DNA of 64,000 bases, taken from Paramoeba atlantica. Taxonomy: Eukaryota > Protista > Discosea. Both the position numbers and the translations under genes were made by a program. The notes beneath the pieces were generated by a model. That model saw only the letters and a list, made by a program, of their open reading frames with translations. It did not search any database and was not told the DNA's origin. Each line of letters opens with the position of its first letter. The first letter of the stretch is position 1. Below, in pieces: positions 1-64,000 of this stretch. The DNA lies in assembly GCA_977017575.1 (NCBI GenBank), contig CDRNVI010000015.1, forward strand, positions 434,001-498,000. The letters run 5' to 3'.

Positions 1-261
1 CATCGACCATCTTCACGCTCGTGAGCTTCGAGGGAAGCACAATTTACTCTCTTTTACACTTTCATAGCTTTTACACTTTCATAGTTTTTTAGGTCATGTT
101 TTCATAAAATCCTTCATGAATTCCTTAGTGTGGTATTATCAATGCCTAGCATCTGTCCCTCGCCGGAGGCATTTCTCGCCGGTTTTTGGGGCCACTTGGG
201 GCCACCAAGGCCCACTAGGGGCCACACTGGGCCACTCGGGCCCTGCATTGGGTCCAAAGGA

Positions 262-1763
262 GAGATCTCGACGCGAATATGATCGGAACGATATTTTGCG
301 CCTATTTAAACACACCTAAAAAGTAGGGTGTGCACGACGATTTTTTTCAAAAATTGCACATTTGAAAATGTGGATAAAAAAGTCTTAAAAAGCAATAAAA
401 AAGTTATTTAGTACGAAATAACCCCCCGTTCGTAACTCTTCTAACCGTTTTGGGAGGCCCTTCAGAGTCTTTTCTAGGATATCCCGCTTTTCGGTTAGGA
501 GATATTCAATAGCCTTGGTATGGCCTCTCGCAATTCATGCCTATTCTTCGGACACAAAGAACTATGAATGTAGTCATCCATGATAGACCACAAGTTTTCT
601 ATCAAGTTTAAGTCAGGTTACTTTGAGTGCCAATCAATTATGTTTAGGCCTGCTTGCAATCCCGCACGACGGGCTTGCCCATGACCCGGTGCATTGTCAA
701 GAACAATGATGGAACATGGTCGGCGTCGAACCCAATTAAAAAAGCCGCTCCTTTTACTCATGACCTTGAAAAAAGAGTCATTACTTACGGTGTCGTGCTC
801 CCCAAACTCGTGAAAACAATGAGGTTGTGGTATACCCCATTTAAGGCTGACACCCATCCATACAAGGACACCCTTCCCCCCATACCAACGATCAGTTTGG
901 GGTGGTGGTTCACGATCGGGATCGTCCTTATGGGCGAGGTAGGTAATTTTCTTACAGTGTGTACTGCAACGAAAAAGTTTTTCGTCTGTCCAGATGACAT
1001 TCTGAAGCTGACTCTCTGCCAGTCCTTCAAAATATTCTGCAAGACGCAGACGGTTTTCCTTATGTAAAAGCTTTCGAACCATCGTCTTCATGATGTACCC
1101 CATCTTTTTCAAGGCTCGTTTCACAGTCATGAGACTGCAGGGGTAGAGGTTTCGATCAAGTCTTTTGTAAACCCATTTAAATCCCGGACACCCATACGGG
1201 TTACTACGTTCACTCTCTACAAGAGTAACAAGCGTTTGCTTAAACTCGTCTGTGATAACCGTTGGACTACGTACGTAGTTTTTCCGTGGCACATCACCTG
1301 TTTTGGCAATTCGCTCAACATAGCGATGAGCACTGCTCTTTCCGCAATTCATCATACATACTGTTTCCCTCATAGATTTTCCCTGATGCACTTCGTGCGC
1401 GCTCACAATCCGTGTGCCGTAGGATGCATGCTCGGGGGATACATGACGGAAGTTTAATCTACAATGATTTATAAAAATTTAATAAAATGATTTATGTCAT
1501 TTTCCCATTTGGAACTTAATAAAAGAGAATTATATCCTTTAATAGACAATTTTAACGGGATTTGCACAATTTTTACATACATTTGCATATTTTTTGGAGG
1601 TTTTTTTATATTTTTTTACCATTTTTTACAAGTGTGTTTAACTAGGCGCAAAGTGTCGTTCCGATCATATTCGCGTCGAGATCTCCCTTTTGCAACAAAA
1701 ATCAGGTGAAACGGACCCACGGCCCAAAAATGGGAGGTGTCCCGATATTGGTGATCCCCCCTG
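262..1763 (-). mobile_element. Tc1/mariner (IS630-Tc1-mariner) DNA transposon, decayed
   Basis: ~60-bp inverted repeats 262-322 (GAGATCTCGACGCGAATATGATCGGAACGA...) and 1623-1685 enclose a DDE transposase ORF. A probable outer terminus CCCCCTG|TA lies at 1757-1765; the matching left terminus is not visible. Confidence 0.85.
495..1406 (-). pseudogene. Tc1-like DDE transposase with premature stop
   Basis: Motifs VIWTDEK, VLVWMG and IIVLDNAPGH; after an in-frame TAA at 618-620 the frame continues PDLNLIENLW (expected SPDLNPIENLW). Confidence 0.9.
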
Positions 1764-1929
1764 TATAGTTTCAACATTTCTAAAACACATTTCAACACAT
1801 TTCTAGAACAATAGGCAGTTACCACGTTCACAAATGTCATGCACATGCATTGTTTCATAACACTTTAGAGTATCTATTGAAAGTTCCCGTGCAGTGAATT
1901 CAGATTTCAAGACAACCGGATGTTTTTCA

Positions 1930-2045
1930 TCAACATGAAGTTCATCAAAACAAAATAAATGTGCTAGCATCTGTTTCCTCTACGGTCGTCTGGGCACGTA
2001 CATTGGGTTCCCCCAGTGCCAATATACACTGTAACGGCGATCTGT
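1930..2045 (-). pseudogene. SWIM zinc-finger relic
   Basis: Manual minus-strand translation VTVYIGTGGTQCTCPDDRRGNRC*HIYFVL matches the SWIM pattern CxC...CKH, with TAG (1964-1966) at the Lys position. Confidence 0.55.
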
Positions 2046-2567
2046 GTCTCGCAATGAGAAGCCAGATACGGATTTCATCAACGATACCGCTTTTGGTGAC
2101 AAAAAGGGACCAAATTCTGGCACTTTTAAACGACACTTAGGCGCGTCCTCAAGTTCTTTGAAACAAGTTCGTTTCCGAAGTCGCTCTCCACAGCGAAAAC
2201 AAGGAGTGTACGCCTCGAAGAATGATTTTTCATCCATAGAACAACATTTTCAGTAGTTTTCAGCAGGATCGAAGTCACCAATATTATTCAGGCTAATGGT
2301 GTGCACCCTAGATAGCCCATATAGACGAAATCAATGCGGAAATACAACAGGAGCGTACCAGATGTACGCATAATTACGAAAAACAATTGTAAACAAAATC
2401 TCAAAAAAAATAGGGTCAATTTAGAGTACATTTTTGCCGGATAATAGCCCTTCCTCTTTTATGCCGTATTACTTCTTTTTTTATTACGCTGAAAGAATTG
2501 TTGCATCAATTGGGTAATGAAGCGTTCCTCTCTGTCTCTAATTCGACGAAATTTCATATCAAAATGC

Positions 2568-2653
2568 TACTTTGCGCAAAAATACTTTACTTTGTGCAGA
2601 AGTGCTTTACTTTGTGCAGAAGTTCTTTACTTTGTGCAGAAGTGCTTAACTTT
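2568..2653. repeat. 20-bp tandem repeat, ~4 copies
   Basis: TACTTTGTGCAGAAGTGCTT with period 20 (TTTGTGCAGA at 2591, 2611, 2631; degenerate copy at 2571). Confidence 0.9.
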
Positions 2654-2860
2654 CCCTCATGCTATTCCTCAGCATATAGGGGTACAAACTGCGTTATCAA
2701 ATTCAAAAAATGAACCTGAATATTGAATTTTAGACCTTCAACCGGCTTTGAAAAACAAACCGCTGTTTCGCGGTGTTTCGCGCTGTTTCACAAACTTAAC
2801 CCGCAGCCCCTCACATGTATCAACATCAAAGTACGTCCTTATGTCATAAGGACTCATAAT

Positions 2861-3553
2861 TTAGGCTCTTCGTTAAACGCGGCGGTTGTTTTCAACTTAG
2901 AAGTCACTCATGCTGCGCGCTTCGCGTTGAAAACTACCACCGCGTTTAACGAAGAGCTTAAAAAAGAAAAATCTCCGAAAGATCATGAATAATCTCCTTT
3001 TTCGGGGGTAAATGCTCGATTTTTCGGCAACAATTGCGAAATTTTACACCGAATTTGGGCTGTTTTGGATGACTTACCAGTAGGGGCAGGAGTCGAATCT
3101 GTCGACAAAAACGTCGTAGAATCGTAGCTGAGGTCCGAAACTCCTAAAACACGTTTTAGGAGTCGATTTTGGAAAAATAAGATTTTTACTTTTTTTTGGG
3201 TCTAAAAAAAGAATTTTTTTGGTCACCCCAAAAATTTCGGAAATTTTGACCTTGTCGGACCCCTCCCGCGCGTACCAGGGGGGGGGGGGTGGAAAATTAT
3301 CGCCGCGGTATACTCTACCACTTCCCTACGCTCGATTTTGAAAAGCAAAAAATTCGAAAAAAAAATCGCGACGTATGCCCCTCCCCCCTGGATCCCCCAT
3401 TTTTTCGAATTTTTTTTCTGTTTTGGACCACCGGGGCCCCCTTTTATATTTTTTTCTTCTATTATATTACTGTGTTCCTCTTTATTTTTTCACTGTTTTT
3501 GATCACTTTTTTTTCAATAATCGAGGGTAGAGAGGTAGTTATAGAACCACCGC
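2861..3553 (+). mobile_element. Hairpin-ended interspersed element, copy A
   Basis: 5' long hairpin (TTAGGCTCTTCGTTAAACGC...GCGTTTAACGAAGAGCTTAA), conserved 3' ~200 bp ending ACCACCGC, AAT at 2858-2860 and 3554-3556. Confidence 0.8.
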
Positions 3554-3563
3554 AATAAGCATA

Positions 3564-3881
3564 CCGTATACCCCCCCCAGTAAGGTACCCCCCCAGTAAG
3601 AGAGATTTGGCCCTTTTTGGGCTGACCCCCAGTAAGAGAGATTTGGCTTGGGAGCCCAACAGGGGGCGTATAGGGGGTAGGGGGTGAGCGTCTGCATGTT
3701 GAGGGCCTCGGGGATAACCCAAAGAAGCGTTTTAACACGTTTTCAGAAGCAAAAAATAGAAAAAATTGTCAAAGAAGTTGGGAGAAAAGAGGAAACTGGC
3801 CAAAAAAGCATACCCCCCCCAATAAGAGAGATTTGGCCATTTCGACCCAAGACCCATTCTCCTCCAGGGGGGCGTATACGG
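3564..3881. mobile_element. TA-flanked MITE (Tc1/mariner-type)
   Basis: TIR CCGTATAC(C/G)CCCCC at both ends, TA at 3562-3563 and 3882-3883, internal repeats CCCCCAGTAAGAGAGATTTGGC. Confidence 0.75.
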
Positions 3882-3883
3882 TA

Positions 3884-4472
3884 ATAGAAGAAAAAATATA
3901 AAAAGGGGCTCCGGTGGTCCAAAACTGGAAAAACAAAATTGAAAAAAATGGGGGATTTAGGGGGGGGGGTCCAGGGGGGCATACGTCGCGAAATTTTTTT
4001 TCGATTTTTTTACTTTTCGAAATCGAGCGCAGGGAAGTGGTAGAGTAGGCCGCGGCGATAATTTTCCATCCCCCCCTGGTACGCGCAGGAGGGGTCCAAC
4101 AAGGTCAAAATTTCCGAAATTTTGGGGGTGACCCAAAAAAAAGTAAAAATATTCTTTTTCCAAAATCGACTCCTAAAACGCGTTTTAAGAGTTTTAGACC
4201 TCAGCTACCATTCTGCGACATTTTTTTCGCCAGATTCGCCTCCTACGTCTATTGGTAAGGCATCAAAAACGGCCCAAATCTGGGGTAAATTTTCGCAATT
4301 TTCGCCTAAAAATCGAGCTGTTTCACCCAAAAAAAATAGTTATTCAAGATCCTTTTTTGGCGATTTTTCTTTTTTAGGCTCTTCGTTAAACGCGGTGGTA
4401 GTTTTCAACGCGAAGCGCACAGCATGAGTGAGTTCTAAGTTGAAAACAACCGCCGCGTTAAACGAAGAGCCT
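3884..4472 (-). mobile_element. Hairpin-ended interspersed element, copy B (3'-truncated)
   Basis: Reverse complement aligns along its length with copy A; long hairpin at ~4365-4472; truncated at the MITE. Confidence 0.8.
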
Positions 4473-4725
4473 GTGTTATTGTTGTTGTTGTTGTTGTTGG
4501 TAACAAGAGCGCCTGCAATCCCCACATGCAAGCGCCGCAAGTACCACTCCAGCTCTCGGGCTCGACCCGAGTACGGGGATGCAAGGCTATCTTAGGTCGC
4601 TTCACCAGTGACAATGAACACTCCGTAGTTAGCCTACCATGTGTCACTCCCACTGGGAGGGTTCCTGTTCGAGCACGAACGCCGCGTTTTGGGAATGCTG
4701 TGTATCATGGGATACATACCACATA

Positions 4726-6509
4726 TTACATGTCTGAAGATTCTGATTCGCGAAACCCTATCGTCCTACTGACGAACGTCGTACCAAATTCTTTATACCT
4801 ATTCCACGCGTACTGCAAACGGGTCCACGTGTTTAATCTCCTAGACTCAAGATCCGCTTGTGTGTAGTTTATATTTGGTCGCGTACCGACATCTGCCAAA
4901 TTTTACTGGCTTGGAATATCACATATTATGAGTCTGCCGAAGAAGGTGGTATGGGGAGCTACTATCTCATCCAACTTTTGAATCGGCGAGTATCCTTTTA
5001 TAAAATCTCGTGATGCAGGCACGCTGTCACTGGCTATGATAACGTTCGAGAGACCTCGACGCAATGCTACTTGAATTGCGCGCGAGATGGCAGTTGCTTC
5101 GGCCAAAACTACTTCAAGTTGACATTTTTCTTCTACAACGTATTCAGACAGAATGATTCCATTTTCTAGTGGCCAGACAGCCCATCGTGTGGTAGTGGCA
5201 TCTACCGCGGCATAAAAGACTCTTTTATTGCTTGCACTTTTTCGATGCATCTTCCAATCACATAGTTTTAAGTTCTTGTGATAAATTCGTTCGGAGAGAG
5301 ATAATATTTGATGTCTTACTTCAAGTGGAATGTTTTCTGTGTCCCAATTTTCCACTGTTCCGAGATCACTTTGATGTTTTGTTAATCTACCTAGCATTCG
5401 TTGAGGTATTCCCAGGATGGTAGAGGCGTGCCGAAAATAACCGCAGTATTGAAATAATGTGCGCGGTGTTAGAGTGGACAGGGCCTGTGCTGCGCTGTGC
5501 CAACATTGGACCCTATTAGGATCGACCTTCCATGAGAGATTTCCACTATTTTGTATTATTTGAATTCCGCAGTACGTGAATATGAATGAACTAGGTTCAA
5601 GGGTGATGTATTTTGCTACGACATTGCACGCCTGGAAGTTGTGTACCAGATGCCGGTACCATTCTCTAAGTTGATTATCTGATGATACAATTAGGAAGGA
5701 ATCGTACATTAGGGCTATAAAGCCGAATCCATCTAGGCGCATGATTCCAGGTACATCAATGCTGTTAGAAGCGTTTTCGAGACATCCTGAATTAAGTGTA
5801 CTGTCTTGGCGATATAATATGATGCTCCACATCAGACTTTGGGCTATGCTGCATGCGTGCTTATAGCCCATGGGTAAGACGGTTGGTCGGAGAAACGTAT
5901 TATCTTGCCGTAAACAGCACGCTTTCCCGAGCGTCGAAGAGATTGGTATTTGATAATACCAATTTCGGATGTCGCCATGCAGAAATCTGAGTTGCTTTGC
6001 GGCACAGTCTACAAGACTAATCAGCGATTGAACAAGATCTTGCGTGCTGGGAATATTAAAATCAATGCCAGCAATTGTAGTTTTTTCATTGCACCATCGC
6101 AGGTCAAATATGGCGCGTGAATAGGTTTCGTCTTTGAAAACGGCCACATAAATATTTATTTACCCATAAATATTTATTTGCCCACACCTCGAACGACATC
6201 GGGTGCAACGGGTCTTAAAACACCGACGTCTGAAAGTGTTTGCAAATGGTTTCGATAGTGAACAGAGTTCGGCGCGTCAAGCTCATTATGAACATCTTCG
6301 AATGGCCTAGTCGAGAGTAATTCTACAGCTTGGCGCACATAGGGGGTTTTTGTGAATAAAGCATGATGGACTTTCATTCCCCCAACATTTATCAATGGAC
6401 ATAGTGGGTCCCTATCGCTCGCGAATCCTCCGCGAGAAGCATTCTCGTATAGCATTACGTCTTCGTAGCATTCTACATAGTGCTGCACAGTGGACACCAC
6501 TCTATTCAC
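4726..6509 (-). pseudogene. DIRS-group reverse transcriptase-RNase H, disrupted
   Basis: AVFKDETYSRAIFDLR, HGDIRNWYYQI, LPMGYKHA, MYDSF (YxDD-like); RNase H YAAVDAT, EATAI, IASDS, DIPSQ*NLADVGTR (in-frame TAA at 4903). A 15-bp direct duplication (6147-6161, 6165-6179) breaks the N-terminal join. Confidence 0.85.
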
Positions 6510-6643
6510 CAGTTAGATCTGAACTGGTGGGTAATACAGGCTATTACACAGTGGAGTCTAAAAACATTGTCATATCTAAAAGACATATTCTATATCCAAG
6601 CATATTTTTTTTTAATTAAAAGACTTGTTTGTAATGCGTTGCA

Positions 6644-7602
6644 TTAGGGCATAGAGTATTGCGTTACGGAATATTCAGACATCCACCGTCCACGACGAAG
6701 TCTAATTGATAAATCAACTCCTTGTCTTTTCAGATGGCCTGCTCCACCATGGCGAAGACTGTGAAAGCTCCATTTTTGATGCGGGTTCCACTTTAGTTCC
6801 GATGCGACCGTATTGATTAATTTGTTTGCCTTAACTTTGTTCCAATTAGAGAATAACAATATACATTGTATATACTATTGTTGTTTTGTAGGAGGTGCCG
6901 CAATAGAAGCTTGACCTCTGGCGCTTCTACAGTATCGACTTCATGGCGTTGACGAGCCTTTCCACCACGAATACGAATTATCGCCTCGTCCGCTATTTCA
7001 ACATCGTCTCTACGGAGAGCATGTAACTGACTGTGCCGTAAGAGAGCGTAGAACGCAATCGCATACCCTTGAGCGTAAAAAAGTTCACCCATGTTGCTGT
7101 ATGCGCGTGTTAATTCTCGAAGCTGTTCGTAAGTTATCGAGCCTCGGGGTTGGGGGTCCAAGCAGAGACGGCAGGCGCCTTTAAATCGCCTGCGAAAACG
7201 GAAAGATTGAGTACAACAGTTAAGATTGAGTCCAACAGTACAAATGGGCATATCCTCCAATTGACGCCACACCAGTGCCGCCCGAAATGATTCGAGGGTG
7301 GGGGCGCGGTAAAAACGAGAAACACTGACACAAAATGCAAGAAATGTTTCCTCAGTAATATTTGAAACACCTTGCACATCGAGTAACTCCTCCAGGCGCG
7401 AAAAGTAAAATATTCGCTTTTGCGCGGTCCTTGGGGCTACAGAAAGTTGCGCAAGTCGAAGATGATCCTGATTATACAATGAGCGTTGGATTCCCGACCT
7501 AATTTGGGAATCGTTAACACGGCGTCGCCTATGAACAACCATCTGCTCCAAAAGCAAAAATAGGGACGAGAAAACTAAAATATATGAAATAAAGGAAAGC
7601 AC
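6644..7602 (-). pseudogene. Tyrosine recombinase, frameshifted near 6820-6860
   Basis: Catalytic set R (ALLRHSQL), K (RGGKAR), HxxR (HSLRHGG), W (RGRW) and Y (VTQY) split over ORFs 6817-7602 and 6644-6859. Confidence 0.88.
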
Positions 7603-8089
7603 GTCGCGAATATGACGTCTAATACGACGCTCCTATTTTTTAAATTTCTATGCTCATTTTTATGAGCAGAAACTAGATAGTGCTCAAGATAAATCTAAAA
7701 TGAGCTATAGTGTGAGCTTGCCGACTGAGAGTATATGGGGATGTATTGTGCTGAATGCTTCATTCATAAAAAAATCGCTGTACGGATAACTTGAGTATGC
7801 TTATAGCACAAGTGTTTATAATGATATGGCGTATAGCACTCTATATTGCGTATATTAATGAAATTTTTGCTCTTATATTTAAAAATACTTTTCCGTTATA
7901 AAGTATAATGCATAGAAATATTCGATGGAGTTCAACAAGTATTCGATGGTGTTCAACTCATGCTACTGATGTGTACTAGGTGAATGTATTCCGATAGTTT
8001 TTATTCCGAGTTGTTGCATAAATCCGATTACTAATATTTCTACAAAAGAAAAATATTAAAAATATTAAAAAAAAAGAAAAACAGATTAA

Positions 8090-8125
8090 AATTAACGATA
8101 AAGATACAGCTTCTGTACCTTGTTG
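8090..8125 (+). other. Degenerate spliced-leader (mini-exon)-like sequence
   Basis: AATTAACGATAAAGATACAGCTTCTGTACCTTGTTG aligns with the kinetoplastid SL pattern AACTAACGCTA...ACAGTTTCTGTACTWTATTG with a ~3-nt gap; no GT donor follows. Confidence 0.65.
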
Positions 8126-8156
8126 CTTTTCTTTCCTACTGACTTACAATACACCA

Positions 8157-9171
8157 ATGAAAGACCCTCGGTCAGGGGGGAAACTGTGGTGTTGTCACTG
8201 TGGCACACGTTTTGTCCCACAGAGCCCCTCCCATCGCTTTCGCGGGAATTGCTCATCCAAATTCGTGTCTCCTCCCACACAACCTGCTATCAGGTCGTAT
8301 CCGCCGCGCAAGGCTTTCGCACCGAAATCACTTCCCTCCCGACGCCCGCAAGAAATCCTGTGTGGGCTGCTCCGCCCCTTTTTACCCAGCGAGACCGTAC
8401 TTCCGGTGGTGCGAGCCTTGCTCGGTATCACAATCGAACGCTTAGTCAGAATCCAAAACATGCGAAGTCTGCTCCTCCTCCTTTACCCCCGCGCGCCATT
8501 ACTTTAGACGCTGCGATGAGTGTGACTTGCTACCCCCGCAGAAACGCACCATTGCTTCATCGTCGAAGCCCCCTCGTATCACCGCCTCCGCGAATCACAT
8601 CCGTAGTGTGACCTCAAAACTTTCGCCGCAGTCCACCGCCCCCTCCAAGAGAACTTATCGGTGCACATATGCTCAAGCACTCGAGTCACATTTTGGCGAA
8701 CGTCCGAAGCCCTCTTTCGCTCCAATGGGCTGAAATACAAGCGCGCCCAAAGTGGTGCGACACCGCGCACTTACTCTCGATGAGCGCTTCTCATTAATTG
8801 AAAAGGCTCAGAAGGAGTCTCGGCCCCAGGTTATGAAAAGAACTCGGACGCCTAATGATGGATTCCTGGCCTATATAGAAGCATGCTCGGAAGCACACGA
8901 GTTCTCCTCAGCCGTGGCACAGCTGCTTGTCCAGGAGGAATTGTCCCGACACAAGATTTACGTCGCCAATTTACAGGTCATAAAACAGTACCACATCGCC
9001 TTGACCCGTAAACTATCCATCACGAAAAAGCTGGGGCACGTATGCTCCACATGCAGCAAGCAATTCATGGACGCTTCACTCCTCCACGAACACCAACGAA
9101 CCCATCTTGAACATGACATTAAAAAGGCCTTCCGATTAGCTTTGGAAAGAGAGAAGACCCTCCTAGAATAA
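8157..9171 (+). pseudogene. ORF1-like fragments of the CRE-like element with zinc fingers
   Basis: WCCHCGTRF near 8190 and C2H2 CSTCSKQFMDASLLHEHQRTH in ORF 8752-9171; interrupted by stops. Confidence 0.55.
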
Positions 9172-9423
9172 AGTAAAGCCTTTGAGACCGTCCTGTTGCC
9201 CATGGCCCGGTACTCGGGCCTGCCTCACGACAGCCCCGATTCCCCTCTCGAGAAATTTCCGATATCCCCATAGAGGAGTGGATGTACGACGACGACAACG
9301 AGCGGGAACCGGGAGACACTAGTATAGATGTACGCCTGTGCTTTTCCCCGGACTCCGCTGCAAGTATACAGATAAAACAAATATCTCCCAGCCATTCCCT
9401 ACAATTCGTCCGCGACAGGTTCT

Positions 9424-12400
9424 TTGAACACCGGTCTGCGCAACGAACTCGTGACCCTCTGCGAAACTCACTCCGGAAACAGCTTTGACCTAGACTGTGC
9501 CATTGGACAACTTCCCGCCGGTACCTCTGTGAGCGCAGCGCTTCAATGCGCTTCCCAACCTAGCACGATCCCTCGCCACAGGACCGCAGTCTTTAGCTAT
9601 CCCACGGGACGCACCCTTATCGTCATCCCCAAGATCACACCCCCCGACCGGTATCACTTTGCCCTTTGCAACCAAATCGGGATCGACACGGAATTTGCCT
9701 CTGCCTGGAGAGAGATTCCCTCCCAGGACGGACCGCTTTGGTGTTACGCCCCAGCCGAAGGCCTGATTGCCAAATCTGGATGGAGTAAAACGCAGATAGA
9801 TATCGGTCTTATGCGAGGGGGGGTGGAGGGGAACCCGGGCCCTCGAAACCCTTGTCCACACTTGTTCAGATTTAAATTTTCTCCGAAAACACAGAACACG
9901 TTGCTCCCCCAAGCATTACGCAACCCAATTTCCTTTTTTCCCTCCTCGTCGCTCTCCTCCGAAACGGGATGGAGCCGAATGTGCATGAAAACTGAACTTT
10001 TTCGGGGCGGGGTGGAACAAAACCAGGACCCAACACCTCGTACTCGGCTAAACGATCACTTCTCCTTCAATCTAACGACCGTTCTGCAACCCCCTTTTCC
10101 AGCTGGCATCAAGATGAAACCCGGGAATGTCCTGCCGAAGGCTGTTCCTGGAAAACGACTTCTCACGGCGGCCATTGGAAGGCCTTTTTCAAGCACGTAG
10201 CGACTCGACACGGAGAAACCATCCCGGAGGATTGGTGGACCCTGCAGGGACGCTTCCTTTGCACCTCATGCGGACGAAACTATGATCTGGGAAAAAAAGA
10301 CTCCCACCCAGGTACGTGCAGAGTGATCGATCTCGGCTCCCGCCCTATCATACATCCCCCTGGTACACCATCGGACACTTCCAGTTTCGCCGACGAAAAT
10401 GCGGTTCCCATCCCGGCGCAGGAAATAGAAGTCTCGGCCGTGCTGCCCTCCCTCGCTGAAATATGCTCTATCCCCATCAACACCTCCAAAAATGTCCCAG
10501 CCCGATGCCGCCAGCAATGGGCAGTTGTTCTCACCGGGGCTCTGTACGAGGTTGTGAATGACAACACAACCACTTCCTGGACGCTACTTGCAATGCTGCC
10601 AAAACGCGTGCTCCCCGCTCCCTATCGAGGAGGGCGGAAAGGGTTTACATCCTACACTAACTTCGTCAAACAGCGTTTACAACTTTGGCAAGCTCGTGAT
10701 TTTTCCACCCTCTGGAGAGATGCTGTCAATGGCCTCCAAAAGAAGCGCTCGATGCGCACCCGGGAAGGAATAGACGAAGAGACCCGGTCAGCCGTCCGTG
10801 CGGAACTCCTGGCACGATAAGGCGAATTTTCCAGAGCCATGACTGCGCTAACTGCATCACCTTTAGCACCGAATTCGCCCGAAACACTGTCCAAGCTGCA
10901 GGACAAGCACCCCAGTCGTCTCCCGCCGCCTACTTTCACCCAAACTTTCACTCCAGAGAAATCACATAGCCCCCTACAGCTCTCAGAAAAAGAAGTCGAG
11001 ATGGCGATTAAAGCTTTTCACCGAGGTTCGTCGGGAGGTGCCATGGGACTTCGACCAGAACATCTCCGGGAGGCCTTTCTGGTGAATGCCGACTCTAGAG
11101 CTAAACCCTTAGCAGCCATCACTGAACTCGTAAATCTTCTTCTAGCTGGGAAAGCAAATCCCGCTTGTCAACAGTTTTTCGCAGGTGCCCGCCTGTGCGC
11201 GCTCCAGAAAGGCGCACACGACGTTCGCCCCATAGCCGTCGGGGAAACGATCCGCCGCCTCGCCAGCAAAGGGGCCTGTGCCGCGGTAAAATCTAAAGCA
11301 CGCTCTCTTTTCCAGGGACAACAGTTCGGAGTAGTCACCGCAGCGGGCTCAGAAATAATCATACACCTCTGTAGGCGAACAATAGCTGCACACGCCGACG
11401 AGCCCTATTTTGCTCTAGGGAAGATAGACTTATCCAACGCCTTCAACAACGTATCTGGAACTGCTTTTCTTTCCTTGACACTCCAGCACTTTCCTGACCT
11501 GTACAAGTGGGTCGAATGGTGCCATGAAACCGAAAGCTGCCTTACATACGGATCGCAGACCATCCCTTCTGCAGAAGGGGTACAACAGGGGGACCCCCTT
11601 GGACCTCTTTTATTCTCCCTGGCTATACAATACTTGGCGACATCAGTCATTAATGAGCTCCCTGAAGAACTCCCCCTCCACGTCTGGTACCTCGACGACG
11701 GGGTACTGGCCGGCAAAGCTTCGCTGATCCGGCATGCCCTCGACGTTATAGCGCACGAAGGAAAATAGTTTGGTCTCTTCCTAAACTCAACGAAATGCGA
11801 AATAGTGTTGAGCTCCTCCTCTGCGAGCTCCGCCACTTTATTTCCGGACATCCCCAGTTCAAGGATCCACCTCGACGGCAACTTCGACATCCTTGGGAGC
11901 CCAGTAGGATCAGAGCCGCATTGTTATGAGTTCCTCTCCAAGCAAGCGCTGGAACCCGCACAAGCCTCCCTGAGGGCTATAAAGAAAGTCACGGACCCCC
12001 AAGTCGCCCTGTCCCTGATACGGCAATGTTCCGGTTTCTGCCAGCTAGTCTTCTCCCTTCGTACTGCACCTCCACTATTCCTTTCAGAGCTTTGTTCGCG
12101 ACTCGAAGCCTCGGTCCTCTAAGCTCTCGAAGACGCCATATGCACGCTAAACCCTTGTAGTCGAGCTCAAGCTCAGCGTAAAAAACGACACGGAGGTTTT
12201 GGGTTACACTCAACTTCCCTCCATGCATGCGCCGCTTACGTTACCTCTGTAGCCTTCGCCGCGCAACAAGACTACTGGGACCCGGCAGAAGCAGATGGCT
12301 TCTGCGAGGCTGCGTCACGCGTTAACTTCTTAGCGGGTTCACCCATCATCAACTCCGTCACGGTCCAGCTCTTACAGTCCTCGGACCCCGACCTTCCCTC

Positions 12401-13155
12401 TATTGGCCCCAAGTCAACATGACCTCACCAAAGCTATCGCGGCCCATGAATTTCACCTCGCATACAACGTCGCTGACGCACACAAACGAGTAAGATGGAT
12501 TTCGCAGTCCGGAGAGGGTGCATCAAACTGGCTGTTTGCCTTACCGTCGAAGGAGATGGGGTACGCCTTTACGCCCACGGAGTTTCGTGCACTGGCCCGC
12601 TGGTGGTTGGGGGCCGACGTGTACCACGAATCCCGGCCATGCCCCATAGACAAATGTCCTCAGCCCCTGGGAACGGATGGGAGTCACGCCCTTGTCTGCA
12701 AGAGCGGTTACGGGTTAATTTCCCGTCACAACGCGCTTGCGGAACATTTCTGCGACGTGTGCAGCAAGGCACACCTCGCCCCACAACGAGAAAAAAGCCT
12801 GGGGAACTACAGCCCGGGTGGCGGCCTTACCAGGCCCGCGGACATTTTCCTGCCGAACTTTGGCTTGGCGACCTCTCTGGTGTTAGACTTCTGTGTGACA
12901 CACGTTCAGCAGACCAATTATACGGACGTGGTCCGAGGTGCTAACGTGGGAAAAGCAGGATGTTTCGCCGAGAGGTACGCCTCCGAGCACAAAAGTTCGG
13001 AGCGTCTGGAGGCGGAGTCCGCGGGGCACAAATTCACCGCAATAGCGGTGGAGTCCTTCGGATCCTGGTCCGACAGTGCCATGGGCATCTTGCGCCAGGT
13101 GGTCGAACGTCGCTCTGCAGCATCCCAGGGTACCCTCTCTCCATTACGCACGTAA
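9424..13155 (+). pseudogene. CRE-like ORF2 (2A-2A-ZnF-RT-REL) with three in-frame stops and two frameshifts
   Basis: One frame runs from 10026 to ~12400 through TAA 10818, TAG 11766 and TAA 12120, with motifs continuing across them (R*GEFSRAM, K*FGLFLNSTKCE, L*ALEDA...HGGFG). Frameshifts at ~10024 and ~12400. Confidence 0.85.
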
Positions 13156-13270
13156 TGGCGAGGAAAGTAGGGAAAGTTCGAAGTTGAAAGTTGTAATACT
13201 CTAAAAAAAAACAAGCACACGTGCAAGATGGATATCAGAGTCCTGAAAAGGTGCCGGGAGCTGGGCTTTC

Positions 13271-13980
13271 GTGACTCCTTCGCGGACCAAGGGATACGTT
13301 TTCACTCCCACAGAGTTCCGTACCTTATCCCGCTGGTGGTTGGGCATGGATGTCTATCCAGAGGATCGACCTTGTCCAGCAAAAGGATGTGACTTACCAC
13401 TCCTAAAAAATGGGGAACACGCTCTGATTTGTAAGAACGGGCACGGTCTCATCACCCGCCACAATGCGGTCTGCCAACAGTTCACCTCCCTCTGCAGCAA
13501 GGCCAATATGGCTCCGCAAAGGGAAAAAAGTCTCGGAAATCGGGGACCCGGAGGAGGTCTCACCAGACCAGGCGATGTTTTTCTTCCCAACTATGAACCG
13601 GGAGGTGGCGTGGTTCTAGACTTCGCAGTCACTCACGCACAGCAATTGAAGTATTTGGACTCAGTCCGTAATGCTAGCTGGGTGGCTGCGGGGCCTTTTG
13701 CTGAACACTTCTCTGAAACGAAAGGGAAACAGCGCCAGGAAGCGGAAGCGGAAGCGGAAGCGGCTCAGTTACTGTTCACAGCCATGGTTGTTGAGTCCTT
13801 CGGCTCATGGAGCAGAAGTACCTTGACGGTCCTGTGGAAGGTGGGAGCGTTACGTGCCAACGCGTCGAACGGTCTTTTGACACACTCAGGCACGAAACAT
13901 CCTCTTGCAAGAGCTTAATATCACGTTGATGCGTTCCCAGGCTTGGATGATGGTCTCCAGGATAGTTGTCAGTGACCCTA
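13271..13980 (+). mobile_element. Second, 5'-truncated CRE-like copy (REL endonuclease region)
   Basis: GYVFTPTEFRTLSRWWLG...CPAKGC...HALIC...TRPGDVFLP...LDFAVTH...VESFGSW, paralogous to 12530-13155. The C-terminus LLQELNITLMRSQA is in another frame. Confidence 0.85.
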
Positions 13981-14898
13981 ACGCCCCCCTTGAAGGCGCT
14001 TAGGGGCATGGCGAAGGCGCCATGCGCAGGGCCACACACCGCTGGCCCGGATGCTGGTCGAGTCGACAGAGTCTATTCTCACGCCTAGTCGGTCAGGGCT
14101 AGGTACCCCAAGTGAGGTAGTACACTGGTAGTGAATCTCCTCCCCGTCGGCCAGCATCCTGTTTCGCGACCGTGTCGCTGTCGACACAGGCCCGCGCCTG
14201 CGCCCTCCCATATAACAAGGGAAGGGTTCCCAAGTCAGGCCGTGGAGAGGTCGAAATAGCAAGCAACACCACGGAATAGCAAGCACACCACGCGCTGTAG
14301 ATCCAGGCGCGGCACTTGCAGCCGCGATTTCCAAGAGCGGTTCGGTCGCTATTTATGTTTTTACAAACTCCGTGGCTTGCGGGAGTAGCTGGAGAAAGTC
14401 CTCCCGAACAGTCACTCCCAAGCGCTTTAGGGTGCATACTCCGCGAAAAGCAGATCAAGAGATGCAGCTGTGCTGCCTGGCATAAGTTCTGGAAGAGCTT
14501 CGCTCATAAGATAAGGTTAACAGATGATATATACGTATTAGAAGCTACGGATAAGTGCAAGTCTCGCTTTTGTAGACGCATATAGAAGTCGAGATGCTCA
14601 TGTGATTACTGTGTAACAGTATGAAAAGTTTTGTTAACGTTCTAAAATAGAATAACGCATATTAGTTTACATAAACCATCCGCAACTTTTCGCTATTCGT
14701 CAATCATTTCAGTGGAGCACATACATGTATACATCTATGTACTGTAGGCTCTCTCACTGTGGTTTGTTAGGTCACGATAGACCATACGGCAAAGGGAAGT
14801 GACAGTGAGTACATTTTTCTTCTGAACCTGCAGGTTTCTGAAACGGTTTTCTAACATTGCATACCAGTATCTAGTTTGGACCTTTTAACATTCCGTTT

Positions 14899-15110
14899 TA
14901 AGGAGTCTTTTCTCCACTCGCCCCGTGGTCACACCTTCTTCACTCGTATTCAGTGAGAGGCATATTCTAAGGAGTCTGTGCTCCACGCGCTCCGTGGCGC
15001 ATCTTCTTCACTCGTATTCAGTGAGAGGCATATTCTAAGGAGTCTGTGCTCCACGCGCTCCGTGGCGCACCTTCTTCACTCGTATTCACTGAGAGGCATA
15101 TTCTAATAAG
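14899..15110. repeat. 68-bp tandem repeat, 3 copies
   Basis: TAAGGAGTC unit starts at 14899, 14968 and 15036, with a partial start at 15104; units are adjacent with no unique spacers. Confidence 0.92.
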
Positions 15111-15386
15111 TCTCCGCTGTACACGCCCGGTATAAATTCAACGTATAGAAAAAAAGGAAGATGTATCGCGCATGCGCTGCGTCCCCAGGGCTCACGTCCG
15201 ACCTTTGCCCGTTGTAGGAAGTGCGCGTGACTGCCCGGAGTCGGTACTAGTCAAGCATTACTTCCCTGGAACTGCTATCTTATCGATAGTACGCCGACCT
15301 TCATTAGACAAAAATAGAGAAAAAAATAGAGAGAAAAAACAGAGACAGAAAAGGAACCGGTCGTATTGAAATTTTATGAAAAAATA

Positions 15387-15493
15387 CTGATCCCCCACTT
15401 AAGAGTCCGGACAATTGTGAGCCCCCGCTTAAGAGTCCAAATGCCCAAAATCGGCGAAAATGCCCAAAATCGACTCTTAAGTAAGGGGGACAG
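15387..15493. mobile_element. 107-bp TA-flanked mini-MITE
   Basis: CTGATCCCCCACTTAAGAGTC...GACTCTTAAGTAAGGGGGACAG with TA on both sides. Confidence 0.65.
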
Positions 15494-16130
15494 TACCAGA
15501 ATTTAAGGTAATATACCCCAATTCATGCCATATTGTTACAGTTTTGGACGTATGAAGTGCGCTAAAGAGGAAATAATGTCTGTTTTGAAGAGATCTCGGC
15601 AGGGGCTCCCGCGGAAAAATATTGCAAGCAACTGAAATATCGCATTGTGGAATCTTGTGTCGACCTAAAAAGTCAATTTTGACTGAAATTGTGGAACCTT
15701 CTGTCGGCCTAAAAAGTCAGTTTTGACGGAAACTTTTGTTGGAGAAGACGGAAAGGATGGGTCAGAAGAAGAGAATATTAGTAATATTCTAATATTATAT
15801 TACTACAACTTCTACAATCTATTAAGATTAGACGGTCAGCGCCAGTACTACCGGAAAGATGGCTGTTTCAGAGAAGACCACAAGGAGGTCCCGACCATTC
15901 TTTCTCATGCTGAGTGTGTCCGGCATCAGTGAAATTTACTTAGTAATTTACTTATCAAATTACTTAGTAATTTGATTATAAAAATAATCAAATCTTTCTT
16001 AAATACAGGTCTTACTATCATACCAAAGTAGATACTATAATCTATCCAATTATCTTTATCTCACGAAGAAAATACCAAAAGGGATTGTATCCTTTTCCCC
16101 TTTTACATAATGCCCATGCACTGTGCTAAT

Positions 16131-17015
16131 TTCTTTTTTAGGCTCTTCGTTAAACGCGGTGGTTGCTTTCAACTTAGAAGTCACTCATGCTGCGCGCTTC
16201 GCGTTGAAAACTACCGCCGCGTTTAACGAAGAGCCTAAAAAAGAAAATTTAGCCTGGAAAACGGAAAGATTATAGCCAAAAATAGCCGAATTTCGGGTAA
16301 AAATGGGGTGATTTTCGCGTATTTTTGCTCTCAGAGCACTAAATCCGACATTTGCGCGTGGGAAATCACTCGCAGGCATGAATGAAAGCCTACCGAACGT
16401 ATTGGGTAGAGAATGCGACTCCAACCATACCATTCTTTCGACACAAAAATGCCCCTTTAGGTCCGAAAAATACTTTTTCACCTTTTTTAGTCAAAAATGG
16501 GTCATTTTGGGGGGCGCACCACAGTTCGAAGAAGTGATACCTTGCGAAAACAACTGCGTAGAAAGCTAGTGTAGGTCCCAAACTATCAAAATACAATAGG
16601 GGAAACGATTTTGGAAAAATATTTTTTTTGTCATTTTTTTCGCCAAGTTGAATTTTTTTTCAAAAATTTTTTTCCGAAAAAATCCGAACTTGGCGGACCC
16701 GTCCTGCGGATACGCGGGGGGGTCACCCCCGGGTAGGGGGGTGGAAAATGCGCGCCAAGACCCCGGCTACCCTTTCTGCGGTTTTTTTTCGAAAACTAAT
16801 TTTTTCGAAAAAATTTGCTCGACCATGCCCCCCCCTGGACCCCCCCCATGGACCCCCCATTTTTTTCAAAAAAAATTTTCAGTTTTGGACCACCGGAGCC
16901 CCCTTTTATATTTTTTTCTTCTATTATATTACTGTGTTCCTCTTTATATTTTCACTGTTTTTGTTCACATTTTTTTCAATAATCGAGTGTAGAGCGGTAG
17001 TTTTACAACCACCGC
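16131..17015 (+). mobile_element. Hairpin-ended interspersed element, copy C (full length, 885 bp)
   Basis: 43-bp arms 16131-16173 and 16203-16245 (40/43 complementary); 3' hairpin GCGGTAGTTTTACAACCACCGC at 16994-17015; AAT at both flanks. Confidence 0.88.
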
Positions 17016-17169
17016 AATGTTAAGAAGTTAATAATTCACCCGATTTTCACCATTTGCTACACACTCTTGCATCCCTCTTTAAAAGGAGTCAACTACTGTT
17101 TGAGCCAGCTCACGCGCTTTTGGACTCCTCAAAAATTCTTCAGATACTACCTGGATAATCTCGGATTGC

Positions 17170-17761
17170 GTATTCGGTCACTTTTTATTCTTCTCCTGTA
17201 TTAAAAAAGACCAAAACTTTTCAAAGGGAGAAAGGTCAGGAGAGTCAGCCAGCCATTTTGGGAGAATAGTTCCATCGGAACTTTTGTAGGTGCGCAAACT
17301 TTGAGTACCTAATTCATCCCTCGTCCTCCACCACATCATTGTCTTCTTCGCCGTATGTGGCGGTGCTCCGCCATCCTGAAAAATCATGTCAGGATGAGAT
17401 GCATGGTAAGGAATCCACTGTTTCATCAAGATGTCCTTTCGGTAGTAGTAATTTCCTAATTTGCGACCACGAGGGGGATCTCACGACTTTCACCGGGATA
17501 CAAAGAACGTATGGCCTCGTGTGCGCAAAACTCTGTAAAGTTGTTACACCAATGCCGAGGGATTTTACCTTGAATGTCTATGCCCCCCCAGAGCATGACT
17601 TTAGTCGGATGATGTACCCGCGCATCAGTTATAAGGAGTTTCTTTAAAAAGAGTCCTCCTGTGAGTTGTTGCTCTTTCAACAAAGCCTGACGAAACAGCA
17701 CACAATGTTCTTCTAGAAAGTTGTTCATCCTTGTATGCATAAGACAAATTGGATGCTGCAT
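17170..17761 (-). pseudogene. Tc1/mariner transposase fragment
   Basis: HPTKVMLWGGI, IFQDGGAPPHTAK and WLADSPDLSPFEKFW in two frames. Confidence 0.85.
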
Positions 17762-17891
17762 CTTGCAGCAAGATGGGGGGATTTAAGGTATTTTACTTTG
17801 CAGTTATTTTTTTATTTTTTTCAATAACCATGAACCTAGACAGGTATTTCAGCTTCAAATCACTAGAAGTTCAAGGTACAGTATAGCGGAA

Positions 17892-19034
17892 ATGTCCAAG
17901 CGAGCTTTGTTTGGTCTTGGATTTATTACTGGTGGTACATTCGCATCACTGGGAACACTAATGATATTTGAATGGCGCTTAGACAAGGAAAATAATACTC
18001 TACAGACTGATCCGAATGATCTAGTGTCCAAGGTCAACGAAAAAAACTACTTTGCTAATGACGTTTATGAGCATTTGGGATTACCTATCGAAGTGGATTC
18101 TTATCAAACGCGCTCGTACATCTCTGGATTCAGTCCTAGACTTCGAACTCCTGAGTGGGTTTTCGAATACTTTTGCTCCAATGAAACGGCAGAGCGACTG
18201 TCCGAAGGGAAACGCAGTAATTCAAAATTTTTTGAGGAAAGAAGCATTCCTCTAAACTTCCGTTCTACCAATGCTGATTATGCATGGGGATCGGAGCTGG
18301 GGTTGAGCCGCGGGCACCTAGCCGCAGCTCAGTTTCATAAAGAATCGCAGTCAGCAATTGACGACACTTTTAATCTCTCGTTTAATATTGTTCCTCAACA
18401 AATGACTATGAACGGCTGTGACTGGTTTCGCCTGGAACAAATGGTGAAGCGTATGTCAAAGATCTATAATGAAACATGGGTAATCACAGGACCTGCTTTT
18501 GTGCCAACTAAAGGAAAGCACCCTGGAGTGTGGGAAATGACATATTCGCTTGTAGGGGAAAGACGAGTCGCCGTTCCGACGCATCTTTACAAGATTATTC
18601 TGGGGAAATCTTCGGAAGGGGAATATCATATGGCATCATTTCTTATGCCCAACGAACCTTTACCCGTGGAATATCCTTTAACGCATTATCAAGTCCCTCT
18701 TGAACAAATTGAATCTCACACAGGATTGCGCTTCTTTCCTAATTTGCGGAGGTCCTCTCCTCGCTTGCCTAACATGTGCAATCACCAGACCTGTGAAGGT
18801 ACATATGGAAGCTTCAGTGCGCGTTATCGTTTGCTTGCTCGTATGCAAACTGCTTCCTCTATAGAAACCTTAGAATCTCTTTGGAAACAAGCAATGGAAA
18901 AACGATACACCGATACGTACATGAAATCTCAATACAACATATTGAAAGAAAGATGGAAAGCTACGCATGTACTGCAAAGCAAGACTCACGTGAAATTTGA
19001 CAAGCTTTTAAATGAAAATAAAAAGCATGAATAA
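17892..19034 (+). CDS. ENDOG: Mitochondrial endonuclease G (DNA/RNA non-specific nuclease)
   Basis: RTPEWVFE, LSRGHLAAA (SRGH variant as in trypanosomatid EndoG), NIVPQ, WVITGP, VAVPTHLYKI; N-terminal membrane segment. Confidence 0.92.
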   Translation: MSKRALFGLGFITGGTFASLGTLMIFEWRLDKENNTLQTDPNDLVSKVNEKNYFANDVYEHLGLPIEVDSYQTRSYISGFSPRLRTPEWVFEYFCSNETAERLSEGKRSNSKFFEERSIPLNFRSTNADYAWGSELGLSRGHLAAAQFHKESQSAIDDTFNLSFNIVPQQMTMNGCDWFRLEQMVKRMSKIYNETWVITGPAFVPTKGKHPGVWEMTYSLVGERRVAVPTHLYKIILGKSSEGEYHMASFLMPNEPLPVEYPLTHYQVPLEQIESHTGLRFFPNLRRSSPRLPNMCNHQTCEGTYGSFSARYRLLARMQTASSIETLESLWKQAMEKRYTDTYMKSQYNILKERWKATHVLQSKTHVKFDKLLNENKKHE

Positions 19035-19212
19035 AATTTTGACTAGAACTTCAAAACAAGTCTCCATTGGTTGATTTTTTCTGAGGGAAAGGCATACTAG
19101 TACCCCTGTTCAGACTCACTTACACCCCTACAGGTCGCATTTTCTGTACTATTTCGGAAGAATAACAGGATGTTTTTCGCCCCAATCATTGCAATAATTT
19201 TTCGGGTCAAAG

Positions 19213-19801
19213 TGATCATAAATGTATCAAAAAATCGTTTTTCTTTTTTCAGAAACCATTCTACGTCCAAAAATGACTTCGTAGAGCGCTCTAGCTTCGT
19301 TTTTCTTATGTTTTTTGACTTAAGTCGATTAAAATCAGTATCTAATGTTCTGTTTGGTGGTATTTTTCCCACCTACCTTTTGGCCTTTTGGTACCTTTTG
19401 GCCACCTGCCTTGGGCCAAACTCCGGAATATTATTCCGGTTATTCAATAACCTTTCGCCATTGCGTTCCATTTCCAAATCTCATACAGCATTGCCGTTTT
19501 GTGTTTGTTGGACTAACACGGCAGCGTCCACGAACGATTCCAGCTCCGAATCGGTGGTTGCGTAGCCAATTTACTACGCTGTCCTCCGGAATGTCAGGAA
19601 TTGAGGTTGCTACGAGCAAACAAGAAAAAGTAGGACAACCGGAACAGTCCATTCAATAAGTATTCCTCCGGCAAAATATGCTTGTAAATGATAGAAATGC
19701 ATTAAAAACGAATTATTTTGAGAAAATACTTGAAACCACAAATACATTAAAAATATATATATTTCAACTTTTTTTCTGATTTTTTGATACATTTATGGTC
19801 A
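19213..19801. mobile_element. MITE-like element with TG...CA termini
   Basis: 24-bp TIR TGA(T/C)CATAAATGTATCAAAAAATC at 19213-19236 and 19778-19801. Confidence 0.7.
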
Positions 19802-19808
19802 TTATTAT

Positions 19809-20205
19809 TTTTCTTTTTTAGTCTCCTCGTTAAACGCGGTGGTTGTTTTCAGCATATAAGTCACTCGTGCTGCGAGCTTCGCGTTGAAAACTACCTTCGC
19901 GTTTAGCGAAGCGACTAAAAAAGACAATCTGGTCGGGAAAGCCGAAGAAACCAGAAGGATTTAAGCTAAAAATAACTTAAAGTTTCGTGTTTTGCTCTTA
20001 GAGCACGAAGAGTTGCGGGAAATTACTTGTAGGCGTGAATAAAAGCCTATAGAACGTAACTGGTCCATACCGTTCTTCCGACGGAAACAGACCCCTTTGG
20101 GTCCGAAAATTGCTCTTTCGCATTTTTTAGCTAAAAATTGCACGCAAATATCGGATTTGGTGCTCTGAAAAATTACCTTATTTTTAGTCGAGTATTTTTG
20201 GTTCA
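19809..20205 (+). mobile_element. Hairpin-ended element, copy D (diverged 5' half)
   Basis: Long hairpin at 19809-19924; the body aligns in direct orientation with copy C 16240-16500. Confidence 0.75.
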
Positions 20206-20219
20206 AATTAAGGGTCAAC

Positions 20220-20770
20220 TGCAGTCAAAATGTACCCTAAAAAAATATTTTTTCAAAAATGCATATTTGCATCAGAGACGACTTCGTTTCTTGTTTTTAG
20301 GTTCTTACAAGGTGTAATTCGACATAAATAAGACAATTTGCCGATGGTTTCCACCTCGTTAACAAGTTAGATAGGCCTTCTGAAGAGAAAGGCCGAGCTC
20401 CGGAATTTTAGGGCGGTACTTCGAACCGCCTTCGAGCATTTCGAAACGTTGTTTACTTCTAGGTTTCTCTCCGCAGCTAGGTTATGGCGCATCGGCTCCG
20501 AAAGAGTGGTTCGTTAGACAGACGGCAAGGTTCTCCGACTCTATTTGCAAAATTGACATCACTATCGTCAAACATGCAAAAGTACTGCACCCTGAGATGT
20601 CGATAATAACAAACGTAAATGCATAAGACGTAAACAAAACCAAAAGTGCGTGTAAATGACTCAAAGCTATCAACAAAATCCTTTTTTGTTTAAATTTTCT
20701 TGTCAAAAAAAATTGGAAAAAAAATGAATTTTTTGCTAAAATTTGAAATTTAGGGTACAGTTTGACTGCA
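20220..20770. mobile_element. MITE-like element with TG...CA termini
   Basis: TIR TGCAGTCAAA(A/C)TGTACCCTAAA at both ends. Confidence 0.7.
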
Positions 20771-21141
20771 TATTACTCCAAATTAATTAGCAAAGGTGTA
20801 TACTACGATGATATGATTTTTTTCCTGAATCACCCTACTCAACCAGGTTTCCATTGCACTGATTTGCGTCCCGTTGATGGACTGCTCTTTAGTCTTAATA
20901 TCTATGGAATCCCAAATAACATAGGAAGATACTTCGTGTATTTACACACGTTGCAGCTACATGACCACAAAAGAAACAAGTTGACTATTTTGGCCCAAAC
21001 CCGATTCTCTTACCGGGGGGGTCTATGGTATTGCAAGTTGAATTTGCAATTATGCACTCCTTCAGTGTTTTTTTCATCAATCTGTAGCGTTTTTTTTGAA
21101 TTACATGTAAGATCATTGTTGTCTTTTTTGGCGTTTACGAA

Positions 21142-21654
21142 ATGAACACAGATGTATCTCCCCTATTTTCCCTTAAAGACGCTCATCGCGCGCTAAATGT
21201 TTATCGTGAAAAACAAGAGCGTTCTTTTATATGGCTTGAAACGCATTTAAAAAATATTCGCAATATTCTTGTAGGAATATATCTAATAAAGTGCAGTCTA
21301 GGAAAAACCAGTTCTAGAAGCTCGAGTCGACTCGGTATTACTAATAGTGGGTCTCCAGGAAAAGCACCATGCTTTGACGTGGAAAACATATTGTTTTCTC
21401 TTATGCAACCTCATATTACCAGTATGCTTCAGTCATCAAAGCCATCCTTTTTTGCAGCGGTAACCTATCTAAGCAATTTGCTTTGTTCGAATAGTGGATC
21501 TTTGAAGGATGAGCCCCACCTGACCGAAAACATGCTAACTCAGTCGTTCAAGGATACAGTTGTCACGGCACTACGTCACTCACTACGTGACCCTCTTTAC
21601 AAAACCTACTGGGGAGAGGTAAAATCTCTTCTTTATACTCTTCAATCACTCTGA
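21142..21654 (+). CDS. Hypothetical protein
   Basis: 170-aa ATG ORF on the coding strand; no recognised motif. Confidence 0.35.
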   Translation: MNTDVSPLFSLKDAHRALNVYREKQERSFIWLETHLKNIRNILVGIYLIKCSLGKTSSRSSSRLGITNSGSPGKAPCFDVENILFSLMQPHITSMLQSSKPSFFAAVTYLSNLLCSNSGSLKDEPHLTENMLTQSFKDTVVTALRHSLRDPLYKTYWGEVKSLLYTLQSL

Positions 21655-22091
21655 AAAGTTTGAGCTGTTCTCAATCGCACTCGAAATTCCATTAAAATAT
21701 ACAGAGGTGTCAACTTCCATCTGGGACTTGACACCCCTGCATATATTTTTCATTAAAATTATTTATATTTTTCTTGCAAAAAAGCATTTCGACAAAACAT
21801 AAACTTTTTTTATAAGTTTTTCATGTTTGATACTTCTTGCCCTAAAATTGTTTGCCGCAGCTTTGTATTTCAGAAACATCTAGGCTTCCTTATGGCCATC
21901 TAACATACCCCTCCTGGAATTTTGAAGAACATTTGAACAATCTCGTTTCCGTTTACTTTTGCTTAATAAATACACTGTATGCACTGCATAAACTACACTG
22001 TATTTGGGGATATGGTGGTAGTTACGTTCACAGCAATATCGTATCTTATAGTTCTATAGCTTTTAATTTCGTTCAATCTAACTTTCAAAAA

Positions 22092-22787
22092 ATGAAAGTT
22101 GTCCTACGCCGTCGGCTTACTGAGCTAGTTGAGGTTCCTGTGGAGCCTGTTCGCACGAATCCAGTAATGTATTTTGATGTAACTATTGACAAGGAAAACT
22201 GTGGTCGCATAGTAATGGAATTGTTTCGTGATGCAGTTCCTCAGACAGTAGAAAATTTTAGGTCCTTGTGCACTGGAGAGCGTGGTTTGCTCAAATACGT
22301 TTGGCGAATGGGAACTGGGACATGCCCTCTGCACTACAAGGGAATTCAATTCCACCGCATCATTCCTAATTTTGTTGTACAGGGGGGTGACATTTTACGT
22401 CAAAATGGTAGAGGAAATGAAAGCATCTTTGGCTACAAGTTTCCGAATGAATCTTTTGAGGGGAAAGCAGGAAAAAATCTTGCTGGAACTCTGGCTATGG
22501 CCCATAGTGGGCCGAATCAAAATGGGTCTCAATTCTTTTTCAACCTTAAAACGAATACTTACTTGAATGGAAGATACGTAGTGTTCGGTCAGGTTTTGAA
22601 GGGCATTGAAGTATTGCACGAATTAAATCAATTAGGAACATTATGTGGTGTACCGCGCCAAAGAGCCTGGATTTCTGAATGTGGTCAAGCAGGTCCTGTT
22701 GAGGTCCCATCCCAAGATTTTAATCGTCAGAATTGGCATTCGAGTCCTCCTCCACACTACACTTCAAACGTAGGGCCAAGACCATAA
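22092..22787 (+). CDS. Cyclophilin-type peptidyl-prolyl isomerase
   Basis: MYFDVTI, ELFRDAVPQTVENFRSLCTGE, FHRIIPNFVVQGGD, AMAHSGPNQNGSQFF, VVFGQV; ATG at 22092. Confidence 0.93.
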   Translation: MKVVLRRRLTELVEVPVEPVRTNPVMYFDVTIDKENCGRIVMELFRDAVPQTVENFRSLCTGERGLLKYVWRMGTGTCPLHYKGIQFHRIIPNFVVQGGDILRQNGRGNESIFGYKFPNESFEGKAGKNLAGTLAMAHSGPNQNGSQFFFNLKTNTYLNGRYVVFGQVLKGIEVLHELNQLGTLCGVPRQRAWISECGQAGPVEVPSQDFNRQNWHSSPPPHYTSNVGPRP

Positions 22788-22917
22788 GAACGATTTTCTG
22801 TGCATTGAATTTCATATGATCTCCATAATTTGTACGAATGCTTAACATACATCAATATATATCTATTAAGAAGCTTTGGTCTTGGGAAATGCTTGAAGTT
22901 TCAATCATACGTACAGG

Positions 22918-23800
22918 GGGTGGCACGAAAATATAGGGGGGTCAAAATTTTTATAACTTGTCCAATTATGGAAAGTAGCATCGCATTCGAGAGCTCTCGC
23001 AGAGTTACGTGTCACCTGATAATGCGTTTCCCGTATCCAGGGGGTAGTTCTCTATGCCAAAGGGGCTGAAAACAGCAATAGCAAGTTTGAAAAATATCTC
23101 ATTTAATATCCACAATGTCCTCCATTTTTTGGTAATGTAATCGTAATACGGCTTGGAATTGTCCTCAAAGTGTCTAAAAGTGTCTGTTCTCCTTTCAACA
23201 ATTCAATCCCAGATGCGATCGCCGATCACAACTCTGACCGATTTGCGGGGCATAATGAACTTTTGTAGGCATCAATTATCCCACAAATGTTTTCTTCATA
23301 CTTCCTTAATAAAAGCGGTGGGTGACTTTAAGCTATCCTCGAGGACTGTAACAATGCCGATCACGATGATGTACACCCTTGTTATTGGAATCATCCCGTT
23401 TCTGTGGGGTAACGAGGCGGAAAGGTAAAAAAATAGAAGGAAAATACCTAAAATATCGAAAATATCGATGAAACTGAAGAACCTTGCAAGTTCCAAACCT
23501 ATTATTCGAGGTGAACCTTTGTCGCTAGTTTCTATTACCTTCCTCCTGGAATCCCGTGAGTCTTCCACAGTGCGAATGGATTTCTTAGGTCTGACGTCGC
23601 TAGTTTGCGCTTGTTTTCTGTTTGAGAGTGCGGACACCGCCGTTGTGGAAGGGCCTTTCCTACCTGGAAGGGTTGCTTACGCCGGTGGAACTGAACCAAT
23701 ATTCGCATTTTTCTCAGTTCTGGTAAAAAACGTTTACCTGAACTTTTTTCCGCCCCTTTTTTATGATGAATTGTGTTTCTGTACATTAATTTTATATTAA
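22918..23800 (-). pseudogene. Third, heavily decayed Tc1-like transposase relic
   Basis: ENICGIIDAYKSSLCPANRSEL*SAI (~23190-23300) matches ENLWSIMDDYIHSSLCPKNRHELREAI of the first transposase; TA|CAGGGGG terminus at 22916. Confidence 0.55.
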
Positions 23801-24273
23801 CGGTGTGTTTTTTGAATTCGTTTGTACTTATTTATCAACCTTTTCACCTTTTAATGACGCGCACTGGATGCGTTAAGGTTCTCGTGTCGTTCAAGAAGTT
23901 TCATTGGAAAAAAGTCCTCCAGGAGTGAGAATCAATGTCTTAAATGGATGCGAAAGCACTCTCCAGTGGCGCAGAAAGTGATTTGGTACAAGCATCATCG
24001 AGAGAATAGAAGAACCGCAAATTATCTGTATCTGACTCTGTTCCGAATAGAACGTTCCAGAATCCTTTTCTCCAAACTTTGCTTCAGGAAGTCGCATAAA
24101 AATGCATTCTATCTGACACCCGTCACGATCCATCACGACTCACGGAAATTCATTCAAATTTCCGCGGGGGGGTATATCATCGTGTGTAATGCTTGCGGAA
24201 CAGTGTTTAACTACGATTTAGTCATTACATGATATTGATAGATATTAGACGCGTGTAATATTGCTTTTTTTAC

Positions 24274-26562
24274 ATGGGGTTTCCGGGGCTATGGTCATGG
24301 TTTGAACGCACTTTTAGTTGTTCAAGGTCGCTGCCTCGGCAGGTTGACGATCTTTATATTGAAGTGAACCACCTTTTGCACCGTGCCTTGGAGAGTTCCG
24401 AAACCGAAGATCTGTTCTACAGTATTGTACTGGAACGTATCGATCACATTGTAAACACGGTTATGCCAAGTCGTATGGTGTACCTTACTGTAGATGGAGT
24501 TGCCCCGTTTGCAAAGATGAAAACGCAACGCGCGAGGCGATTTCGGCGGGGACCAACCCCGCATCTTGATGCAAATTCTATCACCCCAGGAACGCGTTTG
24601 ATGGAGGGCTTACTAAAAACTCTGCGGTGGTACGCTGTTTCAAAATTAAATGGAACCCGGTTTGGTCAGACAGTTTGTATAGTAGTGGATGGTCCTGACG
24701 TACCTGGCGAGGGCGAAGCAAAGGTTTGTAGGGTTATTGAACATCAACCAGAGGTGCAAGGTCGACAAATTACATCTTTAATAGTATCTCCCGATGCCGA
24801 TTTAATTCTTTATGCACTTCTCTCAAAGCACAACGAGATTTACATTTGTAAGGATATTCAAAAAAATAACTGTCTCTCTACTGGCGTGCTCCGTGAACGT
24901 ATCGTATTACGCGCAACTCAGGGTATCGAGAAGAGCGACGCTTCATTTCATAGGGAGCGTATAGTTTGCGACATAGCAGTTTTGTTTTCCTTGGTTCAAA
25001 ATGATTTTCTTCCTACTCTTGACGGTATTGATTCCCGAAAATCACAAACTTTGACCGAATTATTCACCATGTACATAGAAGGCTTTATCGGGCATTGGGT
25101 CGACCCTCAGGAAAACATCCTACATATTGAGCGCATGTTGCCTTTCTTTCAGTATTGCGCCAGAAATGCGACTGCTGTACTGCCTTTAAAGCGACTTGCA
25201 GAAAGTGAAGACTCCGAGGACTTTATTTCTCTTGTTAATCCAGCACCGAAACTTTCCACAAAATTTCACATACGCTCTCATGCAACTGAGGCAACCGTAC
25301 TTGAGTATTTACGAGGGTGCACTTGGGTTGTTGGGCTTATCTTACATCGCACCCCGCCGAGTTGGACGTGGACATATTCTTATGAAAGCGCTCCTCCAGC
25401 AGCACAACTTGCGGATACTAGTTTACTTAAACGTTTGGCATTGACCGTGTCATATCAAGGATTTTCACCTTCAGAGCCTCCAAGTCCTTTTCTACAGCTC
25501 CTCCTGGTGCTTCCTCGACATTCTCTTGCTTGCTTACCTGATACGTATAGGAAGCTAGTATCTGATTCTCCTACTTGGATAGCTCAGTGCGAAAGACCAG
25601 AATGGGGAAACCCAAAACCACTTCAAGAACTTGCCTCAAGTATGCAACAGAATTTGTCACTGAATGAGCGAACATTTAGTCAGGAAGGAATTGCCGTGCT
25701 TTTTTCTTCTGATGAAAACAGTTTTTCTCAAGAAATAAGAGAAATTTCATCCTTAAGAGGGTCCAGTTCGAAAGATGACAGAAAATATAATGCTTCATCA
25801 AACTTTTCAACCGTCGAAGAATTTATAAAAATTAAATCTACGATGCATGTGCTCCGTGAAGAAATTTGTTGTTTTGAAGACGCGAAGAGAATGAAACCGA
25901 CTGAGCTTCCTGGTTTAGATGACCTATCGAAGGAGGACGTTTCTCTCCTTCGAAGCGGAGCAAGGAAAAACGTCCTACATGACCAAGCTAAAACTCCAAG
26001 GTCACGTCTATATTTTTCACGTGCAAATCCAAAAGCAATGGTAAACTATCGTATTGTATTAACCGATGTAGACCAGGTACCATCATTGGGGGAAACTTCG
26101 TTGAATAACACCAGACCTGAAGTGCAAAAGGTGAAGAATCAGACAGCTACTTTTCCCATCGTGCCAATCGATCAGGCTATGAGACACTGGGTGCTTTTCG
26201 AAGGTCCTCCCAGAGGGCTTATTTGCCCTTCATTTATTGAATACTTGCCTTGGCATGGACGAGCTAAGTGCGAAGACTTTGTTCTTCCTTCCTTTGTACA
26301 TCCTGTGATAGAGGTTTGTCGTGTCGTTCACGTGGGGCTGCAGATGCCAAAAGAGGCACCTATCCTGAACTCGAGCGTACCCCGTACTTCGAAAGATGAA
26401 ACCGAAACTTTGGACCGCAGCACACTCGGAAATCCACGTACCGCGCCATACCATTTAAAAGATTCTTTTTTGCTAGTGCCGCCTGAGGCAAGCGATGAAG
26501 TGAAACATCAAGCTACAGACTTGCTTCGTCGATTACAAGGTCGTAAGAAGGTCGAATCTTAA
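24274..26562 (+). CDS. XRN-family 5'-3' exoribonuclease
   Basis: MGFPGLWSW, VDGVAPFAKMKTQRARRF, DANSITPGT, VPGEGEAK, SPDADL, NDFLP, YLRGCTWV, PFLQLLLVLP. Confidence 0.92.
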   Translation: MGFPGLWSWFERTFSCSRSLPRQVDDLYIEVNHLLHRALESSETEDLFYSIVLERIDHIVNTVMPSRMVYLTVDGVAPFAKMKTQRARRFRRGPTPHLDANSITPGTRLMEGLLKTLRWYAVSKLNGTRFGQTVCIVVDGPDVPGEGEAKVCRVIEHQPEVQGRQITSLIVSPDADLILYALLSKHNEIYICKDIQKNNCLSTGVLRERIVLRATQGIEKSDASFHRERIVCDIAVLFSLVQNDFLPTLDGIDSRKSQTLTELFTMYIEGFIGHWVDPQENILHIERMLPFFQYCARNATAVLPLKRLAESEDSEDFISLVNPAPKLSTKFHIRSHATEATVLEYLRGCTWVVGLILHRTPPSWTWTYSYESAPPAAQLADTSLLKRLALTVSYQGFSPSEPPSPFLQLLLVLPRHSLACLPDTYRKLVSDSPTWIAQCERPEWGNPKPLQELASSMQQNLSLNERTFSQEGIAVLFSSDENSFSQEIREISSLRGSSSKDDRKYNASSNFSTVEEFIKIKSTMHVLREEICCFEDAKRMKPTELPGLDDLSKEDVSLLRSGARKNVLHDQAKTPRSRLYFSRANPKAMVNYRIVLTDVDQVPSLGETSLNNTRPEVQKVKNQTATFPIVPIDQAMRHWVLFEGPPRGLICPSFIEYLPWHGRAKCEDFVLPSFVHPVIEVCRVVHVGLQMPKEAPILNSSVPRTSKDETETLDRSTLGNPRTAPYHLKDSFLLVPPEASDEVKHQATDLLRRLQGRKKVES

Positions 26563-26917
26563 GGTTTGCTTTTGCTTAGGTGTTTTGCTGGGGTGGCATG
26601 GAAATCGAGCAGTCAAAATCGGGTTCCAAGACGACGACGCATCGTACTAAGAATCTCACTACCCGCCGGAAAGATACAATGTAGGTACAAATCATTTTAC
26701 AGGGCCAGTTTGGTTTGTACGAATATGGCTTCTCGCACAAATTTTTGAGACGTTCTATTATTTTCTTCTTATTATTATTCTTATTATTTCTTATTATTTC
26801 TTATTATTTTCTTCTCATGCATTAGCATTATTTTGTATATTTAACAAGTTCAAATTAGCAATCTCCATTATATTCTATATTATTTATATTTGTTTTTTTC
26901 TTACCAAAGTAGACCAG

Positions 26918-27391
26918 ATGATTCGTCGCATATCCTGCTCGGGAGTGTTTTCTTCTGTTCATTTCACTCGCTCTTTACACTGGCCGCTCTCACCACCCCC
27001 TATACAAGTGAAATATCTGGACGAAGATCCCTTGGAATTTGCTCTTCGGCAGGAAGCACGTCATTACGGTTTAGATGACTTTGATTTTAGTCGGGAGCTT
27101 GCATTCGTTCGCATCAATGACAACCCAACCGTTGGGGAGTTTCGTTATATGACCTCTGAAGGGAGAGCCAACATGTTTTACGGTAGCAATCGTCAAGATT
27201 TCTATCGCTATTTTACGTGGAAAGTATTAGGGGATCCCGAACATCTCTATCACTTTCGAACATATAACTCCGACCGCAACGGCCCTGTCTTTGTAAAGCC
27301 TTCGACAAAGAGACAGAATTTGTTCGCTCAGATCATCGATAAAGTCAAACAATGGGGTGGCATAAAGGCTAAAACGAATACCACTGCATAG
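26918..27391 (+). CDS. Hypothetical protein, probable mitochondrial presequence
   Basis: 157-aa ATG ORF with an Arg/Ser-rich N-terminus (MIRRIS). Confidence 0.7.
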   Translation: MIRRISCSGVFSSVHFTRSLHWPLSPPPIQVKYLDEDPLEFALRQEARHYGLDDFDFSRELAFVRINDNPTVGEFRYMTSEGRANMFYGSNRQDFYRYFTWKVLGDPEHLYHFRTYNSDRNGPVFVKPSTKRQNLFAQIIDKVKQWGGIKAKTNTTA

Positions 27392-27861
27392 CGCAAGAAA
27401 CGTATGAAACGAACAATTTTCGTACAACTTTATTTTTTTAGTTTTCTTAAATGTTTTTATAATCGCATTCAATGTCGCTTTGTCCCAAATCGGGACAAAG
27501 TTGGGACATGCATTCTATGTGAATAGGCGCAGTTTATACATTGCAGGTATTACAGTTTATACATTGTAGGTACATGCGTGTCGTCCCATTTTTAAATACT
27601 GAATTTTCTTTGATTATTACCGACAGTTTCCAATTTTGGTTACCTTTATTTAAGATGATCCCCTTCACGTTGTCTTCTCAAGTATTTTGTAATCATGTAC
27701 ACGTTTTTTAAGTGACATGGCTTCCATTTATTTTTGCTATCCAGATCTTATCCGGAAAGATTACGCGGCATTGCGCATGTCACATGTATTTTTTAGACGC
27801 GATTACAAAAACTTTATTTTATTTTCCTGTTAAGCTATTCCTCCTACTCTTTTAGACCCCC

Positions 27862-28683
27862 ATGCAGAATCACGGTATACCTCGACACGTAAAGCTTCAC
27901 TTCCAGCGCAAGTACGGCCAGCGAAATAAGGCACACGGAGCCTCCACTCCCTGGTGGAAAGGGCCGTGGTACATGCGGCCCATCCTGGATATCCATCGCT
28001 ACACCGAGACGCCCCGCGTGCTGTTGGATCGCGATCTCTTCCGCAACAAATGGCTCGCGAGTGTGAATCTCCCGGACAGCAGCCGGTGGGAGCGCGTGGT
28101 TAACGGCGAACGTGTCTCGGAGGACCGCTATTTTCTGGTCGAGGAGGACGGCGAGCGTTTCCCGGTGAACTGGAAAGTGTATGGAGAACGAGTACAGCGA
28201 GAACTTGAGGAGTCCATGGACGCGCTCCCGCAGTACACTCAGCTGCTTTGCGGGTGTCCTGTGAGTTGGCGAAAACTTGACATAGGGTGTGCGATTCCAA
28301 GGGGTATGTCCGTCCGCGAAGCTAAAGTTCAGCTAAAGCTCAAAGCAGGCAAAACGCATCAAATCATTCATCGCTGTTTAGAGCTTGCTGAGACAAATGC
28401 GATTAATCAAAAAGGTCTGGATCGTGATCGGTTACGTGTGGCACGCATTACGTGTTATCGGAGCAAACAAGATGTACAAATTGATATCCGTTCAAAGGGA
28501 TTTTTCGCTTGGAAGACTAAGAAGACGTCGAGTCTTCTCATCACGGTCGCAGAGGACCCGAATATGACGCTACCGGATCGTACCAAGCTTCCTTGGTGGG
28601 TGGAAGATCGACTGGCTCGCAACCAAATTTCCACACAAGCTGTTACTTTGGATGTCCCGGCTCTTACTTCAGAAGGTATTTAA
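27862..28683 (+). CDS. MRPL22: Mitochondrial ribosomal protein uL22m-like
   Basis: RGMSVREAKVQLKL, LELAETNAINQKGLDRDRLRVARI, IDIRSKG...KTSSLLITVAE fit the L22 pattern; long N-terminal extension. Confidence 0.8.
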   Translation: MQNHGIPRHVKLHFQRKYGQRNKAHGASTPWWKGPWYMRPILDIHRYTETPRVLLDRDLFRNKWLASVNLPDSSRWERVVNGERVSEDRYFLVEEDGERFPVNWKVYGERVQRELEESMDALPQYTQLLCGCPVSWRKLDIGCAIPRGMSVREAKVQLKLKAGKTHQIIHRCLELAETNAINQKGLDRDRLRVARITCYRSKQDVQIDIRSKGFFAWKTKKTSSLLITVAEDPNMTLPDRTKLPWWVEDRLARNQISTQAVTLDVPALTSEGI

Positions 28684-29038
28684 TAAACTATGAATGTTTT
28701 TCGATTGTAGTAGGCCTGTATATCTATCGCACTTGATATCTTCTTTCACTTTCTAATTCCGAAAACCTTCAAAAGAAATTTCGAGAAAGAGTATTTCGCA
28801 TGGAAGTTTTAATACCTTTTACATCTATTCGATGCTTACACACATTTGTGAACTTTATTTAGCTATCTAAGTCGACATATCATATCCATGGTTAGAATGC
28901 TAATAGAACGTGTCATAAGATAAAAGTTGGTTAATTCGTTCATATATATTTTTCGGCTTGCTCTTCTGCATGCATGCATGCATGCATTTACGTTTTTGAA
29001 ATGATCGTCTCCCTTCCTATTATATTAAAAATTCGTTA

Positions 29039-29350
29039 ATGATTGTCCGCAAGATAGCATTCTCACCGTATCGTCGATCTCTTACATCTACTCGTACACT
29101 ACAACATTCAGCTAAACGGTTCTTGTTAATTACAGAAGGTCTTCCGCAAGGCAAGGTTATACCCCGCAAGTTTGACCACCCGCGACCTAAGTATGATCCG
29201 CCTTCCTGGTTTCAATGTTTTCGAGTGCTCACCGCTTGGTTTCAACTAAATTATTTTCCAAGTTTTTTTCTCGGTCTTGTCTTTATTGCATCATGTAATG
29301 GGGCATTTTCAACTCCATTTCCACCCGATCCTCATGATTTGTATAAATAG
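29039..29350 (+). CDS. Small hypothetical membrane protein, probably mitochondrial
   Basis: 103 aa, basic presequence-like start, one hydrophobic segment. Confidence 0.6.
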   Translation: MIVRKIAFSPYRRSLTSTRTLQHSAKRFLLITEGLPQGKVIPRKFDHPRPKYDPPSWFQCFRVLTAWFQLNYFPSFFLGLVFIASCNGAFSTPFPPDPHDLYK

Positions 29351-29767
29351 TGCTAAATTTATGTTCAAATGTGCAGTTTTGTTTCCCGTTCCGGCAGTTG
29401 AGGAGATGTGTGCGTATGTTTGTGAATATGTACGAAAGTGTAGTGGTATTTTTAAACTCTTATTATGATTTTCTCCATACGATTGTTATTTTTAATTGCA
29501 CTTTTGGAAATTGGTCTGATGGAATCAACAAAATATTTTTTTGTATCACAAAGTACATTTTGCTTTTGAGCACCCCAAATTTTATTGGAGATAAGGAAAG
29601 CTGCGTTTGGTGCCACTATACCCTGCTATGAATAGTATGGCATCTTTTTCTCACAACTTTTATTTGAGTCCCTGAACTAGTTCTGTTATTTCCTGTTGAA
29701 AGCAATTTAAGTCCTTTACATCGATTTTGGTGTCTTTTAAACCTTAATACAGAAATTTTTGTCCAAG

Positions 29768-31645
29768 ATGGATATAACAGCAGAGTTGCTTCACGGAGCT
29801 AGTGTTTCTCGGGATAGACTTGCAGAGTGGCATCACAAATTTAGAGGAAAGCTATTCAATCTGGTTCCCGGTTTCTACGTGCGTTGTCGCCAAGAGGATT
29901 CTACCGAGGGACAATCCGTCTACAAAGTGGCGCGAATTAAATCTATTCGATCCGATTGGAGCATGGAACTAGACCCATTGACCGAAGAAGATAAGCGACA
30001 TTTTAGCAAGACGCAAAGTTATACAACAAACTATGATTGCGTGTCAAATTCCAAGATAACTGAAGGAGAGTACGAAGCTTTTCTCTCACAACTATCTGTT
30101 CCACGTACGGATATTCTAACCAGTTGTCTCCGAATGGCAGAAAAGATGTCGCTCATACAAAATATTTTGCTTAAGGATGCAGATTTTGTCGCAAAACGAA
30201 AGGATAAAGACGCGACGCAAGCAAAAGTTTCCGACTCCTCCATTCGAAATGGTTCGAAGCAAGAGGAAAAACTGATATTCAGTACCAACGTATTACTTCT
30301 GAACGAGGAAGGGCAATATGGGACTACAGTTTCCCTCAGTACTCTTCTTCGTCATTCGGCTACTAATCGAAACACGTATTTTGAGCCTGACACACCGCGT
30401 ATCAATGCCCTCCCAGTGTTATCTCCGTATATTCCTACTGGAGCAGAAGATCGGATGGCGTCTCATACCACCGGAGTGCTACTGTCGGAATTGGAAAGCA
30501 TTGTTGGCTCTCCGACAATACCAATGCCAGATCCCTTCAAACTGACACAGACTATTATGCACGCTGGTAGATCTTCCGCGTACACCTCTTTTGACTACGG
30601 CACGGAGCGCTCTTCGATTGCACAAACAATGAAAACCGTGATGGGTCTCTCAAAAGATTTGCTTTCGAAGGAGCCTCTGTTCTGCAATATCACGTCTCCC
30701 GTATATGTTTTCGGAGACATTCATGGAAACTTTGCAGATCTGCGCTCTTTTCTTGGTGGTCTTCTTACATTTAACGACTTAATGATGCGGTACAGCGAAC
30801 ACTCATTTTTGTTCTTAGGCGATTATGTAGATCGCGGATCATGCTCTTTGGAGTGTATTCTCTACCTCCTTTGTCTGAAACTTCTCAATCCGAAAAAGGT
30901 TTTTCTTCTGCGAGGCAATCACGAGTCACCAGAGGTCAATGGAGATACAGACTGCTACGGATGCACTTCCTTCAAGTTTCAATGCCAAGAACATTTTGGG
31001 CAAGAAGTCGGGTTTGAGCTCTGGGCATTGTGTAATGAGGTGTTCACTCATCTTCCCTTGTGCGCTACGATCGATCAAAAAATATTCTGTGTTCACGGTG
31101 GCATTCCTCAATATAGTGGAGGAAAAGATGATCGTATGGAGATACTCCGCGATTCCAATTTTCCGCGTTTTCCGTTGGTACAGTGTGACAGTGCAGATAA
31201 CCGCAAACTTCGAGCTCTGGTGAATGACCTTTTGTGGTCGGACCCTGCCACTTCCCACATAGCGCTCGATGAGCACGGCTTTGGTCCCAATCCTCGAGGA
31301 GCAGATATTCATTCTTTCGGGCCCCAAGCTGTGGACGAGTTCTGCACCCGGTTTGGTTTCCAGTATATCTTTCGGGCGCACCAAGAAAAGGCTGATGGGC
31401 TGAGACTTTCTGATAGCGCTCGTGTGATTACTATTTTTTCTACATCTGATTATGCGGGGCATAGAAACGGGGCAGGGTGCATTTATGTAAGTCAGAAGAA
31501 GATCCGACTTGTTATAAAGAAACCGCGCCCCGCACGAGCATACTACGCGAATGCTCGTTCTGATCCTTCCAGTGATTCCTATGAGGATGAATCAGCACCA
31601 AATGGATACAGCGTTCCTGGATCTCCTTCCGTTGGGTCTTTTTGA
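29768..31645 (+). CDS. PPP-family Ser/Thr phosphatase with N-terminal Plus3-like domain
   Basis: GDIHG, GDYVDRG, RGNHE, HGG, LWSDP, RAHQ; N-terminus SVSRDRLAEW...GFYVR...YKVARI...VSNSKITEGEY resembles Plus3. Confidence 0.9.
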   Translation: MDITAELLHGASVSRDRLAEWHHKFRGKLFNLVPGFYVRCRQEDSTEGQSVYKVARIKSIRSDWSMELDPLTEEDKRHFSKTQSYTTNYDCVSNSKITEGEYEAFLSQLSVPRTDILTSCLRMAEKMSLIQNILLKDADFVAKRKDKDATQAKVSDSSIRNGSKQEEKLIFSTNVLLLNEEGQYGTTVSLSTLLRHSATNRNTYFEPDTPRINALPVLSPYIPTGAEDRMASHTTGVLLSELESIVGSPTIPMPDPFKLTQTIMHAGRSSAYTSFDYGTERSSIAQTMKTVMGLSKDLLSKEPLFCNITSPVYVFGDIHGNFADLRSFLGGLLTFNDLMMRYSEHSFLFLGDYVDRGSCSLECILYLLCLKLLNPKKVFLLRGNHESPEVNGDTDCYGCTSFKFQCQEHFGQEVGFELWALCNEVFTHLPLCATIDQKIFCVHGGIPQYSGGKDDRMEILRDSNFPRFPLVQCDSADNRKLRALVNDLLWSDPATSHIALDEHGFGPNPRGADIHSFGPQAVDEFCTRFGFQYIFRAHQEKADGLRLSDSARVITIFSTSDYAGHRNGAGCIYVSQKKIRLVIKKPRPARAYYANARSDPSSDSYEDESAPNGYSVPGSPSVGSF

Positions 31646-32008
31646 CGGTATAGATTTTTTTCTTTTAGCATAGCGTAGAAACTTTGGGGTAATTCGCGAT
31701 AATAATTGATTCGTACATGTATATAGGACAACCGTTCTTAATATTTTGTGGGGATGCATAAGCAATCAATTCATAGAGTGTTGGGTTAGAATGAAGAGGT
31801 AGAGTGAGCGCATCACGTTTCTTTGGTTTAGTTGTTTGCTCTATTTTCTCCATAAATAAATTTAGAATTATCTAGCGCTCCAGCAACGAGCAATGTTCTA
31901 ACAATGTACCTCGAAATAAAGGCTTTTCTTTACTTTTCCAATAATTCGTCAGTTCTTAGTTCGTAACAGCTTGTTTTTTCTGATATATCAAGTCAAACGT
32001 GTTCAACA

Positions 32009-32992
32009 ATGATGCAACGTTCCGCTCGTCTGCTGCATGTGATGCCCCGTCCATTGAGTCCGAAGTTTTATACCATGCTTGATTCGAACAATTGGATTGG
32101 AGCCCTCGAGGTTTATGCTGAGCATCCGTGGCGTGCACCCCCTGCTGATACCTATGAACTCCTTAAACTCATCATGAACCAAACGGGTATTCGGGCAGAA
32201 GACTTGTGCTCACGCTTCGAAGGGCGTATGAAGCATAAGCTAAGACAGAAGCGAAATGCGCACGAGGAAGTAGAATGGGTACGATTCTGGGAATTGATTA
32301 GAGATGGAGAAATAACTGAGGCAATGCGAGGATTAGTGATGGGGAACTCGAGTGCTTCGAAAGGTGACGCGTCTGAAGTAATCTATCCCGCTAGGAAACA
32401 TGACAAAACTAACTTAGTTCTTCTTTGTGGGAAATTTTTGGAGGATGTTGGGATTGAAACTGTTACCCGAATGCCTTACAGTTTTGTTTCAAGGGCCAAT
32501 ATTGTTAGCGCCGCTTTGGAGTGCGGCCGATTGGAATTAGCCATACGTATGTTAGAATATACTAAACTTACCAAGCGCGAATGTGCCACAATATGGCCCC
32601 TAGTGGGTCAGTTTTCTTGGGTTGGAGGTTTGAAATTTATTGAGGCGAGTCCTCGAAGCTCAATCGATACCTCTGTGGCGCTCCCAAGCTTGCTTGAAAA
32701 AGGTTGTCCAATGCACATCCTAGTGGTGTATTTGGAATTCACTGGAGGTCTTCGAGATCGCATTGTCGTGAATACTCTACTCGAGCACGCTGTACGCAAA
32801 TCTGATTGGGAGTTCGTTCGTCAGGGAATAGCTCACCTGGAAGATATTGACGCTCTTTCTCCACAGGCTCACCGTTGCTTTACACAGCACGTGGAACTAC
32901 GTGGAATGGAGGCCATATGTCTTGCTGTCATGCGGGCTGGATTACGCTTTTCGGACCTCACCGTCCAACGCATCGAAAAACTATGTTCATAA
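32009..32992 (+). CDS. Hypothetical helical protein, probably mitochondrial
   Basis: 327-aa ATG ORF with presequence-like start. Confidence 0.75.
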   Translation: MMQRSARLLHVMPRPLSPKFYTMLDSNNWIGALEVYAEHPWRAPPADTYELLKLIMNQTGIRAEDLCSRFEGRMKHKLRQKRNAHEEVEWVRFWELIRDGEITEAMRGLVMGNSSASKGDASEVIYPARKHDKTNLVLLCGKFLEDVGIETVTRMPYSFVSRANIVSAALECGRLELAIRMLEYTKLTKRECATIWPLVGQFSWVGGLKFIEASPRSSIDTSVALPSLLEKGCPMHILVVYLEFTGGLRDRIVVNTLLEHAVRKSDWEFVRQGIAHLEDIDALSPQAHRCFTQHVELRGMEAICLAVMRAGLRFSDLTVQRIEKLCS

Positions 32993-33254
32993 TTCATGGG
33001 TCGGTTTGTTTGTTTTTCACACCGAATGGTCTTGGTATTTTAGTTAAGTAGTTTTCGTATCGCTGGACACTCTTATTCTTTCTGTTTATTTCTCGGCAAA
33101 TAAGTTGACTAATTTTCTGTAGACAAAACATGAATCGAGAAATGCCATATCAATTTCTAATTTTTTATTCGATTTGTGAAGGTATCACACAGCATTAATT
33201 TCTCGACATACATATCCTATTGTTACAATTCGATACAATATGTATGTATAGAAT

Positions 33255-33741
33255 TTTTCTTTTTTTGTCTCTTCGTTAAAAGCAGTGGTTTTTTTCAACT
33301 TATAAGTCACTTCGCATTGAAAACTACCTCCGCATTTAATGAAGAGACGAAAACAGATAAATTGTCCAGGCAAGAGAAAGAAACCGCAGGGATTTGTGCC
33401 AAAAAGTAGTCACTTTTTCGCTGAAACTCGGGTCATTTTTCTGTATTTCGCGCGACCATGCCCCCCTTGCTCGGAAAATTGCTCGACCATGCCCCCTCTG
33501 GCCTCCCTAGACCCCATTTTTTCGAATAGTTTTTTTTCAATTCTCAACTCACCCTGCTGGATCCACCCTACCCCGGACTCCATAAAGAAGGGAGAGGCAG
33601 AGGTTGTAAACAACCCCCGCAATAACGCGTCATTTATGAGCCTAGGTCATAAATTATACTTTGTTTCGTTTTATTTTTTAACTGATTTTGTTCATTTTTC
33701 TTTAATAATCGAGGGTAAAGTGGTAGTTATACAACCACCGC
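33255..33741 (+). mobile_element. Hairpin-ended element, copy E (internally deleted, diverged)
   Basis: Degenerate long hairpin at 33255-33355 and 3' end AATAATCGAGGGTAAAGTGGTAGTTATACAACCACCGC. Confidence 0.75.
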
Positions 33742-33850
33742 AACATCGGTAATAAATGTTCTGTCTTTTGAACAATTATACAAAATATTGAACACTACTT
33801 TGAACCGCTGATCTGATAGTGTCACAACTATATTTTTTTAGGTACGATTC

Positions 33851-34402
33851 ATGGAATATCCTTCTGGCTCATTTCCAATTGGCCCAAACGTGTCGGGAGT
33901 GTCAAACATGAGTCAACATTGGTCTGCTCGGCGTCAACGAATCCTTGACCAGCTTGTGCCCTGGTGTGCCTCGCGCTGGACTTCCCTGTCTTTCCTCATC
34001 TTGTACTATCTTCGTCGTGTCTACTGGCTTGGAGGGTACTATGTTATCACTTATGGATTAGGAATTTATCTTCTGAATGTTGCACTAATTTTTCTGACTC
34101 CTTTGAATGATCCAGAAGATGAAGATGATGGAAGCTCATCTCTGCCAACCTCAAACGACGAATTTCGTCCATTTGTTCGCCGCCTTCCCGAGTTCAAGTG
34201 TTGGCACATGGCTTTTTCTGCTACCCTTGTAGCTCTTTTCCTCACGCACTTTGAAATGTTTGACATTCCGGTGTTTTGGCCGATTCTTCTCCTTTATTTT
34301 ATTGTCCTACTGTTTTTGACCATGAGACAACGCATTCAACACATGCTGCGTTACCGCTACGTACCGTGGACAGCCAATAAAAATTATTATGTTTCAACCT
34401 AG
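33851..34402 (+). CDS. RER1: Rer1 ER-retrieval receptor
   Basis: YYVITYGLGIYLLN...FLTP, DEFRPFVRRLPEFKCW, FDIPVFWPILLLYF, TMRQRIQHMLRYRYVP. Confidence 0.96.
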   Translation: MEYPSGSFPIGPNVSGVSNMSQHWSARRQRILDQLVPWCASRWTSLSFLILYYLRRVYWLGGYYVITYGLGIYLLNVALIFLTPLNDPEDEDDGSSSLPTSNDEFRPFVRRLPEFKCWHMAFSATLVALFLTHFEMFDIPVFWPILLLYFIVLLFLTMRQRIQHMLRYRYVPWTANKNYYVST

Positions 34403-34828
34403 TGAATACTTAATTAATAGGTACACCACTTACTTTGGGATATTAGTATATTTCTCGTGGGGCAGATCGCGCGATAGATCCGCATGATTCTCCTTGAAGT
34501 GTGCTATTGTTTTCTGTAGTTTTGGTCTCGAAATTATTAGGCACCGATAGAAGCGAACCTGTTCGTTCTCCTCGTCATACTTTCGATACTATCTAGCCTG
34601 GTTTATTCCTTTTGGTTATTGCTTAACTTATATACTGTATACTAATGGGCGATTTTTTATAAATAACAAACATACAGTACGCACTGTACGGTTCGGGGTA
34701 CGTCAGGAACTTTTATAGTCCCTATATGAACTTCATAACATGAATTGATTAAGATTTGCATGTTTTCAATATTTGATACTTCAATATTTGTCCTTTTGCA
34801 TACATTGTAGATCTCAAACGATCAGATA

Positions 34829-35974
34829 ATGAAATCATCCAAAACGGACGCGTCAATCCTGTTTCGGAAATTCTTTGGCACGAAGAATAAAGTAACTGCC
34901 GCGGAAGACAATCGTGTTCAAACCTTCATCTTCGAGAATGTAAAAAATAATGATTATTTGGAATATTTTCAGCAATCGCAGACAGAACTAAAGCATTTTT
35001 TACATCGTTTTATATCAGAAAGCAAATCTGATGTTCCTATTGCCTTGGTGTCATCGGGGGGAACGACAGTGCCTCTTGAGCAAAACGGAGTACGCTGTAT
35101 TTCAAATTTCAGTTCTGGGAATCGCGGGAGCGCGCTTGTTGAGAGCCTTCTACGCCACGGCTATTATGTAATTTTTATATCCCGCAGAGGCGCACTGCAA
35201 CCCTTTTTACGGCACTTTGCACGCGATGTTGGTGATAATGCTTGTGGTTCCAACGCTTTATATCCCTCCTTTCCCCTGCGGGTTGCACCCTTGGATTTCA
35301 GTCCCGATATTCAGCGGCGACATTCTCTTGACAACTGGATAGCAGAATCCGAAATGTTTAGTTCTCGATATATTACGCTCTATTTTGAAACAGTAGCAGA
35401 GTATCTTATGACGTTAAAATATTGCTGCATTACGATTAGTGCAGAAATTGCGGTGCGACCACTCATGGTTGTCCTTGCGGCTGCTGTCTCCGATTTTTAT
35501 ATTCCTTTTTCTGCTCTTCCAATGCACAAAATTCAAAGCAAATCTGATTCTGGTGTCATACCTAGGTATGCTGACGAAATACATCAATCACCGAACTCGA
35601 AGTGGGAGAACGAAAGTGTGGGAGAATTGCCTCCTTCTTTGACGCTAAATTTATTCCAGGTACCGAAAGCTTTGGGTCTCATATCGTCAAAGTGGCTTCC
35701 TAAATTCGCTTTCGTAGTGGGCTTTAAACTTGAAACTGATTTCCAGCAATTGGACAAAAAGGCTTTTTCCTGTGCCAAATTAAACGGTCTTCCTATAGTG
35801 GTAGGCAACCTTCTGTGCACCTCTAAAGAGGAATTATTCATATACAGTGTAGATACTAATCTAAATTGCGAACATATGAAGCGAAGCCAAAATCGAGAAA
35901 TAGAAATTGATCTGGTGGAGAAGCTCTGCAATCTCCACGTAACTTTTCATGCGGCAGCACTACGTAGTAAGTAA
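34829..35974 (+). CDS. PPCS: Phosphopantothenate-cysteine ligase
   Basis: LVSSGGTTVPLEQNGVRCISNFSSGNRGS, LAAAVSDFYIP, VGFKLET. Confidence 0.93.
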   Translation: MKSSKTDASILFRKFFGTKNKVTAAEDNRVQTFIFENVKNNDYLEYFQQSQTELKHFLHRFISESKSDVPIALVSSGGTTVPLEQNGVRCISNFSSGNRGSALVESLLRHGYYVIFISRRGALQPFLRHFARDVGDNACGSNALYPSFPLRVAPLDFSPDIQRRHSLDNWIAESEMFSSRYITLYFETVAEYLMTLKYCCITISAEIAVRPLMVVLAAAVSDFYIPFSALPMHKIQSKSDSGVIPRYADEIHQSPNSKWENESVGELPPSLTLNLFQVPKALGLISSKWLPKFAFVVGFKLETDFQQLDKKAFSCAKLNGLPIVVGNLLCTSKEELFIYSVDTNLNCEHMKRSQNREIEIDLVEKLCNLHVTFHAAALRSK

Positions 35975-36186
35975 TGCTCTGTCGATTACTTATTGGTGTA
36001 GTTTTTTTCCTTTCTTCGGACGTCACCTGCCCTTTATTGCAACATGTTTTATGGGTTTTTTGGTATTGTTCTTCTAATTAATCGCTCCCGTAATTACGTT
36101 CCACTCTTGTATTTTATGATAATTCTATTTCTATGCGTGAAAAAATTTTATTGGTTCGGCCATAACTTAATAAGCGCGTATTCTAA

Positions 36187-37704
36187 ATGTCTGATGAGAG
36201 TGCGACAAAAAGTTCAACCAATGAAATAAACCCGAGCACTCGCGCGATTCTAAATTTTCCGGATGCTGAGTACCGGGTTTCACTTTCGAAATATATTGGC
36301 TATCCTTGGCCCAAGCTATGGAAGACTTCTTTGCATAGCGTTACAATAGAGAAAATAATGGAAACATTGTATTCTTCGTCAACTGTATCCCGCGAAGTAC
36401 TAGCTGAAAAGAATGACTGCACGTCCGACATTGACTCAGAGCTTTTATCAAACAAACTAAGCACGATTCATAGTGTTGCTACACCAGATACGTTAGACTT
36501 ACAAAGGCTATGTGATTATGATATTAATTATGTTTCACCGAATAATGAGAAAGCTACGTTTAAAACTGGAAACGATACTTCTATCGATAGTTCAGACTAC
36601 AACCTATGCAAAAAAGGTTTTCAAAGTTCCTTTTCTGATCTAAACGAGATGAAAAAAGAAATGGATATCATCATGAGTGAAAAATTATCCACTGCCTCTA
36701 AACCAATGAATCGAATCATAGAAAAATGCGAATGTACGCTACAAGAAATGTTAAGTGCAGCACAAGAATGTAATCAGCTTCACAATCAAGTTGGTGGTAA
36801 ATATTTTAAAGCGGCAGCTTGCAACGTCGGTTTCATGAGCCATGACACAAATATGAATCACGATATCTTCATATTGCTTAAAAGAATATCTTCAATTGTA
36901 GAATCCGAGGTTACTATTCAAGCTTTGGTAATTGCTAACCAAATCCCTCGCGCTGTTGATATCTACTGTTATGCGCTAAGTACCTTCAAGCTTCTGCACT
37001 CGGATTTGCTCTGTTTAAATTTCCTTCGAAATCAACTTCTGCGGAGTCGATTATCTCTAATTGAATCTTTGGCAGATCATCTCGCAAGAGAAAATCTATC
37101 TTGCACGTATATGTCCCTGTCAAGCAAAATTGATGAAGGAAATGTATCACGTCGAAACGAATCTAAAAGTAAAACGAATCTAAGAGTAATTTTGCAATCT
37201 TTGGCTAGAATATCAGGTCTGGAAGACGCCATTCTTAATTTACGATTTCGTTTTCTTGAACTATCGGTCCAAAAAACGGAGCAATTATTTAGGCCTGACG
37301 AGCTTACGGCAGTTGACGAGAAATCACCTTCAGCGCATTCCATTGACGATTCAATTCGTTCAGAACTTATTTACATGCAAGCAAGTATGAACACAAATAT
37401 TTTAGGTTTTCTTGAGACCGTAGAACAAACCACGAATACTATTAGGAAAGTTATGGAGCACATTGTTTTTGATGATGCCGAGTCTAATTTTGACTGTACA
37501 AAGCGAATTCTTAATGATATAAGCCCGGCAATTACTCGTCTTCAAGAAGGTCGTATTCGTTCGGTCTGGGCCACAAACAAAAACAAAATAATTGAATTGC
37601 GTTGGTCAGACTTCCAAACGTTTATTTCTACTGCAACACACCTTGTAGAATCTTTGAAAGCACTGAAATCGGATTCTGGATATCCAGCCTACGAACTTAT
37701 ATGA
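36187..37704 (+). CDS. Hypothetical coiled-coil/helical protein
   Basis: 505-aa ATG ORF on the coding strand. Confidence 0.7.
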   Translation: MSDESATKSSTNEINPSTRAILNFPDAEYRVSLSKYIGYPWPKLWKTSLHSVTIEKIMETLYSSSTVSREVLAEKNDCTSDIDSELLSNKLSTIHSVATPDTLDLQRLCDYDINYVSPNNEKATFKTGNDTSIDSSDYNLCKKGFQSSFSDLNEMKKEMDIIMSEKLSTASKPMNRIIEKCECTLQEMLSAAQECNQLHNQVGGKYFKAAACNVGFMSHDTNMNHDIFILLKRISSIVESEVTIQALVIANQIPRAVDIYCYALSTFKLLHSDLLCLNFLRNQLLRSRLSLIESLADHLARENLSCTYMSLSSKIDEGNVSRRNESKSKTNLRVILQSLARISGLEDAILNLRFRFLELSVQKTEQLFRPDELTAVDEKSPSAHSIDDSIRSELIYMQASMNTNILGFLETVEQTTNTIRKVMEHIVFDDAESNFDCTKRILNDISPAITRLQEGRIRSVWATNKNKIIELRWSDFQTFISTATHLVESLKALKSDSGYPAYELI

Positions 37705-37717
37705 AGACCTAGATGAC

Positions 37718-38824
37718 ATGAAACTTGCGTACATGTCTCATTCACACAGGAGGCATCTAAAGCGGCTGCATGACGCATGGGATACTTCTCGGAGACCTTT
37801 GAACGATTCGGCATTCGATAGCGAACAAATCAAAAGGTTCGTTCGTTCTTTAAATACTGCCTGTTCAGAATCAGAAATCATTGCCTTGCCGCAGCCTTCC
37901 AATACACATTCTCCCGAAATTGAAGGAGAACCAGAAAAATACAAAAATGGGGGTACACGTCTCTCTGTGTATTGTAGGCCGTTCACTATAAACGAGGCAA
38001 CTCGGGTCTTTCTGGAGATAGTTGCTGAGATTGACATTGTGGTGGTCGAGTTTCCATCTATGCTTTGTAAAGCGGTTGAATTTGTTTCCGAACTTCTGGC
38101 TCTGGCTCTTTCAAAAAATATAGAAGGTTTGCCAAAAGAATATGCATCAGAAATTGACGTTTTAACATCGAACTTGGAAATTCACTTCTTGGGATCACAA
38201 AATTGTGCGGTAATGTACATCGTTGGCAAAGAGATTTTAGAGCGGTGGACTAAAATAGATTCTCCTAACTTATCAAGAGATATTTTAGAACGTACTATTG
38301 CTGACGTTAAGAATAATGAATTCCAGTTTTATGAGACATTGATTACTATATTTCGACTTCGTTTAGAACGTTACTCTTCTCCGAGCGCCTTGGAATTGCG
38401 AACTCGTAATGTGAAGGAATTTCACTTTTGGGGGTTGAGCCTTATCGAAGAACTTCACACATTTATAACCTCAGCAAAGTCTTTTTTGAATCCTACAGAA
38501 CTCCAGTATCTCAAATTCCCCGCCATACATCAGCTTGGCCTCTATATTTCCAAAGAAATACAAGCACTTAGAAATAATTTAGAACACCATTCCACATTCG
38601 ATACTTTTTTTCGGGAAAGAATTCAGTTTTACACGAATAATCTCGCCAAATCAGAATATTCTTTTTCGCAGGCAAGGTCGCTTCAAGAAATTAAGATTAA
38701 TGGAGAAACCCTTGGCGCCGATTCAAAAACTGAGGACATACTAGAAAATGTTTTTCCTTTTTTGCGAAATGAAAGAACCGTGAATGAATCCTTGCTGCAA
38801 TTAAGAAAGGATGTAGATGCGTAA
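37718..38824 (+). CDS. Hypothetical protein
   Basis: 368-aa ATG ORF starting 13 bp after the previous stop. Confidence 0.65.
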   Translation: MKLAYMSHSHRRHLKRLHDAWDTSRRPLNDSAFDSEQIKRFVRSLNTACSESEIIALPQPSNTHSPEIEGEPEKYKNGGTRLSVYCRPFTINEATRVFLEIVAEIDIVVVEFPSMLCKAVEFVSELLALALSKNIEGLPKEYASEIDVLTSNLEIHFLGSQNCAVMYIVGKEILERWTKIDSPNLSRDILERTIADVKNNEFQFYETLITIFRLRLERYSSPSALELRTRNVKEFHFWGLSLIEELHTFITSAKSFLNPTELQYLKFPAIHQLGLYISKEIQALRNNLEHHSTFDTFFRERIQFYTNNLAKSEYSFSQARSLQEIKINGETLGADSKTEDILENVFPFLRNERTVNESLLQLRKDVDA

Positions 38825-39075
38825 AGTGCTGTAACGCACATAATTATAACCGCGGGGAACTTTTTTCTATCTCCTAGGTGTTGGAAATGTGCAAGAAATA
38901 TTATAATTCCTTTCCGATTTTAATTTTTCTGAGGTTTATCTTTCTCATTAGATAAGCTTTATGATTTTTTAAGTGAGGCCACAGCGTTTAAAATTTTCTG
39001 TTCTGTCAATATGCAATCTGAGCATTGAACATTTTCAGCGAATCAATCTTCTTCTAACGAGCTTATATAGTTTTC

Positions 39076-39987
39076 ATGAAAGGAGACACAAAAATTGGAA
39101 TCGTTTCGAAAGAATCTTTTGAAAGTGCCACTTCAAGTGAGTGGGGAAGTGCCAGCTCAGAAGATCCCTGTTCCGAAATATTACGCGATGTCTCTTCTAT
39201 GGATGCATCTAACTGTTCTCCTGTATGTGCAGCACATGTCGCGAACAGCTTACATTTTTATGACGAGCCAGATTGGGAGCACGAACTTGAACGAGGAAAT
39301 GCGTATTTCTATTTTTCTTGCAAGGTCGGACACACTCTCAGTCTAACTGAGAAGGATACTGTAAATTCGATAGTGAATCTTAGTAGTTTTCGTAACGAAG
39401 TAGACGAAAACAAAGTCCCCGCGTTCGATATCTACGATGACCGTGATGCCGCCTTGTACACTGTCGTACTCACGAAAGCGTGTTATTTGGTTCCCGGCCT
39501 TACGATTGAGCTCCTCAAACCCGAATTTCTTGCATCTGTGGAATACCAAAGAAATTGTCAGCCCCGAAATTCGACCATCGAAACCGAAACTGCGGATCCC
39601 GTTACTTTCCGCTTTTCCAAGCCAGTGATTCGTTTTCTTTATTCGCTCACTGTTCAGTTTCGGGTTAGCGTTCTTTCAGACGAAGCGCTGCGATGTCTTG
39701 AAGTACTCCACGGAATGTCAATACAGCACGGATTACTTTTGGAACGCACGAAACGTACTCCTGGAAAAGTAGACAGCACTGCTAAAGTGAAATCCGTGTT
39801 ACTGTACTCCTCCGTGTGCGGGGGACTTCTTGTCACCAACACAACTGCTGTATTAAACACGAATATCCCGTCAATTGCATCAAGCATTATGGGAACGTTG
39901 GCTTCCACGGCCTCGAAGGAGGTCGGGGAGACTGCGGAGCGCACTCGCGAATATATTTCAAAGGTATCTGGAAGTAATAAGATGTAA
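39076..39987 (+). CDS. Hypothetical protein
   Basis: 303-aa ATG ORF. Confidence 0.75.
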   Translation: MKGDTKIGIVSKESFESATSSEWGSASSEDPCSEILRDVSSMDASNCSPVCAAHVANSLHFYDEPDWEHELERGNAYFYFSCKVGHTLSLTEKDTVNSIVNLSSFRNEVDENKVPAFDIYDDRDAALYTVVLTKACYLVPGLTIELLKPEFLASVEYQRNCQPRNSTIETETADPVTFRFSKPVIRFLYSLTVQFRVSVLSDEALRCLEVLHGMSIQHGLLLERTKRTPGKVDSTAKVKSVLLYSSVCGGLLVTNTTAVLNTNIPSIASSIMGTLASTASKEVGETAERTREYISKVSGSNKM

Positions 39988-40206
39988 TTTTGCATCAATA
40001 TTGATTCCCATTGAACTGAGTTTCTGGTCCATATTTTTTTGTTGTAGCAAATTCAGTGGGCTTTCTGTGTGTTGCTTTTCTTACTCATAGTTATCGTGTG
40101 TATATTTTTTTATCGCACGTAATGGTTAACAATGCAGTGTTTTCATCCTAATATCGTTGTACTTTATCTAACATAGTGCGCAATTACTTTCTGAGACATT
40201 GACAAA

Positions 40207-41241
40207 ATGAGGTGTTTCTCCCTTCTCTATTCTGCGCCCACTGCGTGTAGAACTGTCATTGCTCGAGCCACAGGTGTACCATACAATCTGGAGCGCATTG
40301 AAAAACTGGTTGCTGACAAGGAAATATCGTACAAAATCCTTCTCACGTTTCCGAACACAAAGCACAAGGGGCTTCCTTTACACAATGAAGGTAAGCGACA
40401 CCGTTCACTGCGCTTCATTGCGTTTGAGGCATCGCGACAAGGTGATCCATCCTACCCCGTGACACATTTTTTGCTACAAGAAGGCGTCCACGTGGCATGG
40501 GGTGCCTCACTTACAGACATGAACCTTGTGGAGCAACGTCTTGCCACACACAATGCTATTGCCTCCGAGCGGGCCGTATTCCAATCGCCACTCACGGAGT
40601 CGATGCACTACCGTTGTCACGCGGAATACAAAGCCGCAGGGGGCACTCGTCGCTCCGGTTCCTTCGTGGATGCCGATGCGGATAGTTTTGTTCTCCACGA
40701 TGATGAGAATGTGTTAAACAAAGTGCCTTTTACTTTTGCTCTCGCCCAGAGCGCTCTGATTGATGCCACAAATGAGACCATGACACCCACAGTGCGTCAA
40801 ACACGCCAGTGGAGCCGGGAGGTCGTCGCCACCGGGACCTTGTGCTTCAGTTTGCGTCGCCTGCGTCAGCACAAGGCTATGATGACACTTGTTGCCACGG
40901 ATGTGTTAGCTGGACGGGCATTGGACAAGCCTGCATTTTTTTGGTACGCCGCCTCCGGACCCCTCCGTCCGCTGTCACAGGTCTATGGTGAGGCACAGGA
41001 GCATTTGGAGATCGACCGACGTCGCGACTTTCTACTGGAACGTCTGCGTAACGTCTCGACGACGATGGAATTTCTACTCGGGGAGCACCATAGTGGGGTG
41101 TCGCACCGCTTGGAGTGGGTCATTATCCTTCTCATTCTGGTGGAAGTTCTTTTCGCGTTGAATCATTTTGTTCATGATTCAAGGGCAGTAGACGAAGATG
41201 ACTCAACCTCCACAACGAGAACTACAGTCTCAGAAGCGTGA
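40207..41241 (+). CDS. RMD1/RMND1 (DUF155) family protein
   Basis: FALAQSALI, HLEIDRRRDFLLERL, HHSGVSHRLEWVIILLILVEV C-terminal signature. Confidence 0.85.
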   Translation: MRCFSLLYSAPTACRTVIARATGVPYNLERIEKLVADKEISYKILLTFPNTKHKGLPLHNEGKRHRSLRFIAFEASRQGDPSYPVTHFLLQEGVHVAWGASLTDMNLVEQRLATHNAIASERAVFQSPLTESMHYRCHAEYKAAGGTRRSGSFVDADADSFVLHDDENVLNKVPFTFALAQSALIDATNETMTPTVRQTRQWSREVVATGTLCFSLRRLRQHKAMMTLVATDVLAGRALDKPAFFWYAASGPLRPLSQVYGEAQEHLEIDRRRDFLLERLRNVSTTMEFLLGEHHSGVSHRLEWVIILLILVEVLFALNHFVHDSRAVDEDDSTSTTRTTVSEA

Positions 41242-41703
41242 AATCAACGTTTTGCTGTTAGCATGAGTAGTGTGTAAAACCTACGTAATTTCCATAATCT
41301 CTGAGCTTTTTCTGTCCGTTTCATGCGCTTAGAGCTCGAGTTGTGGTTCGGCATCTTATACTGAATAACCTTATTGGATTCTTGCCAAAGCTTTTTTAGC
41401 GTTCCCTTGTAATGAAGGAACTGATTACGGGGGAACTTTAATGCGGGAAATTAAATGGCTACGGGGGAAAGTTTTTTATATCCAAGTGCAACGTCAAAAA
41501 AATGATTATCTTGAAGTCAAATGGAACTGTTAACTGAGGTGTATGGGACCGATTGTAATTTCTTTTGACAAATATTGCAGCTTTATGGTAAATAAAGTTT
41601 ACCAGTGTGTACATTTTTGTCTAAAACAGCTTTCCGATGTTTTTGACTCATCTTTTTCTGTTATTTTCAACTTATTTCAAATTTCATATAATCACTAGAT
41701 ATT

Positions 41704-42504
41704 ATGCTTCATCGCTGTGTCTCGTGGAGAATCAAAATTCATCGACGAAAAACAATTCAATTCAAAGGAGTTAGAAAAGCAGCTAAGCGAGAGCATCTAA
41801 ATTCCAATCCTTACATTGCTCTAGGAAACCATTACGAAACAAGCGTATGCACGGGTCATGAGCTGGAGGCGTTTCAAAATTTTACTACCTACGCTTTTAC
41901 TGAAGAAAATTCGCCTCTCATTCTTCACACGCGAAATTTAAGCGATTTGCCTCCCAATGAACGGCTTGAGGCCATACTTGACTTGATGCAGAAAAAGTGG
42001 AAAGGTCGTGATTATGTTAACTCTGTCGAAAAACTCCGTTTATGTACTCGTGCCGTACAATGTTTTGAGGATCTTTGTCGGATGCATAGCGCAATGCTCT
42101 GTGACTATGGAGAAGACTACCGCACACGTTTTGCTGATATTGTGGAGAGTATATGCGTTCTTGTACAACGCGTGCGAAACGATTTTCCCGAAGCCCCGGC
42201 AGCTCTTCTCTACACTGCGAAAGTATGTGAACTTATCGGCGAGGAATCCCTAGAGTCGCAGTGCTTTCGTACCGCTGAGTCTTCTATTAAAAGTCTTGAT
42301 GAACCTATTACCCCATCAAAGCTTTTTGGTCAAAACTTTCCTGGAATGAATAAAATATCAGATTCTTCCAAAGCGTTTGTTCCTAAGTCTTATTCCAAAC
42401 CATCTGGAGCATATGACACCACGCAAAATACGAAGGTACCGCAAAAAGCGTTATCACTTTTTGATCCTTCTTGCACAGTGCACGAAGAATTTGATTTAAG
42501 ATAG
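41704..42504 (+). CDS. Hypothetical protein, probably mitochondrial
   Basis: 266-aa ATG ORF with basic N-terminus. Confidence 0.7.
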   Translation: MLHRCVSWRIKIHRRKTIQFKGVRKAAKREHLNSNPYIALGNHYETSVCTGHELEAFQNFTTYAFTEENSPLILHTRNLSDLPPNERLEAILDLMQKKWKGRDYVNSVEKLRLCTRAVQCFEDLCRMHSAMLCDYGEDYRTRFADIVESICVLVQRVRNDFPEAPAALLYTAKVCELIGEESLESQCFRTAESSIKSLDEPITPSKLFGQNFPGMNKISDSSKAFVPKSYSKPSGAYDTTQNTKVPQKALSLFDPSCTVHEEFDLR

Positions 42505-42793
42505 GTACGCATGGGGATATGGGTTGGTGTGAGAGCACCAAAATTCTACAGGTAGCAGCTCACATGTGCATTGGTAAATCTTTTAGTTTTTCTGCTTAAT
42601 ACAGTAGGCATTAAGCGGTTTGAACACTTGAATATTCTCGCTTGCTTAGTCTTTGTATTCTTATCATTTTGTAAATATTTTGTAGTTTATTACTTATAAT
42701 TTTCTATCATTACTACTGCAAATGTGGCTAAAATTTAAGTGAAGCGCGAGAAACCTCCATTCCTGACGCGCATCAATTATCTGTTTTTAGATT

Positions 42794-43789
42794 ATGAAAC
42801 GAAAATTTGTTTCCCTAGGTGGATGGTGTGGGCCTGCATTGATTTTGGGAAAGCTTGGAGTACGAACGGAGGCTTACCCGTTCGACTTTTCTCGCGTCAC
42901 ACTTGATGGTGTGTTAAATTTTCTGACCAATGGTTTTAATGAGGGATTCTTTCCTTTGGGTCCTCCATACCGTCCAGAGTGCGTCGGACCTTGGGTTCTC
43001 TTTCGCTCTCAACACTGCGCATTTGCTCACTTTGACCTAAACGACCCCTCCGTTCTTTCCGGTTTCCAACGGAAGTTTGACCGCTTCAACGCGTTGGTCG
43101 ATGGCAAAGACTCCAGTGTCACTTTTCTGCGAACCGTTACTGCACGGCATCCATTAGAGGAGATTTCCCTAATTCCGAAACTTGAAACTATAATTAAGAA
43201 AAGAAATCCACATCTGGACTACCGTGTTGTTCTTATTGTACACGATCAACCCGGGATGAGCACCACACAACATACCCCCTTGAGCGATCGATGTAGCCTT
43301 TGGTCTTTGCGCTACGACAAGTCAGCTCCCGACGCAAGTCTCTTTGATAAAACCTGTGCTGGATACGAACATATTGTTCGTGTCAGCGAAAAGCAAGAAA
43401 GCTGGCCGCCTTGTCAGGAGCCCAATGTGCCGAGTGAGTCCCAATGGTATCCCCACAACAATCTTGCACTGATTGATGGTATCGCAAGTGTGGGAGGGAC
43501 CTGTGTAGGGGTGGGAAGTACCAAGCAGCACTCAGATGGAAAATGTCACTATTGTGGTGACATGACTTCACATAGCTCTAAACATCCCTGGTTGCAGCCC
43601 TCCAGAGCGTTCACCGTGGAGGAAGATGAAATTATTCTTCCCCATTTGTATCGTATTGTGGCAGGAGAGGATCGAGTAGAAGTTGTGGAGACGCTTGCCA
43701 ATCAGCTACACCGTACTGCTTGGGAGATTATTTCTCGAATTCAATTTCTTACGAATTCAAGCTCAAAAATTACCGATGGTTTGATGTAA
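42794..43789 (+). CDS. DUF1796 (putative papain-like peptidase) protein with C-terminal Myb-like helix-turn-helix
   Basis: SLGGWCGPALILGKLGVRTEAYPFDF and FAHFD; C-terminus AFTVEEDEII...LANQLHRTAWEIISRIQFL. Confidence 0.7.
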   Translation: MKRKFVSLGGWCGPALILGKLGVRTEAYPFDFSRVTLDGVLNFLTNGFNEGFFPLGPPYRPECVGPWVLFRSQHCAFAHFDLNDPSVLSGFQRKFDRFNALVDGKDSSVTFLRTVTARHPLEEISLIPKLETIIKKRNPHLDYRVVLIVHDQPGMSTTQHTPLSDRCSLWSLRYDKSAPDASLFDKTCAGYEHIVRVSEKQESWPPCQEPNVPSESQWYPHNNLALIDGIASVGGTCVGVGSTKQHSDGKCHYCGDMTSHSSKHPWLQPSRAFTVEEDEIILPHLYRIVAGEDRVEVVETLANQLHRTAWEIISRIQFLTNSSSKITDGLM

Positions 43790-43915
43790 GTGTTTTACAT
43801 TGTATATTCTTTTTGATTTGTTTTTTTATAAATGAGTAGTAAAAAGAGCACATATTTTATCTAAATTGTCTTTCTAGGGACTCGTCGTCATTTTGTAGAT
43901 TAGACTTCATTTTCG

Positions 43916-45295
43916 ATGCGAGGCATCGGCTGTACAATTTTTAGCAATTTCTTCACCGCGCTTACCCTTTTTTTCACGCTTCTTTTGAAGAGGTCCATTC
44001 CCGGTATTAGGTCTTCTGTACACCACGTTTCTCTAGCATCGATACACGCCTTAGTGGACTCCAATATCCACCTTGGTTTCGTAAGAAAGACCCATGATCC
44101 CATTGCACCCTCTTCTTCCCCCATTTCCTTGAGTTCCAATCCCTTTGGCGGGTTCGGACCGCACGATCTCATCGACTTTAACGGTATCCTCTCTGATCGC
44201 CTCGAGCCAACGTCCCCATCTGATTCCACAAAACCCCCATCAACCTCTCCAAGCTTTTCCTTTTCGGGAGGTCTCACCAACGCGTTCTGCATAAGCGGGC
44301 CACTAGCCGGCGACGACTGGTCGGCCAATTTCACGGCTGCCACAACGGCCGTGGGGACGCAATTCTCCGATCTGTTCACTCGCATGCACTCCATGGCTGA
44401 GATCCTCCGACGTGTCGTGCAGGCTGAGATCACCGCGATGCACGGGGAGCGTAACGAGACCTACGTGGGGTACGAGCCCCTGGTGGCTCGCATGCTTGCC
44501 GCCTTCGCACAGCTTTCCTATTGTGACCTGTCCCGTCTGAACCGGCTCGTGGCCAATCCCATGGACGGGGTTGACTTCTCCCACCTCTCGTTTGTTCGGT
44601 CGTGGGAGTGGTCCGCGGCGGGGATGGGGGCGTATGTCGCGCTGGAGCAGCTCCACGATCAGGTTCATCACCGGCTCGTGCTGGCGTTTCGGGGGAGTGA
44701 GAATTTTCAGAACTGGTTCACCAACCTTAACGTTTTCTTTACGACGTTGGAGGCCTGCGATGGGTGCAGAGTGCACGCTGGGTTTCAAAATATGTGGGAT
44801 CAAATACGAAAGGATGTGATTGGGGCACTGAATGATATTCTGGATGAGGAGAACATTCGAGAGTTTCTAATAACCGGGCACAGCTTGGGAGGTGCGATAG
44901 CCGTACTCGCGAGTCTAGATTTGGTTCACATGTGGGATAGAAAGGCAAAGCCACGGTCGGGGTTCCGCGTGTATACCTTTGGTCAACCCCGTGTGGGCAA
45001 CATGCCTTTCGCGAGACATTGTAAGGAGGAATTGTCAGGCCGTGCTTTTCGCGTCACAAGGGAAGGAGATCCAATTGTTCGACTCCCTGGGCAATCACTG
45101 GGTTACCACCACGCTCCGCATGAGGTATACTACGACAGCACTGGCCAACGTTACGAAAGCAACGATCTTCAGCGTGACGAAGAGGAGGAAGAAGGGCTCG
45201 GATTGAGTAACCCGTACTTTAACCCACTCAAATACGACCCTATTGGTAGTCATGTGAATTACTTTGGGCTTCAGATTTCTCAATGTGTCACTTAG
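43916..45295 (+). CDS. Class 3 lipase
   Basis: VLAFRGSE, VHAGFQ, ITGHSLGGAIA (GxSxG), YTFGQPRVGN, RVTREGDPIVRLP, HVNYFG. Confidence 0.93.
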   Translation: MRGIGCTIFSNFFTALTLFFTLLLKRSIPGIRSSVHHVSLASIHALVDSNIHLGFVRKTHDPIAPSSSPISLSSNPFGGFGPHDLIDFNGILSDRLEPTSPSDSTKPPSTSPSFSFSGGLTNAFCISGPLAGDDWSANFTAATTAVGTQFSDLFTRMHSMAEILRRVVQAEITAMHGERNETYVGYEPLVARMLAAFAQLSYCDLSRLNRLVANPMDGVDFSHLSFVRSWEWSAAGMGAYVALEQLHDQVHHRLVLAFRGSENFQNWFTNLNVFFTTLEACDGCRVHAGFQNMWDQIRKDVIGALNDILDEENIREFLITGHSLGGAIAVLASLDLVHMWDRKAKPRSGFRVYTFGQPRVGNMPFARHCKEELSGRAFRVTREGDPIVRLPGQSLGYHHAPHEVYYDSTGQRYESNDLQRDEEEEEGLGLSNPYFNPLKYDPIGSHVNYFGLQISQCVT

Positions 45296-45681
45296 AGTAT
45301 TCCGTTATTTTGGTTGATCGTGTATGGCACACATCTCATTTTTTGGAGCCGGTCAGAGACTGGTCTTTGCTTGCTTTTCTTTTTTTTAGAGCCGTTAGAG
45401 TCTAGCGGTTAGACGATTAGATTGGGCATCTGCATAATTTACTGCAATCAGTTTAATCAGATCAACGATTTGTCACACCTTTCTCGTGATACAAAGTCGC
45501 TGTCAAATGCGACAAAGCTATTTAGGATCCCATTTTCACTACTTTCTATTTGTTAAATAGGCGGGGACATATTTTTTTTATTCTTCCTATTCATGAAAGT
45601 AAATAGTGACGTCCTAAAGCGACCCAAATAGTGCTGACCTAAAGCTAAGTAGTCTACACTTGTTTTAGCTGGAGTTGGAAC

Positions 45682-47433
45682 ATGGTGCACTTTAGAGATA
45701 CTTTTACGGAGGAGGTCTTGGAAGAAGTACGCGAAAAGCGCGAAAAAGTCTCAAGTTTATCTGTGGACGAGTTTTGCGAAATGCATCGCATACAGTTACG
45801 CTCTTCTCATCCTTTCTTTTATCCTCCACTGCATCATGAATCGTACTCTTCGTTAAACATGCCGGCATTCCTTTGTGGCGACTTTTCGAAGCAACTGACA
45901 TCTGACGAAGTAGGAACTGATCACGCTCCTAGTTTCTCAGAGAGTGCGATCTGGCCGTTGATTCTTACAGGGTCCAGTCTAGCGATCATTGCTGATCATA
46001 GATTTGATCCTCAAATTATTTTTCCACCTACTGTCCTTCATGTGCTAAGTCAACCTCTTGTAGAGCACGGGGAAAGTCCCAGAGTGGTGTACTTTGTCTC
46101 GACATGTGCTCGTGTTGAACCCGTTGTTTATAACCTACGTCGGCTCGGTGAAGCCAGTAAGGTAACCGTGCAGGGAATAAGCTCGCTGTCGTCAGACATA
46201 TTCACCGAGGATCATCGGTGTCCTGATATCATTGTGGGTACCCCGGGCCTTTTGAAATATTTTCAAAGCGAGCTTTGTGAGATGAATCGCATTTCCTTGG
46301 TAATCATAGAGAATTTTAACTATCATGTGTCAATCGGGCATCTAGAAGAATACATTACCTCGGTTGTACAGAAAAGATGCGCATCAGATGCTCAAGTTGT
46401 TGCTATTGACAACTTGGATAACGTGGATTTGCAATTTATTCCAAGGTTTAAGAAGCGCGAATCAAAAACAAATTATTTTCTACCGGAACAAGCATTCGCG
46501 GAGTTCTTTGGGTCCTTTCCTTTCATTGAAGTTCGCTTTAGTGAGCAAAATCATATCATAGAAAGCAAATCAACGGATCACAATAGCGCGAAAGGCGAAA
46601 AATCTGCTATTGGCTCCATTTCAGTTTCGAAGTCTGGCGATGCAAAAAGTGGATATCTTAAGCATTATTCGAAGCATCCTAGTCGCTTTCTTGTTCTAAC
46701 AAACTTGGTATCACCGGGCTTTCAACCTCTTGCCTTAGATCTAGGCTTGCAGTGCTCAACTGCACTATTTTATCGGTTTCTAATTCAGGGAAACAACGAA
46801 ATTAAAAGTCTTGTTCTTGACGTTAAAAATTTGGATAAATGTAAACGAAGTTCTAAGGCCTCATCCGCAGATGCTGCTTCATTCCTGTTTGCTTGCATTA
46901 TAGATTTTGGAAACTATAACACGGATTCTGCACTTGTTTCTTACCGGCGTCTGCATGGCAGTCTGTATAACAATCGCGTAGTTTCTGCATACTTTGCCAG
47001 TATTGAAGATGAAATATATGGACCTCAAGGTGCTCATGATCAATCTTCTACACGACATCTTAACTCAATAAATTTGCTCAACGGGACGGATTTATTTAAT
47101 CTTCCCTATCTTTATCCTCACAGGGTAGTTCGTGTACAATTTAAAAATGAAGGTCGGCATGTATCAGCTTCTTTCCAACATGAAATCACTCGAGAACTTG
47201 AGATTTACGGTAAGATAAGAAAGGTACTCTTTTTAAAAACAACAACAGACTCTTTCGCACAAAGTGCAGAATCAGGTACGGGATATGTTTTAGTCGAATA
47301 TCAATCCATACTCTCTGCGCATGAGAGCATACGATGCATAAATGGGAATGTGAACACGAGTTCACTTATTCGGTCGACTTTGTATGACCACCAACGATAC
47401 CTTCGAGGTGATCTAAGCGCAAGTGATAAGTAG
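45682..47433 (+). CDS. Degenerate DEAD-box-like N-terminus fused to two UHM/RRM-like domains
   Basis: IWPLILTG, IIVGTPGLL and LVIIENFN (motif II lost); C-terminal LHGSLYNNRVVSAYF and EITRELEIYGKI...GYVLVEY...INGN. Confidence 0.7.
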   Translation: MVHFRDTFTEEVLEEVREKREKVSSLSVDEFCEMHRIQLRSSHPFFYPPLHHESYSSLNMPAFLCGDFSKQLTSDEVGTDHAPSFSESAIWPLILTGSSLAIIADHRFDPQIIFPPTVLHVLSQPLVEHGESPRVVYFVSTCARVEPVVYNLRRLGEASKVTVQGISSLSSDIFTEDHRCPDIIVGTPGLLKYFQSELCEMNRISLVIIENFNYHVSIGHLEEYITSVVQKRCASDAQVVAIDNLDNVDLQFIPRFKKRESKTNYFLPEQAFAEFFGSFPFIEVRFSEQNHIIESKSTDHNSAKGEKSAIGSISVSKSGDAKSGYLKHYSKHPSRFLVLTNLVSPGFQPLALDLGLQCSTALFYRFLIQGNNEIKSLVLDVKNLDKCKRSSKASSADAASFLFACIIDFGNYNTDSALVSYRRLHGSLYNNRVVSAYFASIEDEIYGPQGAHDQSSTRHLNSINLLNGTDLFNLPYLYPHRVVRVQFKNEGRHVSASFQHEITRELEIYGKIRKVLFLKTTTDSFAQSAESGTGYVLVEYQSILSAHESIRCINGNVNTSSLIRSTLYDHQRYLRGDLSASDK

Positions 47434-47491
47434 GAAACTATACCTCTGAGGTTTTTCAGAGGCTATTACATTGTAAAGAAATTTAGGATTA

Positions 47492-48225
47492 ATGCCATCG
47501 AAAATGTACCCCAAAATCGATTTTTTTGATTTTTTTATAGTTTTCATTCTATCATTCATTTCTTCACCCCAGATTCATATTCTGGTGCCTTTGCAACGTT
47601 TTTTCACCCATTTTTACATGCTTTCGCTTACCTAGTTTATCGTCAATACCTAAGTTCCGACGTCAAAAAAGTTTCTTTTTTCGGAATTTCTTCGGTTTCG
47701 CTCACTCTTACTTCGTTCTTAAGAACGAAGTACTGGTGTTTGCAGCAATTGCTTCAGTCTTCCCTCTGGGCAAGTGCATGTACTCGGTCTTCCGCCCTAT
47801 GTTTCTCCTCGCACCATGTACTGACATATCCCTTCCTGTATATCCGTCTGAAACGTCGCTATCGTGCTTTTGAAAGAGAATAGAAGTACATTGTGCGATG
47901 AGAAACTGATCGACCATACGCAATCTACATAGAGGGAAAGCACGACTAAGTGCACTTGCCCTGATGGAAGGCGAGGCAATCACTGCAAGCACCAGTACTT
48001 CATTCTTATGAACGAAGTAAGAGTGAACGAACCCGATGAAATTCCAAAAAAAATAGGCTTTTTTAACACCGGATGTTATGCTTTGAGGATAAACTTGGTA
48101 AGAAGAAGTACGTAAAAATCAGTGAAAAAACGTTGCAAGGGCACCCCAATATGAATCTGGGGTGAAGAATTGAAAACTATAAAAAACTTAAAAAAATCGA
48201 TTTTAGGGTACATTTTCGATGGCAT
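47492..48225. mobile_element. Foldback/MITE with ~260-bp inverted arms
   Basis: Arms 47492-~47757 and ~47972-48225, beginning ATGCCATCGAAAATGTACCC. Confidence 0.8.
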
Positions 48226-48418
48226 CGAGCCGAATTTTATATTCCTAATAAATGGACATAACAATTTCTTATAAAACAAAATTTAATAGCTTTTTGAGAC
48301 ACAATAGTAAAGTTTGTTGTATCAATTTGAAACGTTTTATAGATTATTGATGAAAACGTGTTCGTACTACGCGTACATTAATAGCAAGGGGTGTACAAAA
48401 ATATACTAGTTGTGTCGC

Positions 48419-49192
48419 ATGCTGAGAGGCATCACATCCTCGTGGCAGGAAGCACTGCATGTGATGAATCACATGCTCCCTCTTCCTCGCAGCCTCGCTT
48501 CCGGATTGCTTTCGAAAGATTTATATCATCTGACTACGCTTTTATTACAAGCTAAGAAATACGACCTCTTTGCTTCGTTCCGCCAGGAGTATTTATCTCG
48601 CGATGGGGATAAACTTAACAAGTACGATGCTCGCTTGGGTTGCCTTGAAATGATTCGAGCTAGTGGTGATGTTGGTCGCGCGTACCCCGAGGCGCTACAA
48701 ATCTTTGCAGAGATGACACTATGTGGACTTTCTATTGACAGTGGTATTTACGATATCCTTTTGCGCGCATGTCAGAGAAATCATCTTTGGGAAGTCTCTT
48801 GTGGCCTCTACGTCGATATTCTACATAGCGGAGACGTGCATAGGCCAAAGCATTTTTCCATCTTAGCTACCACGCTGAGTAAGGTAGGCAAATGGGAACT
48901 TGTTCTTCATGCGGTTTCTGAAAGTGCGAAGCAACGCATGGACCACCATTTGGATGATGTCTGTCTTGGACAAATTCTACAGTGTACTGCTAATTCACAT
49001 TCTGGGTGGCGGCACGCGCTGATAGCTGTACTTCCATGGGTGTTAAAACGTTGTCAGAAACCAATGTCTATGGATTTTACCAAACTGATAACTTCAACTT
49101 CTCATGCACTACACAGCTTTGTGGATCCCCAAAAGATTCTTGAATTTGCCATAGAACAGACTACGCTTAATATGAATTCACAAGTTGATTAG
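48419..49192 (+). CDS. PPR-like helical-repeat protein
   Basis: ALQIFAEMTLCGLSIDSGIYDILLRAC and similar PPR-like units. Confidence 0.65.
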   Translation: MLRGITSSWQEALHVMNHMLPLPRSLASGLLSKDLYHLTTLLLQAKKYDLFASFRQEYLSRDGDKLNKYDARLGCLEMIRASGDVGRAYPEALQIFAEMTLCGLSIDSGIYDILLRACQRNHLWEVSCGLYVDILHSGDVHRPKHFSILATTLSKVGKWELVLHAVSESAKQRMDHHLDDVCLGQILQCTANSHSGWRHALIAVLPWVLKRCQKPMSMDFTKLITSTSHALHSFVDPQKILEFAIEQTTLNMNSQVD

Positions 49193-49946
49193 GGAACTTT
49201 ACTGGGAACGTTCCTTGTGATATCTACATACAGCGACAAATGTTGTCCCTATTCTATACTATTTTCCCTTTCATAAATAATTACTAGTATAATTACTAGT
49301 AGCATCATAATTATTTATGAACGGGCGAGTAGCAGTTCCACATTTTTATGGGCCACACTGAGGCGTTTCTTGTTGGACCTTTTTTCTCAAAAAAAAACAG
49401 ATGTCGAAGGCTTGTTTCGGAGCGCTTGCGAAGGCTCATCTTTACAAGTTCAAAGATTCTGTGAGATTAAACTCTTAGTTTTCGAATACTGCTTACCCTT
49501 ACACTTCGTCAAAGTGTTACTCAAAGTCTTTGAGTAAGGAGTAAACTACTTTTATGGAATTAACTTAAGCTAAAGTTATTTAATTATCAGTTCTACCCTC
49601 TACACCTGTATGCACCTTACACCTGCATCGCATCTTTACACTTTACTGGATACTTGAACTCAATACCCATTATTTAGTTACTCCAATAAAATTACCCCAT
49701 CATCGGAACAATGGGGTTGAAATTTACATTAACATTCTAGTATATTGTTACAGGGCATATTGTTATAGGGTCCGAGAAAACTCCTTCTCCACAATGATCT
49801 TTTGTTTTGTGGCCCCAAGTGCCTCAGTATGTAGCGTAGTACAAATCCTTTCTCCAATTTCTTATGTGTTTCTATTATATCTCTATTATGTTTTTCGAAC
49901 ATTTGCTTAAATCGATTACTTACTTTCGTTATTAGATTCACGTATC

Positions 49947-50426
49947 ATGTATCAATCCCGGAAGAATACTAACATAAACAAGCACAAGTTTTATCATCCC
50001 GGAACAGCTCGAAATCAACAAAAGCTAGAAAATGCGGAGCACGATCAGCTTGAAAAACTTCGACATGATGCAGAGCGCCAAAATCATATTGAGAAAGAAA
50101 GGGCTGAAATACAATTGCTGGCAATTGTTGATCCTGAAGCTGCTAAGAAAAAAGAACTACAATGGATGTATGAAGATTGGTCGTTTTCAAAGTCTGCTGA
50201 CAATTCACTAGTATCCAACTCCTCTTTGCAAAAAAATACAACAAGCAATACTTCAAATACATCGCGCAGCACGACTTCTTCATTATCCATGCATTCTAAT
50301 CGACGCGATTTAAAGCACTCTGAAGGAGGTGCACAACGTGACATTGATCGCAAAAGTAAATTGATGGAGGATCCAATGGCGCTGATTTACGCCATGCGGG
50401 ATCGTCAAACGTACGGCTCATTTTGA
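49947..50426 (+). CDS. CWC25: CWC25/Cir_N-family splicing factor
   Basis: KHKFYHPGTARNQQK...KERAE...KKELQWMYE and MEDPM. Confidence 0.7.
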   Translation: MYQSRKNTNINKHKFYHPGTARNQQKLENAEHDQLEKLRHDAERQNHIEKERAEIQLLAIVDPEAAKKKELQWMYEDWSFSKSADNSLVSNSSLQKNTTSNTSNTSRSTTSSLSMHSNRRDLKHSEGGAQRDIDRKSKLMEDPMALIYAMRDRQTYGSF

Positions 50427-50613
50427 GGCTCACCTCACAAAATAACTTCTGCAAGTAATGTATTTTTTTGTCCTTTTACGAGGATAATACAGTATCAATA
50501 ATTATCGAGTCTTACCTACATACAAAGTAGTCCTGTAGTCTTTGCATAGTGTATTTTTATCATATATTTTTCAAACCTCAGTTTTAATAGGTGCATAGTA
50601 TGTGCACGGATCA

Positions 50614-52902
50614 ATGACTGACTCATTAGATCAAGCTAAGAAAGATGTACGCATACCTCAAATTTCGAAAGTTGAGCAGCAACTGAGTAGTAAAGCCCAG
50701 TGTTCTGCATCCAATAAGTCGGACGATGTAATAGGAGCACCCTGCAGTGACGGCGAGGATGAAGATGATTACGCCGCGTCTTTTCAAGAAATTCTTAACA
50801 ATTTGCGTCACGAAAGTCAGGAGGACGCGCTCTCCTCTAAAACAGCACAAGAAGAAAGATTTCCCCAATATTCCAATACTTTCGCGCCCTTGAGAGATGC
50901 ACGAGCTACAAAGCTACGTGAGCTAAATTGTTTAGATCACTCTAAAATTAAATATTTAGCAATACGGAAAGATATATACGTACCTTCGCCTGATATTTCA
51001 ACACTTTCTGATCAAGATGTTCGAGCGACACTAGAGGAGATGGATCATACTAAAATAAAAGGCACAAATCCACAGCGACCTATCGCTAAATGGTATCAAT
51101 GTGGCTTTGACGAAACGATTACGCGCACCTTGGCTGATCTGGGGTACCAGGAGCCATTTCCTGTACAAAGAGCATGTATACCATGTCTACTTTCGGGTCG
51201 TGATTTGATGTGCCTGGCCCAGACGGGAAGCGGTAAGACACTCGCATACTGTCTTCCTATGTTACGACACGTTCGTACGCAACCTCCCCTTGAATTGCAC
51301 GAAGGGCCGATCGCACTGATTTTGGTTTGTACCCGTGAACTTGCACAACAAATAGGTAAATGTCTAGAGTCTTTCTGCGTTGCCTTGAAATTCAAGTTAT
51401 GCGTCACCTTTGGTGGAGAAAGTGTTTCAAAAGATATCTCTAGTGTACGAGAGGGATGTCATATTATAGTGTGCACTCCTGGGCGCCTTATGGAATTGCT
51501 AGTTGCCAATCGTGGAAAGGTTCTTAGCCTGCGACGCACCTCATTCGTCGTTTTGGATGAAGCTGATCGGCTTTTTGATGAAGGCTTTGGTATTCAAATA
51601 AGAAAAATTTTTGATAGCGTTCGTCCCGATCGTCAGTGTGCCATGTTTTCTGCTACAATGCCGAGTTTTATTCAACGTGCTGCAAAGCGCTTTCTTATGG
51701 ATCCGTTATGGGTTTCTGTAGGATCTCGCATTAGTGTTTCGAAAAATGTTATTCAGGCTGTGGAATGTTTTGAGAAAGATGAAGAACGATTTCTCCGTCT
51801 TTTGGAATTACTAGGCGATCATGTAAATAAAAATTGTCTAGTTCTTGTTTTTGTTGAAAGAAAGTCCCATGTAGAAGATCTGCATCTTCATTTACAAAAA
51901 TTTGGATATGATTGTGCTAGTTTACATTCTGGAATGGACTCCGTGGATCGAAAAATATCTTTACAAGATTTTAACCGCACCGGTGATCGTTTTGCTAAAG
52001 CGGTTCTAATTGCAACTGGTGTTGCGGCACGTGGACTTGATTTATTAAATTTAGATCTCGTAATTAACTACACAACGCCTCCCTGCTTGGAAGAATATAT
52101 TCATCGGGTAGGACGCACAGGACGAGCGGGTAAGAAGGGAAATGCAGTAACTTTTCTGCTGCACTCCGACGATGCGAAACATGCTATTTACCTGCAACAA
52201 GCATTGCGTTCCAGCGATCACAATGTGCCTGAATGGCTTGAAGCGATGGCTGCGGAGGAATACGCCAAAGTCCATCCTGATTCCAAGGGTGTGGTAGTCT
52301 GGAATCCCATCGATTCGCAGTCACATTATGGAGGCCGGGGATACAAGTTTGATGCAAAAGAATCTCGGAAAGACCGAAAACGGAAACGAATGGAGCAAAA
52401 GGAGCTTATGACTTCGATTGGTCTTGATGAGTCTTCAGACTCTGAAGTTTACACGTCTGATGAAAAGGATGCAGATAAAACGGATTGGGACTCTACAACG
52501 GATTCTGTAGTTCAAGGAGTCATAGCACGGACCGGTCGAGAGGTTGCTCTTACCACGGGAGATGCTAAAAGCCGAGCTCTCGCCGTGATTAGCGCCTTAA
52601 ACGAGATGAGGGCGCAGGAAGAAGCCATGGCTTCCAAAGGTATATTTTTTGCTTCTGTTGATTTAAATGAGTGTAGTTCTCGAATTCGACGCAAAGCTAC
52701 ATCCCGACAAGCCTTTGCGGATATTCAAGAAAGGACAACGACAACTATCACCGTACGTGGCGAGTACATGCCTCCCAGTCGACGTCGGTCGGCAGGCAGG
52801 GAGCCTTTGCACCTCCGCATTGAGGGATCTTCGAAGGATGAAGTCCAAAATGCTGCACGCCAAATAAAAGGTTGGATGCTAGAGAACGAAGATCTCTGGT
52901 AA
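50614..52902 (+). CDS. PRP5: DEAD-box RNA helicase Prp5/DDX46
   Basis: AQTGSGKT, TRELA, TPGRL, DEAD, SAT, HRVGRTGR; PRP5-type N-terminus (PIAKWYQCG) and C-terminal KH-like domain (ITVRGEY...LHLRIEG). Confidence 0.9.
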   Translation: MTDSLDQAKKDVRIPQISKVEQQLSSKAQCSASNKSDDVIGAPCSDGEDEDDYAASFQEILNNLRHESQEDALSSKTAQEERFPQYSNTFAPLRDARATKLRELNCLDHSKIKYLAIRKDIYVPSPDISTLSDQDVRATLEEMDHTKIKGTNPQRPIAKWYQCGFDETITRTLADLGYQEPFPVQRACIPCLLSGRDLMCLAQTGSGKTLAYCLPMLRHVRTQPPLELHEGPIALILVCTRELAQQIGKCLESFCVALKFKLCVTFGGESVSKDISSVREGCHIIVCTPGRLMELLVANRGKVLSLRRTSFVVLDEADRLFDEGFGIQIRKIFDSVRPDRQCAMFSATMPSFIQRAAKRFLMDPLWVSVGSRISVSKNVIQAVECFEKDEERFLRLLELLGDHVNKNCLVLVFVERKSHVEDLHLHLQKFGYDCASLHSGMDSVDRKISLQDFNRTGDRFAKAVLIATGVAARGLDLLNLDLVINYTTPPCLEEYIHRVGRTGRAGKKGNAVTFLLHSDDAKHAIYLQQALRSSDHNVPEWLEAMAAEEYAKVHPDSKGVVVWNPIDSQSHYGGRGYKFDAKESRKDRKRKRMEQKELMTSIGLDESSDSEVYTSDEKDADKTDWDSTTDSVVQGVIARTGREVALTTGDAKSRALAVISALNEMRAQEEAMASKGIFFASVDLNECSSRIRRKATSRQAFADIQERTTTTITVRGEYMPPSRRRSAGREPLHLRIEGSSKDEVQNAARQIKGWMLENEDLW

Positions 52903-53265
52903 TTTTCTTAAGCATATTAATAATTCTTTTATTGCTATTCTTTGCAATGAAACACGATAATTTAGTTGCATCTTCGTTTGTATCTTCACCTCACCCAGTG
53001 CCGTGCAAAGTGGCACTCTCTGAGTCTTGTTTCTGTCATTACATATGTTACCTTACACATTGCCTCTTTTTTTGGTATCAGCGATATCATGTAATCTCGT
53101 GTATCTTATACTTTGTCTTTTTCATTTATCCAACTTTTACAAGTATCTAGAAAATTGATTGACATACGATCGATACAGGGTACAAGAACTGACATGGCTA
53201 TCACTTTCTAAAAATAAACTAAGTAACAGTAATCAGAACTTTTTACTTGTTCAAGCACTCCATTT

Positions 53266-56200
53266 ATGTCGTGCATACCCCTTGAGATAGAACAGGTGGG
53301 TTTCAGCGTTCTAGGCTCCAATGATTATCATCAATTGGCTATAGTTCAGTGTCAAGATCCCTTGTCACGATCCCAGGGAATCACTGTCATGCACCCGGCA
53401 CTGGGGCCATTGAATAAGTCGGATAGTTGCTATACATGTGACAATGCTTTAGTCGATTGTTTCGGCCACTATGGTGTTATTCGGTTACAGATGCCTGTTT
53501 TCAACGTTGGGTTCTTGACGTATATTATCCGTTTACTGCATGTTCTTTGCAAATCTTGTGGACGCCTTTTGTTAATACAAGAGCGTATTCGCCATTTCGC
53601 GCATCGCTTTAGCAACTCTCGAGGACTCGAATTTTCCCAACGCAAAGGCTTACTCTTGCAAGTACTTTCGGAGGCTCGAAAGACCCAGCTCTGTCCACAT
53701 TGCAAGGCTTGGAACGGTCGCGTCTTCAAAGCTAAAGGCATGGCTTTTAAACTCGTGCATGAGCCCTTTGTTAAACCAGGACGAAGGGTTCGGGTCGAAT
53801 TACGGCATGATTTTGAGTTAAATTTTGCACAAGCAGCAAAGATGAATCCTCGCATAGGTCCACATCTCAAAAACGCGCAACAAGATCTCACGCCTGATGT
53901 TGTGCTAGAATTGTTTCAGAAAACTTCTATGGAAGACTGCATTGCTTTAGACATGGCTGGACCTCACATACTGCGAAATCTTATTTTGCAAGATGTCCAC
54001 GTCCCCCCAAGTTGCGTGCGCCCGGCACCTCCTCCCAACAATGCAGGAATAATTAGGCAAGACGATTTGACGACCGCGTTGAATGACATAATAGGTTGGT
54101 CAGACGAGATGAAAAAGCATCTTTTGGCAGGAGGAACCTCCCAGCGATTTTTAGAGCTTTGGGATAATCTCCAAGTGAACGTTGCCCGATACATTGACGA
54201 TTCGCTTCCTCACTTTCCAAAGAATCTCCGAGACAAGGGACCTGGTCCACTATTGTCTCTTGTGTCACGTATAAAAGGTAAAGCTGGAAGATTTCGTCGC
54301 ACATTAAGTGGAAAGCGAGTTAATTTTTCAGGGCGCTCTGTTATTTCTCCAGATCCCAATCTTGATATTGCTGAACTAGCTGTTCCACTCCAAGTAGCAA
54401 AAATTTTAACGTACCCTCAACGCGTGTATTCCCAGAATATTGAAATACTTCGAAAGCTTGTAAGACGCGGTCCTGATATGTATCCCGGCGCTAACTTTGT
54501 ATATTTCAAGTCCCGTGGAGAAAAAAGGGACTTGCGTTCTATTCGTACAGACAAAACTTTCGTAGCTCAGTGTCTGCAAGAAGGTGACATCGTAGAACGT
54601 CACCTTTTGGATGGCGACGCCGTGATTTTTAATCGCCAGCCTTCTTTGCATCGACTTTCCATGCTTGCACATCGTGCCCGTGTTTTACCTCAGCGGACAC
54701 TTCGCTTCAATGAATGTGTATGTCTTCCATATAATGCCGACTTTGACGGAGATGAAATGAACATTCATCTTCCTCAAACAGAGGAAGCTCGAGTGGAGTC
54801 GCTCGAATTAATGATTTCCAACAAGAATCTTATTAACGCTAGAAATGGTTCTCCAGTAATTGCTGCTATGCAAGATTTTTTGACAGGATCATATCTTTTG
54901 ACTCGGAAAAACGTTTTCATGGATCGCGTTACATTTGCACAAAATCAAACTCATATGCTCGAAAGCAACGCACAGTATCTGCGCCATCCGGTGATTTGCA
55001 AACCAATGGAATTGTGGACAGGAAAACAGCTTTTTGAATCACTAATTTGTCCTGATCCTTCTGCACAAGCTTTATCATTGAGTTTTCGCTCCACTACACG
55101 ATTCTTTTCGAATATTGAACGGGAAATGTGTCTAAAGGAAGGATTTGTTTCGTTTCTTGGAAATGAAATGATTTCTGGTTCTATGGATAAGAGTATTCTT
55201 GGTAGTGGCGATCGATCAAAGGATTCTTTGTTTTTTGCACTTCAACAAATTTGTGGATCTGAGTACGCCAGCAAATGCATGGGTCGTCTTTGTCGCCTTA
55301 CTTCTCGTTGGTTAACAAATATTGGATTCAGCATAGGTATCGAGGACGTCTGTCCAGCACCTGAATTGTTACGAACAGCTTCTCTAATCATAAAAGGCGG
55401 ATACCAAAGAGCTGACGGGCTAATTAACACATTTCAAAGTGGTATTCTCCTTTCAGATCCTGGTTGCACAGTTGAAGATACTGTAGAAAGCCGACTTACT
55501 AGAGTATGGAGCGATGTCAGAGAAAGTTGCGGAAAATTGTGCAAAGACTCTTTGTTATCTACAAATCCCGCGCTTGTTATGGCTGAATGTGGAAGTAAAG
55601 GGAGTATTCTTAATATTTCTCAGATGGTTGTGTGCGTCGGACAACAAATTGTGCAGGAAAAGCGTATTCAAAATTTTTTTCAAGATAGATCTACACCTCA
55701 CTTCCCAAAATATACACGCAGTGCCGAAGCTAGGGGATTCGTTCAGAATAGCTTTTGCACTGGATTAACACCAACGGAATTTGTTTTTCACACTATGGCA
55801 GGTCGGGAAGGCCTTGTACAGAGCGCTGTAAAAACAGCTCAAACGGGCTATCTTGGTCGCAGGATAATGAAAGTCTTGGAAGACCTAGTAGTTGAATACG
55901 ATGGAAGTGTGCGTAACGCTGCAGGCATGATAATTCAGTTTCAATACGGTGAAGATGGCCAAGATCCAATGGACATGGAGACGGGAATTTTTTCCGTCAA
56001 TTTTCGAGCGTTATGGATACAACTTCAGGCTCAAGCACCTTCGAATATATCTTCCCACTCTTCATGTCTCACGCCAGGTGAAATGAAGAAGTTTTTTGAT
56101 TCCACGTTGCAGGATGACATTAATAAAAGGTGTGGCGCACATTTTCGAAACGCTCTTTTTGAATTTTTCAACACAAAAGTGGACGAATTAGTTCGTTTCA

Positions 56201-57459
56201 GAACCTCTATTGGGCTCCCTGGTGAAGTTCGTGGCCACACGAAACAAGACATGGAAAAAGAGCTTCTCATACCTAGTGACTTGTTTGTTACTGACGACAT
56301 TGTTCAGCACTTTTTTGCTACCTGTGTTCAGAGATATTTTCGTAAAGTATGTCAGCCGGGTACGCCATGCGGCGTTATTGCTGCTCAAAGTTTATCCGAG
56401 CCCACCACGCAGATGACATTGCGTACATTTCACTTTGCCGGAGTGGCTGGGATGAGCGTAACACAAGGGGTTCCACGAATAGAGGAAATTATGGACGCAA
56501 GAAAAAAGATTTCGACACCTATAGTAACGGTTCACCTTGAAAATTCAAGTAGCGAAATTGCTGCACGTATTTTAAAGGGTCGTATTGAGCGCACAACGCT
56601 GCGTGATATTCTGCTCCGAGTACAGACAGTGATCACTCCCCACGATGTTTTCCTAAGCTTAACTTTATGTTTAGACACCATCTCAAAGCTTCAGCTAGGA
56701 ATAAACGCTACAGACGTGGCACGAAGCCTTGTGCAATCTTCAAAAACTTTAAGACTGCAACTCAGTACCTCTCACATTCGAGTAATGAGTCGAGACACAT
56801 TACATGTTAAGCCAGTAAATTTAGATCGAGAACAATTATTGTACAATCTTGATCACATCCGACACAAACTTGGAGACGTGATTGTTGCTGGACTGTCAAC
56901 CTGCTCCCGTGCTGTAATTAGTAATGTTTCTAAAACGGTCGATAAACCTTGCTACACGTTAATGGTAGAAACAAGCGATTTACTTCATTTAATGGGGATT
57001 AGTGGAGTCTGTTTTGAAAGGACAACTTCGAATCATATCACGAACGTGGAATCCGTGTTAGGCATAGAAGCCGCCCGACGAAAAATTATCGAAGAAATCG
57101 CGGCCGTAATGAATGTCTACGGTCTTACTATTGATCCTCGTCATACAATGTTGCTTGCCGACGCTATGACTGCTCGAGGACGTGTTCTCGGAACGACGAA
57201 TGTAGGAATGACAAAAGATCGAGACAGCGTTTTGAAGCTCGCATCTTTTGAGCGCACCCAGGAACATTTGTTCCAGGCTGCTCTACATGATCGTGTGGAC
57301 AAATACATGGGTGTCTCGGAAAGTATTATTTTGGGAAGACCTCCTCGTGTTGGTACGAACATGTGTTCTATCCTCTATGACTCGCGTCCCCTGGTTCCGT
57401 GTCAGTGTTCAGATTCAACAGTGCTTCGCCCAGTTGTAGTTAGGAATTACCCTGCATAG
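53266..57459 (+). CDS. RPC1: RNA polymerase III largest subunit
   Basis: CFGHYG, GKRVNFSGRSVISPD, NRQPSLH, NADFDGDEMN, GEPTTQMT-like SEPTTQMTL, LKLASFERT; no CTD. Confidence 0.95.
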   Translation: MSCIPLEIEQVGFSVLGSNDYHQLAIVQCQDPLSRSQGITVMHPALGPLNKSDSCYTCDNALVDCFGHYGVIRLQMPVFNVGFLTYIIRLLHVLCKSCGRLLLIQERIRHFAHRFSNSRGLEFSQRKGLLLQVLSEARKTQLCPHCKAWNGRVFKAKGMAFKLVHEPFVKPGRRVRVELRHDFELNFAQAAKMNPRIGPHLKNAQQDLTPDVVLELFQKTSMEDCIALDMAGPHILRNLILQDVHVPPSCVRPAPPPNNAGIIRQDDLTTALNDIIGWSDEMKKHLLAGGTSQRFLELWDNLQVNVARYIDDSLPHFPKNLRDKGPGPLLSLVSRIKGKAGRFRRTLSGKRVNFSGRSVISPDPNLDIAELAVPLQVAKILTYPQRVYSQNIEILRKLVRRGPDMYPGANFVYFKSRGEKRDLRSIRTDKTFVAQCLQEGDIVERHLLDGDAVIFNRQPSLHRLSMLAHRARVLPQRTLRFNECVCLPYNADFDGDEMNIHLPQTEEARVESLELMISNKNLINARNGSPVIAAMQDFLTGSYLLTRKNVFMDRVTFAQNQTHMLESNAQYLRHPVICKPMELWTGKQLFESLICPDPSAQALSLSFRSTTRFFSNIEREMCLKEGFVSFLGNEMISGSMDKSILGSGDRSKDSLFFALQQICGSEYASKCMGRLCRLTSRWLTNIGFSIGIEDVCPAPELLRTASLIIKGGYQRADGLINTFQSGILLSDPGCTVEDTVESRLTRVWSDVRESCGKLCKDSLLSTNPALVMAECGSKGSILNISQMVVCVGQQIVQEKRIQNFFQDRSTPHFPKYTRSAEARGFVQNSFCTGLTPTEFVFHTMAGREGLVQSAVKTAQTGYLGRRIMKVLEDLVVEYDGSVRNAAGMIIQFQYGEDGQDPMDMETGIFSVNFRALWIQLQAQAPSNISSHSSCLTPGEMKKFFDSTLQDDINKRCGAHFRNALFEFFNTKVDELVRFRTSIGLPGEVRGHTKQDMEKELLIPSDLFVTDDIVQHFFATCVQRYFRKVCQPGTPCGVIAAQSLSEPTTQMTLRTFHFAGVAGMSVTQGVPRIEEIMDARKKISTPIVTVHLENSSSEIAARILKGRIERTTLRDILLRVQTVITPHDVFLSLTLCLDTISKLQLGINATDVARSLVQSSKTLRLQLSTSHIRVMSRDTLHVKPVNLDREQLLYNLDHIRHKLGDVIVAGLSTCSRAVISNVSKTVDKPCYTLMVETSDLLHLMGISGVCFERTTSNHITNVESVLGIEAARRKIIEEIAAVMNVYGLTIDPRHTMLLADAMTARGRVLGTTNVGMTKDRDSVLKLASFERTQEHLFQAALHDRVDKYMGVSESIILGRPPRVGTNMCSILYDSRPLVPCQCSDSTVLRPVVVRNYPA

Positions 57460-58097
57460 ATGATAGATTAATTCGAAGCTTTTGTTTCACGATAGCAATC
57501 TAAATATTCTAAACTAGTCACATCTTATTGAATTTAAAAAATGGCATTGTTGTATGGCATCTTAATACCGTCAAAGTACTTATTAACGGAATAAAAATCA
57601 TTGGAACAATAATTAACGGAATAATTATTCATTTTTAAATTTTTACCAAACTCTTCCCAAAAATTTTAGTCGGTTGTCGGTCTGTTCATCAACAAAATTC
57701 AAAATATTTCTCTCCAGAAGAAAAAATACGACGTCACCGCGAAAGGACGAATCGATTACGACGTATCAGCAGAAGTTACAAGATAGATGTATTGAAAGGT
57801 TTCATCCAACCAAATCACTTTACTGATATTGACTAAGGTTTTGATATCTTTAAAAACGTTTAGTATGTTTTCATATCATGTTTACTTGGGTTTTTTCCGC
57901 TCATTCTTAAGGTTGGTCTTGTTTTTCCCTCATGTAAACATACGTAATCGGATTTCTTAATATGTTTTCTTCTCATTAATTTTTTCTCTTGACGCTAAAA
58001 TTTTGTTACGAATTTCGTAAAAATCATTGGAATAGTAATTAACGGAATAATTTCCTCCCAAAAAAAATTCCGTTAATTATTATTATTGTTATTAATT

Positions 58098-58993
58098 GCG
58101 GTGGTTGTAAAACTACCGCTCTACACTCGATTATTGAAAAAAAAGTGAACAAAAACAGTGAAAATATAAAGGGGAACACAGTAATATAATAGAAGAAAAA
58201 AATATAAAAGGGGGCTCCGGTGGACCAAAACTGAAAAAAAAAATTGATAAAAATGGGGGGTCCATGGGGGGGTCCAGGGCGGGGGGTCCAGGGGGTCATG
58301 GTCGAGCAAATTTTTTCGAAAAAATTAGTTTTCGAAAAAAAACCGCAGAAAGGGTAGCCGGGGTCTCGGCGCGCATTTTCCACCCCCCTACCCGGGGGTG
58401 ACCCCCCCGCGTATCCGCAGGACGGGTCCGCCAAGTTCGGATTTTTTCGGAAATTTTTTTTTGAAAAAAATTTCAACTTGGCGAAAAAAATGACAAAAAA
58501 AATATTTTTCCAAAATCGTTTCCCCTATTGTATTTTGATAGTTTGGGACCTACACTAGCTTTCTCCGCAGTTGTTTTCGCAAGGTATCACTTCTTCGAAC
58601 CGTGGTGCGCCCCTCAAAATGACCCATGTTTGACTAAAAAAGGTGAAAAAGTATTTTTCGGACCTAAAGGGGCATTTTTGTGTCGAAAGAATGGTATGGT
58701 TGGAGTCGCATTCTCTACCCAATACGTTCGGTAGGCTTTGATTCATGCCTACGAGTGATTTCCCACGCGCAAATGTCGGATTTAGTGCTCTGACAGCAAA
58801 AATACGCGAAAATCACCCCATTTTTACCCGAAATTCGGCTATTTTTGGCTATAATCTTTCCGTTTTCCAGGCTAAATTTTCTTTTTTAGGCTCTTCGTTA
58901 AACGCGGCGGTAGTTTTCAACGCGAAGCGCGCAGCATGAGTGACTTCAAAGTTGAAAACAACCACCGCGTTTAACGAAGAGCCTAAAAAAGAA
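58098..58993 (-). mobile_element. Hairpin-ended element, copy F (full length, near-identical to copy C)
   Basis: Reverse complement matches 16131-17015 almost throughout; ATT (AAT on minus) at 58095-58097 and 58994-58996. Confidence 0.88.
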
Positions 58994-58998
58994 ATTAA

Positions 58999-59278
58999 AC
59001 CACAGTCCGGGTTATTATACCTAGGGACACCTATTGTACCTCCTAGGTATAATAACTGTCCCTAGGGTCCTTATTATTCAAGGGTTTAACTCCTTATTAT
59101 TCAAGGGTAAGTATTCAAGGGTTTCATCAGTTTCTATACTCTATTCGTCTATCTCGGCGTATCTTCGTAAATTTTTTTTACCCTTTTTTTCTCAAAGAAA
59201 AGTTATTATACCTAGGGACACTTATTATACCTAGGGACACTTATTATACCTCCTAGGTATAATAACCCGGACGGTGGT
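58999..59278. mobile_element. TTAA-flanked MITE (piggyBac-type target)
   Basis: TIR ACCAC(A/C)GTCCGGGTTATTATACCTAGG; TTAA at 58995-58998 and 59279-59282; internal repeats TTATTATACCTAGGGACAC. Confidence 0.75.
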
Positions 59279-59378
59279 TTAATAATAAAAAGTAATAATA
59301 TTGTTAATAATAAGTACTTTGACGGTACTCTTTTTTAAAATATTTTGTATGTTAGACCAGAGCAGAAGTTTACTATTA

Positions 59379-60193
59379 CTGTCCCCCCCACTTAAGCGCA
59401 ACCAGGTTTTGGTATAAAATTGCGCATAAGTAGCCGGGTCAAAAAAAGGGTAAAAAAACATTTTCGCGCCGCTTCGCGGCGCGTGTTTCAATCATGAGTT
59501 ATATACGCGGGGTGCCCTGGGGGGCTGCTGTTAATATACTATCCCCCCTATCCTAGCGTGGCTTTGTTGGGATGAAATGCAACGCTAGGAGGGGGGGCAA
59601 AAACTGGGGCCGAAGAATTGCTAAGCCGAAGATGTTGTGGGATTACTGAGGAACATTTTCAAAAAAATCGCTGTTCAGGGTACATTTTTACCATAGCTTC
59701 ACGGCAAGAGACAGTCTAAAAAGCAACACTAATGAGGGGGGCTACCGAGGCAACGCTAGGATAGGGGGGATAGTACTGTACCTCCCCTAGTTATCTGTCA
59801 CAACTTTCCGTTGAAAGGTGACAGATAAGTAGGGGGGATAAGTTTCATTTTAAGATTTTTTTGAAAAACAATAGTTAAGACAAAAGCGTACAGTACGTGG
59901 CAGGAGGGTTCCTCTGATGTACAGTACAGTATAGTATGCAAAGACTCGCCGTACAGATCGGTGGAGGTCAGTGTGGATCAGAGGAGATCGCTGGAGATCG
60001 ATGAAGATCATTTCTGAACGTCCAAAGGGACTACCTGCAGACTCTCCATTTCAACAGCGGCGAAAATTGGTACAAAAATTCGTACCACAAAAAAGAATCG
60101 CGCCGCTTTGCGGCGTTTTTCTTCTTAACGATGCGTCAAAATTGCGCTTAAGTGGCCGGGTCAAACGGTTGCGCATAAGTAGGGGGGGAACAG
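59379..60193. mobile_element. TA-flanked MITE containing nested MITEs
   Basis: TIR CTGTCCCCCC...ACTTA(A/T)GCGCAACC; nested element 59539-59773 (TIR CTATCCCCCCTATCCTAGCGT, TA-flanked) and a ~60-bp hairpin at 59781-59838. Confidence 0.75.
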
Positions 60194-60317
60194 TAGTACT
60201 ATTAGTACTTTACTCGTATTAATCTTATTCTTTCTACTATTTGTTGAAAATAATGTAAGCTGCTACGTATTTGTACGGGCAATTTTTTTAACTAAAGTAT
60301 TGTCTCATTTTGCGAAC

Positions 60318-61169
60318 ATGCCTACGCACGTGTTGTATGCACTTTTCAATGGTACGGAAGCGGAATCCCACCAAAGGCAGCCCCCTTTTCATGGTTTTGA
60401 CTCCGTCACCGATCTAGTTCGACGGCGCTATGAAGAGCAGTGTCGTGTTGTCGCAGTCATGGTTCGTCTTGGTTGCCCATTTCTCATGTGCGCCGAACAA
60501 AAAATTAAGAAACGTACGGAATATGAAGATGAATTTTCATGGGAGCTTCTTGCCCAAGATATGCGCGTTTCCTTTCATGAAGCGTGGAATACTTACCAAA
60601 GAAATATTGCTAAAATATCTCTTCAGACGTTGATGGCTAGCGCACTTTTGTTACATTCAGGGGAGTATTCACACGCTGTGGTTTATCAATGGGATACCAG
60701 GCCTCGGTTAGTGAATTACTCCTTAACCCCCCTTCTTCAACGCATGGGATCGATCGGTAAAAAGAAGTGGTTTGGTCCCACTCCCCGAGAAGCTGATGTA
60801 GAATACTTGGAGTATTCTTTTGAAGGTACACGAAGTGCGCTGGTCGCTTTCGAGGACTCTGTGATGCGCAATGTGTTGTATGTCTTCTCGGATATTTTGG
60901 TAGAGTGTTTCGCAGTTTTGCCATTATGTGTGAATACGAAGTCAAAAGAAGGTCCGGATGCGCGTTTAGACCCGAAAAGAGCTCAACAGGTTTTTCTCAC
61001 TAGGTCATGCGCAAATGGAGTGAAGCTTTTTGGTGCTGCGCTCGGCGCCGCGGCTGGTACTCATCTCAACGCAGGTCATGGGGAATGCTGGGGAGAGGCC
61101 TTGGGAGGCATGCTTGCTCAACTCTTTCTGTGGAAAACAAAGAACACTAAACCATATGCAGCTAACTGA
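60318..61169 (+). CDS. Hypothetical protein with glycine-rich hydrophobic C-terminus
   Basis: Long ORF on the coding strand; GAALGAAAG...WGEALGG. Confidence 0.7.
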   Translation: MPTHVLYALFNGTEAESHQRQPPFHGFDSVTDLVRRRYEEQCRVVAVMVRLGCPFLMCAEQKIKKRTEYEDEFSWELLAQDMRVSFHEAWNTYQRNIAKISLQTLMASALLLHSGEYSHAVVYQWDTRPRLVNYSLTPLLQRMGSIGKKKWFGPTPREADVEYLEYSFEGTRSALVAFEDSVMRNVLYVFSDILVECFAVLPLCVNTKSKEGPDARLDPKRAQQVFLTRSCANGVKLFGAALGAAAGTHLNAGHGECWGEALGGMLAQLFLWKTKNTKPYAAN

Positions 61170-61607
61170 GATGCCTATAAAAATACATCACCGATTGCGC
61201 ACGTCTAAAATCGAAGGCATTGCAGATTCTTAGAAAACTTGTTTCGAAGACGTGGCTAAATAAGTGGGGCGGATTTGTTGTACAAGGATTATTTCAAAGC
61301 TAGTAGAGGTACTTTGAATAAATAAGTAGATGACCTTTAAAGTTACGTTTTCTTAAACTTTGTAAAGTAATTTGTACCCCGGCTGCACATGACTTACAGT
61401 CAGCAAAACAAATTGATTTTTTTCTTTTGTATACAGCTATTGAATAAATAGCACGGTTGCGCTGGTAATGTGTGCTAGTAGTGTAGGCTATTAGTATAGG
61501 CATGAGTGTCAATGCTCAGCATAGAGTGTCAATGCAAAACAAGACGTAAGTAGAAGCGAACAGAGACCGCCCAGAAGCAAAATGACAGGTGAGCCACGTC
61601 AAATCTA

Positions 61608-61850
61608 CCGGTCGAGCAAAACATTTGGCATTTTTTTAATTTCGTCCTTCGAGATCAAAAAAACGTCAGATCAATATTTATGTGGACCAAAATTATTGGG
61701 GAAAAATTTTTCGTGCATTGAAATTCCACCCCCTAGCGCTCACAACGTATGGGATTCCGGGCCCTGAGAAAAATAAAGTCAGACCAATATTTATGTGGAA
61801 CAAATTTTTTGGAGCCAAATAAAAGTGGACTAAATTTTCTGCTCGACCGG
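61608..61850. mobile_element. TA-flanked MITE
   Basis: TIR CCGGTCGAGCA(A/G)AA; TA at 61606-61607 and 61851-61852; internal direct repeat CAATATTTATGTGGA. Confidence 0.65.
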
Positions 61851-62223
61851 TAGAGGAAGAAATGGAACCCAGGATGAAAGGGGCAAGGGATATACGTAGT
61901 AACAGGCGTGGCAGGTTCCCATTGAAAAGAAATGGCATCTCCCCGCACGAATTTCGTCTCCGAGCTAGCAAGCGCAAAGGCTGTTCTCGTGCGGGGAGAT
62001 ACCATTTCTTTTCAGTGGGAATCTGCCACGCCTGTTGCTTCGTATCTCCCTCGCCCCTTTCAGCCTCGGTTATGATTATTTACATGTATTATTATTCTAT
62101 ATCTACGAGAATTCCGAGTAGACATTACTAGTATTCCAAAGTTCTAATCTTGAATGCAAAGATAAATGTTGTTCTCTTCGGTCTAAAATGATGTTATGAC
62201 AGCGCACTTCGATTTCCGAATAC

Positions 62224-63525
62224 ATGGCATATTTTCCTTCTGTCACTCTGCATTCTACTCTTTTTGTTGCAATCGTTGCGTCCTTCATCCTTTTCCAAAG
62301 TCACTATCGAATATCCAGTCTTGAATTTTTGGTAAATAAGTTACCCTTGCGCCTAGCACGCGGCAGATTACCTTCAAAATTGAGCACTTTATCACGCCGA
62401 AAACCTATACGCGCGCTTGTAGTCCTTGGATCTGGCGGTCACACAACCGAAATGCTATACACTTTGCCAAATATCAAAAGCATGCTTTCTTTTTCTTATG
62501 TAATCGCGAGTAATGATAAGGGCAGCATATGGGCTCTCAAAGATTTCTCAAGTAGAGCACGGAAACAGGCAACTAACATTTGCCTGCCAAAAAATTCGTC
62601 ACGCAAAACACATAACCCATTGAACAGTGCAATGGTCTATCGCGTGCCTCGTGCTAGAAGCGTTCGTCAAAGCTATTTTACATCTATTTTTTCTTTTTTA
62701 CATTGTCTTATTGTTTCTGTCTTTATCTTGTTTCACTTCCAACCTGATATCCTCCTTACTAACGGTCCAGGTACGTGCGTTCCGATTGCGTTGGCCACGT
62801 TCTTTCTTCGTCCTTGGATTTCATGTAAAATTGTATATATGGAAAGCTTTGCTTGCGTGCGTTCTCTTTCGCTCTCTGGTAGGCTTCTATACAAATTTTG
62901 TGACCTATTCCTCGTTCGCTGGAAAAGCATTGCTAAGATTTATCCGAAAAGCACATACGTACCATCCGAAGGAGCAATTTCAGGTTATTTAATAGACCAA
63001 AACATGCTTCCTATTCGTGGGACAGGATTATCAGCTGATCCATATGTTTTGATTACCGTAGGATCCACTTGTTTTAACGAGTTGGTTAAAGCATGCGATG
63101 ATCCCTGGTTTGTGAAATGTATGCATGAGAAATATTGTATTAACAAAATTTTTATGCAGATTGGAACCGGTTCTTATATTCCTCAACATCCAGACATAGT
63201 GCATTTTCGCTTCCAGTCTACCGGATTTGCAGTATCACTCGCCAAAGCCACTCTCGTGATTGGACACGCAGGGGCCGGCACTATATTAGATACACTTCAA
63301 GGTGCTACACCCATGATTATTGTTCCAAACGAAAGCCTCATGAATGATCACCAAACCCAGCTTTCTCAGGAACTGAGTGAAAGAGGTATTCTCCAAACAC
63401 TTCGAATGCCCGAATTGAAATCAAAGCTTCCTATGTTACAGATTAAAAAATCTGAGACTGGATTTGTGGCGGGCGCTTACGGGGAATATTTATCGTCGCA
63501 TCTCGCCTTATTGAGTAAACCGTAA
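62224..63525 (+). CDS. ALG14-ALG13: Fused ALG14-ALG13 UDP-GlcNAc transferase
   Basis: ALG14 part VVLGSGGHTTEM, VPRARSVRQS, NGPGTCVP, YMESFA; ALG13 part LITVGST, QIGTG, VIGHAGAGT, VPNESLMNDHQ. Confidence 0.93.
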   Translation: MAYFPSVTLHSTLFVAIVASFILFQSHYRISSLEFLVNKLPLRLARGRLPSKLSTLSRRKPIRALVVLGSGGHTTEMLYTLPNIKSMLSFSYVIASNDKGSIWALKDFSSRARKQATNICLPKNSSRKTHNPLNSAMVYRVPRARSVRQSYFTSIFSFLHCLIVSVFILFHFQPDILLTNGPGTCVPIALATFFLRPWISCKIVYMESFACVRSLSLSGRLLYKFCDLFLVRWKSIAKIYPKSTYVPSEGAISGYLIDQNMLPIRGTGLSADPYVLITVGSTCFNELVKACDDPWFVKCMHEKYCINKIFMQIGTGSYIPQHPDIVHFRFQSTGFAVSLAKATLVIGHAGAGTILDTLQGATPMIIVPNESLMNDHQTQLSQELSERGILQTLRMPELKSKLPMLQIKKSETGFVAGAYGEYLSSHLALLSKP

Positions 63526-64000
63526 GAATCTAAAAACGTTAATACACCGCATACCGTGATCCTCCTGCTTCATTATCTGTCATTTGACCCCTAATCATTT
63601 AATGATTAGCTGACATTAGTATCCATCAGCTGAACTACATGTAGTAACCATCAAGTTTCTCTCAGCTTATCGCTGATTAAGGGCTTGTCCATCTGTCAGG
63701 ACCTTTTCCTAATTCCTCTCATTAATTTTTATAACTATAAATTTTCTTTTCGTTTATCTTTCATGTTTACAAAAATTAATAAGAAGGGGAGTACCCCCTT
63801 GCTTATGGGTTCGGAACTCATAAGTGTATCAGGACGGAAACCACCACCCCACAAAGGAAAAATCAGGCACAAGGCTTCCCGCCAATTCGACAAGGTGACC
63901 CTAACGAGTAGGATATGTTCCATCACATCTATGGAGCTGTCAAATACATTTCCTCTTAGAAAACTTTCCCCTTAGAAGAAAGAGCTAACAAGCGTACCAG

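Follow-up and report, generated by a model that had tools for sequence, protein, structure and literature searches.

A short non-coding hairpin element as a probable Helitron2-type passenger of RepHel-bearing transposons

What is a sequence that recurs in a single stretch of DNA with a hairpin at each end, AAT triplets at its borders and no gene of its own, and what moves it? The window (by which we mean the whole stretch of 64,000 nucleotides that was analysed) raises this question through six related copies, one of which is of particular interest (copy C in Table 1). The original prediction took them for a candidate new mobile family, recently active by way of single-stranded hairpins or circles, whose enzyme would be encoded elsewhere or would be a tyrosine recombinase next to it. 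Here, we propose, with a probability of about 0.9, that the element belongs, without being autonomous, to a Helitron2-type family (HLE2 without endonuclease) and is mobilised in trans by the RepHel protein of autonomous copies of about 12-13 kb. Its putative placement in the Helitron2 clade is drawn from the structure of the termini, and should be taken as a structural assignment.

All six copies announced for the window are present. The similarity between copies C and F runs across 885-897 bp. These two have in common with copies A and B only the hairpin of about 115 nt (94-96% identity) and the last stretch of about 177 nt (89-92%), which in copy A is the 5' region in Helitron sense. The middles of A and B are unrelated to those of C and F, so that the picture of conserved ends and differing middles stands. 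AAT does flank copies A, C and F on both sides. The element is also non-coding, as had been claimed: none of its ORFs exceeds 114 aa, a Pfam scan of the three longest gave no match, an Rfam scan of the whole window returned no family, and a tRNA scan found none. Copy E is placed between two genes of a same-strand gene cluster.

Table 1. Copies of the element in the window and the parts of copy C (orientation as first described, and in Helitron sense as defined by RepHel).
Feature	Position in window	Orientation as first described	Helitron sense	Description
Copy A	2860..3553	+	(-)	Non-autonomous; subfamily other than that of copy C
Copy B	3882..4472	-	(+)	Subfamily of copy A, inverted relative to A; without the 5' hairpin end (Helitron sense)
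Copy C	16131..17015	+	(-)	Full-length 885-bp element, putatively non-autonomous Helitron2-type
Copy D	19809 to about 20140	+	(-)	Old and diverged; hairpin 88% identical; other end not found
Copy E	33252..33741	+	(-)	Diverged 490-bp derivative; hairpin degenerate, 5' hairpin end recognisable
Copy F	58098..58993	-	(+)	Full length; 96% identical to copy C
5' terminal hairpin	16994..17015		(-)	22 nt, minus strand GCGGTGGTTG-TAAA-ACTACCGC; 5' ATIR GCGGTGGTTG at 17006-17015
3' terminal palindrome (hairpin)	16131..16246		(-)	116 nt; 3' ATIR CAACCACCGC (minus strand) at 16156-16165
Junction triplet AAT	17016..17018		(-)	ATT on the Helitron strand, directly 5' of the element; target or cleavage-site triplet
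Second AAT triplet	16128..16130		(-)	On the Helitron 3' (hairpin) side; continues the palindrome AATTTTC / GAAAATT; probably the last bases of the element itself

The two ends are built from the same material. When folded as DNA, the long hairpin reaches -47 kcal/mol (z = -11.6) and the short one -6 to -8 kcal/mol (z about -4; -4.2 at -8 kcal/mol), and the short hairpin repeats the inner stem of the long one in inverted orientation. On the window strand, reverse-complementing the internal GCGGTGGTTG gives exactly the terminal CAACCACCGC of the opposite end, which bears out the asymmetric inverted repeat between two end hairpins that had been described. The complementarity between the 5' and the 3' repeat (hereafter ATIRs) is perfect, 10 out of 10, and exceeds the match of each ATIR to the partner in its own hairpin. 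The 3' ATIR lies 25-29 nt from the 3' end, within the second arm of the palindrome, and the 5' ATIR starts at position 1, or at positions 2-4 if T, TT or ATT is counted as part of the element. With a slash marking the border of the element, the sequence on the RepHel strand reads 5'-(ATT/)GCGGTGGTTG-TAAA-ACTACCGC, then the body, then a palindrome ending in ...CAACCACCGC-GTTTAACGAAGAGCCTAAAAAAGAA(AATT)-3'; the palindrome as a whole is TTTCTTTTTTAGGCTCTTCGTTAAACGCGGCGGTAGTTTTCAAC-loop-GTTGAAAGCAACCACCGCGTTTAACGAAGAGCCTAAAAAAGAA(AATT)-3'. Among copies, the A.A mismatch of the hairpin and the 3' ATIR are conserved. The idea that the specific mismatches of the hairpin are all kept is only partly true, since the position of the C.A mismatch varies freely (C, T or A).

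The description as a six-copy element holds for the window, while the family that emerges from the genome is far larger. Searching the 45.7-Mb assembly with the 885-bp sequence brought up 1,602 candidates, of which at least 169 are scored matches, and among the matches listed there are about 45 full-length copies with 94-99% identity, plus several head-to-tail arrays. The 22-nt end motif occurs exactly 378 times in the genome. With up to two mismatches it has 893 matches, against 0 for a reversed-pattern control, which rules out chance. The divergence of 31 full copies from their consensus is 0.8-3.0% (mean 1.9%). By these counts and distances the family is young and comprises roughly 900 copies, in agreement with the suggestion of recent activity by a non-autonomous element with hairpin ends of the single-strand type and asymmetric inverted repeats. 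Tandem arrays occur on C32, C21 and C73. Tandem joints are of the form ...GAAAATT/GCGG..., with a single ATT and, in some cases, additional bases rich in ATT. Many full copies have in front of them fragments of the 5' end, 38 nt or 158 nt long.

These arrays, together with a very stable hairpin, might speak for a family that does not move at all, i.e. a dispersed satellite or a structured ncRNA gene spread by recombination. We regard this as the most far-fetched of the readings considered here. The dispersed copies have base-exact boundaries in unrelated flanks, they match no Rfam family, their ends are common to an element encoding a transposase, and paralogous empty sites, two of them independent (see below), refute the notion of fixed loci.

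The enzyme is found on longer relatives. A six-frame search of the genome gave 29 matches to Helitron_like_N, in open frames of up to 2,975 aa, the longest being on contig C43. Pfam scans of pieces of the ORF identified DUF6570 with Helitron_like_N (2.7e-21) and a PIF1 helicase (2.2e-25), and the catalytic motifs of RepHel are intact, both the HUH motif (ALHFHSVLW) and the two-tyrosine YxxxY motif (YLIKYMSK). Pfam scans that took in the N-terminal, the middle and the C-terminal portion of the 2,975-aa frame detected no AP-endonuclease domain (Exo_endo_phos) at E <= 0.01, and a PDB sequence search with the Rep region gave no match at E <= 0.001. Downstream of RepHel there is a 259-aa ORF with an RRM domain. 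At every RepHel locus that we read, pieces of the element adjoin the RepHel ORF, which is always antisense to the orientation in which the element had been described. Hence, the orientation must be turned around: the end at the extreme CAACCACCGC, formerly the 3' end, is the Helitron 5' end (ATT/GCGGTGGTTG, with the 5' ATIR), and the T-rich hairpin taken for the start is the ragged 3' end with the 3' ATIR.

One autonomous copy, C43:151115-163972, is apparently intact and measures 12,858 bp (12.9 kb). It was pieced together from overlapping loci and read except for 398 bp inside the ORF, whose open frame comes from the six-frame search. It starts as ...gtataattaATT/GCGGTGGTTGTAAAACTACCGC (i.e. 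...taATT/GCGGTGGTTGTAAAACTACCGC), its opening 22-nt hairpin is identical to that of the short element, and it ends in a complete 116-nt hairpin followed by unique DNA. A second full autonomous copy, on C52, has both ends as on C43 in different flanks. At least ten autonomous-type 3' regions (on C41, C43, C47, C109, C20, C52, C21, C34, C82 and C83) stop at the long hairpin and then diverge. Over its first 800 bp or so, the autonomous copy shows 95-96% identity with the short element. Of the enzymes that the original prediction proposed to look for in long copies, the HUH-Rep/helicase is the one found; its suggestion that the enzyme is encoded elsewhere was correct, and the comparison with Helitron2/Helentron elements was the right one, given that the RepHel-bearing copies have both termini in common with the element.

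The autonomous copies are also informative on what constitutes an end. Scanning the C43 copy for end motifs revealed one 5' hairpin and one complete long hairpin. It also contains two internal element-like units that have the first hairpin arm only and are without the 5' hairpin. In the copies on C41 and C82, a third remnant, again with the first arm alone, stands after the RRM ORF. Each autonomous copy is thus left with one start-like and one stop-like end. A single complete palindrome per autonomous copy is what one would expect if termination takes place at the full palindrome with its 3' ATIR. The C43 copy is composite, and the units inside it indicate that nested insertions contributed to its present form.

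A single-strand element of the IS200/IS605 type, with a Y1 HUH enzyme possibly associated with TnpB/Fanzor, has subterminal hairpins and inserts 3' of a short motif. Such an element would fit the hairpin at each end, the probable lack of a true target-site duplication, and the constant ATT 5' of one end with the same motif at the other, in a cleavage logic akin to that of IS608. Yet, the 45.7 Mb hold only two Y1_Tnp matches (on C95 and C126), neither locus has any sequence of the element, and the ends of the element are found on copies that encode RepHel. This makes an IS200/IS605-like origin very improbable.

Comparisons of filled and empty sites define what is gained upon insertion. The first empty site, at L023:1214-1455, reads GTGTT-AAT-ACATT, and the filled one, at L029, GTGTT-AAT-element-AAT-ACATT. 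Copy C of the window sits in a repeat of about 1.3 kb that has at least six paralogs. The second empty site, on C36 and C4, reads ...gtgctAAT/GTTAAAAAG..., where the window has ...gtgctAAT-element-AATGTTAAGAAG... With one AAT in the empty sites and AAT-element-AAT in the filled ones, the net gain is the element plus three bases. Other loci are less clean. In a nested self-insertion (L006/L030) the host copy does not make a clean empty site, its joint containing 15 additional bases rich in A and T, and the phase is ambiguous for insertions in minisatellites of 18 bp and 19 bp (L043 and L021). Between the window and its only near-identical duplicate, a region on C53 with 99-100% identity, there is no presence/absence polymorphism, copies C, D, E and F being in both. 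Neither a circle junction nor an excision footprint was seen.

Both a duplication and an ATT carried by the element fit the single AAT of the empty sites: formally, the two sites are compatible with a 3-bp AAT target-site duplication as well. The statistics of the flanks tell the two sides of the element apart. On the side of the 5' hairpin, ATT precedes 354 of the 378 exact ends in the genome (93.7%), and the triplet is AAT on the strand first described in 31 of 33 young full copies. Next to the palindrome, 9 of these 33 copies have a triplet other than AAT, and about one in four of the distinct hairpins shows a ragged 3' tip (e.g. ...CCTAAAA/TTATC and ...CCTAAA/TGTTTA). Because the two triplets are so unequally conserved (94% versus about 70%), we favour the absence of a true target-site duplication, and the AAT triplets are probably not one. 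Rep may instead cut next to ATT at both ends, one ATT being part of the target and the second part of the element, with imprecise termination at the 3' end. T is the last base of the 5' flank in 33 of 33 copies, and the first base of the 3' flank in about two-thirds of them. The flanks of the element are compatible with AT^T, and the registers ATT^, AT^T and ^ATT all fit their statistics. HLE2 elements habitually insert between T and T (PMC11417382).

The same sites bear on the idea that the element is moved by a tyrosine recombinase, be it in a circle-forming Crypton/DIRS-like element or through the adjacent recombinase of the original prediction. AAT would then be the short crossover core, of which circle and target have one each, and this agrees with a single AAT in empty sites, with AAT on either side of filled sites and with the single AAT of tandem junctions. 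But the ORFs scanned beside the window copies encode a DNA/RNA non-specific endonuclease and a protein with a weak RNase-H-like match, and no integrase domain; long copies enclose RepHel, not a recombinase; and a triplet on the hairpin side that is other than AAT in 9 of 33 young copies, next to a ragged end, is unlike a conservative site-specific crossover. We therefore abandon both the adjacent recombinase as mobiliser and the reading of AAT as a terminal direct repeat of the tyrosine-recombinase type, and give very little credence to this kind of mobility in general.

A three-base repeat on both flanks and AT-rich targets would suit a MITE-like deletion derivative of a DDE transposon with a 3-bp target-site duplication, such as PIF/Harbinger. 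This is at odds with several observations. The outermost 25 nt of the hairpin end have no inverted counterpart at the opposite end, so that the outer ends do not form a pair of inverted repeats. The inverted repeat that does exist is asymmetric, being terminal on one side and placed 25-29 nt inward on the other. Furthermore, AAT differs from the TWA of PIF/Harbinger elements, about one young copy in four has two unlike triplets, and the long copies found carry RepHel rather than a DDE enzyme. We hold a DDE origin to be hardly more than a formal alternative, of about the same low standing as the tyrosine recombinase.

How might a Helitron2-type element with these ends move? The HUH/two-tyrosine Rep domain would nick beside the ATT at the 5' hairpin, and the nicked strand would be peeled off 5' to 3' by the PIF1-like helicase. 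The full 3' palindrome would then act as the stop signal, the 3' ATIR in its second arm being complementary in 10 of 10 positions to the 5' ATIR. The freed strand, probably circularised, would enter an ATT in AT-rich DNA without true target-site duplication, so that a filled site would read ATT-element-ATT and an empty one ATT. On such a circle the joined ends would read ...AAAAAAGAAAATT/GCGGTGGTTG... The positions of the nicks, the identity of the displaced strand and the circular intermediate are what we infer. Head-to-tail arrays with one ATT at the joint, and the extension of a palindrome by its own complement, are only indirect signs of a circular or single-stranded intermediate.

This extension occurs in the copy at C52:312687-313643, whose 3' palindrome is lengthened by 27 nt that are the complement of its own internal flank and that include a copy-specific G/C change. 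It looks like the product of snap-back, self-primed synthesis on a single strand, as far as an anecdote of one copy can tell. One might speculate further, and in our opinion the odds are clearly against it, that these elements are the first active Helitron lineage documented in Kinetoplastea and follow an unusual end logic in three parts: inverted reuse of a stem, cutting at ATT and a self-priming palindrome. A single imperfect stem (GCGGTGGTTG / ACTACCGC) would serve both ends in inverted orientation; Rep would cut 3' of ATT at both of them, using a hairpin-side motif as IS608 does; and the 116-nt palindrome would prime DNA synthesis on itself, in a manner resembling a rolling hairpin. If true, self-priming would explain both the ragged 3' tips and the copy with the 27-nt extension.

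The nature of the host adds to the interest of this family. The window contains intron-less clusters of ORFs on the same strand and encodes a protein of the pATOM36 family (E = 3.4e-27). pATOM36 is a kinetoplastid marker. Judging from such features, the host genome is likely kinetoplastid-like, i.e. related to trypanosomes. The literature reports this group as being without Helitrons: no Class II elements were found in 57 trypanosomatids, and only Merlin is cited, in Bodo and Perkinsela (PMC12278014). Helitron-like ORFs are mentioned in a diplonemid genome paper, and our search of the full-text literature found no report of Helitrons in bodonids. About 900 young passengers, two or more autonomous copies of full length and a RepHel of 2,975 aa that is apparently intact would thus widen the known host range of Helitrons. 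They point to a DNA transposon that is likely still active in a relative of trypanosomes and that could find use as a tool for genetics or in tracing genome dynamics. The clean ends, with one complete terminator per autonomous copy and crippled internal copies, also make it a convenient system for the study of end recognition in Helitron2-type elements.

Among known systems, the more distant ones are bacterial. IS608/IS200-IS605 and IS91, which the element would resemble in its way of working, are HUH elements with hairpin-marked ends that insert 3' of a short fixed motif without duplication; they give one-ended or read-through products and use Y1, or Y2 without a fused helicase. Membership in IS608/IS200-IS605 was discarded, the Y1 transposase loci of this genome being unrelated to the element. 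So was a canonical Helitron1, which has TC...CTRR ends, one short hairpin 10-12 nt from the 3' end and insertion at A^T. Here the ends are (ATT)GCGG... and ...AAAAAAGAA(AATT), with a hairpin at each of them. The name Helentron does not apply either, since the endonuclease domain is absent from RepHel.

DINE-1/HINE elements, the non-autonomous Helentrons of Drosophila, are alike in being very abundant short non-coding passengers of HLE2 type that insert in tandem and have inverted repeats in subterminal position, a stem-loop at the 3' end and a variable 3' tip (Thomas et al. 2014, PMC4067079, as cited in other work). Their autonomous partner has an AP-endonuclease domain, unlike the RepHel described here. 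FoHeli1 and FoHeli2 of Fusarium oxysporum (Chellapan et al. 2016, PMC5148889) also have hairpins at both termini, a 3' inverted repeat that itself lies in a hairpin (in FoHeli at 38-51 bp from the 3' end) and insertion after an AT-rich motif ending in T (TNAT^T in FoHeli), and their joined ends suggest a circle (PMC5148889). Yet, their terminal sequences differ, their 3' tip is invariant whereas ours is ragged, and the present hairpin is several times longer.

The closest likeness is to the Helitron2 group itself, with Helitron-1_CRe of Chlamydomonas and its non-autonomous partners Helitron-1N1/1N2_CRe (Bao & Jurka 2013, PMC3627910). In Helitron2 the 5' ATIR, at a distance of 0-3 nt from the end, folds into a hairpin, and the 3' ATIR has a subterminal position, some 20-30 nt inward and upstream of the 3' hairpin (PMC3627910). 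Both systems have short ATIRs, terminal and within a hairpin for the 5' one and subterminal for the 3' one; both have a 3' hairpin, no 5'-TC/CTRR-3', a RepHel without endonuclease domain, and non-autonomous partners of about 650-900 bp that are a few per cent from their consensus. A real target-site duplication, absent in Helitron2, is probably absent here too. They differ in that here the 3' ATIR is housed inside the second arm of a 116-nt palindrome and not upstream of a short hairpin, which brings it nearer to FoHeli1/2, in that the element starts with G (or with T or ATT, depending on the register of cleavage) after ATT rather than TTTT, and in the kinetoplastid-like host. The claim of a new mobile family is sustained for a new family of Helitrons and not for a new kind of element: the kind is already known, and the peculiarities at the level of the family are its terminal sequences, the palindrome that houses the ATIR and the accessory RRM ORF.

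In one non-autonomous copy of the element on contig C52, the 3' palindrome is longer by 27 nt, and the added nucleotides are the complement of the copy's own internal flank, including a base change found only in that copy. The whole lengthened palindrome folds at -67.6 kcal/mol. Such an extension suggests snap-back self-priming. The 5' end has its own peculiarity, in that 38-nt mini-units, made of the 5' hairpin and about 16 nt with ATT at the end, are repeated immediately ahead of full copies. Inside the element, CGATTATT|G is a candidate second site of cleavage or insertion.

Copy C interrupts a separate repeat of about 1.3 kb, whose two halves flank it; paralogs of this repeat, 85-94% identical, number at least six and lie on C36, C4, C50 (two of them), C62 and C41. 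About 1 kb from this copy, a 68-nt unit stands in three tandem copies (99% and 79% identical). The window has a counterpart on contig C53, collinear over more than 40 kb at 99-100% identity and carrying the same Helitron copies; on C53 there is one additional 158-nt 5'-end fragment adjoining its copy F. The counterpart represents a haplotig, a segmental duplication that arose very recently, or a duplicate made by the assembly.

Between copies C and D, and outside the element, lies a gene for a DNA/RNA non-specific endonuclease (PF01223, 4.9e-39). The window also holds a pATOM36-family gene (3.4e-27), which supports a kinetoplastid-like host. Two further inverted-repeat structures, one with nested arms of 68-127 nt and one with 85-nt arms around a 36-nt loop, are candidates for additional elements of foldback or MITE-like type.

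Coordinates of the features discussed (contigs of assembly G000 unless given as window; L-numbers are extracted loci)
Feature	Position	Locus
Copy with lengthened palindrome	C52:312687-313643	L043:2688-3643
38-nt mini-units, examples	C21:738845-738904; C2:1104707-1104766; C34:19699-19761	also L048, L053
Halves of the 1.3-kb repeat	window 15510-16130; 17016-17701	
68-nt tandem repeat	window 14932-15135	
Collinear stretch	window 15549-60492; C53:691517-736637	
Endonuclease gene	window 17892-19034	
pATOM36-family gene	window 60300-61169	
Nested inverted repeat	window 47479-48238	
85-nt-arm hairpin	window 61866-62071	
Y1 transposase matches	C95:26313-26675; C126:14596-14949	L037; L038
Rep matches	C88:18391, C99:17394, C86:55017, C40:767289, C102:21400, C3:10571, C12:128329, C83:3065; C67:55933 and C100:51435	
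RRM ORF	C43:161864-162643	L046:1593-2372
112-bp satellite	C99:10826-12775; also C56:359270-360213, C83:248982-249478, C38:114308-114804	

Elsewhere in the assembly, IS200-type Y1 transposase gave two matches (E = 2e-41 and 2e-32), which bear no relation to the element and whose contigs may be bacterial. By score and coordinate, the Rep matches form several groups, and therefore the genome probably contains at least one RepHel lineage beyond the one tied to the element.

Besides RepHel, the autonomous Helitron has another ORF, about 259 aa long, whose product contains an RRM domain (E = 2.7e-06). A tandem satellite of about 112 bp is 85-87% identical to part of this ORF region, just downstream of RepHel, and looks Helitron-derived. 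RPA-like single-strand binding genes are frequent in plant Helitrons, whereas the autonomous Helitron described here has the RRM-domain ORF in the corresponding place.
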